64,000 nt of DNA from Candidatus Krumholzibacteriia bacterium. Lineage in GTDB: Bacteria; Krumholzibacteriota; Krumholzibacteriia; Krumholzibacteriales; Krumholzibacteriaceae. Numbering within the stretch: the stretch's first letter is position 1; each line of letters begins with the position of its first letter. The position numbers and the translations under genes are program-made. Below, one piece after another: positions 1 to 64,000 of the stretch. The DNA is taken from the NCBI GenBank assembly GCA_963836185.1, contig CAWIIQ010000003.1, positions 448,001 to 512,000 of the forward strand, in the 5' to 3' direction. The notes under the pieces were generated by a model. It had not been told where the DNA came from and did no database searches. It saw only the letters and a program-made list of their open reading frames with translations.

Positions 1-209
1 CTCTCCTTGCGCTGCACACAGTGAGACTGCATGCCTGTTCTTCAGATAACCTGATTGTGACTGGAATCGTTAGCTAAAGTCCGATATACCCCTCCTCGAC
101 GGAATTATCAGGATACCATTTACATTATAGCAGAGTCCGGGCTTTCTGTCCATGAGGCGCATGCCGGGGTGCATGAATTGAGAAAATCGAAAAGATTGTA
201 TTCTGTATC

Positions 210-239
210 TTGACCTTTTGCAGCAGGTTCGGGTATTAT
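210..239 (+). promoter_or_regulatory. Putative sigma70-type promoter
   Basis: TTGACC, 18 nt, TATTAT about 70 nt upstream of the ORF at 309. Confidence 0.4.
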
Positions 240-308
240 GCATATTGGTTGTCAGGTATTCAGGGGTGAGATCATTTTACATTTTTCAGGTTCGGGAAGG
301 AGCGCGGT

Positions 309-1157
309 ATGGCCAGTTCACCGGGACGTACATCTCTATCGGGGATTGCATCAGTATTATTGCTTCTGGGCGCCATGATCTTTTCGGGATGCAGTGATTC
401 CGATTCCGGGACCGCGCCTGCGGCGGATGAGACTGATCCGACTGTTTCGTTGTCCGCCTCTTCGAATCTTGTATTAGCTGAAGGCAACGTCGTCTATACG
501 GCGGATGCTTCGGACAACGAGGGTGTGACCGAAGTCGAGTTCTACGACGAGAACTCGCTGGTCGGAACCGACGTTTCGGCTCCATTCACGCATACGGTCA
601 GTTACGGAGAGATAGATAACGGCGAACATGAATGCTGGACGATAGCAAGGGATGCCGCCGGCAATACGGGCCACAGTGATACCCTTGAAGTGATCGTGGC
701 GATCAATGTGACGGCTGAATTCACCAACCCCGGCTTTACTGCCGACGGCTTGGGATGGACGGAGCATAACTTCGATGAGTGGAGCGGATGGACCGATGAA
801 GCGGGAAATCCTCCCGGATGCTACAGGCTGAACGAATATGGCAATCCCGAAATCGACCCGGGGATCCAGCAGGATGTCTCCGGATTTGTTCCGGGGCTTA
901 CATACGAGATCACCGGTGAATACCGGCCGTATGTCGAATGGATCGGGAGCCCTTCAGCCGAGAGCTTTGCCGTGACCGTAGATAGTGTCCTGGTCGGCTC
1001 TTTTCCACGCGGTCCGAACGGACTGGACTGGTCGACTTTCTCGGCAGAGTTCACGGCGACAAGTTTTTCCCATGTGATCGGGTTCTGGGGTGAGCACCTT
1101 GATGATTCCTCGTATGAGCTCGACAATGTCTCGTTGTCGATAAAGGCGCCGGACTGA
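309..1157 (+). CDS. Lipoprotein with bacterial Ig-like domain and C-terminal jelly-roll/carbohydrate-binding-like domain
   Basis: AAGGAG RBS; lipobox FSGC; Ig-like motif ADASDNEGVTEVEFY...ARDAAGNTGHS; C-terminal NPGF...GW...LDNVSL pattern. Confidence 0.7.
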   Translation: MASSPGRTSLSGIASVLLLLGAMIFSGCSDSDSGTAPAADETDPTVSLSASSNLVLAEGNVVYTADASDNEGVTEVEFYDENSLVGTDVSAPFTHTVSYGEIDNGEHECWTIARDAAGNTGHSDTLEVIVAINVTAEFTNPGFTADGLGWTEHNFDEWSGWTDEAGNPPGCYRLNEYGNPEIDPGIQQDVSGFVPGLTYEITGEYRPYVEWIGSPSAESFAVTVDSVLVGSFPRGPNGLDWSTFSAEFTATSFSHVIGFWGEHLDDSSYELDNVSLSIKAPD

Positions 1158-1160
1158 GGA

Positions 1161-2111
1161 TCAGCCGGGATATCCGGGAAAGGATTCAGCGGGGACGAGC
1201 CGTTGCTCGATTAGCCATTCGATCAAAGTATTGCTTATCAGCTGATGGAACTCCTCGTCGCGTATCGTGACGTGTCCCGTGTCGAGCCATTTCACCGTTT
1301 TCGGCTCGCCAGCCGCGTCGTGGAGGAGCCGGCTGCACCTGGCCGGGATCCTCGGGTCCTGTATCCCGCTTATCATCAGAAGGGGCCGAGGCGCTATATC
1401 GCCTGCATATTTCAGCGGCTCGACAGGTGAGAGGAGGACAGCGCCGAGCCAGCCTGCGGGCCTTGTGAGGAACCGGGGTATGTCATGGCTCGCTTTGAGT
1501 ATCGACTGTATATCGCCGGCGCCGTATATCATCACCGCCGCCGCCGGGCGGTCGTCTATCGCCGCGTGAGCGGGAACGAAGAAGGCGCCGAGGCTACCGC
1601 CGATCACGATGATCCGGGCAGGGTCGACATCTTCCCGCTCAAGGAGATAGTCGACGGCAGTCATCGCCGCCGGAGCCGTATCGATCACCGCGCGCCGGAT
1701 GCGCGGTACAGATCCTATGAACTCCCACACATTCATCCTGCTCGTCTTTCCCTCGTAAGGGTAGTCGAGGGCGAGCATGACGATGCCGCGCGTATTGTCT
1801 ATGTATTCGAGGGTCTTCCTTCCGGTACGCAGGCCGCCGAGGATGAGAAAGGCGGGGTGCATGGAGCCGCCGTCGGACGGGACCTTGAGAAAACCGTTCG
1901 TCCTGATACCGGTCGAGCTCTCCAGACTGATATCGAAGAGCAGGTGCCCGTCGCTTTCTCCCGCGAGATGTTCTTCGGATTTTTCGAGGGTCCCACGGCG
2001 CTCGATGAATTTGTCGCTGTAGTCAAGGGAGCGGTATATCTCACCTGTGATGTAGATGGCGAGAAGCGCTATCACGATCGAGAGAAAAATGACTGTCAGA
2101 GTCTTCTTCAT
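1161..2111 (-). CDS. Alpha/beta-fold hydrolase, N-terminally membrane anchored
   Basis: Nucleophile elbow GGSLG, acid in GIQDPRIP, His in DTGH; start moved to MKKTLTVIF at 2111. Confidence 0.8.
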   Translation of the reverse strand: MKKTLTVIFLSIVIALLAIYITGEIYRSLDYSDKFIERRGTLEKSEEHLAGESDGHLLFDISLESSTGIRTNGFLKVPSDGGSMHPAFLILGGLRTGRKTLEYIDNTRGIVMLALDYPYEGKTSRMNVWEFIGSVPRIRRAVIDTAPAAMTAVDYLLEREDVDPARIIVIGGSLGAFFVPAHAAIDDRPAAAVMIYGAGDIQSILKASHDIPRFLTRPAGWLGAVLLSPVEPLKYAGDIAPRPLLMISGIQDPRIPARCSRLLHDAAGEPKTVKWLDTGHVTIRDEEFHQLISNTLIEWLIEQRLVPAESFPGYPG

Positions 2112-2203
2112 AGTGTATATCGTTGCCCCGGCAGAGGATAATCTGGTATCCTGACCGTGCTCATTATACAGGCGGCTTATAACAAAACAACAGGGGGTTT
2201 TCC

Positions 2204-2457
2204 GTGCGACTTCGTACTGCGCTCGTAATCTCAATATTTGTAATTATGGTTTTTTGCGGAGTGTCCGCGGTTCAGGCCGGCTGGACTCTCGACGGCGCGC
2301 CGATCTGTGTCGCGGGGGCGAACCAGCAGATTCCGCAGGTCCTTCCAGATGGGGAGGGCGGGGCATTTATCGTCTGGAACGATCACCGGGCATCTACCTC
2401 TATCGCCTGACCGTGGGCAAGAGGGCCTTTACGAGGAAGATGGCCCTTCTCAGATGA
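2204..2457 (+). pseudogene. Internally deleted relic of a secreted protein with FlgD/T9SS-like C-terminal sorting domain
   Basis: Signal peptide and first repeat (..PDGEGGAFIVWNDHR) joined out of frame to terminal motif SPGIYLYRLTVGKRAFTRKMALLR*. Confidence 0.6.
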
Positions 2458-2555
2458 GGTTTGTCGCCGTGAATCGGCTTTACTATTTATGACGATTCCG
2501 GTACAATATAAATGAGCTCATCAATCAACCTGAAACCGTTTCGAGAGGGGAAGAT

Positions 2556-3476
2556 ATGGATTTCTCTTCCACATTCCGCAGGGGAATCTGGTCTGCCGTG
2601 CTCGTACTGCTTCTTGCTTCACCACTATCGGCCCAGATCGAAGATCATCTCTCCGCCTACACGGGGAAAAACGCCGAAGGATATCTCAATCCGCTTGTCA
2701 GCGCGATGGGGACGACTCTCGGCGGGGGGTTGTGGCGCTCTGGCCATATACCGAAATCGGGATTGAACATCGCTGTCGAATTCCCGTTCGTGGGACTCTA
2801 CTTCTCCGATGATGACAAGTATTTCACGGGGACGACAGAGGGGGGCTTCTCTCCCGAGCAGTCGGCCCAGGCCTCGACGGTCGTCGGCCCGACAGATGCG
2901 GTGCTTGTATCGGGAGACGGGGGGACTATATTCGCCTTCCCCGGAGGGTTCGATATCGGATCCTTCGCGATAACGGCTCCGCAGATAAGAGTCGGTGCCT
3001 TATTTGGCACCGAGGCGATGGTCCGGTTCATCGCATTCAGGATCGGTGACAGCGAGCTCGGCGACGTCATGCTCGCCGGGTTTGGCGTAAGGCACAGTCT
3101 GTCCCAGTACATGGGGCCAACGCCTCCCGTCGACCTCGCTGCGAGTTTTTACTGGCAGACCCTGAAGCTCGGAGAAAACTCTGATGGAGAGGACCTGGCC
3201 ACTACGTCGAACTATTCGCTCGGAGCACAGGCCAGCAAGAAGCTCGGCACCGTTCTCAATCCGTACGCGGGACTCTATTACAACACCTACAAGACCGACA
3301 TTAAATACACCAGTGAGGCTTCCGGCGAACCGGAATCGACCGAGATATCGTTCGATGACGGATACGTCCAGTTCACCTTGGGTCTGGAGTTGAATCTCTG
3401 GATCTTCAATGTATGGGGTGAATACAACATTGCCGAGCGTCAGAGCTTCGGCGCCGGTTTCGGCCTCGCGCTGTGA
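2556..3476 (+). CDS. Outer-membrane beta-barrel protein (DUF6588-like)
   Basis: Signal peptide, GYLNPLVSAMG segment, APQIRVG...EAMVRF, GFGVRHSLSQY, terminal amphipathic strand GAGFGLAL. Confidence 0.65.
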   Translation: MDFSSTFRRGIWSAVLVLLLASPLSAQIEDHLSAYTGKNAEGYLNPLVSAMGTTLGGGLWRSGHIPKSGLNIAVEFPFVGLYFSDDDKYFTGTTEGGFSPEQSAQASTVVGPTDAVLVSGDGGTIFAFPGGFDIGSFAITAPQIRVGALFGTEAMVRFIAFRIGDSELGDVMLAGFGVRHSLSQYMGPTPPVDLAASFYWQTLKLGENSDGEDLATTSNYSLGAQASKKLGTVLNPYAGLYYNTYKTDIKYTSEASGEPESTEISFDDGYVQFTLGLELNLWIFNVWGEYNIAERQSFGAGFGLAL

Positions 3477-3493
3477 CCACAGGAGGTTCCGAG

Positions 3494-4131
3494 ATGAAGA
3501 AAGTATTATTGAGCGCAGCCCTGATGATCCCGATAGTCCTTGCTCTAGGGCTCGGCGGCTGCCTGCTCGAGGACAGGGATGTCCAGATCGTGCTGAACCA
3601 GGACTTCTGCAAGGTGTTCCCGGAGGACCACGCGTCGGAGACCTGGACACATTCCGAGACCCTGGAGGTCGGAGAGGATCTCGACCAGCTCCTCGCCGAT
3701 AACGAGGTCTCGATGGATCAGATCGACAGTATATTCGTTTCCGGCGGGAATTATGACGTGATCGAATATACAGCGATAGACCATGACTGGCGGATCAGGG
3801 GCTCGATCATGATCGAGCGAACCGATGTAGTCAGGCTCTGGCTCCTGTCACCCTGATAGCCTACGATGATGTATCGATAGAAGAAGAGTACGCTTCGGGG
3901 CCGCAGGCGGTTTCCCTGGAGCCTGCCGGCGTTGCCCTGATCAATCAGGCCCTGTATGAGTACCTCCATGCCGGGGCGACTCCGGAATTCGAGCTTTCCG
4001 TGGTCATGGGTGACGTCGACCCGTCGCCGAGCACCGAAGACAGGATCATGTTCGACTGGAAAGCCTGCATCCTGGTACAGGTCATCTCGACTCTTGATGT
4101 CGAGATAGTAAACTGGATAGGCGGTTCCTGA
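3494..4131 (+). CDS. Hypothetical lipoprotein, one frameshift near 3830
   Basis: AGGAGG RBS, MKK start, lipobox LGGC; second frame continues (..VTLIAYDDVSIEEEY..VNWIGGS*) to TGA at 4131. Confidence 0.6.
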
Positions 4132-4179
4132 TAGCAGGGAGTCGAACGGAAAATATTAATTTTCGACAGGACGGATATA

Positions 4180-4578
4180 TTGTCACTGAAACTACACGTC
4201 ATCCACGCGAAGGAATTCGTGCAGATGACACCTGAAGGCAAATACGACTTCGAGTCGACGCGGAAGATGCTTATCGAAGCGGTAGCGGCAAGCGCGAAGA
4301 GTCCGGATCACGAGATACTCCTGGACCTGAGAGGCGCGCGTGCCGATCTCAGCATGGTGGACGTCTATTACTTGGCAGCGGAACTGGACCGGAGCGACAC
4401 TGTATTCAAGGAGAGGATCGCGCTTCTTCTCACCCCGGAGCAGAAGTGGGACCAGGCAAAGTTCTTCGAGCTCTGCGCGGTCAACCGGGGACTCGACGTT
4501 GCCGCATTCAATTCGTACGAGGAAGCCATCAACTGGCTCTTCCCGTCTAGCGAGGTCAAGTCCGGGGATGACGGGTAA
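4180..4578 (+). CDS. STAS/SEC14-like (SpoIIAA-like) small protein
   Basis: ILLDLRGA, RIALLL, FFELCAVNRG and FNSYEEAINWL motifs. Confidence 0.7.
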   Translation: MSLKLHVIHAKEFVQMTPEGKYDFESTRKMLIEAVAASAKSPDHEILLDLRGARADLSMVDVYYLAAELDRSDTVFKERIALLLTPEQKWDQAKFFELCAVNRGLDVAAFNSYEEAINWLFPSSEVKSGDDG

Positions 4579-4634
4579 CTGAGTTCCTGCGATTTCCTGC
4601 TTCACGATAGTGAGAATCTCACTATATTTGATGT

Positions 4635-4877
4635 ATGAAGATCTCGATTTCAATACCTGACGTGCTTTTTCATGCTGCAGAGAAACTCATGAAACGGATG
4701 GGTGTGTCCAGAAGCGAATTCTATCAACGCGCAGTTCGTTCGTATATCGAGCAGCATCGCTCAGACAGAATTACCGAAGCACTTGATGTGCTTTACGGCT
4801 CCATCAACATGGAAAGTGGTGTTGATGCCGTAATACAGCAACTACAGGGCGCTTCTCTCTCGACAACGGATTGGTGA
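4635..4877 (+). CDS. Ribbon-helix-helix antitoxin (ChpI/MazE-like), no intact toxin downstream
   Basis: MKISISIPDVLF...MGVSRSEFYQRAV...ITEALDVLY...DW* pattern. Confidence 0.75.
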   Translation: MKISISIPDVLFHAAEKLMKRMGVSRSEFYQRAVRSYIEQHRSDRITEALDVLYGSINMESGVDAVIQQLQGASLSTTDW

Positions 4878-4916
4878 TCTGGTCGTTGCTGACCTGTTTG
4901 ACCGTCCGCGGACGAT

Positions 4917-6840
4917 CTATTTGACCAATATCGTCCGTCCGGCCTTGTCTTCCGCCTCAAGCAGCAGCGCACGCAGGTGCGGCCACCCTTCCGGCTCTAC
5001 CTTGCCGCCGGCCAGTGTCAGGCTGCGTTCTATTGTCACCCAGCCTTCATTCATCTCCACAGATATCGTGAAGCTTCCCGCCTCGTTCTTCAGTGAGCGG
5101 GCCTCAGGCAGGTGAAGGATGCTCTTCTTGCTTGCCTTTACGCGGACCTTCACCGTCTGCGACATCGCGCCGGGTATTATGACCGGCGATGTTCGCTGAG
5201 CATGATAGAGGTGGACATCGGCAGGGAGAACACCGGCGATACCACCGAGAGGGTCTCCGATCGTGATTCCCATGCGGCCGTGTCCGTCTGGCTCAGTTTT
5301 TTTCATCTCAAATTCGAAACCCGCAGCTACGTGAGTCTTCTCGAAGGCCGCCGGGTTGTATCCGGTCACTTCGGCGCCGGCAACGACCGATCCGGCGATC
5401 GCGTTGATCGCTGCTTTCGCCTCACCGCCGAGGCCGGTCATGTCTGCATACGGGCAGAAGATGCCGTCTGCGTCGAGATACCCCGTCCCCGTCCATCCCT
5501 CTTTGCCCGGTTCGAGAGTCATTGTGATATCGATCGAGCTCGGCCCGGCATCGGCCGGAGGATAGCTCCAGGGCGCGTCATCCGAGGCAGGTTTCCACGC
5601 CGTTCTGCCGAATACCGCGCGCGGTCCTTCCGAGAGTGTTCCCGCGGCAGGGTCATATATCGCCCTGAACGATCCGCTGTGAACACAGATCCTCATCTCG
5701 CCGAACCGGACGAGTCCCGGAAGGTCTGCGTCAACCCCGCTCGGTCCTGACGAGACCAGTACCGGCTCCGCTTTCAATCCCGCTTCACCGAACATCGCAG
5801 CGGCCAGCACGGCCCGGTCGAGTGCGTGCCCGTATGCAGTCTCATAGGTGCGTGATGCCGGGCGGGGAGAGAACTGCCAGTAGCGTGAATCGTAATGTAT
5901 GCTTCGGGTATACTTGTTGACGAGCTCGGCGACCTTTCTCGCCCTGGCCGCTTCACTCGGCTCGTGTTTCAGAGGTCCCCTGATCTTGTCTTTCAGTTCC
6001 GTGTCCGGGGTTGACCGCTTCGTCAAAGCTGGCCATGACCGCGTCTCTGACTGCTGCCCAGTCCGGCCAGGTCGACCAGGCCACTGCTGGCGCGTAGACC
6101 GCAGGATCGGCGATCCTCGGCGAACCGAGCCTGTCGAGGTTCTCCAGCGTGACAATATGGATCGCTTTACTGTCGCCTCCCGCTTCATCGGGAACGGGGG
6201 CGCCGTTGTATCCCTTGATCCGCAGGGTGACATCGTCGGGCAGGGTTATCTTCAGTTCGGCCTTCACGACAGGGTCCCTGCGCTGCATGACGAAGAATCC
6301 GTCGTGTCCGGTCGCTCCGGGCTGTTCCTCTATCTCGTAAGCGGTCTCCATGATGCATGGCAGCTCTACACCGTCGTGAAGGAGCATCGCCTCGCGCATC
6401 ATCGTGTAATCATCAGCGGTGGCGACGGCGCCGGGAAGGGTCTCGACGACCGCGGTCGGGCTCACCTTTGACTCGTGCGGCCACCACCTGCCCTCGCGCC
6501 AGGTCCTGAGAAGGTGCACCCTGAATGTCGAGACGGCCGAGTTCCAGGGGATCCTCAGGTCCGCGTGGTCGCGCAGCCCGGGCGGCGTTCCGATCCAGAC
6601 GACGCGGTGGACCGTTGTCCGTCGTCCGCCGTTTTCGAGGATCGTCTCGTGCCTGCTCTCGAGGAGCAGGATCGCGTCGTGCTTTGTGATGTCGAACTCT
6701 TTCTGAGCCTGCGACCAGAGGGCATCGAGGTCATGGCCGCGGGATGTGCCCATCGTCTCCGCGCCGGATGCGCCCGCCGCGGCGAGCGAAAGGAGGGCAA
6801 TGACGATCGCTGTTCTGATTGTATTCCGGTAGTTCATCAC
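4917..6840 (-). CDS. DUF3857/transglutaminase-like protein, probably catalytically inactive, frameshift near 6000
   Basis: ORFs 5953..6840 and 4917..6233 join into one gene; signal peptide; GHALDRA where the neighbour has GVCKD. Confidence 0.7.
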
Positions 6841-8891
6841 TTGCCTCCTTTCTCGATGCGGTAGACATTTCCGCCGAACTCCTTCGCCTCATCCATCGCT
6901 TTCTTGAATCCCCCGTATCCGTCAGGCGGTATCTGCCGCCTTCTTATCTCGGCATGCTGACTTATCTTCAGCACTCGTCCATCCATCTCGCTCGTTCCAT
7001 TGAATGCGGCGTATGTCTCGTCGATCTTTTCCGACGACGGCGGATCGACCGCCTTGAATCCCTTCGGCAGGCGGATCTTCTCCGTTCCGTCTATCAGCTG
7101 GGTGTAATAGAGGAAAACGTCGGTCTCGCGCTCATCCTCCCAGCGCGCCGTGGCGGCGCGGAAGAGGTTGCCGTTGTTGATCACTACCTGCATCATCGGG
7201 CTCTGGAACTCGAAGCCGTCCGCTATCGGGTCGGCGAAACGGGGGATGCGGTACTTGATCTCGATCCACATGTCCTTGCTGAAATCCTCGGGCGTATGAT
7301 GAGTGATACTGATCCCCTCGACGCGGTCGCTCACGTGGGCGAAGAGCTGCGCCACGGTATGTTCGACATCCTGGCGCCTCGTATTGGCGACCATCCGGCG
7401 CAGCCTCCCATCGAGGGCTCCCGATCCGGACATTTTCAGCGTTCCCTCAAGCGTGCCGTCAGCGCTCATCTTAGCGTCGTGCCTGACTATAAGGGGTGAT
7501 TCTTCCGGGGGAGAGTAATCGATACGCGAGAGGAACTCTCCATCGGGCGTGCCGACGAGGTAATGCTGCTCGGCCTCGAGCAGGGACCAGATCGAGTTGT
7601 TGTACGGCACCCAGGTCGGGTCGTACATCTCGAATGTCCCGTCCTCTTTCTTCAGGGCGCAGACACAGTGGTTGAACTGGTCGGCCGGTACGAGGTCGAT
7701 CCTGCTTCCCGCCATCGTCATAGCGGCGTAGCTGTCCATCCCCGCTCCGCGCATCATCGCGATCAGCATCCCCGCTATGTCCTTGCAGACTCCGCTGCGC
7801 TGCTCGAATATCATCGTCGACGGATGCAGGGTGAATCCCTCGCCCTCGCCCATCGTCTGGCCGCTGTACCGGATGTTCTGCGCGACCCAGTGGACAAGCG
7901 CCTTGGCTTTCTTCTCCTCGGACGCATTCGAGACCCCGGCATCTTTCAAGATCTCGTCGACCTTTTCCTGTATCTCCGGCGACACCTCGAACTGGTCGCG
8001 GTTCACGTCGAAGAACCAGCGGCTCTTCGCCTCCCAGCTCTCGGCGGTCGCCATCACGGCCTTGGGAACGAAGTCGCTGCGGTCCGGCTGGCGCGTCTCG
8101 TGCTTTGCCGCAGGGAGATTCAGTCCCCACCACGAATACTCGGTCCTGTCGCCATCGTAGGTAGTGGCCGAGTAGAGGGGACCGTTGTAGATCTCCGAAT
8201 GGAGCCGCTTGCCGGCAGGCAGGCTGAGTATGTATTTCTTCTCGATGATCGGCGCAGAGCCGGCAAACAGGACTATATCGAAATATTCGCCCGGCATCGG
8301 CGGGATGTATCGGTCATCGTCGGGGGCCCCGGCCGATGTGTCCTGCGGCGGGCCGTCGAGCAGGGCGTATGTGAATCCCTTTCGGAAGACCGTTATCTCG
8401 ATCCCGTCGTTTATCTCAAGCCTCGGCAGCTGCAGGGTCTTGATCCTGTCCTTCCAGTATATCGCCCGCTGGGGCGCCGGCAGTTCATGGACCTTTGAGA
8501 CGTCGACCGGGATCTTTTTTCCGTCGCGGATGATATTTACCTCTCGCACCTCTACATAGCTGCTCTGCGGGTCGAAGTTCCACCTCAGGACCGACCTGTC
8601 GCGGCAGCCGGCATCGGTGAGGACCTTGTAGATGATGTAGCTGTCTACGTAGGTGACCCCGGAGGGCTTCATGTGATTCTTCGCGTAGTCGTAGACGACG
8701 AGGTGATCCGCCCCTTTATGATCGTCGGCGGTCCCGGCGTCTTCGACGCGAGAGAATACGTCCGCGGGCGGTTTCTCGCCGGGTGGGGGTCCTGTCTCGT
8801 CGGCGAAGGCCGGCGAGATAGAGAGGATGCACATTAAAAGTGCGAGGATGATGATCGAAGCTGGACGTCCGGCCGGTCTGCTGGCGCTCAA
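6837..8891 (-). CDS. DUF3857 and transglutaminase-like domain protein
   Basis: Triad motifs SGVCKDIA, FNHCV, YDPT; AGGAGG RBS before TTG at 8891; stop overlaps start of the next gene. Confidence 0.85.
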   Translation of the reverse strand: MSASRPAGRPASIIILALLMCILSISPAFADETGPPPGEKPPADVFSRVEDAGTADDHKGADHLVVYDYAKNHMKPSGVTYVDSYIIYKVLTDAGCRDRSVLRWNFDPQSSYVEVREVNIIRDGKKIPVDVSKVHELPAPQRAIYWKDRIKTLQLPRLEINDGIEITVFRKGFTYALLDGPPQDTSAGAPDDDRYIPPMPGEYFDIVLFAGSAPIIEKKYILSLPAGKRLHSEIYNGPLYSATTYDGDRTEYSWWGLNLPAAKHETRQPDRSDFVPKAVMATAESWEAKSRWFFDVNRDQFEVSPEIQEKVDEILKDAGVSNASEEKKAKALVHWVAQNIRYSGQTMGEGEGFTLHPSTMIFEQRSGVCKDIAGMLIAMMRGAGMDSYAAMTMAGSRIDLVPADQFNHCVCALKKEDGTFEMYDPTWVPYNNSIWSLLEAEQHYLVGTPDGEFLSRIDYSPPEESPLIVRHDAKMSADGTLEGTLKMSGSGALDGRLRRMVANTRRQDVEHTVAQLFAHVSDRVEGISITHHTPEDFSKDMWIEIKYRIPRFADPIADGFEFQSPMMQVVINNGNLFRAATARWEDERETDVFLYYTQLIDGTEKIRLPKGFKAVDPPSSEKIDETYAAFNGTSEMDGRVLKISQHAEIRRRQIPPDGYGGFKKAMDEAKEFGGNVYRIEKGGK

Positions 8892-8919
8892 GGCGACCTC
8901 CTGTTGATGATTGTAAATC

Positions 8920-9936
8920 TCACAAAAATAGAAACGTAATAATAAAAAAAATAGCGAATACAGACGGGAAGAGTATTCTGGCGGCATTATCGAATTTCTC
9001 AGCCAGAGTATTATGTCCGTTGTCAGAGAGCGTACCTGTTGTCACAGCTTCTACCAGGGCGAGAAATACAAATGCCGTCGATCCCGTGATGAAGATGTCC
9101 ATCCTCGTCAGGTACGGGACCGGTGGAAGGACAGTGGCAATGGCGAACCTGTAGGCAATAAGTGTCAGCATTGATGTCGCAGCCATCGTCAACTGCGAGC
9201 CAAGATGATGCGGCTTCACGAAAAATACACTCCACGACATCATGACGATCAGGATCAGAGGTATGACGACGCTCCACACGTAATAGTTGGATTTTCTGCT
9301 GCCTTCCAACATGATCTCGAACTGCAGGAATTCCCTTCCGTCGAGAACACGGAATACTCCCGTTTTCGGAATAACATCTCCCAGGGTCCAGTTGGGTATA
9401 GAGAATACTTCGGCCCTGCTGATAGTCGCTTCTGTGAAAACGAGGTGAATATCTGACGGCGGATGATCGACCGTTCCCATAGTGATTCTGATAGTTCTTT
9501 TATCAAAGGGGAACTGGTGGATATCGGCTATTGTAGTGAAGATGCCCGTATAGCGCTGTTCGTATATGACAATTCCAGAATTGTCGATGCGCGCTACTTC
9601 AGGGAAGTGCTTCTTTACATCCCTCTGATTGAGAATCCGCAGGCGAGGGTTCCAGATGTCGGAAAGGGGGAGGGCGATCACTTTATTCTCATCGGGCCGG
9701 GTTAGCCTCGGGTCGTGCCACTCCAGGCGGATAGAAAAATCGGCCAGGAAAGTCTGTTCGTGGTCGTCTATCTTCGCGATGTCGATGACGTATAGTTCTA
9801 TGGTTACTTCGGTCGGCTCTCCATCGGTGCCTGGCCGTGCTATCATCCCCGCGTCGATATCGACCGCGGCAGAAGGTATTGTGATAGAAGCCGTAAGAAT
9901 GATCGTTAAAGCAGCGATTATAGTCAGTGTCTTCAT
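8920..9936 (-). CDS. Prokaryotic pentameric ligand-gated ion channel (GLIC/ELIC family)
   Basis: Signal peptide, WHDPRL, IWNPRL, Pro-loop FPFD, four TM helices with M2-M3 TSMLTLIAYRF..LPPVPYLTRMD. Confidence 0.9.
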   Translation of the reverse strand: MKTLTIIAALTIILTASITIPSAAVDIDAGMIARPGTDGEPTEVTIELYVIDIAKIDDHEQTFLADFSIRLEWHDPRLTRPDENKVIALPLSDIWNPRLRILNQRDVKKHFPEVARIDNSGIVIYEQRYTGIFTTIADIHQFPFDKRTIRITMGTVDHPPSDIHLVFTEATISRAEVFSIPNWTLGDVIPKTGVFRVLDGREFLQFEIMLEGSRKSNYYVWSVVIPLILIVMMSWSVFFVKPHHLGSQLTMAATSMLTLIAYRFAIATVLPPVPYLTRMDIFITGSTAFVFLALVEAVTTGTLSDNGHNTLAEKFDNAARILFPSVFAIFFIITFLFL

Positions 9937-10104
9937 GATATTGTTCCGCCTTGTAAATATGGTCATTGAAATCCGGGCGAGTATAACTGAAATCCCCGCC
10001 AAATTCCAGTATTCAGGGCAATCGGTCCTCACCACACCCGAAATCGTTGTTGTTGATATCGTGGACGGTATACGTGGTATAATCGCCCCATCCAGAGGAC
10101 TCAC

Positions 10105-12732
10105 ATGATAGGCAAAAACATATCTCACTATACGATACTCGAGGAGCTCGGGCGGGGTGGAATGGGTGTGGTCTACCTCGCCGAGGATACAAAGCTCGAC
10201 CGGACAGTTGCGCTTAAATTTCTCGCGTCACGCGCGATAGGCGGAGAAGAGGACAGGGCACGCTTTCTCCACGAAGCGAAGGCCGCGGCAGCGCTCAGCC
10301 ATCCGAACATATGCACGATCTACGAGGTCGACGAGGCTGACGGGCAGCCGTTCATCGCGATGCAGCATGTAACAGGGCAGGACCTCGGTGATCGTATAGC
10401 GCTGGGTCCTCTCAAGATAGATGCAGTTGTAGATATCGTTCTTCAGGCTGCCGCCGGTCTCCAGGATGCCCACGAGAAGGGGATCGTTCACCGCGACATC
10501 AAGCCGGCCAACATCATGATAAGCGACAAGGGCCGGGTGAAGATCATGGACTTCGGCCTGGCCAAGGCGCTCGGACGGACGATGCTGACGAGGGCCGACT
10601 CCACGCTGGGCACTTACGCGTACATGTCTCCTGAGCAGTCGAGGGGAGATGACGTCGACAGTCGAAGCGACATATGGTCGCTCGGTGTAGTCATGTACGA
10701 GATGATAACGGGCCGACAGCCGTTCAAGGGGGATTATGAGCAGGCTGTAGTCTACTCGATCATGAACGAGGAGCCGGAACCGTTGACTGCCCTTCGTACC
10801 GGAGTATCATTGGAGCTCGAGCGCATCGTCATGAAATGCCTGCGAAAGGATCCGGGCAGGAGATACCAGGGGATGGCGGATCTGATGGCCGACCTGAAGC
10901 AGGCCGGGGAGGGTTCCGGGAGGATTGCAGGACGGAAATCCGCCTCAAGGTCTCCTGTAGCTCGCTGGCCATGGATCGCCGCGGCCGTTCTGCTCGTCGT
11001 CTCGGTGGCATTGATCGGTCCGAAGATTATCCACAGGAATCAGGAAACAACACCTGTGGATACGAGGAAGATGCTCGTCGTGCTCCCCTTCGAGAACCTC
11101 GGCTCTCCCGATGACGAATATTTCGCCGACGGGATGGCTGAGGAGATCACAAGCCGCCTGGCGGTGGTGAGCGGCCTCGGTGTGATATCGCGCACAAGCG
11201 CTGTCCAGTACGACAGCGAGGGGAAGACGCTCCGTGAGATCGGAGAGGATCTTGGCGTCGATTACGTGCTTGAGGGAACGGTGCGCTGGAGCAAAGGCGC
11301 CGAGGGAGGTAACCGCGTCAGGGTCACTCCGCAGCTTATCCAGGTATCGGACGATACGCATCTCTGGGCGGAGACGTATGACAGGGTGCTGGAAGACATT
11401 TTCGCTGTTCAATCGGAGATCGCGGAGAAGATAATCGGGCAACTCGGCGTGAAGATGCTCGAGCGTGAACGTGAACTCATCGAAGCAAGACCCACCGAGA
11501 ACCTGCTCGCATATGAGACCTACCTGCGGGGTATCAACTATGCGCGGGGTGCGGGCGCTGTCGAGGAAAGATGGGAAAAGGCGGAGACCCTGCTGAAGCA
11601 GGCGACCGAACTCGATCCAGGATTTGCGCTGGCCTACGCGAGACTGTCGATAGTCCATTCCGAATTCTACTTCTGGGGATACGACAGGACATCCGGGCGC
11701 GTGGTCAAGGCAAAAGCTGCAGCTGATAAAGCCTGCGAGATAGACCCCGGCCTTCCCGAATGTTCTGCCGCTCTTGGCTCCTATTACTACATATGTCATC
11801 AGGATTTCGAAACAGCCCTGCATTACCACTCGATCGCGTTACGCAGCATGCCAAACAATCCGGAGGAGATCGAGGCGATCGCATATATCTGGCGACGACA
11901 GGGACTTTTCGAGGAGGCCCTCGAGTATCTAGAGAAGGCGGCTGTGCTTGCTCCCGGGCAGTACTGGTACCAGATGCAGATGGGAATTACGAATATGTTC
12001 CTGAGAAGATACGAAGAGGCGGACAGGCAATTCGTCCGCTCGCTTGAGCTCGAACCGGACCAGGTCGCGTCATATACGATGCGATGGATCAACGGGCTTC
12101 TCTGGACAGGAGATATTCCCAGATCCCGTGCGATACTTGAAGCGGCCCCTCAAGCGAGGTGGAATGAGCTGGCGGTGGGTTTCTACAGCCAGTGTATGGC
12201 GGAGAGGGATCCCGAGGGGGCTCTCAGGGAACTCAGGGTGATGCCTGAGACAGAGACTTACTTCTTTGGCAGGGATCTCACTGTCCGGCCTCTCCTCGAA
12301 GGATTAGCATACAGGATGATGGGTGACTCCTCCATGGCTCGCGAGCGATTCAGGTCGGCTGAGGTTATCCTGGAAGAACGGGCTGGTAATAGCGGAGGCG
12401 ACAGGGTGCTGGAAAGCACTGTCCGCAGTTCTCTCGGTAAGGCCTACGCCGGTCTCGGGCGAAAAGATGACGCTATCCGTGAGGGGCAGCGGGCCATTGA
12501 GCTTGTGAAATGGGACAAGCTTCTGTCGAAATACAGGATTTGGGATATGGCAGTCATATATATCATGGTCGGTGAATATGATGCGGCAATGGATAATCTC
12601 GAGCATCTTCTCTCTACGCCTGCCCTCGTTTCAGTTCCACACATTGTTGCCTCATCAATGGTCGATCCGATCCGCGAGCTTCCCCGTTACAAGAATATCA
12701 TCAGAAAGTACTCCGGGAGGGGCGGTTCATGA
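10105..12732 (+). CDS. Ser/Thr protein kinase with TM helix, TolB-N-like domain and TPRs
   Basis: GRGGMG, VALK, HRDIKPAN, DFG, YMSPE; VLPFENL...YFADGMAEEI domain; TPR helices. Confidence 0.95.
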   Translation: MIGKNISHYTILEELGRGGMGVVYLAEDTKLDRTVALKFLASRAIGGEEDRARFLHEAKAAAALSHPNICTIYEVDEADGQPFIAMQHVTGQDLGDRIALGPLKIDAVVDIVLQAAAGLQDAHEKGIVHRDIKPANIMISDKGRVKIMDFGLAKALGRTMLTRADSTLGTYAYMSPEQSRGDDVDSRSDIWSLGVVMYEMITGRQPFKGDYEQAVVYSIMNEEPEPLTALRTGVSLELERIVMKCLRKDPGRRYQGMADLMADLKQAGEGSGRIAGRKSASRSPVARWPWIAAAVLLVVSVALIGPKIIHRNQETTPVDTRKMLVVLPFENLGSPDDEYFADGMAEEITSRLAVVSGLGVISRTSAVQYDSEGKTLREIGEDLGVDYVLEGTVRWSKGAEGGNRVRVTPQLIQVSDDTHLWAETYDRVLEDIFAVQSEIAEKIIGQLGVKMLERERELIEARPTENLLAYETYLRGINYARGAGAVEERWEKAETLLKQATELDPGFALAYARLSIVHSEFYFWGYDRTSGRVVKAKAAADKACEIDPGLPECSAALGSYYYICHQDFETALHYHSIALRSMPNNPEEIEAIAYIWRRQGLFEEALEYLEKAAVLAPGQYWYQMQMGITNMFLRRYEEADRQFVRSLELEPDQVASYTMRWINGLLWTGDIPRSRAILEAAPQARWNELAVGFYSQCMAERDPEGALRELRVMPETETYFFGRDLTVRPLLEGLAYRMMGDSSMARERFRSAEVILEERAGNSGGDRVLESTVRSSLGKAYAGLGRKDDAIREGQRAIELVKWDKLLSKYRIWDMAVIYIMVGEYDAAMDNLEHLLSTPALVSVPHIVASSMVDPIRELPRYKNIIRKYSGRGGS

Positions 12733-14543
12733 AAGGCGGAGAGAATACCCTGACGATCTGCGGTGTCTTCTCCGAATCGGTCCGTCTCCACAGCGACAAG
12801 ACCGCGCTTCAGTACAAGGACAGCACAGGGAAGTACCGGGGGATCAGCTACGGGGAGCTCGACCGGCTTTCCGGCCAGCTCGCCTCTTCGCTGCGCGGGC
12901 TGGGAGTCAGGCGGGGAGACAGGGTCGCCGTCATCTCATACCACGGCCCCGAGTGGGTCATAGCCGACCTTGCCGTACTCAAACTCGGAGCTGTCATCGT
13001 TCCTGTCTATCATACGCTGACACCATCGGCGATGAGCTATATACTCTCCGACGCCGGATGCAGACTCGTCTTTGTCGAGAACGCACTGATGCTTTCGTCA
13101 GTCGATGCGGTCAAGGAGGATCTGCCCACTCTCGAGCACGCCGTGATGTTCGAGGACGAGGGAGAATGCAGGAGGGACACCTGCCTCTATATCAAGGATC
13201 TTATCGATGGTGGTCATGGGACGGGCGAGACCACGATAGATCTGCCTGATGTATCTCCAGATGATACCGCCACGATAGTCTATACGTCGGGCACCACGGG
13301 TGAGCCGAAGGGCGTGGTCCTCTCGCACGGGAACATCGCCTCTAACGCGCTGGCTATCGCGGCGAGATTCAGGGTCAACAGCGAGGATTCCTTCCTCTCG
13401 TTCCTGCCCCTCTGCCACATGCTCGAGAAGACGTGCGGTTACTATGCGATGCTGTTCAGTGGGGTGACAATAGCTTACGCGGGTGACCTGACGACGATAG
13501 TCGATGACGTTCAGACGATAAGGCCTACGATCCTGATAATAGTGCCTCGTGTCGTCGAGAAGATATATGAAGCGGTCGAGAAGAAGGTGCTGGATAGCTC
13601 CGTTGTCAGGCGAAGCATGGTCCTTGGCGCGATCCGTGTGCTGAACGAGCGCACCAACCGCGAGTACAGGGGGGAGAGTATCTCTCCGTCACTGAGATTC
13701 AGGGCAGCGCTTGCTGACCGGTTCGTCGCATCGAAGTTCAGGATGATCGCCGGCGGAAGGGTCCGCCTGCTTGTCTCGGGGGGCGCCCCCCTCGACAGGG
13801 GGCTGGCCAAGACGCTCCTTGTCCTTGGATTCAATATCCTCGAAGGGTACGGGTTGACAGAGGCGTCGCCTGTGGTCGCTTCGGCGCTGCTCGAGGACAA
13901 CAGGCTCGGCACGGTCGGCAAGCCTCTCGATGGTGTCGACATAAGGATCGGCGGCGACGACGAGATTCTCGTGCGCGGCCCGAACGTCATGAAGGGATAT
14001 TTTAACAGACCGGATGAGACGGCTAAGGTGATAGATTCCGACGGGTGGCTTCATACGGGTGACCAGGGAAGGTTCGACGAGCAGGGCAACCTGATAATAA
14101 CGGGCAGGATCAAGGAACTGATTGTCACTTCGTACGGGAAGAATGTCGCCCCGGTCCCTATCGAGGCGGAGATCACTAAGAGCCCGTACATCGACCAGGC
14201 GCTTCTGTACGGCGACAATAGAAAATACATAACGGCGCTTGTCGTTCCCGAGAAATGCGCCATCGAGGGTTACGCGCGGGAGAACGACCTGATCTCGACC
14301 GGGTACGAGGAACTTCTCGGGAGCGGCGAGATCAGGAAACTGATCGCGGGTGAGATCGAGAAGGCTACGGCTGACCGTGCCAGGTACGAGAAGGTCAAAT
14401 CGTTCTCCATCGTGCCGGAGAGCTTCACCGTCGCTAACAAGCTCCTTACGCCGACTCTGAAACTGAGAAGAAAACGTGTGATAGATAAATACAGTGACGT
14501 GATCGCGGCCATGTACGACGGCCGGGATGGAGGGACGGGATGA
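12729..14543 (+). CDS. Long-chain fatty acid-CoA ligase (AMP-binding)
   Basis: YTSGTTGEPKG, EGYGLTE, WLHTGD, TPTLKL motifs; ATGA overlap with kinase. Confidence 0.92.
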   Translation: MKGGENTLTICGVFSESVRLHSDKTALQYKDSTGKYRGISYGELDRLSGQLASSLRGLGVRRGDRVAVISYHGPEWVIADLAVLKLGAVIVPVYHTLTPSAMSYILSDAGCRLVFVENALMLSSVDAVKEDLPTLEHAVMFEDEGECRRDTCLYIKDLIDGGHGTGETTIDLPDVSPDDTATIVYTSGTTGEPKGVVLSHGNIASNALAIAARFRVNSEDSFLSFLPLCHMLEKTCGYYAMLFSGVTIAYAGDLTTIVDDVQTIRPTILIIVPRVVEKIYEAVEKKVLDSSVVRRSMVLGAIRVLNERTNREYRGESISPSLRFRAALADRFVASKFRMIAGGRVRLLVSGGAPLDRGLAKTLLVLGFNILEGYGLTEASPVVASALLEDNRLGTVGKPLDGVDIRIGGDDEILVRGPNVMKGYFNRPDETAKVIDSDGWLHTGDQGRFDEQGNLIITGRIKELIVTSYGKNVAPVPIEAEITKSPYIDQALLYGDNRKYITALVVPEKCAIEGYARENDLISTGYEELLGSGEIRKLIAGEIEKATADRARYEKVKSFSIVPESFTVANKLLTPTLKLRRKRVIDKYSDVIAAMYDGRDGGTG

Positions 14544-15637
14544 ACGGAACACTCTTTATGACGGGAGTGACCGGGTATATAGGTTCGAGCCTTCTGCAGA
14601 AGTACCTCGATGAAACAGAGATGGAGATCGATCTTCTCGTCCGAGGCCGGCGCGAGAAGAGCCCGGGCGACAGGCTGGATGCAGTGTTGGCGGAGCTATA
14701 CCCCGGAGATGATACGGGGAGATACGCGGAGAGGATCAGGGTGCACGAGGGGGATCTCGCCTTTGAGAACCTCGGGCTCGACAAGAATGAATACAGCGAT
14801 CTCGCTTCACGGACCACGCGAATCATCCACTGCGCGGCGGCCGCCCGGTTCGATCTCGACCTGGAGGACGCGCGCTCGATCAATGTCGGAGGTACCCGCA
14901 ACATGCTCGATCTGGCGCAGTCGTGCACCGGCCTCGAGAAGTTCGACTATATAGGCACAGCATACGTTTCAGGCGGCAGGAACGGGCTTATCCTCGAGGA
15001 CGAACTCGACACCGGACAGGAGCACCGTAATACGTACGAGCGGAGCAAGATGGAAGCGGAGAAGGTCGTACGCGGACACTTCGGAGAACTGCCGATAACC
15101 GTCATGCGCCCCAGTATCGTGATCTGCGACTCGAAGACGGGCCGTGCTTCCGACTTCAACGGGTTCTACAGAGCGCTGCGGCTCTACTGGCACGGATTGA
15201 TGAAGATGCTCCCGGGCGATCCGTCGTGCCGGATGGATCTCGTTCCGGTCGATTACGTGACCGACGCAATATTTGCCCTTTCCGGAAGCGAGGCAAGTAT
15301 CGGCAGGGGGTATCATCTGACGACCGGGGCTGAAAAGGCTGCGACTCTTGCTGAGATCAGTGATCTGTCAGCCGAGCATTTTGGGCTGGATCCATTCACG
15401 ATAATCCCTCCCGAACATTTTCTCGCCGGGCTGTCGGCGAGAAAAAGTGAGCTGACCGATGACGAGAAACAGGCGGCGGAGGAACTGAAGCTGTACATGC
15501 CCTATCTCAGCACGAAGATGTCTTTCGACAATTCAGGCGCTGTCCGGGACGCCGGACTCGAACCACCGCCTGTAGGTGAGTACTTCGGCACGATGGCCCG
15601 CTATATCAAGGAGCGTGAGCCCCGGGGCCTCGCTTGA
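14540..15637 (+). CDS. Extended SDR thioester/fatty acyl-CoA reductase-like (NAD_binding_4)
   Basis: TGVTGYIG, IIHCAA, NTYERSK, RPSIV, LVPVDYV; ATGA overlap with ligase. Confidence 0.88.
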   Translation: MNGTLFMTGVTGYIGSSLLQKYLDETEMEIDLLVRGRREKSPGDRLDAVLAELYPGDDTGRYAERIRVHEGDLAFENLGLDKNEYSDLASRTTRIIHCAAAARFDLDLEDARSINVGGTRNMLDLAQSCTGLEKFDYIGTAYVSGGRNGLILEDELDTGQEHRNTYERSKMEAEKVVRGHFGELPITVMRPSIVICDSKTGRASDFNGFYRALRLYWHGLMKMLPGDPSCRMDLVPVDYVTDAIFALSGSEASIGRGYHLTTGAEKAATLAEISDLSAEHFGLDPFTIIPPEHFLAGLSARKSELTDDEKQAAEELKLYMPYLSTKMSFDNSGAVRDAGLEPPPVGEYFGTMARYIKEREPRGLA

Positions 15638-15704
15638 TCCGGAATGTCGACGGGCAGGACTTTTCCGGTACCTGCCTGAGAACACAACCTGTATAATCCG
15701 CTGC

Positions 15705-16853
15705 ATGACAGATAATGGACTTTCCGCGGCAAACGGTCCTGTCCGAGGCTTGAGCGTGACCGTGGTCACTATAATCTGCACGCTTTTCGTCTTCGTGCTG
15801 GCGCGCAGCGTCGATCCGATGACCTCGGACCATCCGGCGTTCGGCGCGGGCGGCGACCACCTGTACTATATCGCGATGGCTGAGGAGCCGGGCGGAGAGT
15901 ACCAGGCGCCATTCTGCTTTCGCGTGCTGACGCCGGCGCTGGCCAGGCTGATGCCATTCGGGACCGCCGACAGTTTCTATTTCCTCACAGTCATCTTTCT
16001 TGTCGGAACCGGCGTGCTCGCCTACTACATCGTTCTTGAGACGGCGAAAGACGGTTATCTCGCGCTGGCAGGTATTGCCATCTTCTATTCCCTCAGCGCC
16101 GCGGCGAAGTTCTGTCTCTACGATTTCTGGCTGACTGAACCGGCTCTCTTCTTCTTCAGCACGCTCGCCGTGCTTCTACTGCTGAAAAACCATGACATAT
16201 GGCTCAGTGTCGCGCTTGCCGTCGCCGTTCTTGCCAAGGAGAGCGCGCTATTTCTCATTCCGCTCGTCTATGCGGTCAGGGCGGAGAGTCTCTTTGACAG
16301 GAAGGCTGCGGTTCGCGCTCTGGCAGTGGCCGTCCTGCCTGTCATCGTCTATCTCGGTGTCCGGATGGTGGTGCCGTCGCTCCCGCAGTCATCTCCGGCC
16401 GAACTTTTCAGGGTGGTCGGCCTCGCGCGGTTGATCGAAGGCCTGGCAGGTTTCCTTCGCGGCGGCACGGTGGGAACGTGGGGAGTCCTGATACCGGCCC
16501 TGATCCTGCTTTCGGGAAAGAAGGGGGGCAGGATCCTGCTGCGCGCACTGCCGTTCCTTATCCTCGTCTACATCCAGCCCCTGTTCGCGAAGAATGTAGA
16601 CCGGCTTCTCGTCTTTGCATTCATAGCAATGATCCCTGCCTCCGTGGAGGGATTACGCAGGATGACAGACCGGTTTCTGCTTTCACGATGGATGGCGGGC
16701 GGATTCATCATCATCCCATTCATCCTTACCGCGCTGAAGAGCGGATACAACCCCCCCAGCCCCGAGCAGCAGCTCGCCGTGCTGGCTGGATGGACCACGA
16801 TCGTCGCGATATCTGTCTCCGTGAGGAAAAAGAAAACGGGACTCGAACCCTGA
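15705..16853 (+). CDS. Polytopic membrane protein, GT-C glycosyltransferase-like
   Basis: First loop GDHLYYIAMA...APFCFRVLTP, TEP and LAKES motifs, many TM helices. Confidence 0.6.
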   Translation: MTDNGLSAANGPVRGLSVTVVTIICTLFVFVLARSVDPMTSDHPAFGAGGDHLYYIAMAEEPGGEYQAPFCFRVLTPALARLMPFGTADSFYFLTVIFLVGTGVLAYYIVLETAKDGYLALAGIAIFYSLSAAAKFCLYDFWLTEPALFFFSTLAVLLLLKNHDIWLSVALAVAVLAKESALFLIPLVYAVRAESLFDRKAAVRALAVAVLPVIVYLGVRMVVPSLPQSSPAELFRVVGLARLIEGLAGFLRGGTVGTWGVLIPALILLSGKKGGRILLRALPFLILVYIQPLFAKNVDRLLVFAFIAMIPASVEGLRRMTDRFLLSRWMAGGFIIIPFILTALKSGYNPPSPEQQLAVLAGWTTIVAISVSVRKKKTGLEP

Positions 16854-16918
16854 GGTCCGGCCCCGTTTTCCCTGAAGACTCATGTTCTTCAGCAGGAACA
16901 ACGCGATACAGCCAGGTG

Positions 16919-17878
16919 CTATTTCTTGATCTTCGCTCTGCCCGTACCTGTACTTATCTCTATCTTCCTCGCGCCGCTTCCCTTTGTGAACCATTTCCGG
17001 ATGTACGTTTCGTCGTTGCGCTCGTACTCTTCCTCGTCCTCAAAATCGAAAGAGGATGATATCTTGCCGTCCCGTTTTCTTGCCGACATCACGACGTGCG
17101 CGTCCAGGTCGGAGCCTCCGCATTCGATGGTGGCCCTGCCTGTCCCCGAGCTTATCTCGAGTTCGTAGGATTCCCCTTCGGGGAGGTCGATCGTGGCATT
17201 TCCCGTTCCGGACGAGAACTCACCAAAATCCTTCAGCGCCAGGCCGGACGCTTCGACGTGGCCCGTTCCTGAATTCGCGTCGAAATCACCCTTTGAGTTG
17301 CTGATCTCTACATCGCCCGTTCCTGAGGAGGCATCGAAGTTTCCGTCCGCGTCTTTGACAGTGACATCGCCGGTGCCGGAGCTGAGCTCGAATTCACCAT
17401 CGGCATCCGACAATATGATATCACCTGTGCCGCTGCTCGCTTCGATGTCGCCTTTGAATCCCGAGATGACGATCGAGCCAGTTCCTGAACTGGCATCCAG
17501 TTCTCCGCTGAGCCCGGAAGCTTTCAATCCGCCGGTAGCGGAACTGAACTCTATTTCGATTCCTTTGGGCACAACGATGACCCATTCCGACTCGCCCTTG
17601 ACATCATTTCCATCGATGTCTTCCTCGACTGACAGGGAGCCGCCCCTCTCCTTGAACTTAACCTCGAACTCGTCGTCATCGTACGTGTACTCGACGCGGA
17701 TCTGGATGTCGCTTCCGCTGCCCTGCTTGATGACGCAGTCGCCGAGAACGGTCTTCACCTTCAGCGTCTCGACCCGGTCGAACGTCTTCTCGATCACCTT
17801 CGCCTTTTTCGCGAAAGCGGCCGATGACAGTGAGCATACGATCATGACGAGCACGAGTATCCCCAGAGTCCTTTTCAT
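16919..17878 (-). CDS. DUF4097-like beta-strand repeat protein
   Basis: Signal peptide; about 19-aa repeats with (A/S)SSGTGxxx. Confidence 0.85.
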   Translation of the reverse strand: MKRTLGILVLVMIVCSLSSAAFAKKAKVIEKTFDRVETLKVKTVLGDCVIKQGSGSDIQIRVEYTYDDDEFEVKFKERGGSLSVEEDIDGNDVKGESEWVIVVPKGIEIEFSSATGGLKASGLSGELDASSGTGSIVISGFKGDIEASSGTGDIILSDADGEFELSSGTGDVTVKDADGNFDASSGTGDVEISNSKGDFDANSGTGHVEASGLALKDFGEFSSGTGNATIDLPEGESYELEISSGTGRATIECGGSDLDAHVVMSARKRDGKISSSFDFEDEEEYERNDETYIRKWFTKGSGARKIEISTGTGRAKIKK

Positions 17879-18069
17879 CGCTCCTCCTTCTGTGAGCGTA
17901 AATTTCCGGATACGCAATACAGCCACATATATAGGTACGAAGCAGGAGGGATCCTGTTGCACAGGAAAAGTGGAATCATTGGATATTGTTGATTATAAGA
18001 GAGATAAAGGCGGTGGGTGCCGCCGGCCGCTCACGTCTGACCGGCAGCAATGTCGCAGATCATCGCTGA

Positions 18070-18507
18070 TCAGTCTTTCAGGTCCCACCATCCATACCAG
18101 TTGACGTAGATGATCACTTTCTGATCCATAACATCGTTTCCGTCGAACATCTGTTTTTCCCAGGCGTACTCCGCGCCGAGGGATCCCGAGAGACCGGATG
18201 CCACGAAGGTATCCAGTGATATTCCAAGTGTCGGGCCCATGAGGTTGTTCCACGGCAATCCTTCGGTATCCCACTTGAAACGCAGCTTCGCGTAGGTGTT
18301 CAATGACGTGTTGCCCCACTTGCCCCAGTCGAGGCCCTGTTTGATCCAGCCGTCAAGCACGAGGTTCTCAACACCTTCCTTCGGAATCTCATACCTCAGC
18401 TCACCCCAGGAAGCTCCGCGCAGTCCCGCGATCTCCGCACGTGCTCCTCCGGTGCCGGCCACCATCATGAGCAGCAGCACCAGAATTCCACCGATAAACC
18501 GGTTCAT
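18070..18507 (-). CDS. Small secreted Trp-rich protein, probable outer-membrane beta-barrel
   Basis: AAGGAG RBS, signal peptide ending ARA, alternating strands, terminal YVNWYGWWDLKD. Confidence 0.6.
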   Translation of the reverse strand: MNRFIGGILVLLLMMVAGTGGARAEIAGLRGASWGELRYEIPKEGVENLVLDGWIKQGLDWGKWGNTSLNTYAKLRFKWDTEGLPWNNLMGPTLGISLDTFVASGLSGSLGAEYAWEKQMFDGNDVMDQKVIIYVNWYGWWDLKD

Positions 18508-18509
18508 TG

Positions 18510-19919
18510 TTATCTCCTTCCGAAAACCAGGGCGTGTGTCTCGCCCCACGAATGCTCAATAGTAAAATCCTCGAGCAGCCTGCAGTCACCATCCAGGATG
18601 TCCCGGAAGCTCTCGCTCGGGTATTGCTTCCCGTAGTAATCGTCCTCGCAGATGACGAAATCGACCCGCTTGTCGAGTCTGCGTGCATCCTCGTCGCCGC
18701 GGATGAACCACGTTATATGGTCGAACCTCGCACCGGGATATTTCGACTCGAGGGCGTATTCGTACATGACTCCGTCCCAGCCGTTCGTCGCGACGGTCAT
18801 GCCGTCAAATCCGTTGTACATGAGGTATTCGATGACGGGACTGACGTCGGGGTGCTGCTTCTCGAGCCACCTGAGGTTGTTGATCCCGTATGCCCACACG
18901 ACGGTGACGACAGAAACGGTGAAGAAGACCTTCACCGCGCGGCTCGTCTCACGCATCGAGAAGAGGTGCGCTATGTGGTCTATTCCCATCGCGCCGGCGG
19001 GGGCGAGGAAGAGCAGGGCGAATACGACATTCTTGTTCACCGATGCCTCTGCCCTCGTGATAATGTGAATAAGGAGAATCGGCATCGAGGCGAGTATAAG
19101 CAGGGCGGCAAGATGCCTGTACCTCTCGTGAAAGAGGCCGAAGGCGGCGAGCAGGTAAGCGAGCGAGAGCCAGCGGAAGGTCCAGTCGAATATCGTCGCC
19201 AACGGCATATTCGAGGCCTCCCTGGCATTCTCGATCTGGTAGATCACCTGCGGATTCGGTGGATATGGAGTAAGCCAGAAAAAGAGTGTCATGAATATGG
19301 TCAGCGGCGCGAGTCCGAAGAGGACCGACTTCATCGCGCCGTGCCTCAGGATGACATATATCAGGAACGCGGGAATGAATACCGGCAGAAGGTACTTCGT
19401 TATCGCCGCGAGGCAGAGCAGGATCGTCGCCGTGACCAGTGCCGCCGCCTCGAATCCGGCCGAGCCGGCCTTGTGAGCTGCGACCGTCATAAGCAGGGCC
19501 CCTCCGAGGAAGAGGGCCGCCGTCATGTCGTATGTCGCCAGTTTCATCAGGTAGAGGGCCTGTCCGGAGAACATGAATATCGCGGCTGCCAGCAGTCCGA
19601 GGTCCCTGCCGGCGAGCATCCTCGTCGCTAGGTATATACAGCCGGTAAGCATCAGCCCCAGGATGATGTTCATCATCCTGGCGCCGTAGAGCCCGCCGAA
19701 CGAGTCGCCGAACGAGGCGAACAGCGGCCACGTCATCACCGACCCGGTATGTGCGGGGCAGCCGGGGCAGTATTCGCCGGCGACGAGCTGGCGCCCCATC
19801 ACGATGTGATAAGCCTCGTCGACGAAGACCGAGTTATAGTCGAGCTTCACCAGGCTGATCACAAGGCCGTAGGCGAGGATGCCGCCAAGGAGGATGTAAT
19901 GTATCCTTCGCGATCTCAT
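18510..19919 (-). CDS. GT-C superfamily (PMT/ArnT-like) glycosyltransferase
   Basis: FVDEAYH acidic motif after TM1, LATYD, ITKY, multiple TM helices; TAATG overlap with upstream GT2. Confidence 0.85.
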   Translation of the reverse strand: MRSRRIHYILLGGILAYGLVISLVKLDYNSVFVDEAYHIVMGRQLVAGEYCPGCPAHTGSVMTWPLFASFGDSFGGLYGARMMNIILGLMLTGCIYLATRMLAGRDLGLLAAAIFMFSGQALYLMKLATYDMTAALFLGGALLMTVAAHKAGSAGFEAAALVTATILLCLAAITKYLLPVFIPAFLIYVILRHGAMKSVLFGLAPLTIFMTLFFWLTPYPPNPQVIYQIENAREASNMPLATIFDWTFRWLSLAYLLAAFGLFHERYRHLAALLILASMPILLIHIITRAEASVNKNVVFALLFLAPAGAMGIDHIAHLFSMRETSRAVKVFFTVSVVTVVWAYGINNLRWLEKQHPDVSPVIEYLMYNGFDGMTVATNGWDGVMYEYALESKYPGARFDHITWFIRGDEDARRLDKRVDFVICEDDYYGKQYPSESFRDILDGDCRLLEDFTIEHSWGETHALVFGRR

Positions 19920-22132
19920 TATTCCACCAGCTCCTCGATCTGGTCGGCGATCATCACGAGATACTTCGCCGACTCGCTGTGCGGCTTGTCGAATTCGATT
20001 CCCATAAGGGCCTCGGGGAAGTCCTCGACCGGCAGAAGGGTCGTGCGGGCGACTTTACCCTCGATATCGATTATGTCCTGGCCGACGATGACCCTCATCT
20101 TCACCGGGTCGCCCGGTTCGACGGGGATCTCGGTGGCGATCATGCAGCCCGTCTCAGATACGTTTCTGATAGCCGAGTATCGCGGTTTCCTGTCGCCGTT
20201 CGTAACGACGGCGGGCAGCCAGGCCCGGACCCTCCGCGCCCTCTCGGGAATCTCCTCATCCTTCTTCAGTCGCCTGTCGAGGTATGTCTCGTATCTCGTC
20301 GAGTACTCGCTGAGAAACTTCGATACCGATGACGCTGAGAGGTAACGGGTGAGGCGGTCCCTTCGTGCTCGCGGCATGCCGTTGAGCTTTATGCCGAGCC
20401 TCGATGCGAGGTGGCCGTTAGCTTTGACCGTTCTGCTGTGCGTGATGTAGCCTTCCGTCTCGATGTTGCCGCCGGGCAGGATCAACTCGAGGCCGATCTT
20501 CCTGACGGCCGGAGCCTTATCGAGCGTCATTATAGAGATGCCCTCGTGTGTGAGGTTGTCGGCGACGGCGATCCGTTTCTCTCTGCCCTCGCCGTTCTCG
20601 TAGCGGTAGAACATCGGAACGTTGTCGGCGATCCGGAAATTCTCCCTCTTCTGGGAGAACTTCTTCCGCGCGTACTGTATGATCCCTATCCCCAGGCCGG
20701 TGTTGTAGAGGGCCCAGAGACTGTTGACTGCGATTATGAATTCGTCGCTCCGCTCGCCGAGCAGCAGGAAGGTAAGGGCCCAGACGATAGCGGTGATGCT
20801 TACGAGCACTACGACTATCTGCGGTATCAGATACCTTCCGGACGATCCACCGCTTCCCTTCGGCGTGACCGCGAACTTCCGCGACCGTTTCGGCATCAGG
20901 AAGGCGAAGAGCGAACTGAGGTATGTGATGAACTTGCCCATGCTGAACTGCTCGAGCAGCAGGTTCCCCCCGAATCCGCGTCCCATCTCATTGAAGGCGA
21001 ATATCGATATCGCGTAGTACGGTATGAAATGGAGGAGGTACTTTATATCGATCGCGTGCATCGGCAAGACGCCTGTGAACAGGATTATCGGCGGAGTGAC
21101 GTAGAAGACAAGCTTCTGGAATCCCTCGAAAGGATAGATCAGGCTCGCCAGGTAACAGAGGCGCTGCGGAAAGCTCAGCCCCTTTATGAAGAGGGGATTA
21201 GCCTTGAAGAAGACCTGCCAGCCGCCGAGCCCCCAGCGGCGCCGCTGGATGTGGAATGGCACGATCGTTTCGGCGGCGATACCGTAGGCGAGCGGTTCGT
21301 TGTGATAGACCGATCCCCACCCTTCCGACTGCAGCCTGATCGAGGTCATCATGTCCTCGGTGATCGAGTCGGTGGCGAAGCCGTCGATGTCGTCGAGCGC
21401 CTTCCTGCGGATGATCGCGCACGTGCCGACGAAGTAGGCGGCGTTCCAGTGATCCCTGCCGGGCTGGATGATGTAGTAGAAGAGCCCCTGCTCGGCCCAG
21501 ATGTATTTCTTCTCGGGAGCTACCCGGTGCTGGAACGAGTCGATATTGTAGAACTCCTGGGGCGCCTGCGCGAATCCGAGCTCGTCATCCTCGAAGTACC
21601 CGAGCAGGCGGTCGATGAAATGGGGCAGTGGGGCATGGTCGGCGTCGAATACCGCGACGAACTCCGCCTCGGAATGCTCGAGGCCGAAGTTGAGGTTTCC
21701 CGCTTTTGCGTTCTCGTGTTCCTCTCGGGCGAGGTATATGCAGCCGAGCTCCTCGCAGAGCTCGACGACTTCGTCGCGGCCGCCGTCGTCGAGGACGAGG
21801 GTCCTGTGGGGATATTTCAGGTCGTTGCAGGCGAGCAGGGTCTTACGTAGTACCTCGACCGGTTCGTTGATCGTCGGTATAAGGACGTCGACCGTCCTGT
21901 CCTCGAGCGGTTCGGGGGCCTCGCGCGTCTTCGGTTTCCAGACAGTGAAGTAGAAGAGGATCGTTGTGAAGAAGCCGAAGACTTCGGCGCACCAGAGCGA
22001 CCACGAGAAGAAGAGAGCGTTCGGATTGAACGTCTCTGTGACTCGCCAGTACAGGTAGTAGATCGTTACGGCGACCGCCAGTACGGCTATGACACGCCTG
22101 AAGCGTTCGCCTTTAAGGTTCCTGAAGTCCAT
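19919..22132 (-). CDS. Cellulose-synthase-like processive GT2 with two PilZ domains (BcsA-like)
   Basis: DDG, AKAGNLN, FDADH, TED, QRRRW; PilZ1 RENFR...NLTHEG; PilZ2 RARR..RVR...NVSETG. Confidence 0.9.
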   Translation of the reverse strand: MDFRNLKGERFRRVIAVLAVAVTIYYLYWRVTETFNPNALFFSWSLWCAEVFGFFTTILFYFTVWKPKTREAPEPLEDRTVDVLIPTINEPVEVLRKTLLACNDLKYPHRTLVLDDGGRDEVVELCEELGCIYLAREEHENAKAGNLNFGLEHSEAEFVAVFDADHAPLPHFIDRLLGYFEDDELGFAQAPQEFYNIDSFQHRVAPEKKYIWAEQGLFYYIIQPGRDHWNAAYFVGTCAIIRRKALDDIDGFATDSITEDMMTSIRLQSEGWGSVYHNEPLAYGIAAETIVPFHIQRRRWGLGGWQVFFKANPLFIKGLSFPQRLCYLASLIYPFEGFQKLVFYVTPPIILFTGVLPMHAIDIKYLLHFIPYYAISIFAFNEMGRGFGGNLLLEQFSMGKFITYLSSLFAFLMPKRSRKFAVTPKGSGGSSGRYLIPQIVVVLVSITAIVWALTFLLLGERSDEFIIAVNSLWALYNTGLGIGIIQYARKKFSQKRENFRIADNVPMFYRYENGEGREKRIAVADNLTHEGISIMTLDKAPAVRKIGLELILPGGNIETEGYITHSRTVKANGHLASRLGIKLNGMPRARRDRLTRYLSASSVSKFLSEYSTRYETYLDRRLKKDEEIPERARRVRAWLPAVVTNGDRKPRYSAIRNVSETGCMIATEIPVEPGDPVKMRVIVGQDIIDIEGKVARTTLLPVEDFPEALMGIEFDKPHSESAKYLVMIADQIEELVE

Positions 22133-22312
22133 GGCACAGATGCTCGTCTATTGAAGTATGACCTCAGGTCAGGGGGCAATTGAAAACTGCGAGATTCCCG
22201 TTGCGGCCCTGGACCCAATTGTTCGAACAACACCGTTCCCATTCGTGTGGGAACATGTCATAATTATACCATAGATCAACTGGTTATAACAATAGACGAG
22301 GAGGCGTAACGA

Positions 22313-22879
22313 ATGGCTGAACGTGTATGTCCATGGTGGATGGGGTACTTCCTCATGACTCCGTTCAGAAAATTAATCGAAAATCCCCGGAAAATCCTCT
22401 CTCCATTCGTGAAAAAGGGGATGAAAGTCCTCGAACCGGGGTGCGGGATGGGTTTTTTCACTATCGAGGCGGCCAGGCTGACAGGGCCGGAAGGCAGGGT
22501 CTACGCCGTCGATCTGCAGGAGAAGATGATCAGTGCCCTCGAGCGCCGTGTGCGCAGGGCGAAGATGTCAGATGTCATCGAGGCGAGGGTCTGCCCGGCC
22601 GATACGATGGATGTCGGTGACCTGGACGGATCGATCGACCTCGTCCTCGCCTTCTGCCTCGTTCACGAGGTGCCCGATGCTGACAGGCTCTTCAGGGAGT
22701 TCCGGCAGGCGCTGAAGTCCGATGGATGCTGTCTTGTAATCGAGCCACCAGGGCATGTCACGGAGGAGGCTTTCGAGGTGACGCTTGAAACTGCCCGAGC
22801 GGCTGGATTTACCATCAGCCCGGGGCCGGATTTAGGGAAGAACCTTACGGCTGTGCTGGAGCTGGAGATCGGGGAGTAA
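22313..22879 (+). CDS. Class I SAM-dependent methyltransferase
   Basis: VLEPGCGMGFF, YAVDLQ, HEVPD. Confidence 0.9.
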   Translation: MAERVCPWWMGYFLMTPFRKLIENPRKILSPFVKKGMKVLEPGCGMGFFTIEAARLTGPEGRVYAVDLQEKMISALERRVRRAKMSDVIEARVCPADTMDVGDLDGSIDLVLAFCLVHEVPDADRLFREFRQALKSDGCCLVIEPPGHVTEEAFEVTLETARAAGFTISPGPDLGKNLTAVLELEIGE

Positions 22880-22880
22880 G

Positions 22881-23954
22881 ATGGATCTGGAAATACTTGG
22901 TTGGGATTCGCAGTTAAGCGCTGCATTCGAGGCATATCAGGGGGATGACTATGTCCCTTTGCGGGTAACAAGGGATAATCGAAACATATATTCGGCCATC
23001 GGTGAATCTGGCGAATACTGGTGTGAAGTTTCCGGCAAATTCAGGTATGGCACCGGGGAAAAGAGCGGTTATCCCGTTGTCGGTGACTGGGTGGCAGTAA
23101 CGACACGGCCAGATGAAAAGAAAGCCACCATTCACGCGATACTCCCCAGAAAAAACAGGTTCAGCAGGAAAGTGGCCGGCGAAGTCACAGACGAACAGGT
23201 GATCGCCACAAATATCGACACTGTATTTATTGTTACCGGGTTGGATGAAAACTACAACCTGAGGCGGATCGAACGATATCTTTCGGTCGCCTGGGACAGC
23301 GGGATCATCCCTGTTATCCTTTTGAATAAATCTGATCTTTGCCCCGAGTACGATGCCCGGGTGAATGAAGTCGAATCGATCGCGATCGGAACGGACGTGC
23401 TGGCTGTCAGCGCGCTGGAATCAACAGGAATAGATTGCCTGGATAAGTATATCAGGAAAGGGAAGACCGTAGCCTTTTTAGGATCATCCGGAGTGGGGAA
23501 ATCGACGATAATCAACTCACTTCTCGGCACCGAATATATGAAGGTCAACGAAGTGAATGAAACGGGAAGCAGGGGGCGGCATACTACTACCCACCGTGAA
23601 CTTATAGTCCTGCCGGACGGGGGAATGGTGATCGATACTCCCGGTATGCGTGAGTTGCAGGTCTGGGGTGATGAAGACGGGTTGAGACAGGTATTCGAAG
23701 ATATTGAACGCCTGGCGGAATCCTGTCAGTTCCGGGACTGTAATCATGAAGCCGAACCGGGCTGCGCGGTGCGGGAAGCCCTGGAGACCAATACACTGTC
23801 AGCTGAACGATTCGAAAGTTATCTGAAACTGAAAAAGGAATACGAATATCTGGCAAGCAGGCAGACGATGAAACCAAGCGCGATCGAGAAAGCTAAATGG
23901 AAAGACATCAAGATATTTGCCAGGCATATCAAGAACCGGGATAAACACAGATAG
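22881..23954 (+). CDS. rsgA: Ribosome small subunit-dependent GTPase A
   Basis: Circularly permuted GTPase NKSD, GSSGVGKS, GRHTT, DTPG; Zn finger CQFRDCNHEAEPGC. Confidence 0.97.
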   Translation: MDLEILGWDSQLSAAFEAYQGDDYVPLRVTRDNRNIYSAIGESGEYWCEVSGKFRYGTGEKSGYPVVGDWVAVTTRPDEKKATIHAILPRKNRFSRKVAGEVTDEQVIATNIDTVFIVTGLDENYNLRRIERYLSVAWDSGIIPVILLNKSDLCPEYDARVNEVESIAIGTDVLAVSALESTGIDCLDKYIRKGKTVAFLGSSGVGKSTIINSLLGTEYMKVNEVNETGSRGRHTTTHRELIVLPDGGMVIDTPGMRELQVWGDEDGLRQVFEDIERLAESCQFRDCNHEAEPGCAVREALETNTLSAERFESYLKLKKEYEYLASRQTMKPSAIEKAKWKDIKIFARHIKNRDKHR

Positions 23955-23975
23955 AATCGGATTCGTGTAGGATTG

Positions 23976-25175
23976 TCAGCGATCCGGACCGAGGAGATGC
24001 CCGTCGAAGTCGAACTGGAAGTTCATGTAGAGGATGTCGTCGTCGATATCTGACTCGAATTCGTTTGTTGCCTGCTTGCTGACGTAATTGAGCTGGAGCC
24101 TCAGGTGTTCCATAGGTGACCAGTTGATCCCCGCTGTCCAGTCATCCTGTATCGTCTCGTTTCCATCCTGTCCAGACTCGCTGACAAACCGGTCGAATCT
24201 CACGGCCAGCTCAAGACGGCCCTTGAATAGCGGCCAGACCCCCTGAATCCCCCATCCCGAGTAGTCATAGAGGTATTGAACGGCATCGAAGTAGTCGTCC
24301 ATCTCACCGGCGCCGTAGAATCCGTAGAGCCGCGGCGCGTGCTCGTGCCCGATTGCGATGTCGGCCGACCATACCTTCCGGTCGATATCCATCACCGGCC
24401 CGCGGTCGCCGAGCAGAACGTCGCTGTGGCTGTTGTAGCTCGCGTGAAAGCCAGCGGTAAGCCAGTGAGTAGGATCGAACTCGAGCCGTCCCCCGTAGTA
24501 CATGTCGCCAAACGAATTGGTGTAGAGGAACTCCTCATTCTCACGCCCCCCGATATACCTGTTGGCGCCCATCCCGTTTCCCGCCATCAGGAACCACCGG
24601 ATCTCCCACTGCCTGCCGCCCGGATACGCTCCCTTGATGGCAAGCCCGAGGTCCCTGTCGTACGACTTCGCTGACATGACCGAAGATATGTAGGGGGTCC
24701 TGGTCATCGAATAGTCCCCGACCCTCCTGCCGAATGTCGTCCTCGACGCGAAATCGAGATCGTTATAGGCAGTGAGCACCTCGGCGGTCGAGGGAAACTT
24801 CATCTGCCCGATATACAGCCTGAAATACTCGGCAGGGAGCCAGCCGCCGTAGAAATCGACGACATCTGTCCTCTCCTCGAGCCGGATCCGCAGGAGGAGC
24901 TGGAGGTCGCCCTTCGGGGATCCGAGGATGAATGCGATACGGCCGTGCCTGAAGGCGAATCCGGAGGCATAGCTGTCAGCCTGGTCCCCGCTTCCCGGCT
25001 GGACCAGTCCGTTCTGGACCTGCTCGTAGATCGTCCACCAGAAACTCGCCGTCGCTTCCATGTCGAGGGTCGGGGATGAACCCGCGTCCTCATCCGCCGC
25101 TGCCGGACAGGGAAGGGCCGCCTGGAGCAGCAGGGCTGCCAGGACAGGTATAAGATATGAACGCACATTTATCAT
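23976..25175 (-). CDS. Porin (OprO/OprP-like outer-membrane beta-barrel)
   Basis: Signal peptide, IGQMKFP, DRDLG, YYGGRLEF, LAVRFD, TAGINW, LQLNY. Confidence 0.75.
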   Translation of the reverse strand: MINVRSYLIPVLAALLLQAALPCPAAADEDAGSSPTLDMEATASFWWTIYEQVQNGLVQPGSGDQADSYASGFAFRHGRIAFILGSPKGDLQLLLRIRLEERTDVVDFYGGWLPAEYFRLYIGQMKFPSTAEVLTAYNDLDFASRTTFGRRVGDYSMTRTPYISSVMSAKSYDRDLGLAIKGAYPGGRQWEIRWFLMAGNGMGANRYIGGRENEEFLYTNSFGDMYYGGRLEFDPTHWLTAGFHASYNSHSDVLLGDRGPVMDIDRKVWSADIAIGHEHAPRLYGFYGAGEMDDYFDAVQYLYDYSGWGIQGVWPLFKGRLELAVRFDRFVSESGQDGNETIQDDWTAGINWSPMEHLRLQLNYVSKQATNEFESDIDDDILYMNFQFDFDGHLLGPDR

Positions 25176-25177
25176 TT

Positions 25178-26418
25178 CTATTCCGCTGGTACTCCGTGTC
25201 CGTAGATCAGGATCGCGTTCTCATCGATCAGGGCCCATCCGCCGTTTATGATGTCGAACTCCTCGCATCCTGACGGCATCGGGTTGATCCGGATTATCAC
25301 GGCCCCCTTGATCATGCTTCCCGCGTTGTGGTCCTTGAAATCGTCGAAATCCCACTCGAGCAGGGTGCATCCGGTGTTGTCCTGGTTCTTGCCCCTGTCG
25401 GGAGTGTTGTATTCATCGGTGGCCGAGCCGGGGGGGATGATATTTCTCAAGCGGGCCCTCCCCGTTGATCCTGCCTGTGACAGGATCTAGGTACGACGCT
25501 TCGAGGGGGGCGCCGTCGCGCTCCCAGGCGAGTATGTGCCACTGCTCGTGACCGGTCTCGGCGCCGATCCAGTCCCCGTTACCGAGGCCGTATGTTTCGG
25601 GGGGATACTCGACAAAGGCGCAGTCGGTGCCGAGGGCATCTGCGTCGAACCCTGCCCAGAACCGGTGATCGGGATACTCCTGCGTGATCTGCTCTATCGT
25701 GAACGAGCGGGCATATCCGTCGGGAGCGAGGATATCGACGCTCGTCGCGCCGGTCAGGTCGACCCCGACTTCTGAAAGCAGGTCGACGATCTTGACCCCG
25801 GTATATGTCGCGTAATAGTCGTACTGCTGCTTCGTCGTGTTTGCCAGCCCGAACTGCGTATGGGATAGGCATCTCGAGCAGATCGGCCATCGTAACCTTT
25901 ACCGTCGCGCAGAGCTCCAGGCCGGGATAGCTTCCCGCGTCACCGGGGTATCTCAGGTCGTCTATCTCTTCATCATTGTCGAAGCCGTCTCCATCACTGT
26001 CCAGGCCATCGATCGCCGCCAGCGCCGCGCCGTCCCTGCCGGCATCGTCATAAGCTGTTCCGTAGGGATTCAGGGTCTCGGCGAAGCTCGTCGGCAGGCC
26101 TGTCCATCCAGCCGGCGGATGTATCACGAAGTGGCAGTAATCGCAGGGATTCGCCGTGACGGGGCCCCTGTCGCTTGTGACCTCGCCTCCTTTGTGGCAG
26201 GTCTGGCAGTCATCGAGGCGTGTTCCCACCGTGTGGGGGTTGGCCTTGACGAAGTTGTTGATGTCGGTGTCCGAGGCGTGCCCCTGGTATGACCGCGAGG
26301 ACCTGATCTCATCGGGAGCGAGAGGGTCGTCATCGGAACAGTTGATAAGAAGCCCCATGGCCAGTGCCAGGAGGGGCAGGATGATAAACTGTGATCGAAA
26401 GCGCTGCGGGACCCTCAT
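25178..26418 (-). CDS. GEGP-motif diheme cytochrome c lipoprotein, frameshifts near 25865 and 25450
   Basis: Lipobox LINC; CQTCH and CDYCH heme motifs; DSDGDG; manual translation gives SYLDPVTGRINGEGP just before the last segment (..DHNAG..IYG). Confidence 0.75.
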
Positions 26419-26469
26419 CGATACCTTCCTTTGGGACAGAGCGATATGCACAAAAACGCATAACGGTAA

Positions 26470-26540
26470 TAAAAAGTAATCCGGCTCGTGTTCGCCGGTC
26501 TTCTCCGGGCAGTTCCCGAAGCGAAAGATTACCTTTCGGG
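26470..26540 (-). promoter_or_regulatory. Candidate structured leader/attenuator upstream of the diheme gene
   Basis: Two hairpins enclosed by GTAATC/GATTAC followed by a T tract; alternative hairpin CGAAAG/CTTTCG. Confidence 0.35.
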
Positions 26541-26665
26541 CCGGTCCGAATCAAGGACAAAGTGGCTTGTAAATATTCTTGTTTGTTGAATATCCACCGG
26601 AAGAGGTGTATAATAGTCTGAAATCACTTGCTTACTTCACTGGTCTGAAACATCGGAGGACTGAG

Positions 26666-27715
26666 ATGAAAAGAATGACGATCCTTGCCGCCGCGCTGAT
26701 CATACCGGCGGCGCTTCTGTTTTATGGAGGCTGCAGTAACGACGACAGCCCTGTCGCTGGCGACGCTTCAATGAGTTTCGCAAGCTTCGAGAGCATGGAC
26801 TACGGTCCGGACACATTGACGATATACAGCGGTATGGATACGTGCGGCGGCGTCGATGAAGAGATCACGGTGACCGTTCCGCCTCTCGAGGCGATATGGC
26901 CGGCCCTGGTGGGCGGCGGCGGACTGGCGCCGGATTGTTCCTGCGACGTGACTGGCGACAGGCTTCCCAATTCAATGCCCGTCACTACGCATGACATGAC
27001 AGACTCGCTCGGCATATTCGAGACGACGTTCATGCTTCCCGACGGGATCTCCGGCATCTCGATGGATCTCAAGGTCATCGCCGATGACGGCGCTGAGATC
27101 TACCTCAACGACACACACATCGGTACGGCCAGCATTAACGGCGGAGTATGGGAGAGGACGGTCCCGGTCGATTCTCTCTTCAACTATATCCCGGACACAT
27201 GCCCTGCGGGCGGCGAACCGTGCAGCACAATCTCGAAGATCAATACTCTGAGATTCGAGCTGGTCAACACCGGTACCGGCGATTTCGGTGAACCGGTCGC
27301 GCGAGCCGATACGGCGGACTGCATGTATGTCCAGTTCGAGGCCGAGATCACATGGATGGCGGCTCCGGATGTCACGATCGACATCAAGCCGGGAAGCGAC
27401 AGGAATCCGGTTAACTGCAACGGCAAGGGGAACGGGGTCATCCCGGTCGCGATCCTGACGACCGACGGATTTGACGCACAGGCCGTCGACTGTATGACGG
27501 TGAGGTTCGGCCCTCTCGGCGCGTACGAGACCCACGGCAAGTGCCATCTCAGCGATGTCGATGATGACGGTGACCTCGACATGATGCTCCACTTCCGCAG
27601 GAACGAGACGGGAGTCGCGTGCGGCGACACGATGATGACCCTGTGGGGCATGACACTCGACGGGTTCGAGTTCGAGGCCTGGGATCATATACGATACCGT
27701 GCGACGCGACGATGA
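26666..27715 (+). CDS. Lipoprotein with jelly-roll-like domain and C-terminal IDIKPG domain
   Basis: GGAGG RBS, lipobox YGGC; ADDGAEIYLN; IDIKPGS..GVIPVAIL..DVDDDGDLDM Ca-binding-like loop. Confidence 0.7.
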   Translation: MKRMTILAAALIIPAALLFYGGCSNDDSPVAGDASMSFASFESMDYGPDTLTIYSGMDTCGGVDEEITVTVPPLEAIWPALVGGGGLAPDCSCDVTGDRLPNSMPVTTHDMTDSLGIFETTFMLPDGISGISMDLKVIADDGAEIYLNDTHIGTASINGGVWERTVPVDSLFNYIPDTCPAGGEPCSTISKINTLRFELVNTGTGDFGEPVARADTADCMYVQFEAEITWMAAPDVTIDIKPGSDRNPVNCNGKGNGVIPVAILTTDGFDAQAVDCMTVRFGPLGAYETHGKCHLSDVDDDGDLDMMLHFRRNETGVACGDTMMTLWGMTLDGFEFEAWDHIRYRATRR

Positions 27716-27768
27716 CGATATGACGACTGACAGGTAACCGCCGCCCCTGTTCACCGATTGCGGCGATG

Positions 27769-27811
27769 CCCCGGTATCCGGCCCTGCGGCCGGGCACCGG
27801 GGCTTTTTTTG
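27769..27811 (+). terminator. Rho-independent terminator
   Basis: ccccggt-atccggcc-ctgc-ggccgggc-accgggg followed by cttttttgt. Confidence 0.8.
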
Positions 27812-28027
27812 TCTTTCGCGGGAACAATACTCCTGGATCCCGGTATAAGTCTCCTGTAGGACAGGCAGAGCGCCGCAAAACGGCATTTTGGGGTTGAAAC
27901 GCAACGCCGGGGGCCGTTAGAATTCTGCACCTGTTTATGAAACGGCAGAAACAGGGGCGCCCGCACCGCCGGACGCCTCTTTGCGACAGCGGAACCTATA
28001 ATCAAACAAAAAGGAAAGGAGCCGTGC

Positions 28028-28967
28028 ATGATCGAGATTTCAGGACTGACGAGATACTACGGCGACCTTTGCGCCCTCGATCATATCAGCCTGACGATCG
28101 AGAGAGGAAAGATCCTCGGGCTGCTCGGGCCGAACGGGGCCGGAAAGACGACCGCGATGCGGATTCTTACCGGCTTTCTCGCACCGACTGAGGGCACGGT
28201 CACCGTGAAGGGGCATTCGATCGACAGCGAGATGCTCGAGATCAAGAAACTGATCGGGTATCTTCCCGAGTCTGCCCCTGTATACCAGGACATGCTCGTC
28301 TACGACTATCTCCAGTACGTCGCCGATATCCGCGAGATGCCGGCGGGAGAGCCGGGAAGACAGGATAAGGGAGATCGCCGCGATATGCGGCCTCGAGAGC
28401 GTGATGCACAGGTCGATCCACGAGCTTTCAAAAGGGTACAAGCAGCGGGTCGGGCTTGCTCACGCGATGATGAGCGATCCGGAGATCCTTATCCTCGATG
28501 AGCCCACTACAGGCCTCGACCCGAACCAGATCGTCGAGATCCGTGACATCATAAAGAAGATAGGCCGTGAGAAGACGGTCATCCTCTCGACTCACATCCT
28601 CAGCGAGGTCGAGGCGACCTGCGACCGGGTCGTCATCATCAACCAGGGGAGGATCGTCGCTGACGGCTCGACCGAGGAGATCAGGCGCACGACGGCGGAG
28701 GATTACTCGATAAGCCTCCTGCTCAAGGGCGCTCCGGAAAGCGAAGCGATGCAGCTCTTCGAGGGCGTCGAGGGTGTCGCCTCTGTAGACGCGAGCGGGG
28801 AGGGCGGCATGACGCGCCTGCGCCTCTCCTGCATGACGGGCGATGACCTTCGCGAGCAGGTCTATTCGCGGGTCAAGACGAAGGACTGGGCGCTTCTCGA
28901 GCTTACGCGGGAAGCGAAGAGCTTCGAGAGCATCTTCAGTGAACTGACACAGGAAAAGGAGGGTTGA
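28028..28967 (+). CDS. ABC transporter ATP-binding protein (GldA-like), frameshift near 28360
   Basis: GPNGAGKTT in first ORF; LSKGYKQR, ILDEP and STH in second. Confidence 0.88.
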
Positions 28968-28968
28968 G

Positions 28969-29683
28969 ATGACGGCCGCGGCAAATACAATGCATATATT
29001 CAGGCGGGAGTTCAGGCACTACTTCGTGTACTCCGATCGCCTACATCGTGATAGCGATATTCCTCGTGCTGACAGGCTGGTTCTTCTTTTCGACCTTCTT
29101 CCTGTACAGCCAGGCGGAGCTGAGGAATTTCTTCTCTCTTCTTCCGTTGATATTCTCGTTCATCATTCCGACGATCACGATGAGGCTCTTCTCCGAGGAG
29201 TACAATGTCGGCTCGTACGAGATACTCGTCACGATGCCGGTGACCGATCGCGATATCATCCTCGGCAAGTTCTTCGCCGCGCTGGCTTTCATCGCGGTGA
29301 TGCTCCTGCCGACGCTCAGCTACGCGATCTCGGTCTCCTTCCTCGGCGATCTCGACTGGGGGCCGGTCATCGGAGGATATGTCGGGGCGCTCCTGCTCGG
29401 AGCGGCCTTCTGCGCCGTCGGGCTCTTCGCCTCGGCGCTGACGAAGAACCAGATCATCGCCTTCATCATCGGGATGATCATCTGCTTCGCCCTGACGATG
29501 GTCGACAAGATACTCTTTTTCCTCCCCGAGTCGATGCTCGGATTCTTCCAGTTTATCGGGGCGGACTATCATTTCGAGAACGTGGCGAGGGGAATACTCG
29601 ACACGAGAGACATCCTTTACTTTGTGAGCGTCGTATTCGTGGCGCTCTACGGAACATTCCTGGTGCTCCAGGAAAAGAAATAG
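28969..29683 (+). CDS. ABC-2 permease (GldF-like), frameshift near 29030
   Basis: IFRREFRHYF..PIAY; TMRLFSEE..G..E.L.T.P; ILGKF; LTKNQIIAF; HFENVARG. Confidence 0.88.
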
Positions 29684-29695
29684 GAAGGGGGAGAG

Positions 29696-31898
29696 ATGAA
29701 CAGGCAGATGAGAATGGGCAAGTATTACAGATTCCTCGTTTACCTTGTGGTCGTCATCCTGGTCAATGTCGCCGGGCAGACCCTCTTCCTCAGGGCCGAC
29801 CTCACATCAAACGGGATCTATTCGCTGTCAAAGGCGAGCAGTGAAGCGGTCGGGAACCTCTCCGAGCCGCTGACGATCAATGTGTTCTTCACGAGGAACC
29901 TGCCCGCTCCGCACAATAACACGGAGCGGTACCTGAGGGACCTTCTCGAGGAATACTCGGTCAAATCGAACAGGTACTTCAACTACCGGTTCTACGATGT
30001 CAGCCCGGAGGAGGGTGACATCGGCGAGGACGAGAAGCACAACCAGCAGCTCGCCCGCGATTTCGGGATCCAGCCCGGTGCAGATACAGGACGTCGAGCA
30101 GGACGAGGTGAAGTTCAAGAGGGCCTACATGGGCATGGTCTTCATACACGGCGATGTCGTCGACAAGATCCCCGCGATCACCTACGACAGACGGGCTCGA
30201 GTATACGATCACTTCGAAGATCGAGAAGATGAACAACAAGATCAGCGCTCTTGTGGGGATGCAGGAACCGGTCGAGATCAAGCTTATGTTCTCGCCCGCG
30301 CTGATCGAGATCGCGCCGCAGATACGGATGGAAGGGCTCGGGGAGATGCCTGTCCCGCATAGAGGAGATAGTGACGGAGCTCGGCGGGAAGTATTACGGC
30401 AAGCTCCGAGTTCTCCGTGACCGACCCGACGGCCGACGCGGCAACAGAAGGCGAAAACAGCAAGTACAACATCGTCACCCTGAGGTGGCGCGAGAGCACC
30501 GACGCGAGCGGCGCGGTAGTGACGCCCGCCGGACGCGGGGCCGCATCGATCGTCGTCGTGAAGGGCGAGAATTTCAGGACGCTGCCGCTGATCGAGGTCT
30601 TCAACGTACCTCTCTTCGGTACGCAGTACAAGCTGGCCGACATGAACACGCTCGGCGAGCGGATCGGCGAGGCTATAGACGACGTGATCGATATCAACAA
30701 GAAGATCGGCTACCTGGCGAGCCACGGCACCGCTCCGCTGAGGGGCGCGCAGCCGATGCCCGGTCAGCCGCAGCCGCCTGCGACGGGGCTGACCAATTTC
30801 AACAGCCTGATCTCGCAGAACTATTCGATCAGCGAGATCACGCTCGACGACGGTATCCCCGACGGGATCGACTGCCTCATTATGGCCGGCCCGAAGGAGA
30901 CGCTCAGCGACTACGAGCTCTTTCAGATCGACCAGTTCCTGATGAAAGGCAAATCTCTGGCGATCTTCTACGATGCCTTCAACGAGATGAACATGCCTCA
31001 GAACCAGATGGGACGTCAGCAGGGGCCCGTCTTCCTGCCGGTCAGCACCGGCCTGGAGACGATGCTCGATCATTACGGCGTGTCGATAAAGCCGTCCTAT
31101 GTGCTCGACAAAAGCTGCTTTGAGCAGCAGATGCCCCAGCAGTACGGCGGCGGCAAGCAGGCGATATACTTCGCTCCGATAATCAAGCAGGAGAAGATAA
31201 ACGACGGTCTCGATTTTATGAAGTATGTCAAATCGCTGATCATGCTCAAGGTATCCCCTGTCGAGTTGAAGGAGATCGCGCTCTCAGGCGCCGGGCTGTC
31301 GGCCGACGTTCTCTTTTCCTCGTCCGATGAATCGTGGGAGATGAGCGGACGCATTGACCTCAGTCCGTGGGCGATGCAGCCCCCGGAGGATCCGGCGGAG
31401 ATGGAGAGCTATGACATCGCGGCGCTGATAACGGGTGAGTTCCCCAGTTATTTCGCGGGAAAACCGGTTCCGGAGAAGCCGGCTCCTGAGTCCGGGGAGG
31501 CTGATTCGATCGCTGCGGCCGGCGCATCGGCGGAGCAGGGAACGGATCTCGTAACAGGCGATGGCGCCGTGATCGAGAAGGGAAGGCCGGGGAAGGTCTT
31601 TATCATCACCAGCTCGGAGATCCTCGGGAACAATATCCTCGACGAGGGGGGAGCCTCGACCCAGGCGACCTTTATCCTGAACGTCCTGGATCATCTCAAC
31701 GGACGGGACGCCTACGCCGATATGCGGGGGAAGACGCAGCGCTTCAATCCCCTCGGTGATACAGGCGCCGGCACCAGGACTTTCGTCAAGACTCTCAATA
31801 TAGCCGGGCTGCCCGTACTCGTCGTGGCGCTCGGGATCGTTGTATGGGCGAGGCGCTCGAACAGGAAGCGCCGCATCCAGGCGATGTTCGCCAGGTAG
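29696..31898 (+). CDS. GldG-like ABC auxiliary component, several frameshifts between 30070 and 30420
   Basis: DLTSNGIYSLSKAS, LRDLLEEY, LEYTITS, IGYLASHG, IDQFLMKG, C-terminal TM then RR. Confidence 0.85.
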
Positions 31899-31919
31899 AG
31901 CAGGCTGGAGGAAATAGCA

Positions 31920-32864
31920 ATGAAGAAGGAATACATTTTGCTCGCGGTAGCCATCGTGGCCCTCGGCCTCTATCTCTTGTTGCGCAACACCGACAAGACT
32001 CACTACGAGATTCCCGAGGTCGATACGCCGGACAAGGAGCAGGTCACCGGCCTCGATATCATCGGTCCCTCAGGCACGCTCGCGCTGAAGAGGTCGGATG
32101 ACGGCTGGCTGTCGCATCCTGAAGGGTACCCGCTCGATGCGGGTAAAGTCGACGCGATGCTCGACGCCCTCAGCGGTCTCGACATCGTATCGCTCGTATC
32201 GGAGGCGGAAAGCTACGTGCAGTACGATCTCGACGATGACAAGCGCGTATTCGTCGAGGCGACCGGAATCGATAAGGAGCTGCTGAAGCTCGACATCGGC
32301 AAGGCGGCTTCGACCCAGCGGCATACGTACGTAAAACTCCCGGACGACAAGAACGTCTACCAGGTCAGCGGCAATATCAGGCGCACATTCGATGTCGAGA
32401 TATGGTCGCTGCGCGACAAGAAGGTCCTGGCCCTCGACAGGAGCGATATCACAGGCCTGACGATCGAATCAGAGGGAGAGAAGATCTCGCTGTCGAAGAT
32501 CTCACGCCCTGTCGAGCCTTCCGCGGAAGGACAGCCTCCGCAGGCTGTCACCGCGTGGATCACAGCCGACAGCACGGAAGCTGACGGGACGGTAGTAGAC
32601 GGCATCCTCGGCCGCCTCGCGAACCTGCAGTGCGACGGTTTCCCTGAGGACGATCAGCAGGTAGAGACTGGCGAACCGGCATTCACGCTGACGATCCATG
32701 GTACGCGGGATGAGACACTGAAGATATACGGGCCGTCGGGGGAGAAGATGTTTCTGGCGACCTCGTCGCAGTACGAGTTCCCGTTCATGCTTGCCGAGTG
32801 GAAACTGGGCCAGATCAGGAAGACACCATCAGAGGTCATGGGGCTGACGGAGGCCAAAGAGTAA
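31920..32864 (+). CDS. DUF4340 domain protein
   Basis: N-terminal anchor, two internal repeats, LRDKKVL linker; usual position after GldG-like gene. Confidence 0.8.
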   Translation: MKKEYILLAVAIVALGLYLLLRNTDKTHYEIPEVDTPDKEQVTGLDIIGPSGTLALKRSDDGWLSHPEGYPLDAGKVDAMLDALSGLDIVSLVSEAESYVQYDLDDDKRVFVEATGIDKELLKLDIGKAASTQRHTYVKLPDDKNVYQVSGNIRRTFDVEIWSLRDKKVLALDRSDITGLTIESEGEKISLSKISRPVEPSAEGQPPQAVTAWITADSTEADGTVVDGILGRLANLQCDGFPEDDQQVETGEPAFTLTIHGTRDETLKIYGPSGEKMFLATSSQYEFPFMLAEWKLGQIRKTPSEVMGLTEAKE

Positions 32865-32893
32865 CGTCATCATCGCGTGCCAGATATTAGTAT

Positions 32894-32927
32894 CGCCCGG
32901 ACCCGGCCGATGCGCCGGGCCGGGCGA
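32894..32927. terminator. GC-rich hairpin between convergent genes
   Basis: cgcccgg-a-cccggc ... gccggg-ccgggcg inverted repeat. Confidence 0.55.
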
Positions 32928-32944
32928 CAGTTATCCTTTGAGGA

Positions 32945-33678
32945 TCATGGCAATGTAATAAAGATCCATTTGTCTCCGGTAGCCGAACCCCCATTCCCAT
33001 CGTATGCGATGATCTGCCAGTTGAACGTAGTGCCGGCATAGAAGGTCCCCTGGATCGAAAGAGGTCCTCCGAGATGCCGAATCCATACTGGATCCATCCC
33101 ATCTGGCTGCCGTTTCTCTTGATCCATACATCGTAGGTCATGTCGTCGCCGTCCGGATCGAGACAGTCCCAGTGGAGCATGAATTGATCTGACCGGACAG
33201 AATCGGCGTCCGCCTCAGGCTCAGGATCGAACGGTTTGAACGGCGGGTTGTTGAAGCCGTCTCCCGTGGTAAACGACCATTCGTACCTTGTGTAGTCATA
33301 CTGATTCGAATCATGGACCGTGACGCTCCAGATATATGATGTGTTGGGGTCCAGCGTGCCCGGATAGTCATACCTGAAAATTCCGGTCACGCCCGATTCA
33401 ATGGTATCGGCAAGCACACGGCCCTGATAGATGTCCGTAATCAGGAAATGGTATTCCATGTCCCATCCCGGAAGTTCATCCGCGCCAAAAAAATAGAAGG
33501 CAGGTTGCCTGCTCTGCGCCGTGTCGGCGCTGTCGGGATAGGCGTAATATATTCCGTCGAAGTCCTGCCGCGACGGCTTCACGGGGCCCGTCAAGGCCTC
33601 CGTGTCATCTGATCCGCAGGCAGAGTATGTGATGATAATTCCGCACAGGATGAATACTGCGATCAAACGGACCTTCAT
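32945..33678 (-). CDS. Lipoprotein with two Fn3-like repeats, frameshift near 33060
   Basis: Lipobox YSAC; LHWDCLDPDGDDMTYDV; true end in another frame TFNWQIIAYDGNGGSATGDKWIFITLP*. Confidence 0.7.
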
Positions 33679-33770
33679 TTGATACCCTCCATGAAAGTAG
33701 CATTACCGGAAAGGGCTGGCAAATTTTCGCAGGTCCGAATGTATTACAGTACTCGACTTATGTAAACAAC

Positions 33771-35408
33771 TTACATCACGTACAGCATCAACGTGCTGGT
33801 GACCTTCCCACGCCAGAAGCTTCTATGGAAATATCCCACCTCGGATATCGTGGACTCTTCCTCCGTGACTATATCGACAAAGAGCTCGAACGAGCCGGAG
33901 AAGCGACCCAGGTCACCTGAGTCAAACGAATAAGATCCACTGTTAGGGACACTGACATGCATGTTCTGCCCCAGGCCGTTGCGGACATACAGATCTACAG
34001 TGCCGGTGCCCGGGCAGCTCGAATACCACTCGACTGTGAATCCATCCAGCGAAACGTTGGTGCTCATACCCGGGCTGGTGAAATATTGCTCGCAGTCTGG
34101 CATTTCCACATCCACTTCGAGATAACTGATTCCTCCGCTGGGGCTGACCACGAATGCATATGTCGATCCGAGAGTCAGGAACGGCTCATTCTGAGGGTCG
34201 CGGTAGAAATAGAACGGCTCGTAGGTACCGAGCCATTCGAGGCTGTAGGGACCTCCGTTGACGGCATATGGCTGAAGGGGCTCGATGGGGCCGTCCGGGG
34301 CGTATGCGGCGTCGAACCTCGCTTTCATCATGTCACTGCGTGTCACGGTCCCGTAATACGAGATATTCCGGATCACCTCGATCTCCGCGTATATCTCGTT
34401 CGCCGTCGTGAATGTCCAGAAGGGGCCGTGTGTCTCCCCGCCTTCGCCGTCATGTGCGGTGACGCTCCATGAGTACTCTGTGTTCCCGCGCATCCCGTCC
34501 ACGTAGACGATAGTCTCCGATATGCCGGTCGCGATCTGCAGCTCCATCAGCGGTGGCCCGAACCATACGTCGTAGGTCAGCGGGTCGCCGTCGGGATCGC
34601 TGCATGTCCAGGAGAGCGACGTGTGGAGGCCCGCCGCGGGTTCATCATCCGCAGGATGGGGTGCAGAGGGCACCGCCGGGGGATTGTTCTCCGCTTCCGT
34701 TGTGAAGGTGTGGAAGAGGCTGGGTGTCATGCCTCCCTGGTCGTCACGCGCGATAATATACCATGAGTACTCCATGTCGTTATAGAGGGAGCCGAGATTA
34801 TGCGACGTCCCCGTCTGGCCCTCACTTACAACATCCAACCCGAAGCCGTCGTTGAAGTAGACGTCATAGACGACCGGATCCCCGTCCGGGTCCATGCATT
34901 CATCCCAGAACAGGGTAAGATCATCGGCGTCGACGTCGGTCGCATCATCTTCCGGAATCAGCCCGACCGGCTGCGATGGCGGATTGTTTGTACCGCTGCC
35001 GGTAGTGAAGGTGAAAAGACCACAATCTACCGGATCATTTATCTCGTCATCGGCTAATACGTACCAGCTGTACTCTGTGTCCGCGGCGAGATTGTCCCCG
35101 CTCCATTCGAGGGTATACTGATCCGTTACAGTCTCCTGGAGAGTATTGAGCAGGTCGTCCGCCTCATATATGACATGGGTGAAGATCAGGTCGTCGCCGT
35201 CAGGATCATCGCACTCCCATATGAAAGTCGGGCTGATACTCTGGTCTGTGGCATTATCCCCGGGATAGACCAGGGTCGGAGAATCAGGCGGATCGTTCGG
35301 GTCGGGCGGATCAGTCTCGCTCGTACCTGGAGTTGTCTCGCAGCCGGAGAACACCGACAGGGCGAGCAGAATCAGCAGAACAACCAGAAGTGTTCCGGAA
35401 AGTCTCAT
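33771..35408 (-). CDS. Lipoprotein with three Fn3-like DPDGD repeats and a distinct C-terminal domain
   Basis: Lipobox FSGC; three W-x-C-x-DPDGD...YSW....D...FTT units. Confidence 0.8.
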   Translation of the reverse strand: MRLSGTLLVVLLILLALSVFSGCETTPGTSETDPPDPNDPPDSPTLVYPGDNATDQSISPTFIWECDDPDGDDLIFTHVIYEADDLLNTLQETVTDQYTLEWSGDNLAADTEYSWYVLADDEINDPVDCGLFTFTTGSGTNNPPSQPVGLIPEDDATDVDADDLTLFWDECMDPDGDPVVYDVYFNDGFGLDVVSEGQTGTSHNLGSLYNDMEYSWYIIARDDQGGMTPSLFHTFTTEAENNPPAVPSAPHPADDEPAAGLHTSLSWTCSDPDGDPLTYDVWFGPPLMELQIATGISETIVYVDGMRGNTEYSWSVTAHDGEGGETHGPFWTFTTANEIYAEIEVIRNISYYGTVTRSDMMKARFDAAYAPDGPIEPLQPYAVNGGPYSLEWLGTYEPFYFYRDPQNEPFLTLGSTYAFVVSPSGGISYLEVDVEMPDCEQYFTSPGMSTNVSLDGFTVEWYSSCPGTGTVDLYVRNGLGQNMHVSVPNSGSYSFDSGDLGRFSGSFELFVDIVTEEESTISEVGYFHRSFWRGKVTSTLMLYVM

Positions 35409-35499
35409 GGCGGGACCGTCCTTTCGTGCCGGATCGATTTTTCTATATAAATAAGCCTCTATGGAAAGACTGTATCAGTCCGCGCCGCGGCCTGTCAAC

Positions 35500-36261
35500 C
35501 TAGTCATCAAGACTGCCGAGCAATCTCGTGATACGCGCCAGCAGGCCGCCCGGCTGCGCGCGTGTCGTGAATGTCCAGGTGGGGCTGAAGGTCACTTCGC
35601 CATGTGAGTCGGTGGAGGATATACGCCAGAAGTAGACGGTTTCGTAGTCGAGGGCGGGCAGGGTCCATGATGTCTCGGTGAGGTGTGTAGCGACCAGCGC
35701 GGGGTCTGTTACAGTGTCGAAGTATACATTGTAGGTGAGGACGTCATCCAGGTCGGGATCGTCAGCGGACCATGTAAGATGAATCCCGCTTATCTGGACA
35801 TCGATTGCGCCGTCGGCCGGGCCAGGGTCGGCTGGCGGGTACGGCGGCTCGTTAAACTCGACGGGAGTGAAGAAGGTCCACCAAGCACTCTCCGAGGTCG
35901 TGAGGCCGTCTGTTGCGACGATCCTCCAGGTGTACATCTTGCTTTCTTCAAGGACGAATCCTGTGTCCATCGTCTTGAGGAGTGTCTGGCTGGCGAAGGC
36001 GGGAATGTCGCCGTTTTCCATCAACTGGAAATTGTAGATCACCTCATCACCGTCTGGGTCGGAGCATTCCCATGAGACGGTGAGGGTTCTTCTCATGTAG
36101 TCGGAGCTGTCTGCTGGCTCGAGCAGTTGCGGAACCCTCGGTGGTGAGTTTTCCGGCGCTATCGGCGATTCATCCTCGCCGCATGAGGCGAAGAGTCCCA
36201 TCGAGAGGACTGCGATAACAGCGAGGATATTTATCAGTGTCGATTTCATAATCAAATCCAA
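35500..36261 (-). CDS. Lipoprotein with two Fn3-like DPD repeats
   Basis: Lipobox FASC; WECSDPDGD and WSADDPDLDD units ending W(T)F(F/T)T. Confidence 0.8.
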   Translation of the reverse strand: MDLIMKSTLINILAVIAVLSMGLFASCGEDESPIAPENSPPRVPQLLEPADSSDYMRRTLTVSWECSDPDGDEVIYNFQLMENGDIPAFASQTLLKTMDTGFVLEESKMYTWRIVATDGLTTSESAWWTFFTPVEFNEPPYPPADPGPADGAIDVQISGIHLTWSADDPDLDDVLTYNVYFDTVTDPALVATHLTETSWTLPALDYETVYFWRISSTDSHGEVTFSPTWTFTTRAQPGGLLARITRLLGSLDD

Positions 36262-36262
36262 T

Positions 36263-36292
36263 AAAAAGCGCCGGGATGATACCCGGCGCTTT
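36263..36292 (-). terminator. Rho-independent terminator
   Basis: aaagcgccggg-atgata-cccggcgcttt, with a T tract on the minus strand. Confidence 0.8.
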
Positions 36293-36320
36293 CATTGATT
36301 CATAAGAGCATTGTCCGGGA

Positions 36321-36470
36321 TTACTTGCTGAGGTTCTCCCAGAGGATCTTCACCTGCTCTTTGGTCAGCTTGACCTTGCCGCCGTCGTCGTCGACGATGA
36401 TTACTTCGTCGTTCTCGACGGTGACTTCGGGGCAGCACTTGCCCTCGCTGCAGAGATTGAACTTCTTCAT
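36321..36470 (-). CDS. 49-aa Cys-containing small protein (not in ORF track)
   Basis: AAGGAGG RBS; MKKFNLCSEGKCCPEVTVENDEVIIVDDDGGKVKLTKEQVKILWENLSK*; host-like GC3 bias; own promoter and terminator. Confidence 0.85.
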   Translation of the reverse strand: MKKFNLCSEGKCCPEVTVENDEVIIVDDDGGKVKLTKEQVKILWENLSK

Positions 36471-36500
36471 TTTCGACCTCCTTGTTAGTCCGATGCTGTC

Positions 36501-36530
36501 AAGTTACGTAATAAGGCTTTATTGTGTCAA
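36501..36530 (-). promoter_or_regulatory. Putative sigma70 promoter of the small protein gene
   Basis: TTGACA, 18 nt, TAACTT; spacer holds the dyad AATAA-AGCC-TTATT. Confidence 0.5.
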
Positions 36531-36587
36531 TCTGTAATGCTTACAAAATTCATCAGAAAGGCCGCCAGATCCCACTGGCCGGGCCTG

Positions 36588-37023
36588 TCAGCCGCCTTTG
36601 GTGTACTTGATGAACCTTGCCGATATCGCCTTCATCTCCTCGTCATTGCTCGATTCTGAGCCGGATGTCGTAGTCTTGACTCCGCTCTTCGTCTCGGTCG
36701 TCTCGGTCGTTTCCGACCAGGAGGTGCCGCCTTCTTTGATGTATACATCGAGGCCGAGGATAACGACGGCGTCGGCGCCCTTCTCGCGGGCCTTCTCGAT
36801 GATCTTCTCCTGCATCTTCTCGGAACTGGTAAACGAGCCTGCCGTCGCGGTGAGGTGTCCCATCACCTCGTACTCGCCCTTGATGTCCTCGAGCGCAAAA
36901 TAGACATCGACGTTGGCGGTCGGGGCGTATGACTTCCCGACGTAGTCGATCTTGGTACATGAGACTGTCAGCAGGACAGCCAGTGCGAGCAGCGAGAGCT
37001 TTCTATCGATGACGGATCCTCAT
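36588..37023 (-). CDS. Small lipoprotein (YbjQ-like fold possible), frameshift just after the start codon
   Basis: GGAGG RBS; LLALAVLLTVSC lipobox; EKAREKGADAVVI motif. Confidence 0.65.
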
Positions 37024-37114
37024 CCCGGACCTCCTCCGCTTCAGGGGGCCATAAGGGTTTAAATTACCAGGGCGATAATATCAGGATTCATGAAAAGTGC
37101 AAAACCGTTTTTGC

Positions 37115-37146
37115 AAAAAGGGGCGCCTCCCTGTGGAGACGCCCCT
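37115..37146 (-). terminator. Rho-independent terminator of the peptidase gene
   Basis: aggggcgtctcc-acag-ggaggcgcccct followed by tttt on the minus strand. Confidence 0.8.
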
Positions 37147-37181
37147 GAATCAGCGGTTGTCGCTGTCCTTTGGCCGCCGCT

Positions 37182-39908
37182 TTATTCGACCGATACGAGC
37201 TCGGAGGTGACTGAGCCGCCGCCGGCCATCGCCGGGAGCTGCATAGTCGCCCTGACCTGGCGGTGTGTCTTCGTATCGATGAAGACAGTGCCGCCGCCGG
37301 GCTCGTTGCCCATCGGCCTGAGCTCTACCTTGAACGCCTCGAAGGTCCCGGCCGGGACGGTCACGTCCTCGATCCCGGTCACCTCGACGACGTATACCTT
37401 AACCTGCTGCGAGAGCAGGTCGAAGTAGCGGAGCGAGGTCTTGTATTTCGGGGCGAGCGGCAGGCCGGAGATGGCGAGGTCGAGCGCCGTGCCGTCGCCG
37501 AATACCGGGGCCTCGAGCGCCGTGTCCACGGGGAGCGCCTGCGGGCCCATGACGATCTCGCCTGTTACGGCGGTCTCGCTGTACTCCATCGTCACCGTCG
37601 CGCCGCCCTGCTTGACGCCCCGGTAGAGGGGCAGCAGGTTCGTGCCGTCGACGATGAATGTATCGATCGCGTTGCCCATCATGCTGGTCTGCGTCGATAC
37701 GGTCATCCAGCCGGGCTTTCCGTCGAACTGTCCCTCGGAGATCTCGATTACTACATCGAGGTCGACTTCCATGCCCTGTACGCTGGCGACAGCCTTGTAC
37801 GAGAGCTTGGCCGGCGTGATCAGGTTCGCGTCGACTGCCGGGAGAGCGCGCGGTCATGGCGGCGTCGAGGTCGCCCTCGGGCTCCTGCAGCGTCACCGAA
37901 GCGACGGGGACCATCAGTGCGTCATAATTCTTCTGGATCTCGGGCCTGACATCCTCCTGGATACGTCCGCCGAGATGCTTGGAGAAGAACTTCTCCATCG
38001 CTACGTACATCGCCACACGATTGTCCTCGTTGGAGAATCCATGTCCCTCGTCGTCGGCGACCATGTACTCGACATCGCGGCCGAGGTCGCGCATCGCGAC
38101 GACGATCTGGTCAGACTCGGCCTTGACGACGCGGGGGTCGTTGGCGCCCTGGACGACGAGCAGAGGAGCGGTGATCTTGTCGGCCGAGAAGAGGGGCGAC
38201 TGCTTCTTGAGCCGCTCCATGTCCTCTGGATTCTCGGGATCGCCGACCTGCTCGTTGAGGAACTTCCTCGCCGTCTCCCAGTATGCGGGGATCGAGTTGA
38301 GGAATGTCAGCATGTTCGAGACGCCTACATAAGAGATGCCGCAGGCGTATACGTCAGGTGTGAAGGCCAGTCCGGCCAGCGTCGCGTAGCCGCCGTACGA
38401 ACCGCCGTAGATCGCGACCTTCTCCGGATCGGCGATACCCTTGTCGATGAGGTAATTGACACCGTCGGTGATGTCGTCCTGCATCGTAAAGCCCCACTGC
38501 TTCTTGCCGGCGTTGAAGAACGCCTTGCCGTATCCGGTCGATGCCCTGAAGTTGGGCTGGAAGACGGCATAGCCGCGGTTCGCCATGTACTGGACCTCGG
38601 GGTTGTAACCCCACATGTCACGCGCCCACGGGCCGCCGTGCGGGTGGATGACTACGGGAAGGTTCTTCGCCTTTACGCCCTTCGGAACGGTGAGGTAGCC
38701 GTGGACGGTAAGTCCGTCGCGGGTCTTGTACTTGACCGGCTTCATCTCGGCGAGGTGTTCGGTCGGCAGGTTCGGCCTGGGCCTGTACTGCAGTTCGACT
38801 TCGCCCGTCTCCATGTCGTAGAGATAGGCGGCGCCGGGATCGACGTCGCTCGTGACGTGACGAACCAGTAACGGTCGTCGTTAGTCGTCGCGCCGAGGTA
38901 GATGTCGCCGTCGGGCAGTTGTTTCTTCAGCTTCTTGTACGCCTTCTCGAAATCCTTGTCGTGGAACTCGATCCTCATCCTGTCGCCGACATAGTACGTG
39001 GCGAGCAGTTTCTTTGTCACGTTTGAGAATACCGTTCCGCCGAAATCGACTTCCTTCTTCGGGTCCGACTCGACGAGCTTTTCCTCGCCTGTCTCGATGT
39101 TGAAGAGGGTCAGGCGGGAGAGGTCGTTTTCCTCGCCTATGTTCGTGTCGAGGTAGACGCGTTTTCCGTCCTCGTGGAATCGGATGACGCCGACGCTTTC
39201 TTCGTTTGTCGACTTGATGATCGAGACGAATCTTGTCGCCATCGATGCGGAAATACTCGGTGCCGCCGTCGTCGGTCGTCTTTGCCAGAAGCCTGAGGTT
39301 GCCGTCGAGATCGAAATCGTATCCGGCGTATCCCTCGGTGTTCTCGAAGATGAGCTCGCGCTCGCCTGTCGAGAGGCGTGAGGCGGTAGAGATCGTGATA
39401 CCGCTCGTCGCGGTCGTTCAGGCCTATGTAGATGATATCGGGGGTCTTTTCGGGGAACGAGTAGAACATCGCCCTGATCCCGTCGATATCGGTGAGGTCA
39501 CGGGCTGCCGGGACGCCTGTCGCGGCTTCGGGTTTGCCCTTCGGGATCGATCACGAAGAGATGGAAGTTTTCGTCTCCGCCCTTGTCCTGGACGTAGATG
39601 ACGTATTTTCCATCCTGCGACCAGCCGTAATCGCGGACGTTGCGGATAGTGTCGGCCGAGAGGGGGATCGCGTCTTCGAACGGCTCGTCCTTACCCTTTA
39701 CCCAGATATTAAGCTTGCCTTTGTACGGTTTTAGAAACGAGATATGCATCCCGTCAGGCGAGATCTGTCCTCGTGCGATCTCGGGATCGCTGAAGAATAT
39801 CTCGCGGTCGATGATCGGGGGCAGCTTGTCGAGATAATCGAGCTGCTCCGCCGGTGCGCTGGCGGCCATCAGAGCGACGGCGACCAGGGCCAGAAGCGCC
39901 TTCCTCAT
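37182..39908 (-). CDS. S9 family peptidase with extra C-terminal DUF3108-like domain, several frameshifts
   Basis: HGGPW, GGSYGG, GANDPRV, DEGHGF; N-terminal propeller split over several ORFs; C-terminal [13 protein letters not shown]. Confidence 0.88.
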
Positions 39909-40149
39909 TGGGGTCCTCCTTCCCTTTCGGGATGGTTGAGTGTTCGTATAGAAAGCCTTGATCAGACAAGCATTCTATAGACTGGCTGTATGGATACTAC
40001 CTTGAACGAGCGGAGAGTATTCAAAGTTTCAGGAAAAATTTCAATAAGAAATCCTTCTTATTATCCCAAATCGTCCTGAATCGGGGCCGTGTGGCTTTTC
40101 CGGGTGTGTTCCGGGCTGCTGGCAGTCTATTTGAATATTCCGGGGCCGC

Positions 40150-40178
40150 TTTACATATATGTAAAAACGGCGTATATT
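40150..40178 (+). promoter_or_regulatory. sigma70 promoter of ssrA
   Basis: TTTACA, 17 nt, TATATT, 23 nt before the tmRNA 5' end. Confidence 0.65.
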
Positions 40179-40201
40179 GAAAGGGTCAAAGCTTCTGGTG
40201 T

Positions 40202-40556
40202 GGGGGCGAAAGGATTCGACGGGGATAGATGAAGTGAGAGAAGCGTGCCGAGGTGCCATCAGCCCTCGTAAAACAGGTGGCAAAACACAACTGCCAACGA
40301 CAACTTGGCACTGGCAGCCTAAATAGGCTGTCCGTCCGCTCATCCCGTGCCGACGGGGGATGATAACGGGCGACGATTTCCGGCGGCTGGCTGGTAGACA
40401 CTCACCTGGAAAACCGGCGAGAAACTAAAGGTGATAGCGTCATGGCAACATTGCCTGGAGGGGCACCGTGAGGCGAATCAATTACTCCGGGCTACGCACG
40501 TAGAAGTCTCATGGAAGTATTTTCGGACGTGGGTTCGATTCCCACCGCCTCCACCA
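40202..40556 (+). ncRNA. ssrA: Transfer-messenger RNA, tag peptide ANDNLALAA
   Basis: 5' GGGGGCGAAAGGATTCGAC; tag ORF 40293-40322; 3' T-arm GGGTTCGATTCCC and terminal CTCCACCA. Confidence 0.98.
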
Positions 40557-40584
40557 TTTAAACACACCGCCCATAGCATGGGCG
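40550..40584 (+). repeat. Direct repeat copy 1 (tmRNA 3' end plus hairpin), att-like
   Basis: tccaccatttaaacacaccgcccatagcatgggcg; 33/35 identical to 41533-41567. Confidence 0.9.
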
Positions 40585-40662
40585 GTGGAGTTCTTCCCAC
40601 CGCCACCGCGCCTGTCAAGTACGTGACGTGCGAGCTCGTTTGGGAACTTTGTGAAGTTAGTG

Positions 40663-41154
40663 TTAGTCTGAAAAATCCTCGCAAAAGATCACTTCGACGA
40701 TTTTGTACGTCTTCATCCCGACGGGCAGTTGCACGTCCACGACTTCACCCTGCTTGTGGCCGATGAGCGCTCTTGCCAGTGGAGCGGTGTAAGCGATGAT
40801 ACCCTTATCATAATCGGATTCGCCTTCGCCGAGAAACGTGAATATCATCTCGTCACTGGAGTTGACGTCTTTTATTTTTACCTGTTTGCCGAAGGTTACG
40901 GTGTTTTCTGGAAGGAGTTCTTGTTTTCGAACTACATTGGATCCGGAAAGCCGTCTTTGAAGTTCGCGTAGCTTGTTTGCATAGAATACTTGCTTTTCCT
41001 TTGCGGCGCTGTACTCGGCGTTTTCCTTCAGGTCGCCGTGGGCGGCTGCTGTCGCGATTTCTTTTGCGATATCTTGTTTGACCAGTTTGTCCAATCGTTG
41101 GATCTCGTCCCTCAGTTTAAGATAGCCTTTTTCGGTGCAGTAGTATTGAGCCAT
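40663..41154 (-). CDS. greA: Transcription elongation factor GreA
   Basis: AHGDLKENAEY, PLARALIG, VQLPVG; visibly AT-richer than flanks. Confidence 0.95.
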   Translation of the reverse strand: MAQYYCTEKGYLKLRDEIQRLDKLVKQDIAKEIATAAAHGDLKENAEYSAAKEKQVFYANKLRELQRRLSGSNVVRKQELLPENTVTFGKQVKIKDVNSSDEMIFTFLGEGESDYDKGIIAYTAPLARALIGHKQGEVVDVQLPVGMKTYKIVEVIFCEDFSD

Positions 41155-41532
41155 GTCAGCCTCTTGATAGGGTGAACTCTTTAAAATCTCCTATTAAGAA
41201 AGATCTATTTAATATGGTCGCGAGCGCCGCAACCTTCGTCGCGGTGCCAGCAGTTATGAACTGAACTATATTATAATAGGGAACTTCATTGCAACAGTCC
41301 GCGCATCTCCTTCCGAAGCCAGGGTCGGATGGCAGCGATAGTCAAAGATAAGTGCTTGTTATAAAAGTCAATACGTCATGATCATGAAAAATGTTACAAG
41401 ATTCAGTGTACACTGAGAAATAAGACGATTTGCTTTTCCGCGGTTCGCTTGGATACTGGTTGCCAGCACCGTAAGCAGTCCTGGGACCACTTGACTAAGA
41501 CGAGTCGATGGTTCGAATTCTTTGCGACGGTG

Positions 41533-41567
41533 TCCACCATTTAAACACATCGCTCATAGCATGGGCG
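41533..41567 (+). repeat. Direct repeat copy 2 (tmRNA 3' end duplicate), att-like
   Basis: tccaccatttaaacacatcgctcatagcatgggcg, preceded by a degenerate T-loop ggttcgaattc. Confidence 0.9.
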
Positions 41568-41625
41568 TGACCTGCCCCCCGATTTAATACCACTCTGAGA
41601 CTCAAACTGCCTCCTTGATTGACCC

Positions 41626-42231
41626 TCACTTCAGTATGACGACCGATCTTGTCAGATCGATGTCACCTGCAGAAAGCCTCACGAAGTAGACTCCAGACGG
41701 GACGCGTGCGCCTATACTGTTTCTCAGGTCCCATACGAAGTTTCGCTCGCCGGTCGAACCGGCTGCATCGTTCCAGCCGCGAACGAGGCGGCCGGCAGCG
41801 TCGTAGACGAGGAGACGTACAGGCTGCGGCTTTCCGGTGCGGAACCGGAAATTGATCCCGCCCTGTGCCGGATTGGGCCATGGCGGCGCGAAATAGAACT
41901 CGGAGCCGGTGATGTCGTGCTCGACTGAGGTCACCTCGCCGGTCACCTCGACGCCCCTGATATATCCGACCGCATAATCGTCGACACGTACCTCGAGGTC
42001 GTACGTTCCGGGGGGTATGTCGTCGATACAGAAGGCTCCCGTTTCGTCCGTAGCGCCGTGATGCCCCGTGTATGCTCCCGCTTGTGTACGAACGAAGATG
42101 CCGGCCCGGGCGATGTTTTCGCCCGTTGTACCGTCGCGGATCGTCCCGCATATCGTCCCCGCCGACAGATTCCCTGTCGCCAGTATAGCTGTGAGCAGGA
42201 GAGAAGACGCTAAGATTTTCCATCGTCTCAT
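41626..42231 (-). CDS. Secreted protein, carboxypeptidase-regulatory-like domain plus FlgD/T9SS-like sorting domain
   Basis: Signal peptide; GTICGTIRD..TDETG.F.I..IPPGTY; WPNP..VYDAAGRLVR..WD..SGVYFVRL. Confidence 0.85.
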   Translation of the reverse strand: MRRWKILASSLLLTAILATGNLSAGTICGTIRDGTTGENIARAGIFVRTQAGAYTGHHGATDETGAFCIDDIPPGTYDLEVRVDDYAVGYIRGVEVTGEVTSVEHDITGSEFYFAPPWPNPAQGGINFRFRTGKPQPVRLLVYDAAGRLVRGWNDAAGSTGERNFVWDLRNSIGARVPSGVYFVRLSAGDIDLTRSVVILK

Positions 42232-42246
42232 ATCAGTGTCTCCCGC

Positions 42247-44637
42247 TTACGGATGTACGAATATATTTGACGAGGGGCCGATCGGTCCGGAAGGCGCCTG
42301 CACTGTTCCACCGCCATCCCATCCGCCGGGTCCGCCTGTTCCCCCGCTGCCAGTCGACCAGGTATTATTTATTAGTACAGGAGCGATCCCTCCATAGATG
42401 TACACTCCTACGCTCGGGCCGCCGGGGCCTCCCTGACCGCCGCCGCCGTGTCCTCCGCTGCCTCCATGTCCTCCGTTGCCTCCGGCACCGGCACTTCCGC
42501 TGCCGTCTATTAAGCCGGCGCCGCCAGCCCCGCCAGCGCCGCCCGACCCGCCCGTTCCGCCGTCGCTTCCCCGCCATCCGTTTCCGCCGTTGCCGGCCTG
42601 CACATAGCAGGAATCGATGAAAGAGTTACTCGAGATGCTGAGGACCGCAATCGAAGCGCCGCCGGGATATCCGCCTACTCCGCCAGCTCCGCCGCCGCCG
42701 CCGCCGCCACCACCACCGCCTCCGGCACCATTGATGTAGCAGGTGGAATAGTCGAAAAGGGCACCTCCGCCGCCACCGCCGCTGCCGCCCTGTCCGGCCG
42801 TGCCGCTGGTTCCTGACGAGCTGCTTTCTCCTGCCCAGGCGGTTCCGGCAATGGTACCGTAACTTGCCCCTATAGGCGAGTCGGTCGATCCATCGCCTCC
42901 AATCGATCCATTTCCGCCGAGTCCACCGTCATCCGCATCGTATGAGCAGTTCGTCGCGCTAGCGCCGCCGGTTCCTCCATACGGACCCGCGCCTGTTTCG
43001 CCGTCAAGCAATATCATTTGTGCGAAGCTGTCAAAAAATCCTCCGTCTCCGCCATTATATCCCGGAGCTTCTCCAGCGCCTCCATAACCTCCGACACAAT
43101 ACCAGAGACACCCCGATTCATTCGGGTCGCATGCGTCCTGTCCTTCTCCGCCCGTATCTCCTGCGATCCCGTTCTCACCATCCGGGGGGGTTGAGAGAGC
43201 CGCTGTAGCGTTGCCTGCTATGATGCGGCAGTCCTGGAATATGAGCGTCGAGTCGCACGAGATGAGCTTCAGCGCGATAGAGCTGCTGCCGCTTCCCTGA
43301 GCCGTCTCCGCTTCTATCTCGAGGCCTCTTATCGTCGCATTCGTGACGTTATCCGCCACAGCGACATGCTCGTAATATGACTGGAGCCAGACCTGGGAAT
43401 AGCTTCCTGGATCTCTCGTCCAACCCGTCTCCCTGTCATATCCGCCCCAGACGGATACATTGCTCTTGAACTGTATATCTTCCCAGTAAGAGCCCTTGTG
43501 GACTATTACCGGGACGCCGATGGGTTCGGCGATATCGATCCCGTGCTGGATCGTCCTGACCGGCTGGGAGGGTGTGCCGGGGCTCGAGTCGTCCCCTTCC
43601 TCGCCCCAGACGTATATCCCGCCGCGGACATGATATTCGAGCACCGCGAGCCCAATCGCGCCGTCGTCGTCGGTGACGCGGACCTTGGCGCGGTAACTCC
43701 CCGTGTCGGGCGCCGCGAAGCTTGCAGCCCAGGCGGATGGGTTGGCATAGTCGAAGGTGCCGTCATCCTCGAAGTCCCATTCGACGAGAACGATGGAACC
43801 GTCAGGGTCGTCGCCGGCCGCATTGAACTGGACCGGCTCGTATATATTGGGGGAGGGGAGAGCTGGAAACGGAAGTATCTCGACGACTGGCGCCATGTTC
43901 GACTCGCGGGGGAGTTCCATGCTGGCAAGCCCGGTGGAGTCGCCCGCGAATGAAAGCGTGCCTGCCGTGTTCCGGTCGAGCCATCCGGTATGTGTCGCCT
44001 GGATCGTATGATCACCGATCGGCACGCCCCTGAGCTCGTAGTCTCCGACTGCGTCGGTAACGGCGACGTTGGAGCTTCCGGTGACATAGACGACCGTGCT
44101 CGAGTGGTCCGTAGCGTTCTGAAGTGTCGCGTTGCCCGTGAAGGTGCCTGTGGGCAGGAGGGCGATATCTACGAGTGTAGTATCGGCCGTCGCTGCTGCC
44201 GTCTTTGATATCTCGGCATACCCTGAGCCCGCGAGGTGGTCCTTCGCATTCGATTCGAGCAGGTATATTCCTTCTTCGAGCCTGTCGAAGGCGTACCTGC
44301 CCTCTGTGTCGCTGATCGTCACCCGGATGCCGGAGAGGGTCGGGAAGGTGGTCGCGGGGCCTACCCCGGATTTTCCCAGCTCGTCCTTCGCGATGTTCTC
44401 TATCATCGCGGCGACGCTCAGGGTGACTCCGTCGATGACAGGTTCGAGCCGTACCGTGGCGTTAGCTACGCCTGCGTCGCCGTCGTGGACAGTCCCTGTC
44501 AGGACGCCGCCGATGGGCGAGGAAGGGATCGGGTCAAAGGTCGTTTCATCGTCGCCGCAGTTCGTCATAAGCAGCATGGCGAGAAGCGCGCATACGACCA
44601 CCAGGGATCTTTTCCTGTAATGGAAGCAATCGTTCAT
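42247..44637 (-). CDS. Large lipoprotein: carboxypeptidase-regulatory-like, PKD, DUF1565-like and Gly-rich (PGRS-like) regions
   Basis: Lipobox MTNC; DPDGSIVLVEWDFEDDG; GDDSSPGTPSQPVRTIQHGI; long GGxGGxG tracts. Confidence 0.8.
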   Translation of the reverse strand: MNDCFHYRKRSLVVVCALLAMLLMTNCGDDETTFDPIPSSPIGGVLTGTVHDGDAGVANATVRLEPVIDGVTLSVAAMIENIAKDELGKSGVGPATTFPTLSGIRVTISDTEGRYAFDRLEEGIYLLESNAKDHLAGSGYAEISKTAAATADTTLVDIALLPTGTFTGNATLQNATDHSSTVVYVTGSSNVAVTDAVGDYELRGVPIGDHTIQATHTGWLDRNTAGTLSFAGDSTGLASMELPRESNMAPVVEILPFPALPSPNIYEPVQFNAAGDDPDGSIVLVEWDFEDDGTFDYANPSAWAASFAAPDTGSYRAKVRVTDDDGAIGLAVLEYHVRGGIYVWGEEGDDSSPGTPSQPVRTIQHGIDIAEPIGVPVIVHKGSYWEDIQFKSNVSVWGGYDRETGWTRDPGSYSQVWLQSYYEHVAVADNVTNATIRGLEIEAETAQGSGSSSIALKLISCDSTLIFQDCRIIAGNATAALSTPPDGENGIAGDTGGEGQDACDPNESGCLWYCVGGYGGAGEAPGYNGGDGGFFDSFAQMILLDGETGAGPYGGTGGASATNCSYDADDGGLGGNGSIGGDGSTDSPIGASYGTIAGTAWAGESSSSGTSGTAGQGGSGGGGGGALFDYSTCYINGAGGGGGGGGGGGGAGGVGGYPGGASIAVLSISSNSFIDSCYVQAGNGGNGWRGSDGGTGGSGGAGGAGGAGLIDGSGSAGAGGNGGHGGSGGHGGGGQGGPGGPSVGVYIYGGIAPVLINNTWSTGSGGTGGPGGWDGGGTVQAPSGPIGPSSNIFVHP

Positions 44638-44948
44638 GAGGTTTCTCCCGAGCCGTCTGGTTGTTGAAAATATTATTGTTTCGTAGATGGATTTACCGCT
44701 TTTCTACTCTGATATTATATCACAAAGGAATTAATGGGGGGGATAATTTCCGAACAGATTTTGGTATATGCCGCGCGGACCATGGCTTTCTTGCACTGCT
44801 CAGGCGACAGCAGATATTTCGCTCTGTTACCCTGACGTTCCGCCCGCCTCGATTTCAGCGCGACCTTGTACGGGTAACGGCCGAGCAGGTAGAAGGCCAT
44901 CACAGATCGGATGTGGGGCAGATTCCCGATACCTCGGCCATTTCTTTC

Positions 44949-44968
44949 CCCCGCATGAACATGCGGGG
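44949..44968. promoter_or_regulatory. Perfect 9-2-9 inverted repeat between divergent surface-protein genes
   Basis: ccccgcatg-aa-catgcgggg. Confidence 0.4.
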
Positions 44969-45120
44969 TTCCGCTCGCTATTTGCCCGGAAACATGTAAA
45001 CACTACATATTCGTGCGGCTTATATAACCCTCCGGTTTCTTTTAAAATCAGTCAGGAATTTGGGTAAGACTCTGGTGTCAGTAAGGGACCCTGAACAACG
45101 GGAGTACCGGGAGGTTTTTT

Positions 45121-48100
45121 ATGAAGTCGAGGTTTTTGCTTATTCTGGCGGCAGTCGTGCTTCTCAGCGTGTGGACAGTCGGCTGCAGTGATGACGGTCC
45201 GGCTGAGCCGGAGCCGACTCAGCCCACGACGGGAACCGTCGTTGTAAATCCAGCTCCTGACACTCTTGACTGTACATGGCAGTTGACCGGGCCATCGAGC
45301 TACGATCATAACGGCACCGGCGGTGAGACCCTGACAAGCCTTACGCCCGGTGACTATACTCTGACGTGGGGCGCTGTATCGGGGTGGAACACGCCCGATC
45401 CGGTCAGCCCGACACTGGCCCTGGCGGCCGGCAAGACAACAACATTCAACGGTACATACACGGCGGCAGTGACAGAAGCAGTCGGTACACCGGGCGCGCC
45501 GACAGGACCAGCGACCGGTGTTGAGAACCAGGACCTGTCATACTCAGCTTCCGGAGCGGTCAGTAATCTTGGCCATACCGTGGAATACAGGTTTGACTGG
45601 GGTGACGGAAGCTTCTCCGACTGGGGAACGACGGCCGTTCAGCATTCCTGGGCGACGGCGGAAACATACGATGTAAAGGCTCAGGCACGCTGTATCGATC
45701 ATCCAACATTCGTGTCCGAGTGGTCCGCCGCGACCACGGTCACGATTTCAGTATACGTAGCGGAGACAGTCAGCGCTCCCGTAACGCCGACCGGTTCGGC
45801 GACCAACCAGGTCGGCCAGACCTCTGCCTACAGCAGCTCTGGCGCAGTGAGCAGCTACGACGATGATCTGCAGTACAGGTTCGACTGGGGAGACGGATCA
45901 TTCTCGGGCTGGTCGGTCTCGACTTCGGCGTCACATTCATGGTCCGCTGAGGGCCCTTTCGATGTCAGGGCGCAGGCTCGCTGTGCCGATCATGTGGCGG
46001 TGGAATCCGGCTGGTCCCCTGTGCTGACGGTGACGATCACATCCGCGCCGGAAGAGGCGGTGTCTGAACCTGGCGCCCCTGCCGGCCCTGTCTCTGGCGA
46101 GACCGGTGATAATCTGATGTATACGGCAAGCGGTGCTGCAAGCAGCTTCGGCGATCTTGTGGAATATCGCTTTGATTTTGATGACGGCACCATTTCGCCG
46201 TGGTTGGGCGCAGCGACCAGTCGTTCACATGTCTGGTCGACCGCCGGTTCATATTATGTGATAGTTCAGGCCCGCTGCAGGACCCATCCCGCGATCGAAT
46301 CCGACTGGTCGGCAGCGACGACAGTAGTTATATCTGATCCGGCCGAGATCATTGCCAGCCCTCCCGGAGCGATCAATGGAGTCGCCGCCGGCATTATCAA
46401 CGATCCTTACGATTATGTCGTTTATCACAGCACACAGACGAATCTCGGCCACGCGGTCGAGGGCCGGTTCGACTGGGGTGACGGACGTATTCGGACTGGA
46501 TAGCGACGGCTCCGTACGAGGCGACACACACGTGGCCAACCGAAGGTACCTATACCGTGAAATACGAGGCCAGGTGCTCGCTTCATAACGACATTTCCTA
46601 CTCGGCCGATTCACTGGTAGTCACAATGACCACAACTGCTGTCGAGACTATCAGTAAGCCGGGATTCGTGAGCTATTCATATGACTTGAGGAATCCGGAG
46701 ATCAATGTTGAAAGATCGTACTATGCCTCCGGGGGCGCCAGTTCGCTGGGACACGATGTGGAAGTCAGGATTGACTGGGGCGATGGAACTATGAGTGACT
46801 GGGTGCCTAACGCAACCTTTGTCTCCAAGACCTGGACTCATGCGAAGGAACCTTCGAGCTGATAAGGCAGTCCGCTGCATCGACCATCCCGAGGTCGTGT
46901 CCGAGTGGTCAGATCCGACCCTTATTTACCCGAGGGCTCCGGAAACAGTCAGTACTCCTGACGCTCCTCCCGGCCCGACCGTAGGACACAGGTACGATAA
47001 TATGGCTTACACCGGCACCGGCTCGGAAAGCAGCTGGCACGACGGCTACATGGAATATCGTTTCGACTGGGGTGACGGGACAGCGATCACTGAGTGGGCA
47101 ACGGATACCACCCTGGTACATCAGTTCACAGCCTATGGTGAGTACGAAGTCAAGACCCAGGCACGGTGCCGTTACCCGGGCCATGGCGAGACCGAATCCG
47201 AATGGTCGCCGCCCACGACGGTCAACATCGTCGAGAAGGTCACCATATACCAGTTTGCCCCCCGGGGCCCGTATTTCGGAGCCGTTGGTGAGAGCCAGAC
47301 TTATGAGGCGTACGCCGAAGCAAGATCAGACGCGGGGCATACGACCTTTGAATACCAGTTTGACTTTGGCGACGGGACCTTCTCCGACTGGTCATCTTCT
47401 ATGAGCGCCGAACACATATACACAGCGGTCGGTACGTATCATGTCTACTATCGGGCCCGCTGTGCCGTTGATACCGACGCGGTTTCGGAATGGTCAGAAC
47501 AGTATCGCACGCTTGAGATTACCGATGCTCCCGAAGTGGTCAGCACTCCTGACGTACCAGGCACCTCCCCGTCATCGGGAATCATTGTGGGCGAGGAGAT
47601 ACATGTCAGCACCAGCCATTCTTTCAGCAATCATGGGCATCCAGTGGAATTCCAGTTCGATTTTGGCGATGGTACCTTAAGCGACTGGACAGCGGGCACT
47701 CCCTGGTCGAGTTTTTATCAGGTGACGGTGCCTTATACCTACACATCAATCGGTGAGTTTGAGGTCACGGTCAAGGCCAGGTGCGCAACACATCCGGCTG
47801 TTGAATCAGCTGTGTCGGTGATACGGCCTATCACTGTCAACGAGGATATTACTGCGCCTGCAGCACCGACCGGGCCGGCAACCGGTACCGTCGGGGCGAA
47901 CCTCACCTTTTCGACTACAGGCAGTACCAGCAGTGAGGGGCACACACTCGAGTACTCCTTTGAGTATCGGCGCGGTACATATACCGTCGTCCACACCTCT
48001 GACTGGTCGACTTCCCTGTCTGACGACCATGTCTTCACGGAAGCCAGGTCCGATTACAGCGTCAGGGTCTATGCGAGGTGCGTGACTCACACCGGTTCGG

Positions 48101-48144
48101 TATCCCTGCCTTCGGCCCGATTCTATTTCACGATCACGGAATAG
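45121..48144 (+). CDS. Lipoprotein with nine PKD-like repeats, frameshifts near 46490 and 46850
   Basis: GGAGG RBS, lipobox TVGC; repeated EYRFDWGDG..S.W..H.W..ARC..H..S.WS across three consecutive ORFs. Confidence 0.85.
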
Positions 48145-48184
48145 AGAGTCGAATCGTTCGAGGATCACGTAGCAGGCAGCAAAA

Positions 48185-48217
48185 GGAAAGGCCGCTCGAG
48201 AGAGCGGCCTTTCTTTA
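48185..48217. terminator. Bidirectional terminator between convergent genes
   Basis: gaaaggccgctc-gaga-gagcggcctttc with A and T tracts on either side. Confidence 0.88.
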
Positions 48218-48238
48218 TCGTCGTTATCGTGAATTCCC

Positions 48239-50200
48239 TCAGGCGCCGCCAGCCTCTTTCGATTTCGCTGCCGATTTGTACAGGTACCATCCGAGCAGCC
48301 CGAAGATCGCCGCCGAGACGATCTGGCCGAGCCATTCGGCAGGGTATTCTATCTGCAGGAACTTCGGAGTCTGCGTCATGATCACCGCTATGACCGCGAT
48401 AACCACTCCGAGAAGGCCCTCTCCGGCGATAAGGCCCGAGCTGAGAAGGATGCCGTCATCGTTGCTCTTGCCGGCCCCTTCCTCCTTCTTCTTGTATTTC
48501 TTGTCGATCATGTGCCGGATGACCCCGCCGATAAAGACCGGTGTCATCGTGTTGAGAGGAAGGTAGATGCCGACCGCAAACGGCAGGGGCGGAATCTTGA
48601 AGAGCATGATCACGATGGAGAATGCCGCTCCGACACCTACCAGGTCCCACCTGAGATTTCCGTCGAGCACGCCGTCGAGAACCGTCTTCATCAGCGTAGC
48701 CTGCGGGGCGGGCAGTTCAGCCGACCCGAACCCGTACGCCTTTCCGAGGTAGAAGAGGGCAAGGCAGACGAAGAAGGCCGATCCAATCGCGCCCATGAGC
48801 TCGCTGATCTGCTGTTTTCTCGGGGTGGCGCCGAGGATGTACCCTGTCTTGAGGTCCTGCGAGATGTCCCCCGCGATCGAGGCGGCGATGCAGACAATCG
48901 TACCGATCGTCAGCGCCGTCACCTTGCCTGTCAGGTCGGTCCATCCCAGCAGCTTGAATATCACGCCGACGCCGAGCAGGGTCACTATCGCCATCCCCGA
49001 GGTCGGGTTCGACGAAACACCGATCATTCCCACGATCCTGGATGATACGGTAACGAAGCAGAAGGCGAAGATCGCGATCGCTATCGCGCTGCAGAACCGC
49101 ATGATCATAGTAGTGTCGTGTCCGATGATGCCGGGGATGAAGGTCACGAGCAGCACGACTGCCGAAACGCCGAGAAGAACGTACTTGATCGAGAGGTCCT
49201 GCTCCGTCCGCAGCTTGCCGGCGTTGAGAAGGGCCGCGCTGGAGCGGAGCTCCTTCAATCCTATCTTGAGCGAGCTGATCATCGTCGGAACCGACTTGAT
49301 GACCGTTATGATGCCGGCCGACGCGACGGCGCCGGCGCCGATAATCCTGATGTAGCCGTCCCAGATCTGCCACGGTGAAAGCTGGCCGATCGTCGTGATC
49401 GAAGGGTCGAGGCCCTTCGACTGGAGGTAGAGCAGAGTATTAGGCCATATCTCCATGTCGCCGAACTTCCAGGCTATGACAGGGATGAGCACTACCCACG
49501 AGATCAGGCCGCCTCCTACCATGATCGCGCCGATACGCCGACCGAGGATATATCCGACACCGAGCAGGGCCGGAGTCGTCGAGACCCCTACGACAGCTTT
49601 CTTGATCAGCGGAAGCCTTATCGCGACACTGGACGGCCAGAGGTAGAGAAAAGAGGTAAGGCCGGTGTAGAGGGCGCCGATGCCGAGTCCCTTGAAAACG
49701 CCCTTCGCGGAGGCGCCGCCTCCGCCCGTCGCCGCTATCAGCACCTCGGCGCTGGCTGTTCCCTCCGGATACGGGAGCGTCTTGTGCTCCTTGACTATGA
49801 GGAAGTTCCTCAGGGGAATCATGAAGAGGACACCGAGCGTTCCGCCGCACATCGCGAGCAGTGTTATCTGGAGCAGGGGAGCGTCATATCCCCAGATAAA
49901 CAGCGCCGGTATCGTGAATATCAGTCCCGATGCGAGCGAGGAACTGGCCGAGCCGGTAGTCTGGGAGATGTTACATTCGAGGATCGTCGGCTTGCCGAAG
50001 ATGGGGGTCAGAATCCTCAGGATCGCCACCGAGACGACCGCCAGGGGGATCGCCGTACTTATCGTAAGTCCCACTCTCAGGCCGAGATAGGCATTGGCGC
50101 TTCCGAAGACCGCTCCCAGGATTATGCCCAGGATGACCGTTTTCGGGTTGAAGTCCCTCATCTTCGTGTCGGCGGAAACGTAGGGTACGTGTTCACTCAA
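48239..50200 (-). CDS. OPT family oligopeptide transporter
   Basis: NAYLGLRVG, LPYPEGTA, SSNPTSG, QDLKTG, LPAPQA, SGLIAGE. Confidence 0.95.
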   Translation of the reverse strand: MSEHVPYVSADTKMRDFNPKTVILGIILGAVFGSANAYLGLRVGLTISTAIPLAVVSVAILRILTPIFGKPTILECNISQTTGSASSSLASGLIFTIPALFIWGYDAPLLQITLLAMCGGTLGVLFMIPLRNFLIVKEHKTLPYPEGTASAEVLIAATGGGGASAKGVFKGLGIGALYTGLTSFLYLWPSSVAIRLPLIKKAVVGVSTTPALLGVGYILGRRIGAIMVGGGLISWVVLIPVIAWKFGDMEIWPNTLLYLQSKGLDPSITTIGQLSPWQIWDGYIRIIGAGAVASAGIITVIKSVPTMISSLKIGLKELRSSAALLNAGKLRTEQDLSIKYVLLGVSAVVLLVTFIPGIIGHDTTMIMRFCSAIAIAIFAFCFVTVSSRIVGMIGVSSNPTSGMAIVTLLGVGVIFKLLGWTDLTGKVTALTIGTIVCIAASIAGDISQDLKTGYILGATPRKQQISELMGAIGSAFFVCLALFYLGKAYGFGSAELPAPQATLMKTVLDGVLDGNLRWDLVGVGAAFSIVIMLFKIPPLPFAVGIYLPLNTMTPVFIGGVIRHMIDKKYKKKEEGAGKSNDDGILLSSGLIAGEGLLGVVIAVIAVIMTQTPKFLQIEYPAEWLGQIVSAAIFGLLGWYLYKSAAKSKEAGGA

Positions 50201-50449
50201 TGTCCTCGGTCTCCTTTCGTTCCTTCATCGAACCGGGATATCTGAATATCAGAAGTCGCCGTTTCTGCGACCTGAGGGATGATACCTGAAGAATCAGCCC
50301 GCGACCAGTGCAAATTCCCCGAATTCCGGTATCACTATCTGTGAACTATACCCACAATTCACCCTATCAGGGGGTTTCAATACTCTTCGTTCTTCTGTAT
50401 AGTCAAGCTATTGAACAGGGGCTGATCTTGAATCAATGGGAGCTGACTG

Positions 50450-51389
50450 ATGTTACTGTCAGGAAAACAATCTATACTGCATCTTGCCATTCTTGTCCTG
50501 ATAACAGGATTGTCCGTATCAACCTGTATCAGCACAGGACCTCGAGCCGCGGTCCTTTTCACCGGCTCCGAAGGGATTGAATATCACCGGGGTTAGGGAT
50601 ACACACTGTCCGCAGGGTAATGTCTTCTTCGACAAGGCGCTTGAGATCGAAGATGCCACCGGGACAGTGCACGGCGCGACGGCGCTGTACGCGACGGACA
50701 TTCGGCCTGTTCGGAAAGTCGACCAAGGTCGTTGCCCTGGTCCCGTATGCCTGGGGTGACTGGGAAGGCCTGGTGGATGGGGAACCAGCGAGCACCTCCA
50801 GACGTGGGTTTGAAGATCCCGCAGTGCTGTTCGCAGTCGATCTGGTCGGGATCGCCCGGCGGTCGATCTGAAGGAGTTTGTCGCATATAAGGAAGGGATG
50901 ATCATAGGTGCGAGCTTACTGGCGGTCGTGCCGCTCGGGCAGTACGATCCTGCGAAGCTGATCAATCTCGGTGCCAACCGATGGGTCTTCCGTCCGAGGC
51001 TCGGATTCTCGGGCAGGTTGAGGAAGTGGACACTGGAGGCGATGGTGGACGCCTATTTCTTCACCGAGAATGATGAGGCTTACGGGGGAACAGTCTTCAC
51101 ACCAGGAGCCGCTTTATGCGCTCCAGGCCAACGTGATCTATACATTCAGGAGAGGGATGTGGCTGGCGGTCACTGTTGGGAGTAGCAGATGGAGGGCGGC
51201 CCAGCGTGAACGGTGTCGAAAAGGAAGAGATCGACATGAACACCCGGATGGGCGGTGTTTTCTCCGTTCCGATCACAGGCGATACAGCCTCAAGATGTTC
51301 TACACCAACAGCGTAAGAACGAGCACCGGGAGGGGATTATCGACCTGCTCGGCATCTCAGTTCAGTACAAGTGGGGCGGCGGAATCTGA
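50450..51389 (+). pseudogene. MetA-pathway/CoxB-like outer-membrane transporter, heavily frameshifted
   Basis: Fragments AQDLEPRSFSPAP, GFEDP, PLGQYDPAKLINLGANRW, FFTENDE, QYKWGGGI* lie in different frames. Confidence 0.7.
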
Positions 51390-51417
51390 TCTTTCCATAT
51401 TGCTGACTATAGAAGAA

Positions 51418-51453
51418 CACCCGGTGGACCGTGGAGTCTCACCGGGTGCCTTT
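51418..51453. terminator. Hairpin between convergent genes
   Basis: cacccggtg ... caccgggtg followed by ccttt. Confidence 0.6.
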
Positions 51454-51478
51454 ATGATCTGATATTTATCTTTGCGGA

Positions 51479-51970
51479 CTATTCCATCAGCGGGATCTCT
51501 GCGGCCAGCTCGTAGTTCACTATCGCCCCGATCTTGTTCTCGATCTGGATGTATCGTACTACTTTCTTTCCGGGCAGTACCTCGGAAAGCTTGCCGATAT
51601 AATCCTTCTTCATCTTCATCTCGTCAGCGCTTACCATCATCGACTCTTTGAGCAGCTTCATGGCGCCTTCGTCAGTAATCGTATCGGCGTTATAGCCCTC
51701 CGCGTAAGCCATGATTACCTTGACGGTCCTCTCGTGAAGAACCTGAAGGTCCTTCTGGTATGCGTCGTAGATCGGCCAGAAAGCCTCTGACTCGGCGTCG
51801 GTCAGGACGAGGTTTGCTGCGACTACCAGTTTCTTGTCCGCCTGAAGCTTCTCGGCGAGGATCTCCATGTTGGTATCGACGGCGGTCTTCTCCTGCGCAA
51901 TCGCGAGGCCGGGACCGAATGCTGCTATCACGATAAGTGACAGCGTGATCATCATTGTGAATTTCTTCAT
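51479..51970 (-). CDS. Periplasmic helical protein (Spy/CpxP-like)
   Basis: AGGAG RBS, signal peptide; LTDAESEAFWPIYDAY and RYIQIENKI motifs. Confidence 0.7.
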   Translation of the reverse strand: MKKFTMMITLSLIVIAAFGPGLAIAQEKTAVDTNMEILAEKLQADKKLVVAANLVLTDAESEAFWPIYDAYQKDLQVLHERTVKVIMAYAEGYNADTITDEGAMKLLKESMMVSADEMKMKKDYIGKLSEVLPGKKVVRYIQIENKIGAIVNYELAAEIPLME

Positions 51971-52196
51971 CTCCTGATCTCCTTTTACCTTTATTCCGCC
52001 GTTTTCCGGCAGATAATGACTTTCCTCTACTGAGGGGTTTACCCGGAACCACTCCTTTCTCAGCTCATGCAGGTATTTCACCCTGTGTTTTTCTGTTAAG
52101 GATTTAGTGCGGGCACCATAATACGGATTAAAAAGGGGCCGTGGAAAGAACTATTTCAACTGACTGCTAACGTCTTGTCCGTGCGCCAGTTATGCC

Positions 52197-53882
52197 TCAG
52201 TCCCTCGTCAACGACCTGTACTTGATCCTCTTGGGGATCTCCGCGGCTGCTCCGAGCCGCTCCTTCTTGTTCTTCTCGTAGTCGGAGAAGTTGCCCTCGA
52301 ACCAGTGTGTCCTGCTGTCCCCCTCGAAGGCGAGGATGTGGGTCGCTATGCGGTCGAGGAACCACCTGTCATGGCTGATAACGACTGCGCACCCGCCGAA
52401 GTTCTCGAGGGCCTCCTCGAGGGCGCGCATCGTGTTGACGTCGAGGTCGTTAGTAGGCTCATCGAGGAGGATGACGTTCGCGCTTTCCTGCATGACCATC
52501 GCGAGGTTGACCCTGTTGCGCTCGCCTCCCGAAAGGATGCCGACCTTCTTCGACTGATCGGAGCCGGAGAAATTGAAGCGTGCGACGTAGGCACGGGAGT
52601 TTATCTCCCTTGTGCCGAGCATGAGCAGGTCCTTGCCGCCTGATATCTGCTCCCAGATCGATTTATCGGGATCGAGGTTCTCTCTCGACTGGTCGACGTA
52701 GGCGAGCTTTACAGTCTCGCCGATCCTGATATCTCCCGAATCGGGGGTCTCCGCCCCGGTGATGAGCTTGAAGAGTGTCGTCTTTCCCGCCCCGTTCGCT
52801 CCGATCACGCCGACGATCCCTCCCGGCGGGAGCTTGAAGTTCAGGTCCTCGAAGATGACACGCTTGTCGTAGACCTTCGAAACCTTGTCTGCCTCTATCA
52901 CGACATCGCCCAGCCTGGGGCCGGGAGGAATGTAAAGTTCCAGGTCCTTCTGCCTCTTCTCGCCCTCGTCACCGAGAAGGTTCTCATAAGAGGTGATACG
53001 GGCCTTCGACTTGGTCTGGCGGGCCTTCGGCGACATCCGTATCCATTCAAGCTCACGCTGGAGGGTCTTCTGACGCTGCGATTCCTGCTTCTCCTCCACT
53101 GCGAGACGGTTCTGCTTCTGCTCGAGCCAGGAGGAGTAGTTACCCTTCCACGGGATGCCCTCGCCCCGGTCGAGTTCGAGTATCCAGCCGGCGACATTGT
53201 CGAGGAAGTACCGGTCATGCGTCACTGCGATGACGGTACCGGCGTACGCCTGCAGGTGATGCTCGAGCCAGGCGACCGTCTCGGCGTCGAGATGGTTCGT
53301 CGGCTCGTCGAGAAGGAGTATGTCCGGTTTCCGCAGTAGCAGCCGGCAGAGTGCCACGCGTCTCTTCTCGCCGCCAGAGATGACTTTTATCTTCGTATCG
53401 GGGGGAGGGCACCTGAGGGCGTCCATCGCCATGTCGAGCCTCGAGTCGAGGTCCCACGCGTCGAGGTGGTCGATCTTCTCCTGGATCTTACCCTGCTCCT
53501 CGAGAACAGTCGCCATCTCGTCGTCGTCCATCGGTTCGGCGAATTTCGCGCTGATCTCGTTGAATTTGCGCAGGAGGTCGGCTGTCTCCCGGACACCCTC
53601 CTCGACGATCTCCCTGACGGTCTTCTCCTCGTCGAGCTGCGGCTCCTGCTCGAGGAATCCGACCGAGTAGCCGGGGGATGGGAGCGATTCACCGACAAAA
53701 TCCCTGTCAACCCCGGCAAGGATCCTCATCAGCGAGCTCTTGCCTGAGCCGTTGAGACCGAGCACCCCTATCTTCGCACCGTAGAAATACGACAGTGATA
53801 TGTCCTTGAGGACCGGCTTATTGTTGTGGTACTTGCTTACTCCCATCATCGTATAGATGATCTTTTTTGAATCTTCGGTCAT
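52197..53882 (-). CDS. ettA: Energy-dependent translational throttle ABC-F protein
   Basis: LSYFYGAKIGVLGLNGSGKS, two ABC domains, GNYSSWLEQK, IPPGPRLG. Confidence 0.97.
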   Translation of the reverse strand: MTEDSKKIIYTMMGVSKYHNNKPVLKDISLSYFYGAKIGVLGLNGSGKSSLMRILAGVDRDFVGESLPSPGYSVGFLEQEPQLDEEKTVREIVEEGVRETADLLRKFNEISAKFAEPMDDDEMATVLEEQGKIQEKIDHLDAWDLDSRLDMAMDALRCPPPDTKIKVISGGEKRRVALCRLLLRKPDILLLDEPTNHLDAETVAWLEHHLQAYAGTVIAVTHDRYFLDNVAGWILELDRGEGIPWKGNYSSWLEQKQNRLAVEEKQESQRQKTLQRELEWIRMSPKARQTKSKARITSYENLLGDEGEKRQKDLELYIPPGPRLGDVVIEADKVSKVYDKRVIFEDLNFKLPPGGIVGVIGANGAGKTTLFKLITGAETPDSGDIRIGETVKLAYVDQSRENLDPDKSIWEQISGGKDLLMLGTREINSRAYVARFNFSGSDQSKKVGILSGGERNRVNLAMVMQESANVILLDEPTNDLDVNTMRALEEALENFGGCAVVISHDRWFLDRIATHILAFEGDSRTHWFEGNFSDYEKNKKERLGAAAEIPKRIKYRSLTRD

Positions 53883-53900
53883 TCTTTCACCTCGCAGGAA

Positions 53901-54245
53901 TTATTTCTGCCAGACGGCGTGTCCCCTGCGGCGCAGGATGTTCGCCAGCTCGATTTCCATCTCTACGGCATCGGAATACGAGAGCGGATTATACTCCGCG
54001 TACAGGTTCGGACACAACCGAAGGCCGTAGAGCTTTACATACTTGTTAGATTTATACCTTTCCTTGTGGTTCTCGAACCTGTTTTCGGGGGAGAGCCCCG
54101 TCATACCCACGTAGTAGCACCGGCAGCCCTCCTCGCAGCCCGGGTTGGCTTTCCTGAACTTCCATTCCTTCCAGACGGCGCCGTCGAGTTCGACTACATA
54201 GACGTTGTGGTGTTTCTTCCGGGGCATCTCCGCGTCCTCCATCAC
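53901..54245 (-). CDS. Small GIY-YIG-like protein
   Basis: NVYVVEL...YYVGMTG..PENRFENHK...EIELA..LR..G. Confidence 0.65.
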   Translation of the reverse strand: MMEDAEMPRKKHHNVYVVELDGAVWKEWKFRKANPGCEEGCRCYYVGMTGLSPENRFENHKERYKSNKYVKLYGLRLCPNLYAEYNPLSYSDAVEMEIELANILRRRGHAVWQK

Positions 54246-54343
54246 GCTGCAGGCGATGTTACCAGATTTGCTCCGTGTTGAATAGAATCGGGATTTGTAC
54301 TATTGTGTCAGCCTCGAACAATAACAGGTCTCAGGAGGTTTTG

Positions 54344-55855
54344 ATGTTTCCCTGCAGCCGGGTACGAATTCTCGCGATAACGATCTCGCTTGTCATTTTC
54401 TTCAGCACAGTGCAGGCCGCTGCGGACGCGAAATCGCATGCCGGCCAGATAGACGAGCTGATAAGCCTGCTTCACGAGCGGGGACAGTTCAATGGGTCGA
54501 TACTGGCCGCCGAGGACGGGCAGGTCATTTATGAAAAAGGCTTCGGTATGGCGAACATCGAGTCGTCGGTACCCAACGAAGTCGATTCGAAATTCATCAT
54601 CGGTTCGATAACGAAGACCTTCACAGCGGTGATGATCATGCAGCTCGCCGAAGAAGGCAGGCTCGGCCTCGATGACCCCGTCACGAAGCACCTGCCATGG
54701 TACCCAGCGGACACAGGGGACAGGATCACGATAAAGCACCTTCTAAACCACCGTTCCGGGATCCCCAACCATATGCGGGACATCCCCGAATTTCGGGGGG
54801 ATACCCAGTACGCCTGGTTCAGGCACTACAAGCCGGAAGAACTGGTCGGAATCTTCTCCGGACTCGACCTGAAGTTCGAGCCGGGCGAGAAGTTCGAGTA
54901 CTGCAATTCGGGATTCTATCTTCTCGGTGTGATCATCGAGGCGGTGACCGGTAAAAGTTACGCTGAGGCTCTTCGCTCGATGATTCTCGAGCCTGCCGGT
55001 ATGGATGACACCGGATACTATTCGAGCTACCGCGATATCGTCGACAAGCGCGCCAGGGGATATTACGACTTCGGGTTCAGCGGCTTCAGGAACGCCCGCT
55101 ATGTCGACCCGACAGTACTCTATTCGGCCGGAGGGATGCACTCGACAGTCGCCGATCTCTTCCTGTACGACCAGGCGCTGAAATCGGAAAAACTGCTTCC
55201 TGCGGAGTCGAGGGACAGGATGTACGAGATGCTCTTCGAGCGTCCGAATACGGGGGCAGGTTACGGGCTGGGCTGGAGCGTTGGGAAGACCTTCGTTTCC
55301 GAATCGATCGATTCGATAGGGTATGTCGGCCACGCCGGTGACGGGCCGGGATATTTCGGGTGGATGAACAGTTACGATGATGGAAATTTCATCGTCTTTC
55401 TGACGAACACGAACACTTTCAATATCTTTACGGCAAGATTCATACTGGATGATATCCTGCGTATACTGCACGACCTGCCCTGGGACAGGACCCCGCCGTT
55501 CGGCATCGGGCGGGCGATCCAGCCGGTGATAGAGGAGAAGGGAGTCAAGGCGGGGATCTCGGAGTACTACCGGCTCAAGAGAGAGGCCCCTGAAGACTAT
55601 ATCTTCCTTCCGCCTGAGCTGAACCGCCTGGGGTATTATCTGCTCAGAAATGGACAGATAAATGACGCGATAGCTATCTTCACACTGAACCGGGACGAGT
55701 ATCCAGAAGTGGCGAACGTCTTCGACAGTCTCGGCGAGGCCTATATTAAGGCGGGAAAGAAGGATCTGGCGATAGAGAACTATGAAAAGGTCCTTCTGCT
55801 CGATCCTGACAGCAAGAACGCGGCGGCGATGCTCGAGAAGCTGCGGAAGGAGTGA
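54344..55855 (+). CDS. Serine hydrolase (beta-lactamase family) with C-terminal TPR
   Basis: AGGAGG RBS; SITK, YCN, HAG motifs; NVFDSLGEAY TPR. Confidence 0.9.
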   Translation: MFPCSRVRILAITISLVIFFSTVQAAADAKSHAGQIDELISLLHERGQFNGSILAAEDGQVIYEKGFGMANIESSVPNEVDSKFIIGSITKTFTAVMIMQLAEEGRLGLDDPVTKHLPWYPADTGDRITIKHLLNHRSGIPNHMRDIPEFRGDTQYAWFRHYKPEELVGIFSGLDLKFEPGEKFEYCNSGFYLLGVIIEAVTGKSYAEALRSMILEPAGMDDTGYYSSYRDIVDKRARGYYDFGFSGFRNARYVDPTVLYSAGGMHSTVADLFLYDQALKSEKLLPAESRDRMYEMLFERPNTGAGYGLGWSVGKTFVSESIDSIGYVGHAGDGPGYFGWMNSYDDGNFIVFLTNTNTFNIFTARFILDDILRILHDLPWDRTPPFGIGRAIQPVIEEKGVKAGISEYYRLKREAPEDYIFLPPELNRLGYYLLRNGQINDAIAIFTLNRDEYPEVANVFDSLGEAYIKAGKKDLAIENYEKVLLLDPDSKNAAAMLEKLRKE

Positions 55856-55965
55856 CCGGGCCTATTTTTCGCTGGCTATCGGTCATAAAATTCATATATT
55901 TGTCAGACAACCGGGTTGCGGAACGGTCCGCGGCCCGGATTTCATATTTAACGAAGAGTGAATAG

Positions 55966-56658
55966 ATGAAGATCGCATACACAGGACTGGGCCTTCAGGA
56001 GGGCAAGGTAAGATACGAGGACCCGACGGTCCACTCGCTGACGGCCAAGTTCTCGCCGAAGAAGGTCACCCCGTACTACTTCGAGTTCATCGGCGACGAT
56101 TTCGAATCGGCTGATATCATCGTTGTCACGCGCGACCACGTGCTCGATCTTCTGATATTCGACATCGAGAAGATGGAGACGAGGCTCGGACGCAGCGAGG
56201 ACGAAGAGGAGCGTGCCGCTGTGGCCGCCGCCCTGGCCGCCCTGGAAAGCGAGATCCCAGTCTGCGATATGGAACTCGACGATACGGCCGCCGTCCATAT
56301 GCGGCAGATCGGCCCGCTCAGCCTCAAGCCCGTGCTGATCGTCGACTCCGAATCGATCGATGTCCAGGAACTGATCCCGTTCGCCATGCATAAGGCCGGA
56401 ATGATGTTCTTCTACACCGCCGGCCAGCAGGAAGTGCACGCCTGGCTGATCCCCTCCGGCCTGGGCGCCCAGGAATGCGCCGGGCAGATCCACTCCGACC
56501 TCGCCCGCGGCTTCGTAAAGGCCGAGATCGTATCGGTCGAGGACATGCTCCAGTGCCATTCGATGTCGGATGCCCGGAAGAAGGGCCTCACCCGCCTCGT
56601 CGACCGCGACTTCGTCATCACTTCCGATACCGTCATCGAGATACGTTTCAATATCTAG
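55966..56658 (+). CDS. Short YchF-like protein (DUF933/TGS) lacking NTPase motifs
   Basis: FYTAGQQEVHAW, AGQIHSDLARGFVKAE, PKKVTP present; no GxxxxGKS or DxxG. Confidence 0.85.
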   Translation: MKIAYTGLGLQEGKVRYEDPTVHSLTAKFSPKKVTPYYFEFIGDDFESADIIVVTRDHVLDLLIFDIEKMETRLGRSEDEEERAAVAAALAALESEIPVCDMELDDTAAVHMRQIGPLSLKPVLIVDSESIDVQELIPFAMHKAGMMFFYTAGQQEVHAWLIPSGLGAQECAGQIHSDLARGFVKAEIVSVEDMLQCHSMSDARKKGLTRLVDRDFVITSDTVIEIRFNI

Positions 56659-56771
56659 TCCTTTCAAATCCTCCGTAAATTCATCTGGCATTGACATCGG
56701 CCCGCGTTGCGTGTTCAATGGACGCAATAATCAACTCGCCGGTTTTGATTCATTTTCCGGAAGGACGGAGC

Positions 56772-57365
56772 ATGAAACGTGTACTCGCAGTTACTCTCGC
56801 GGCAGCCATCGTGCTGTCAGCCGGCGCTCATGCCGCGCCTAAAGGCAACCTCCAGCTCGGATTCGGAGCCAACCAGATACAGGGTGCTCCCATGATGGGG
56901 CTCGACTGGAAGAATCCGATGCTTTATGCGGGGGGCATGTATTTCCCTTCGTCCTGGGCGGTGCTCGTCGCCGATATATCGTACGGTATGGAGAATGAAT
57001 ACGAGCAGACAGACGGAGAATTTACCGAAACAGTAAAGGTGGGAGCCGGCTATGCGGACTTCATGTTCGGAGCGGTAAAGCACTTCACCGATGGCGGTTT
57101 CCTTTATGCCGGCCTCGGTGCCGCGGTCGGCTGGGCGAGCATCGAGCTGTCAGACAACGATTCGGAGATTACGATCGATACGGGAGTTGGAGCGGTGTTT
57201 GGAGCAGGTATGCAGATCCCGATCAAGAATACCTTCATGGGATTCGCCAATTTCAAGCAGCGCTGCGTTCCGACCGATGTCAAAGACGAAGAATTTTCCG
57301 CGACCTTCAACGCCGGCGGCTTCGAGATGATAGTCGGCGTTGCGTGGACGTTCGGCGACAAGTAG
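56772..57365 (+). CDS. Small outer-membrane beta-barrel protein
   Basis: Signal peptide ending AHA; LYAGLGAAVG, GAVFGAG, terminal GVAWTF; TTGACA-17-TTCAAT upstream at 56691. Confidence 0.75.
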   Translation: MKRVLAVTLAAAIVLSAGAHAAPKGNLQLGFGANQIQGAPMMGLDWKNPMLYAGGMYFPSSWAVLVADISYGMENEYEQTDGEFTETVKVGAGYADFMFGAVKHFTDGGFLYAGLGAAVGWASIELSDNDSEITIDTGVGAVFGAGMQIPIKNTFMGFANFKQRCVPTDVKDEEFSATFNAGGFEMIVGVAWTFGDK

Positions 57366-57403
57366 GATATGGCAGGTTCCGATAATCAAGAGGGAGCATA
57401 GCC

Positions 57404-58684
57404 GTGGCAAGCAGGATAGTTATAGCGGTTCTGGTCATCGTGATCGCCGCGCTGGTCGTCAAGCTGGTGATGGACAGCAGGAAAGGAGAGAGCGAGGCGG
57501 GGTATGAGCTGCCTCCTCCCGAGACTCTCGACGCACGCGACGTCGCTGCATTCATAGACAGTGAGGCTACGACCTTCCGCGTACGGACTACACGTGATGT
57601 CCTTCCCGGCGGGTATTCCGCGGCTATGACCCCTCTTCTCGTCGACTGGGACAAGTCTGACCTCTCGCCGGGAGGTGAGATCCTGCTTCTCAACATCAAC
57701 CATGGCGGCAATCCCGTCTCCGGTGTGACAGAGTTGCGTTCAGCGGTTATAAGGCCGGACAAGATCAAGGAGGCGCAGTTCATCATGGTCCCGCTCGGAG
57801 GGCCCGAGGCGATCTCCCACGGGATGGTTCGTTTCATCTTTGAGGAAGGGGGCGCCGAGTTCTCAGGCGGAGACAGGGGGGTGGCCGGCAAGAAGGAGAT
57901 ACTCGAGGACCTGATGATCTCCTGGGAGGCATGGCGCGCTCCGGGTGTCGACTACAAGATGATGAAGGGGATGGATCCCGAGACTTACGAACTGAGCTGC
58001 CGCGCGTACTCCGGGCCGCAGCGCTTTCTCGAGGATGCGCTGATGAACCGTGACTGGAACATGTACAAGCTCGATCTGCCCGACGGGATAGATGCTTACA
58101 GGGAACTGCTCCTTGTCGCCCTCGCGCTGGGAGACGGAGCATCCCGCCATTCGATAGTCTGGATGATCGAGGATGCCGAGAAGAAATGGCAGGAGGAGGG
58201 TCTCGAATCAGATCCGGAGCAGGCCGCCGCCGCAGGTATCTGGCGTGCACTCAAGGAGAGGGCCGGCTCGGCGAGCCCGCCGGTCGACGATCCCCGCGCC
58301 GATATGACGGGCAAGACGGGTTACCAGTCACTGACAAGGTCATGTGCGACTATGGCGCTATATTCAGTGGATCTTACCGTGGCGCGGCTTATCGAGGCGG
58401 GTCATCCGGCGGATGGCGCGAGGCCTACGCAGAAACCGGAGATGGTCGATGAGCCGGAATGGATGATAGAGCTGGGGAGCGCCGATATCGCAGGTATCCT
58501 AGTGCGGACCCCGAAGGCTCTCGCCTACGCCCGGGCTAATCCGACTGTTATCCCCGGCAATATCCCGAAAGCCCTCGAAGAGGCGGGGCTTCTTGTCATG
58601 GACGGCGACAGGCCGTGGCACAAACGCTATTCGATGCAGGGGGACACCCCCTGGGGGCACAGGTGGCAGCTGCTGATAAGATAA
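57404..58684 (+). CDS. DUF4105/Lnb N-terminal-like domain protein
   Basis: N-terminal TM; SHGMVRFIF, ISWEAWR, YQSLTRSCAT (His/Cys pattern). Confidence 0.65.
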   Translation: MASRIVIAVLVIVIAALVVKLVMDSRKGESEAGYELPPPETLDARDVAAFIDSEATTFRVRTTRDVLPGGYSAAMTPLLVDWDKSDLSPGGEILLLNINHGGNPVSGVTELRSAVIRPDKIKEAQFIMVPLGGPEAISHGMVRFIFEEGGAEFSGGDRGVAGKKEILEDLMISWEAWRAPGVDYKMMKGMDPETYELSCRAYSGPQRFLEDALMNRDWNMYKLDLPDGIDAYRELLLVALALGDGASRHSIVWMIEDAEKKWQEEGLESDPEQAAAAGIWRALKERAGSASPPVDDPRADMTGKTGYQSLTRSCATMALYSVDLTVARLIEAGHPADGARPTQKPEMVDEPEWMIELGSADIAGILVRTPKALAYARANPTVIPGNIPKALEEAGLLVMDGDRPWHKRYSMQGDTPWGHRWQLLIR

Positions 58685-58697
58685 CGGGAGGGGAAAA

Positions 58698-59893
58698 ATG
58701 AAACGGATACTGATTTTCTCGCTGATACTTGTTTCTTTCAAGTCCGGCATCCGCGGTACTGACCTTTTATACCGATGAAGCGGCATACCTGGCCGAAGTA
58801 ACCACCCTCGGCTACAGGGTTGTGAATGAAGGATTCGAGGATGACCTCGTCTGGGGGACCGTACGGACAACGATCAATGATCCAAACTACGGGGCGGTTA
58901 TCATAAGCCAGGGAATCACCTGGACCTCGAATCATCCCGGAGAACGAGATCACAACGGGCAGCGGACCTGCTTTGACCGGGTCCTGGGGATTCTACTCGA
59001 TGCCTCATGGAAATTACGCGACAGGGACGGACTGCCTGACCCCCGGTATGTGCGGGGACGGATTCATCGGCACCAGGCTCGATACGATATATGCCGTCGG
59101 GGGATGGATCACCGGATTCTATGGCGGAAGACTGAACGTGATACTCGATGGCGACACACTCAACGCTGTCGATTTCGACGGCGCCAACGATCTTGAGAAT
59201 ATCCACCAGTTCTTCGGGGTGATAGAGACGAACGGATTTACCGATTTCGAGTTCCGGGAGATGGAAGGCACGAGCGAGGACGCGAAGTACATGTGGGCCG
59301 ATGATTTTACATTCGGCCTGCCCCTGACCTCCGCTGTGCTGATCACCAATTTCAGTGCCTCTGTCAACGGATTGAGCGTCGAGCTGGACTGGCAGGTATA
59401 TGCCGACGAATCTATATCGGGGTTCAGGATCTATCGTGAGGATGCTGCAGGAAACTCCTCGACCTTCCCCGAAGACGGCCTGCTGGCCTCGTCGGCGACA
59501 GCGTTCACCGATTCGGATGTAATTCCTGGGATCGACTATATCTATATTCTCGCGGTCGTCAAGCCGGACGGCAGTGAGGTCAAGTCGCTCGAGACACGGG
59601 CAGGGATAGAGATCGCCCCCGCCCGGCTTTCACAGAACTACCCGAACCCGTTTAATCCAGTAACGCGGATCGGGTATTACGTTGACAGGGATGACGATGT
59701 ATCCCTCAGGATATACGATGTGGCGGGGAGACATGTACGTACCCTTATGGAGCGGCAACTGCCGCCCGGAGAGTACGTGGAGATATGGAACGGAGTCGAT
59801 GAGCAGGGCGATCCCGTCGCTAGCGGAATATATTTCTACAGGCTCAGGATCGGCAAGACCACGATGACCCGAAGGATGGTCCTTATCCGGTAG
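58698..59893 (+). CDS. Secreted protein with FlgD/T9SS-like sorting domain, frameshifts near 58735 and 58945
   Basis: GGAGG RBS and MKRILIF start; LSQNYPNPFNP..IYDVAGRHVR..WNG..SGIYFYRL. Confidence 0.8.
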
Positions 59894-59896
59894 CTT

Positions 59897-61090
59897 TTAT
59901 CGGACCTCGGCTTCTTCATGCCTGAACCAGTGCCTCGTTCGCAGGCTGATGCGCACCAGCATCAGCATCACGGGCACCTCTATCAATACTCCCACTACAG
60001 TTGCCAGCGCCGCACCCGATGACAACCCGAAGAGCATCGTCGCCGTGGCGATGGCGACCTCGAAGTGGTTCGAGGCCCCGATCATTGCCGCCGGCGCGGC
60101 ATTTTCGTATGTCAGCCCAAGCACCTTCGCGGCCCCGTACCCGAGCCAGAAGATCAGCATCGTCTGTATGAAGAGCGGTATGGCGATCCAGAGGATCGTC
60201 AGCGGGTTGGCGAGGATGACGTCACCCTTGAAGCTGAAGAGCAGGATGAGCGTTATCAGAAGAGCGACGATCGTCACAGGCGTAAGGAGATGAAGGAACT
60301 TCTCCCTGAACCATGATTCGCCCTTTGTCGCGATGATCGCTCCCCGGGTGATATACCCCGCGACCAGGGGCAGCGCTACATATATCGATATCGACAGCAG
60401 CAGCGCCTGCCATGGAACGGGCAGCCGGCCGACGCCGAGAAGGAACCCGCCGAGTATCCCGTAGAGCAGGAGCATCGTCAGCGAGTTGATAGCTACCATG
60501 ACGAGGGTCAGCCCGTCGTTGCCGCGTGCGAGGAATCCCCACACGAGGACCATCGCGGTGCATGGCGCGATGCCGAGAAGGATCGCCCCGGCGAGATAGC
60601 TTCTCCAGAGCGGCACCTCGAGCATCTTGATTCCGTCGACGATCACCACGGTCCCCGCTCCGTGCGTCGAGCCGAGAGGCAGGTCGAGCCCGAAAGGCAT
60701 CTTTACCAGGTCGGTCGCCTCCGGTCCTATAAATCCCCTGAACAGGACCCCGAGGAAGAGCATCGCTATCGCGTACATCGTGAAGGGCTTGACCGCCCAG
60801 TTGATGATAAGGGTCAGGAAGACCGGCTTTCCGCTGCGTCCCGCCTTGACGACCTCGGCGAAGTCGATCTTGACCATGATGGGGTACATCATGAAGAAAA
60901 GGCAGACCGCGATAGGTATCGATACCACGGGGGCTCCCTTGACCGATATCGCCATCCCGTCGAGAGAACGCGCCACGCCCGGCGCCATTCTGCCGAGAAG
61001 TATCCCGGCTACGATGCAGAGGCCGACCCACACGGTCAGGTACCTCTCGAAGACGCTCTTCATCCTTCTCGTATCACTGTTGATTGCCAT
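59897..61090 (-). CDS. acr3: ACR3 family arsenite efflux transporter
   Basis: [49 protein letters not shown]. Confidence 0.97.
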
Positions 61091-61121
61091 TCCCGATCAG
61101 TCCTCCTGTGATCCTTTCCGG

Positions 61122-61907
61122 TTACTTGACGGCCTCGATCGTCGCCGACCGGGCGTATTCCTCTACGCCGGTTCCGGGGAACCAGTCCTTGATGAATTCT
61201 ACGCTCTCCTCATTTACGCATATCTCCACCTTCGAGAATCCGGCCTCGATCAGCATCTCCTCGTAGAGCGAGACCGATACTGCTCCGGCAATACATCCGG
61301 CATAGGCGTCGAGGTCGTTTCTTACACTCTCGGGCATATCGCCTATTGTCACGACATCCGAGATCGCTAGCCGGCCCCCGTCCTTCAGAACGCGCCATGC
61401 GTCCCGAAGCACCTGCGGCTTGGCGGGGGAGAGGTTGATCACGCAGTTAGAGATGATCACATCGACAGTGTCGTTAGCCACGGGAAGATGCTCGATCTCT
61501 CCTAGACGGAACTCGACGTTTACGAATCCGCCCTCAGCCGCTGCCTGCCTCGCCTTGAGGAGCATCGGGGGCGTCATGTCGATCCCGATCACGCGTCCCG
61601 TATCGCCGACCTTCATCGATGCGAGAAAGCAGTCGATGCCGCCTCCGCTGCCGAGGTCCACGACAGTCTCGCCTTCCTTAAGCGAAGCTATCGCGATCGG
61701 GTTTCCGCACCCGAGGCCCATGTTGCTCTCGACGGGGAGCGATTCAAGTTCTTTCTTTGAATACCCGAGCTTCTCCGAGACTTCTTTCGCCTCGGAGCCA
61801 GAAGGCGAGCAGCATGACGTACCACCGCACCCGCAGGAGTCTGCTGTTTCGGCGTAACGTTTCCTGATCTCGTCCCTGATATGGTCCTTGTCATTGTTCT
61901 GTGTCAT
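61122..61907 (-). CDS. arsM: Arsenite S-adenosylmethyltransferase
   Basis: N-terminal CC, GLGCGNP, DLGSGGG, ISNCVINL, GCIAGA. Confidence 0.95.
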   Translation of the reverse strand: MTQNNDKDHIRDEIRKRYAETADSCGCGGTSCCSPSGSEAKEVSEKLGYSKKELESLPVESNMGLGCGNPIAIASLKEGETVVDLGSGGGIDCFLASMKVGDTGRVIGIDMTPPMLLKARQAAAEGGFVNVEFRLGEIEHLPVANDTVDVIISNCVINLSPAKPQVLRDAWRVLKDGGRLAISDVVTIGDMPESVRNDLDAYAGCIAGAVSVSLYEEMLIEAGFSKVEICVNEESVEFIKDWFPGTGVEEYARSATIEAVK

Positions 61908-62352
61908 GCTTCTGTTCCTTTTCGAGATTGCCCGGAATGCCTTCGACGAACATCCTGATCTCGTCCCGCACCCTGCGGTATATATCGAGTTTCTCCTCTT
62001 CCCCTTCGACATCTTTCGCGAGCGAAGGGGGATCGTCGAATCCGACATGAACTACCTTGCCGGTACCCGGGAAGAAGGGGCATGTCTCTCGCGCATTGTC
62101 GCATACGGTCACGACGTAATCGAAATCGATATTGATAAACTCTCTCACGTTCTGTGATTTCGCTCCCGAGATATCGACGCCCGCTTCGGCCATGACCTTG
62201 ACCGCGTTCGGATTGAGACCGTGGGTCTCTATGCCGGCAGACATCGCTTCGATCTCGCTGCTCTTTAAATGCCCGGCCCACCCTTGCGCCATCTGGCTCC
62301 TGCACGAGTTGCCCGTGCAGAGAAAAAGTATCTTCAGCCTGTCATTTGCCAT
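61891..62352 (-). CDS. arsC: Arsenate reductase (LMW-PTPase/thioredoxin type)
   Basis: CTGNSCRSQMA, TVCD..ETCP, DDP. Confidence 0.93.
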   Translation of the reverse strand: MANDRLKILFLCTGNSCRSQMAQGWAGHLKSSEIEAMSAGIETHGLNPNAVKVMAEAGVDISGAKSQNVREFINIDFDYVVTVCDNARETCPFFPGTGKVVHVGFDDPPSLAKDVEGEEEKLDIYRRVRDEIRMFVEGIPGNLEKEQKHDTEQ

Positions 62353-62731
62353 ATTGATCATCTCCCTCACAGGACCTCGTAGAGCAGTACCTGGCTGCGC
62401 CGCATCTGGCGACCTTCCTGAGGTATTTCCGGTCGGCCCTGATCTCCGACGAGTTTTTGAGCGATTCCCCCAGCCAGTCCATGACTGTCACGACCGGTTC
62501 GGTCTTTGCCGCCTCGGAAAGCCTGTAGTATACCCACCGTCCGTTCTTGCGGCTTTCCACCAGCCCCGCACTGTGCAGGATGCTTATGTGGCGCGAGACG
62601 GTAGCCGGCGCGAGACCGAGCATCTCGGTCACCTGGCAGACGCATAATTCATCCATATCCCTGAGGGCCATCACTGTCCGCAGCCTGTTACCGTCTGACA
62701 GGGCCTTTGTCACTGATAGAACATCTTTCAT
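62342..62731 (-). CDS. arsR: ArsR family metalloregulator
   Basis: KALSDGNRL, ELCVCQ, TVSRH, GRWVYY. Confidence 0.93.
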   Translation of the reverse strand: MKDVLSVTKALSDGNRLRTVMALRDMDELCVCQVTEMLGLAPATVSRHISILHSAGLVESRKNGRWVYYRLSEAAKTEPVVTVMDWLGESLKNSSEIRADRKYLRKVARCGAARYCSTRSCEGDDQYGK

Positions 62732-62752
62732 CCTGATTCTCCATGCTTCTAT

Positions 62753-62803
62753 ATTTAGCCAAACAACGAAATGAAAGATAGCCTGTTAATGGAGCGGTGT
62801 CAA
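62753..62803 (-). promoter_or_regulatory. ars operon promoter with putative ArsR operator
   Basis: TTGACA-17-TATCTT at 62803-62775, then imperfect dyad ATTTCG-N8-CTAAAT at 62772-62753. Confidence 0.7.
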
Positions 62804-62825
62804 GAAAGGTTGTGTCAGGAAATGG

Positions 62826-63530
62826 TCAGATATAGTTGTAGATCGAGAAGCCGAATATATAGGTCAGGCAGTAATAGATCCCAGCCGCGATAAACACCGT
62901 GCCTGTGATCCTTCTTGCCCAGTACTCGAAAGAAGCCATCCGGTCATATGCCCTGCCTATCCTGTTGGCGCCGAACGCGATGAGGACCGCGAATATGAGT
63001 ACGGGAAGCGCTGTTCCTATGCCGTATGCTGCGGGAAGGATGATGCCCGATTCGTTCTTTACCGCCAGCGCGAGCAGGCTTCCGAAGAAGAGAGCCGCCG
63101 AGACGGGGCAGAACGAGATGGCGAATACGATCCCTAGAAGAAGGGCTCCCCACATGCCGAGCCTGTCGACGCGGCGCTGCATCTTCTCGCTGACCCCGCC
63201 GCCGCGGCGGGAAAAGGAGATCAGCTCGAGCAGGACCATTCCTATGATAATGAGCAGCGGGCCCATCGCGAGGTTCATGTATTTCTGAAGCATGTGGGAA
63301 AGGCGCGGAGCTGAAAGGAGACTCGCGACCAGCATTGCCCCGAGAACAGTGTAGGTAAGTGTTCTTCCTGCCGTGTACAGAAGTCCCGCACTGAGTACCT
63401 TCTTCGGATCATCGACCCTGCGGCCTATGTACGAGATCGCGGTGATATTCATCGCCAGCGGGCATGGGCTGATCGAGGTGAGTATTCCAAGCCATAGCGC
63501 CGATGCCGCGGCAAGAGCGAACTGAGCCAT
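62826..63530 (-). CDS. arsG: ArsG-family (DsbD/CcdA-like) membrane protein
   Basis: ISPCPLA.NI and SFCPVSAALFFG motifs; TGATG overlap with upstream ArsF-like gene. Confidence 0.75.
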   Translation of the reverse strand: MAQFALAAASALWLGILTSISPCPLAMNITAISYIGRRVDDPKKVLSAGLLYTAGRTLTYTVLGAMLVASLLSAPRLSHMLQKYMNLAMGPLLIIIGMVLLELISFSRRGGGVSEKMQRRVDRLGMWGALLLGIVFAISFCPVSAALFFGSLLALAVKNESGIILPAAYGIGTALPVLIFAVLIAFGANRIGRAYDRMASFEYWARRITGTVFIAAGIYYCLTYIFGFSIYNYI

Positions 63531-64000
63531 CAGGACTCCCCGTTCATGAACTTCCCGGCCTCTTCCTGAACGTATGTGATATAAGCTTCTTTGTCGCCGA
63601 CGAGTTCCCATACACGGGTGAGGTTGAGGTAATCCCCGCGTTCTCCGTCGACGACGCGCTCGAGCACAACCGTTCTCGCCGAGAGCTGGAAATCATCGAT
63701 GAAGTGCTCGTTTTCGGCCATCTCCAGGTTGACGGGCAGAAACTCGATCCGGTTCGCCTTGAGCGCTTCGGGGAACCCTGTCTCGACAGCCTCGAGGGCG
63801 TACATCTCGATAGTCAGACAGGTCTTGCACCGGGCGTTGCCATGGAAATAGTAGAAAATATAATTAGTGCCGCTGTCAGCAAGGGCAGTCTCCGCGGCTC
63901 CCTCCATGTCCGATTCTCCCCCGCCGCTTTTCATGAAAAGGGCGACCAGGCTCGCCGCGACGAAGACGAGAAGGAGTATGGTCACTATCAGTTTGATCTT
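63530..64000 (-). CDS. arsF: ArsF-family thioredoxin-like protein, 5' end outside the window
   Basis: YYFHGNARCKTCLTIE motif; frame open to the window edge. Confidence 0.75.
   Translation of the reverse strand, partial: KIKLIVTILLLVFVAASLVALFMKSGGGESDMEGAAETALADSGTNYIFYYFHGNARCKTCLTIEMYALEAVETGFPEALKANRIEFLPVNLEMAENEHFIDDFQLSARTVVLERVVDGERGDYLNLTRVWELVGDKEAYITYVQEEAGKFMNGES

Follow-up and report, generated by a model that had tools for sequence, protein, structure and literature searches.

The closest described systems to the three-gene locus reported here are the Bcs operons, a Thermosynechococcus cellulose system and, for its smallest protein, the multi-chain barrel of YadA. Known porins of synthase-dependent systems have 16–18 strands, the BcsC barrel having 16, and BAM substrates carry a terminal aromatic residue. 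PMT/ArnT-type GT-C enzymes glycosylate proteins and lipids. In PMC8892547, the BcsB anchor occupies the TM1–3 groove of the synthase, roles are assigned to the residues of R. sphaeroides BcsA, in which E371 lies 8 residues before Q379, and the Thermosynechococcus system is described with HlyD- and TolC-like partners and with neither BcsB nor BcsC. PMC6340704 gives eight strands for the smallest known single-chain outer-membrane barrel and describes the YadA barrel as three chains of four strands each, 12 in total.

The window, a stretch of 64,000 nucleotides from a Candidatus Krumholzibacteriia bacterium (GenBank assembly GCA_963836185.1, contig CAWIIQ010000003.1, positions 448,001–512,000), carries three adjacent genes on the reverse strand:

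19919..22132, reverse strand: GT2 synthase, BcsA-like and processive, 737 aa ORF
21233..21247, reverse strand: QRRRW motif of the GT2 (Q296–W300)
20339..20653, reverse strand: PilZ1 of the GT2 (about residues 494–598), canonical
19964..20242, reverse strand: PilZ2 of the GT2 (residues 631–723), RxxR instead of RxxxR
18510..19919, reverse strand: GT-C, PMT/ArnT-like membrane glycosyltransferase, 469 aa ORF
18070..18507, reverse strand: small protein, whole ORF, 145 aa from ATG
18439..18507, reverse strand: signal-peptide-like N-terminus of the small protein (residues 1–23, ending A-R-A), as read from the sequence alone
18070..18438, reverse strand: mature small protein, predicted six-strand amphipathic half barrel, 122 aa

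The open reading frames and junction sequences confirm the tight operon described in the initial annotation. The GT2 and GT-C genes overlap in TAATG, and the GT-C gene is separated from that of the small protein by 2 nucleotides (TAA-CA-ATG, with GGAGA upstream). The small protein is a real gene, since its differences from five congeners are concentrated at third codon positions. No Rfam match was found across positions 16000–24000 of the window, and the promoter-like (4 vs 1.9) and terminator-like (4 vs 3.0) sites are close to chance.

The small protein and the GT-C match an identical set of 37 of the 208 genomes of phylum Ca. Krumholzibacteriota. All 30 loci that were fetched keep the order GT2, GT-C, small protein, with variable flanks, and the same triplet occurs in Nitrospirota and Geobacteraceae (loci L085, L094, L098, L128, L129 and L145). 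The three genes, which the initial annotation had singled out as a candidate system, are one conserved, co-inherited unit. Long open frames suggestive of GT-C–barrel fusions in L041 and L051 proved to be overlapping frames.

The GT2 aligns with E. coli BcsA with an E value of 4e-78 and, as annotated, is a membrane GT2 with all processive motifs: DDG, DADH, TED and QRRRW. It scores under the NCBIfam CelA equivalog cut-off (398 vs 699 bits) and under that of PRK11498 (322 vs 992 bits). The polypeptide starts at the TM3-equivalent helix, so that TM1–2 are missing and a minimal BcsA core is left. The two extra N-terminal helices are missing in 10 of 10 GT-C-linked GT2s that were examined and present in 4 of 4 BcsB-linked ones. 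Judged by its sequence, the GT2 is without the helices that dock BcsB. The annotated absence of BcsB, BcsC and BcsZ nearby extends to the whole genome (92.5% complete), in which BcsB, BcsC, GH8 and BcsG gave no match; BcsZ was sought as GH8 and in this genome alone. A tblastn search with two BcsB proteins gave no match. The family gave the same picture: of its 43 genomes, none had a match for BcsB or for BcsC, the latter sought with the BCSC_C profile.

Both PilZ domains reported earlier are present, and the canonical c-di-GMP motif pair is seen in PilZ1 alone. In the GT2 itself the first domain goes unscored by Pfam, which detects the second (631–723); NCBIfam TIGR02266 finds two stretches, and orthologues L094 and L098 have two Pfam PilZ stretches each. 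PilZ1 contains R496-x-x-x-R500 and [D/N]-h-T528-x-x-G531; all 29 of the 29 orthologues keep R496, R500, T528 and G531 unchanged. PilZ2 retains N657-V-S659-x-x-G662; its arginine motif, R631-x-x-R634, is one residue short of RxxxR, and this partner domain probably binds c-di-GMP weakly or not at all. An upstream Arg is seen in PilZ2 of a few orthologues. The gating loop FxVTPK spans F420–K425, and E288, at least 90% conserved, is placed 8 residues upstream of Q296 as E371 is in R. sphaeroides BcsA. The BcsA gating set is complete, comprising the FxVTxK loop, the E371 equivalent and the PilZ motifs RxxxR and [D/N]hSxxG (Thr for Ser), and GGDEF genes are present. The elements of c-di-GMP gating are kept, and their conserved residues suggest that c-di-GMP bound at PilZ1 would very probably free the gating loop from an E288–R496 latch, as happens in BcsA.

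The PMT/ArnT-like identity of the GT-C is weak in this protein, whose Pfam PMT_2 match (E 4e-5) is below the cut-off, and is upheld by its orthologues, which pass the PMT cut-off (E 1e-9). About 10 TM helices and a C-terminal soluble domain are predicted, D34-E35 after TM1 form the acidic DE motif of ArnT and PMT, and a profile search against PDB sequences gave no match. The GT-C would branch the nascent chain in the periplasm from a lipid-phosphate sugar, in parallel to BcsG, a role that has slightly better than even odds, and it may double as a membrane partner of the synthase. A mainly structural GT-C, replacing BcsB and leaving the polymer as unmodified cellulose or mixed-linkage glucan, would fit its translational coupling to a GT2 without TM1–2, the partial erosion of the DE motif in L094 and L128 (D34 is substituted in two of five non-Krumholzibacteria GT-Cs) and the lack of a donor gene within the operon. 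It is nonetheless quite improbable, given that E35, D131, R81 and other residues are invariant in 36 of 36 sequences and that L130 and L131 lack TM1–2, yet have no GT-C. Double-PilZ, BcsB-less synthases without any GT-C (L130–132, L134, L135 and L138) imply that a GT-C is not required for BcsB independence. GtrA flippase gave no match in the genome (92.5% complete).

The initial annotation had also considered transfer of the glucan by the GT-C to a lipid or protein. The GT-C would then move a short glucan or other sugar and anchor a surface glycan, with no branching of the polymer. The substrates of PMT/ArnT-type enzymes and the nearest Atlas clusters of the GT-C (PMT_2/ArnT) are compatible with such transfer, a CDP-alcohol phosphatidyltransferase and HAD phosphatase downstream of the triplet in L085, L098 and L145 hint at lipid chemistry, and the triplet has neither a hydrolase nor a TPR bridge. 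That pair of enzymes has no match in the genome of the window, however, and the GT2 retains the channel-forming membrane helices and the QxxRW motif of synthases that translocate their own product. In the close relatives L094, L128 and L129, moreover, the operon also encodes BcsG, which modifies the polymer. Transfer to lipid or protein is unlikely and is not supported above decoration of the polymer.

The mature small protein has 122 residues, 10 of them Trp, in agreement with the Trp-rich strand protein of about 120 residues first proposed. Its AF2 model (pLDDT 85) has six strands, all with alternating hydrophobic and polar faces; the polar/aromatic face includes R7, W11, W31, N47, Y49, R53, D57, E90, Y111, Y115 and W117 in mature numbering. 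A monomeric eight-strand barrel is rejected because six strands, fewer than the at least eight of a single-chain barrel, are all that the model contains. Sequence searches of Pfam, NCBIfam and PDB gave no named family. BcsS, YaiO, NfrA_C and DUF481, barrels that could serve as leads, were not returned by Pfam or NCBIfam for the small protein itself; DUF481 weakly matches 4 of 31 orthologues and 1 of 130 family representatives. The Atlas ranks unnamed clusters first, with PagL/OMP families as leads. Omp85 proteins are present.

At 50% identity, the family of the small protein falls into at least 366 clusters. In the top 150 of the 366 representatives, two units are found in 93 and a single unit in 57, never three, and the longer homologues have exactly two units in 13 of 13 cases. 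Two-unit forms arose in several separate clades. The natural tandem of L129, which comes from the same triplet, is modeled as 12 strands with a pLDDT of 79. Its best fold matches are BrkA (Z score of 12.6, rmsd of 5.1 over 207 aligned), PcoB (12.2) and the oligogalacturonate porin VhGalP (11.7), all of which are 12-stranded outer-membrane barrels. Closure of the ring in the tandem model is deduced from such matches, at rmsd 3.7–5 Å. The natural fusions and the tandem model together suggest that the small protein, as a six-strand half barrel, most likely dimerizes.

A soluble or membrane-associated β-sheet protein that binds carbohydrate and forms no outer-membrane channel would be in keeping with the middling fold matches of the single unit (best Z score of 9.3, and no Foldseek match at E ≤ 0.001), with the absence of a Pfam, NCBIfam or PDB family and with the C-terminus WWDLKD, which has no terminal aromatic residue. 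This reading is very improbable, as all six strands are amphipathic, the tandem has 87 Foldseek matches at E ≤ 0.001, those listed being outer-membrane barrels, and the unit stands in place of the BcsC barrel behind TPRs in relatives (L137 and L146, below). By these predictions the small protein retains the membrane-barrel character that had been proposed for it.

Three copies modeled as a complex reached a score of 0.75 vs 0.01 for the best control, with one of three runs at 0.02; the score mark was calibrated for two copies only, and 20 of 30 solved pairs attain it, as does 1 of 23 single chains. The runs share at least 95% of contacts, with partner pLDDT of at least 73. The interface joins β1 (3–21) to β6 (105–121) head to tail. 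Amphipathic strands and head-to-tail self-pairing, which characterize multi-chain barrels, are both predicted for this protein. The pairing of three copies, and the 16–18 strands of known synthase-dependent porins, would also suit a larger ring, made of three single units (18 strands) or four (24 strands), in which case two-unit proteins would pair to reach 24. Against this, three units never occur among the 150 representatives or the 13 longer homologues, two-unit proteins cannot make an 18-strand ring, confident interfaces number two of three in the trimer model, and the tandem alone best matches 12-stranded barrels. A larger ring is improbable, and the trimer is now disfavoured. The small protein is, with high probability, the exporter, and it is likely to be a dimer. 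An oligomeric outer-membrane partner, as first suggested, is thus retained at the level of prediction, as a half barrel and not a mini-barrel.

Of 66 loci with the unit, some of them on phage contigs, 59 have a QxxRW GT2 in the same orientation no more than 8 kb away; the 66 loci contain many kin and are not independent. In L139 a two-unit barrel has no GT2 alongside. In the bcsA-B-Z-G operons of L137 and L146, TPRs plus two units lie between bcsZ and bcsG, which is the BcsC slot. One two-unit protein gave no match among plasmids and one single-unit protein none among GenBank phages. The BcsG, BcsB and BcsZ neighbours of relatives identify a variant of synthase-dependent secretion, not an unrelated pathway. 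Of the undescribed c-di-GMP-gated pathway put forward initially, the conserved triplet and the gating elements stand, placed inside the Bcs world. None of the three outcomes that the initial annotation named as refuting was observed.

The whole reading, to which a probability of about 55% is assigned, is minimal c-di-GMP-gated β-glucan synthesis with side sugars added by the GT-C and export via a 2×6 pore. A BcsB-independent BcsA-type synthase would make a β-glucan, probably β-1,4-linked, and push it through its own channel. Two copies of the small protein would pair head to tail through β1 and β6 into a 12-stranded outer-membrane pore with an aromatic and charged lumen, by which the chain is predicted to leave. 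Such a pore, narrower than BcsC, might leave little room for a branched glucan. It also counts against the reading that the triplet has no hydrolase, and no TPR bridge to account for the passage of the chain across the periplasm. A wider proposal is tentative: an unnamed pore family of 2×6 homodimeric barrels with repeated half-barrel fusion might serve cellulose- and chitin/hyaluronan-type GT2s of bacteria and phages, with three-protein export of a GT-C-branched, c-di-GMP-controlled, cellulose-like glucan in this lineage.

If correct, dimerization of a 122-residue chain to give a 12-stranded pore would add a new architecture to outer-membrane barrels; no 2×6 barrel is known to have been solved. 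The half barrel would directly test the long-standing idea that single-chain barrels began as homo-oligomers of smaller units, since proteins of one unit and of two fused units coexist today, and it raises for BAM assembly the question of how two half barrels are inserted and closed. For glycobiology, the locus would provide a BcsB-free three-gene secretion system and possibly a third bacterial cellulose decoration, in the form of glycosyl branches, in addition to pEtN and acetyl groups. The occurrence of this pore on phage contigs suggests that host surface polysaccharides can be phage-driven. The small size of the protein should make expression and testing easy. The literature covered, which excludes most subscription papers and the operon tables and supplements of Romling and Galperin 2015 and Bundalovic-Torma 2020, where such loci could appear, holds no description of the triplet, of a GT-C in a bcs operon or of a 2×6 barrel.

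The locus resembles Bcs (E. coli BcsA-B-Z-C-G; R. sphaeroides BcsAB; PDB accession numbers 7lby and 4p00) in its BcsA-type GT2 motifs, gating loop and canonical PilZ, and in its relatives BcsG, BcsB and BcsZ are encoded in common operons. It differs in that BcsB, BcsC, BcsZ and BcsG are undetected in this genome, the GT2 is without TM1–2, bears an additional PilZ domain and is constantly paired with a GT-C, and the predicted exporter is a 122-aa half barrel, whereas Bcs has TPRs plus a large barrel. The GT-C shares with ArnT/PMT enzymes (PF13231/PF02366) the DE motif after TM1, about 10 TM helices and the C-terminal soluble domain, but forms an orthologous group of its own that goes with a processive synthase. 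The 12-stranded sugar porins KdgM, NanC and VhGalP and autotransporter barrels are the structures that the two-unit form matches best in fold, and they have a similar aromatic/charged lumen; they are single chains with roles in import or protein secretion, with about 7–11% identity and no detected sequence relation. The synthase of the Thermosynechococcus system is likewise independent of BcsB and BcsC, but the present operon has no HlyD/TolC pair or glucanase, uses another exporter family and adds a GT-C. Here, as in YadA, more than one chain would contribute to a single 12-stranded barrel, predicted as 2 × 6 rather than 3 × 4; the half barrel exists in living one-unit and fused two-unit forms and is tied to polysaccharide synthases, whereas YadA is tied to adhesins.

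The three genes lie on the minus strand of the window:

18070-18507, minus strand: small protein, 145 aa
18510-19919, minus strand: GT-C, 469 aa
19919-22132, minus strand: GT2 synthase, 737 aa

The ORFs are joined by a TAATG overlap and then a 2-nt gap, in agreement with the tight operon described in the initial annotation. A sigma-70-like site (22292-22263, minus strand) lies upstream and a 5-bp GC hairpin (18024-18009, minus strand) downstream, the counts of such elements being near chance. Elsewhere in the window, 8920-10128 (minus strand) encodes a homologue of pentameric ligand-gated ion channels (PF02931 and PF02932). The plus-strand gene at 15576-16853, which follows genes for an AMP-binding enzyme and an NAD-dependent reductase, encodes another multi-pass membrane protein, with weak similarity below cut-off (E 1.2e-8) to the AZOBR_p60025 cell-surface glycopolymer family; a comparison of 31 loci found it in only 4.

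The triplet is a real, conserved variant. The small protein has matches in 37 of 208 genomes of the phylum Ca. Krumholzibacteriota and in 35 of the 42 other genomes of the family, and a GT-C profile (E <= 1e-30) matches the identical 37 genomes. Of the 36 other loci, 30 were fetched for comparison; the gene order is intact in all 30, with variable flanks and the GT2 cut by a contig end in two. The same three genes are found together in Nitrospirota and Geobacteraceae, with BcsG behind them (L094, L128, L129) or, in the three loci that lack BcsG, a CDP-alcohol phosphatidyltransferase plus a phosphatase of the HAD type (L085:2226-3538, L098:8401-9686, L145:295-1606). The latter pair may serve lipid donor synthesis and was not found in the window's own genome. 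In a tree of GT2 cores (20 rows), all 10 enzymes linked to a GT-C fall into a single clade (99/99), and within it the Krumholzibacteria are nested among the others; the root, placed by midpoint only, gives no direction of transfer. BcsB, BcsC and BcsZ, first noted as missing near the operon, were not found elsewhere in the genome either (3.5 Mb, 92.5% complete): family searches matched no BcsB, BcsC_C, GH8 or BcsG, and tblastn with BcsB, BcsZ and BcsG queries from related operons gave no match. Across the family, 0 of 43 genomes had a match to BcsB, and likewise 0 of 43 to BcsC_C. The same genome has three GGDEF matches, one of them partial, and 14 Omp85-family matches.

In alignment with E. 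coli BcsA (E 4e-78) the GT2 covers residue 192 onward, and it retains the processive motifs claimed for it, DDG, DADH, TED and QRRRW, together with the FxVTPK gating loop. Two N-terminal helices are missing from 10 of 10 GT-C-linked enzymes examined and present in 4 of 4 BcsB-linked ones; the other six BcsB-less synthases have 0-2 extra hydrophobic segments. According to the review PMC8892547, the BcsB anchor sits within the groove of TM1-3, the minimal core has six helices, and BcsA has a latch formed by E371 and R580. Binding of c-di-GMP at PilZ1 would gate the GT2, because E288 and R496, both conserved, lie at offsets matching these latch residues. By the motif definitions of bioRxiv 814665, PilZ2 retains NxSxxG but its arginine motif is RxxR; tandem PilZ proteins usually combine one canonical and one degenerate domain (bioRxiv 2020.02.11.943704). 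Double PilZ domains also occur without GT-C (L130-132, L134, L135, L138) and accompany BcsB loss in general, not GT-C. In L130, L131, L132, L134 and L138, the BcsB-less synthases keep RxxxR in both domains and have one half barrel beside them, BcsG in some cases and no GT-C, making a two- or three-gene system. The GT2 scores under the CelA cut-off, so that any linkage assigned to its product would be a prediction.

The GT-C is PMT/ArnT-like and has about 10 helices. Across 36 sequences E35, R81 and D131 never vary, and D34 is substituted in two. No sugar-donor gene lies within the operon, and GtrA was not found in the genome. Two points favour decoration of the nascent polymer over transfer to lipid or protein: the operons of close relatives include BcsG as well, and the synthase carries a channel of its own.

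The AF2 model of the small protein has six antiparallel strands (pLDDT 85), each with one hydrophobic and one polar/aromatic face, and its fold matches are barrel segments with middling scores. The smallest single-chain barrel reported in PMC6340704 has eight strands. The small protein is thus read as a half barrel, not as the mini beta-barrel first described. A single prediction job with three copies scored 0.75 (best control 0.01; runs 0.75, 0.02 and 0.76), with contacts agreeing at least 95% and partner pLDDT at least 73; in a calibration made on two copies, 20 of 30 solved pairs and 1 of 23 single chains attained the score mark. In the model, β1 of one copy pairs with β6 of the next, confidently at two of three seams. 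The model supports head-to-tail pairing, and with it the suggested oligomer, but says nothing on stoichiometry.

The decisive evidence on the small protein comes from its relatives. Positives number 17 of 301 Nitrospirota-phylum genomes and 4 of 251 genomes of the Geobacteraceae class, and five genomes of these samples carry two units in one ORF. The two-unit form of L129 belongs to a GT2-GT-C triplet like that of the window, and L140 has a bare two-unit form downstream of bcsA-B-Z-G. In L137 and L146, the gene between bcsZ and bcsG of a bcsA-B-Z-G operon, in the BcsC position, encodes a long TPR protein with two units at its end. These two operons also carry an unannotated 317-331-aa gene between bcsA and bcsB (L137:6127-7122, L146:6698-7651), with a distant homologue in the window's genome at C3:518290, outside the window. 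In other two-unit barrels the fused peptidoglycan-associated modules LysM (P0254, P0255, P0261, P0266), AMIN (P0231, P0241) or SPOR (P0134, P0158) stand in for the TPRs. A search of longer proteins found 13, all with two units. The best 150 of 366 HMMER clusters comprise 93 two-unit, 57 one-unit and 0 three-unit proteins, a ranking biased toward two-unit proteins in which some singles are possibly fragments. The half barrel seems to have duplicated repeatedly, stopping at two units, because two-unit forms are scattered over several clades of a 61-row tree next to single-unit forms, and in L129 (99/76), L140 (97/90), P0185 (94/79) and P0195 (91/81) the two halves of the protein cluster with each other. 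The L129 tandem model (from 12 sequences) has 12 strands (pLDDT 79). Its best fold matches are autotransporter barrels, PcoB and an oligogalacturonate porin (Z 11-12.6, rmsd 3.7-5.1), all of them 12-stranded.

Within 8 kb of the unit, a QxxRW GT2 in the same orientation is present in 30 of 30 Krumholzibacteria loci, 20 of 23 Nitrospirota/Desulfobacterota loci and 9 of 13 loci from metagenomes or viruses (duplicate contigs L154, L164, L165, L166 and L168 omitted; L162 had no scorable unit); the same profile finds one such GT2 in the whole 3.5-Mb genome of the window. The seven misses comprise two GT2s cut at a contig end, three contigs < 4 kb (one with BcsG adjoining), one contig ending near the gene, and one true miss, L139, whose two-unit barrel (L139:4528-5310) has no GT2 in the available flanking DNA and is an exception to the synthase link. 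The GT2 partners vary from BcsA types to short chitin/hyaluronan-type GT2s and a GH18-deacetylase-GT2 fusion. The common thread would be export of synthase-made polysaccharide.

Single units also occur on six IMG/VR contigs. Gene-by-gene examination of L163, L164 and L167 directly, and of two others via metagenome copies, showed that the unit immediately follows a short GT2 and that a deacetylase is often present too. The phage-type cassette is found on these contigs:

L156:5847-8080, metagenome copy
L157:5841-8846, metagenome copy
L163:5913-8865, IMG/VR contig
L164:277-1820, IMG/VR contig
L167:5824-7468, IMG/VR contig
L150, L151, L153, further contigs

The cassette holds a short chitin/hyaluronan-like GT2 and a single half barrel, often accompanied by a small Pro-rich membrane protein, a polysaccharide deacetylase and a conserved protein of 112-116 aa. 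A capsid gene lies near it in L167. This gene content suggests phage-encoded secretion of host-surface polysaccharide.

Neither the triplet nor a 12-stranded barrel built from two half barrels was described in the literature searched, to which published operon tables and subscription papers may add; the variant is apparently undescribed. The dimer stoichiometry, the linkage of the product and the chemistry of the GT-C are predictions or inferences. The most surprising part of the finding is the half-barrel exporter family. Among known systems, cyanobacteria have ones that lack BcsB and BcsC (PMC8892547), and a bcsABZC operon has been annotated in Thermodesulfovibrio (PMC5165239). The triplet differs from Bcs types I-III in BcsB, BcsC and BcsZ, and in working mode it would resemble synthase-dependent (Bcs-type) secretion.
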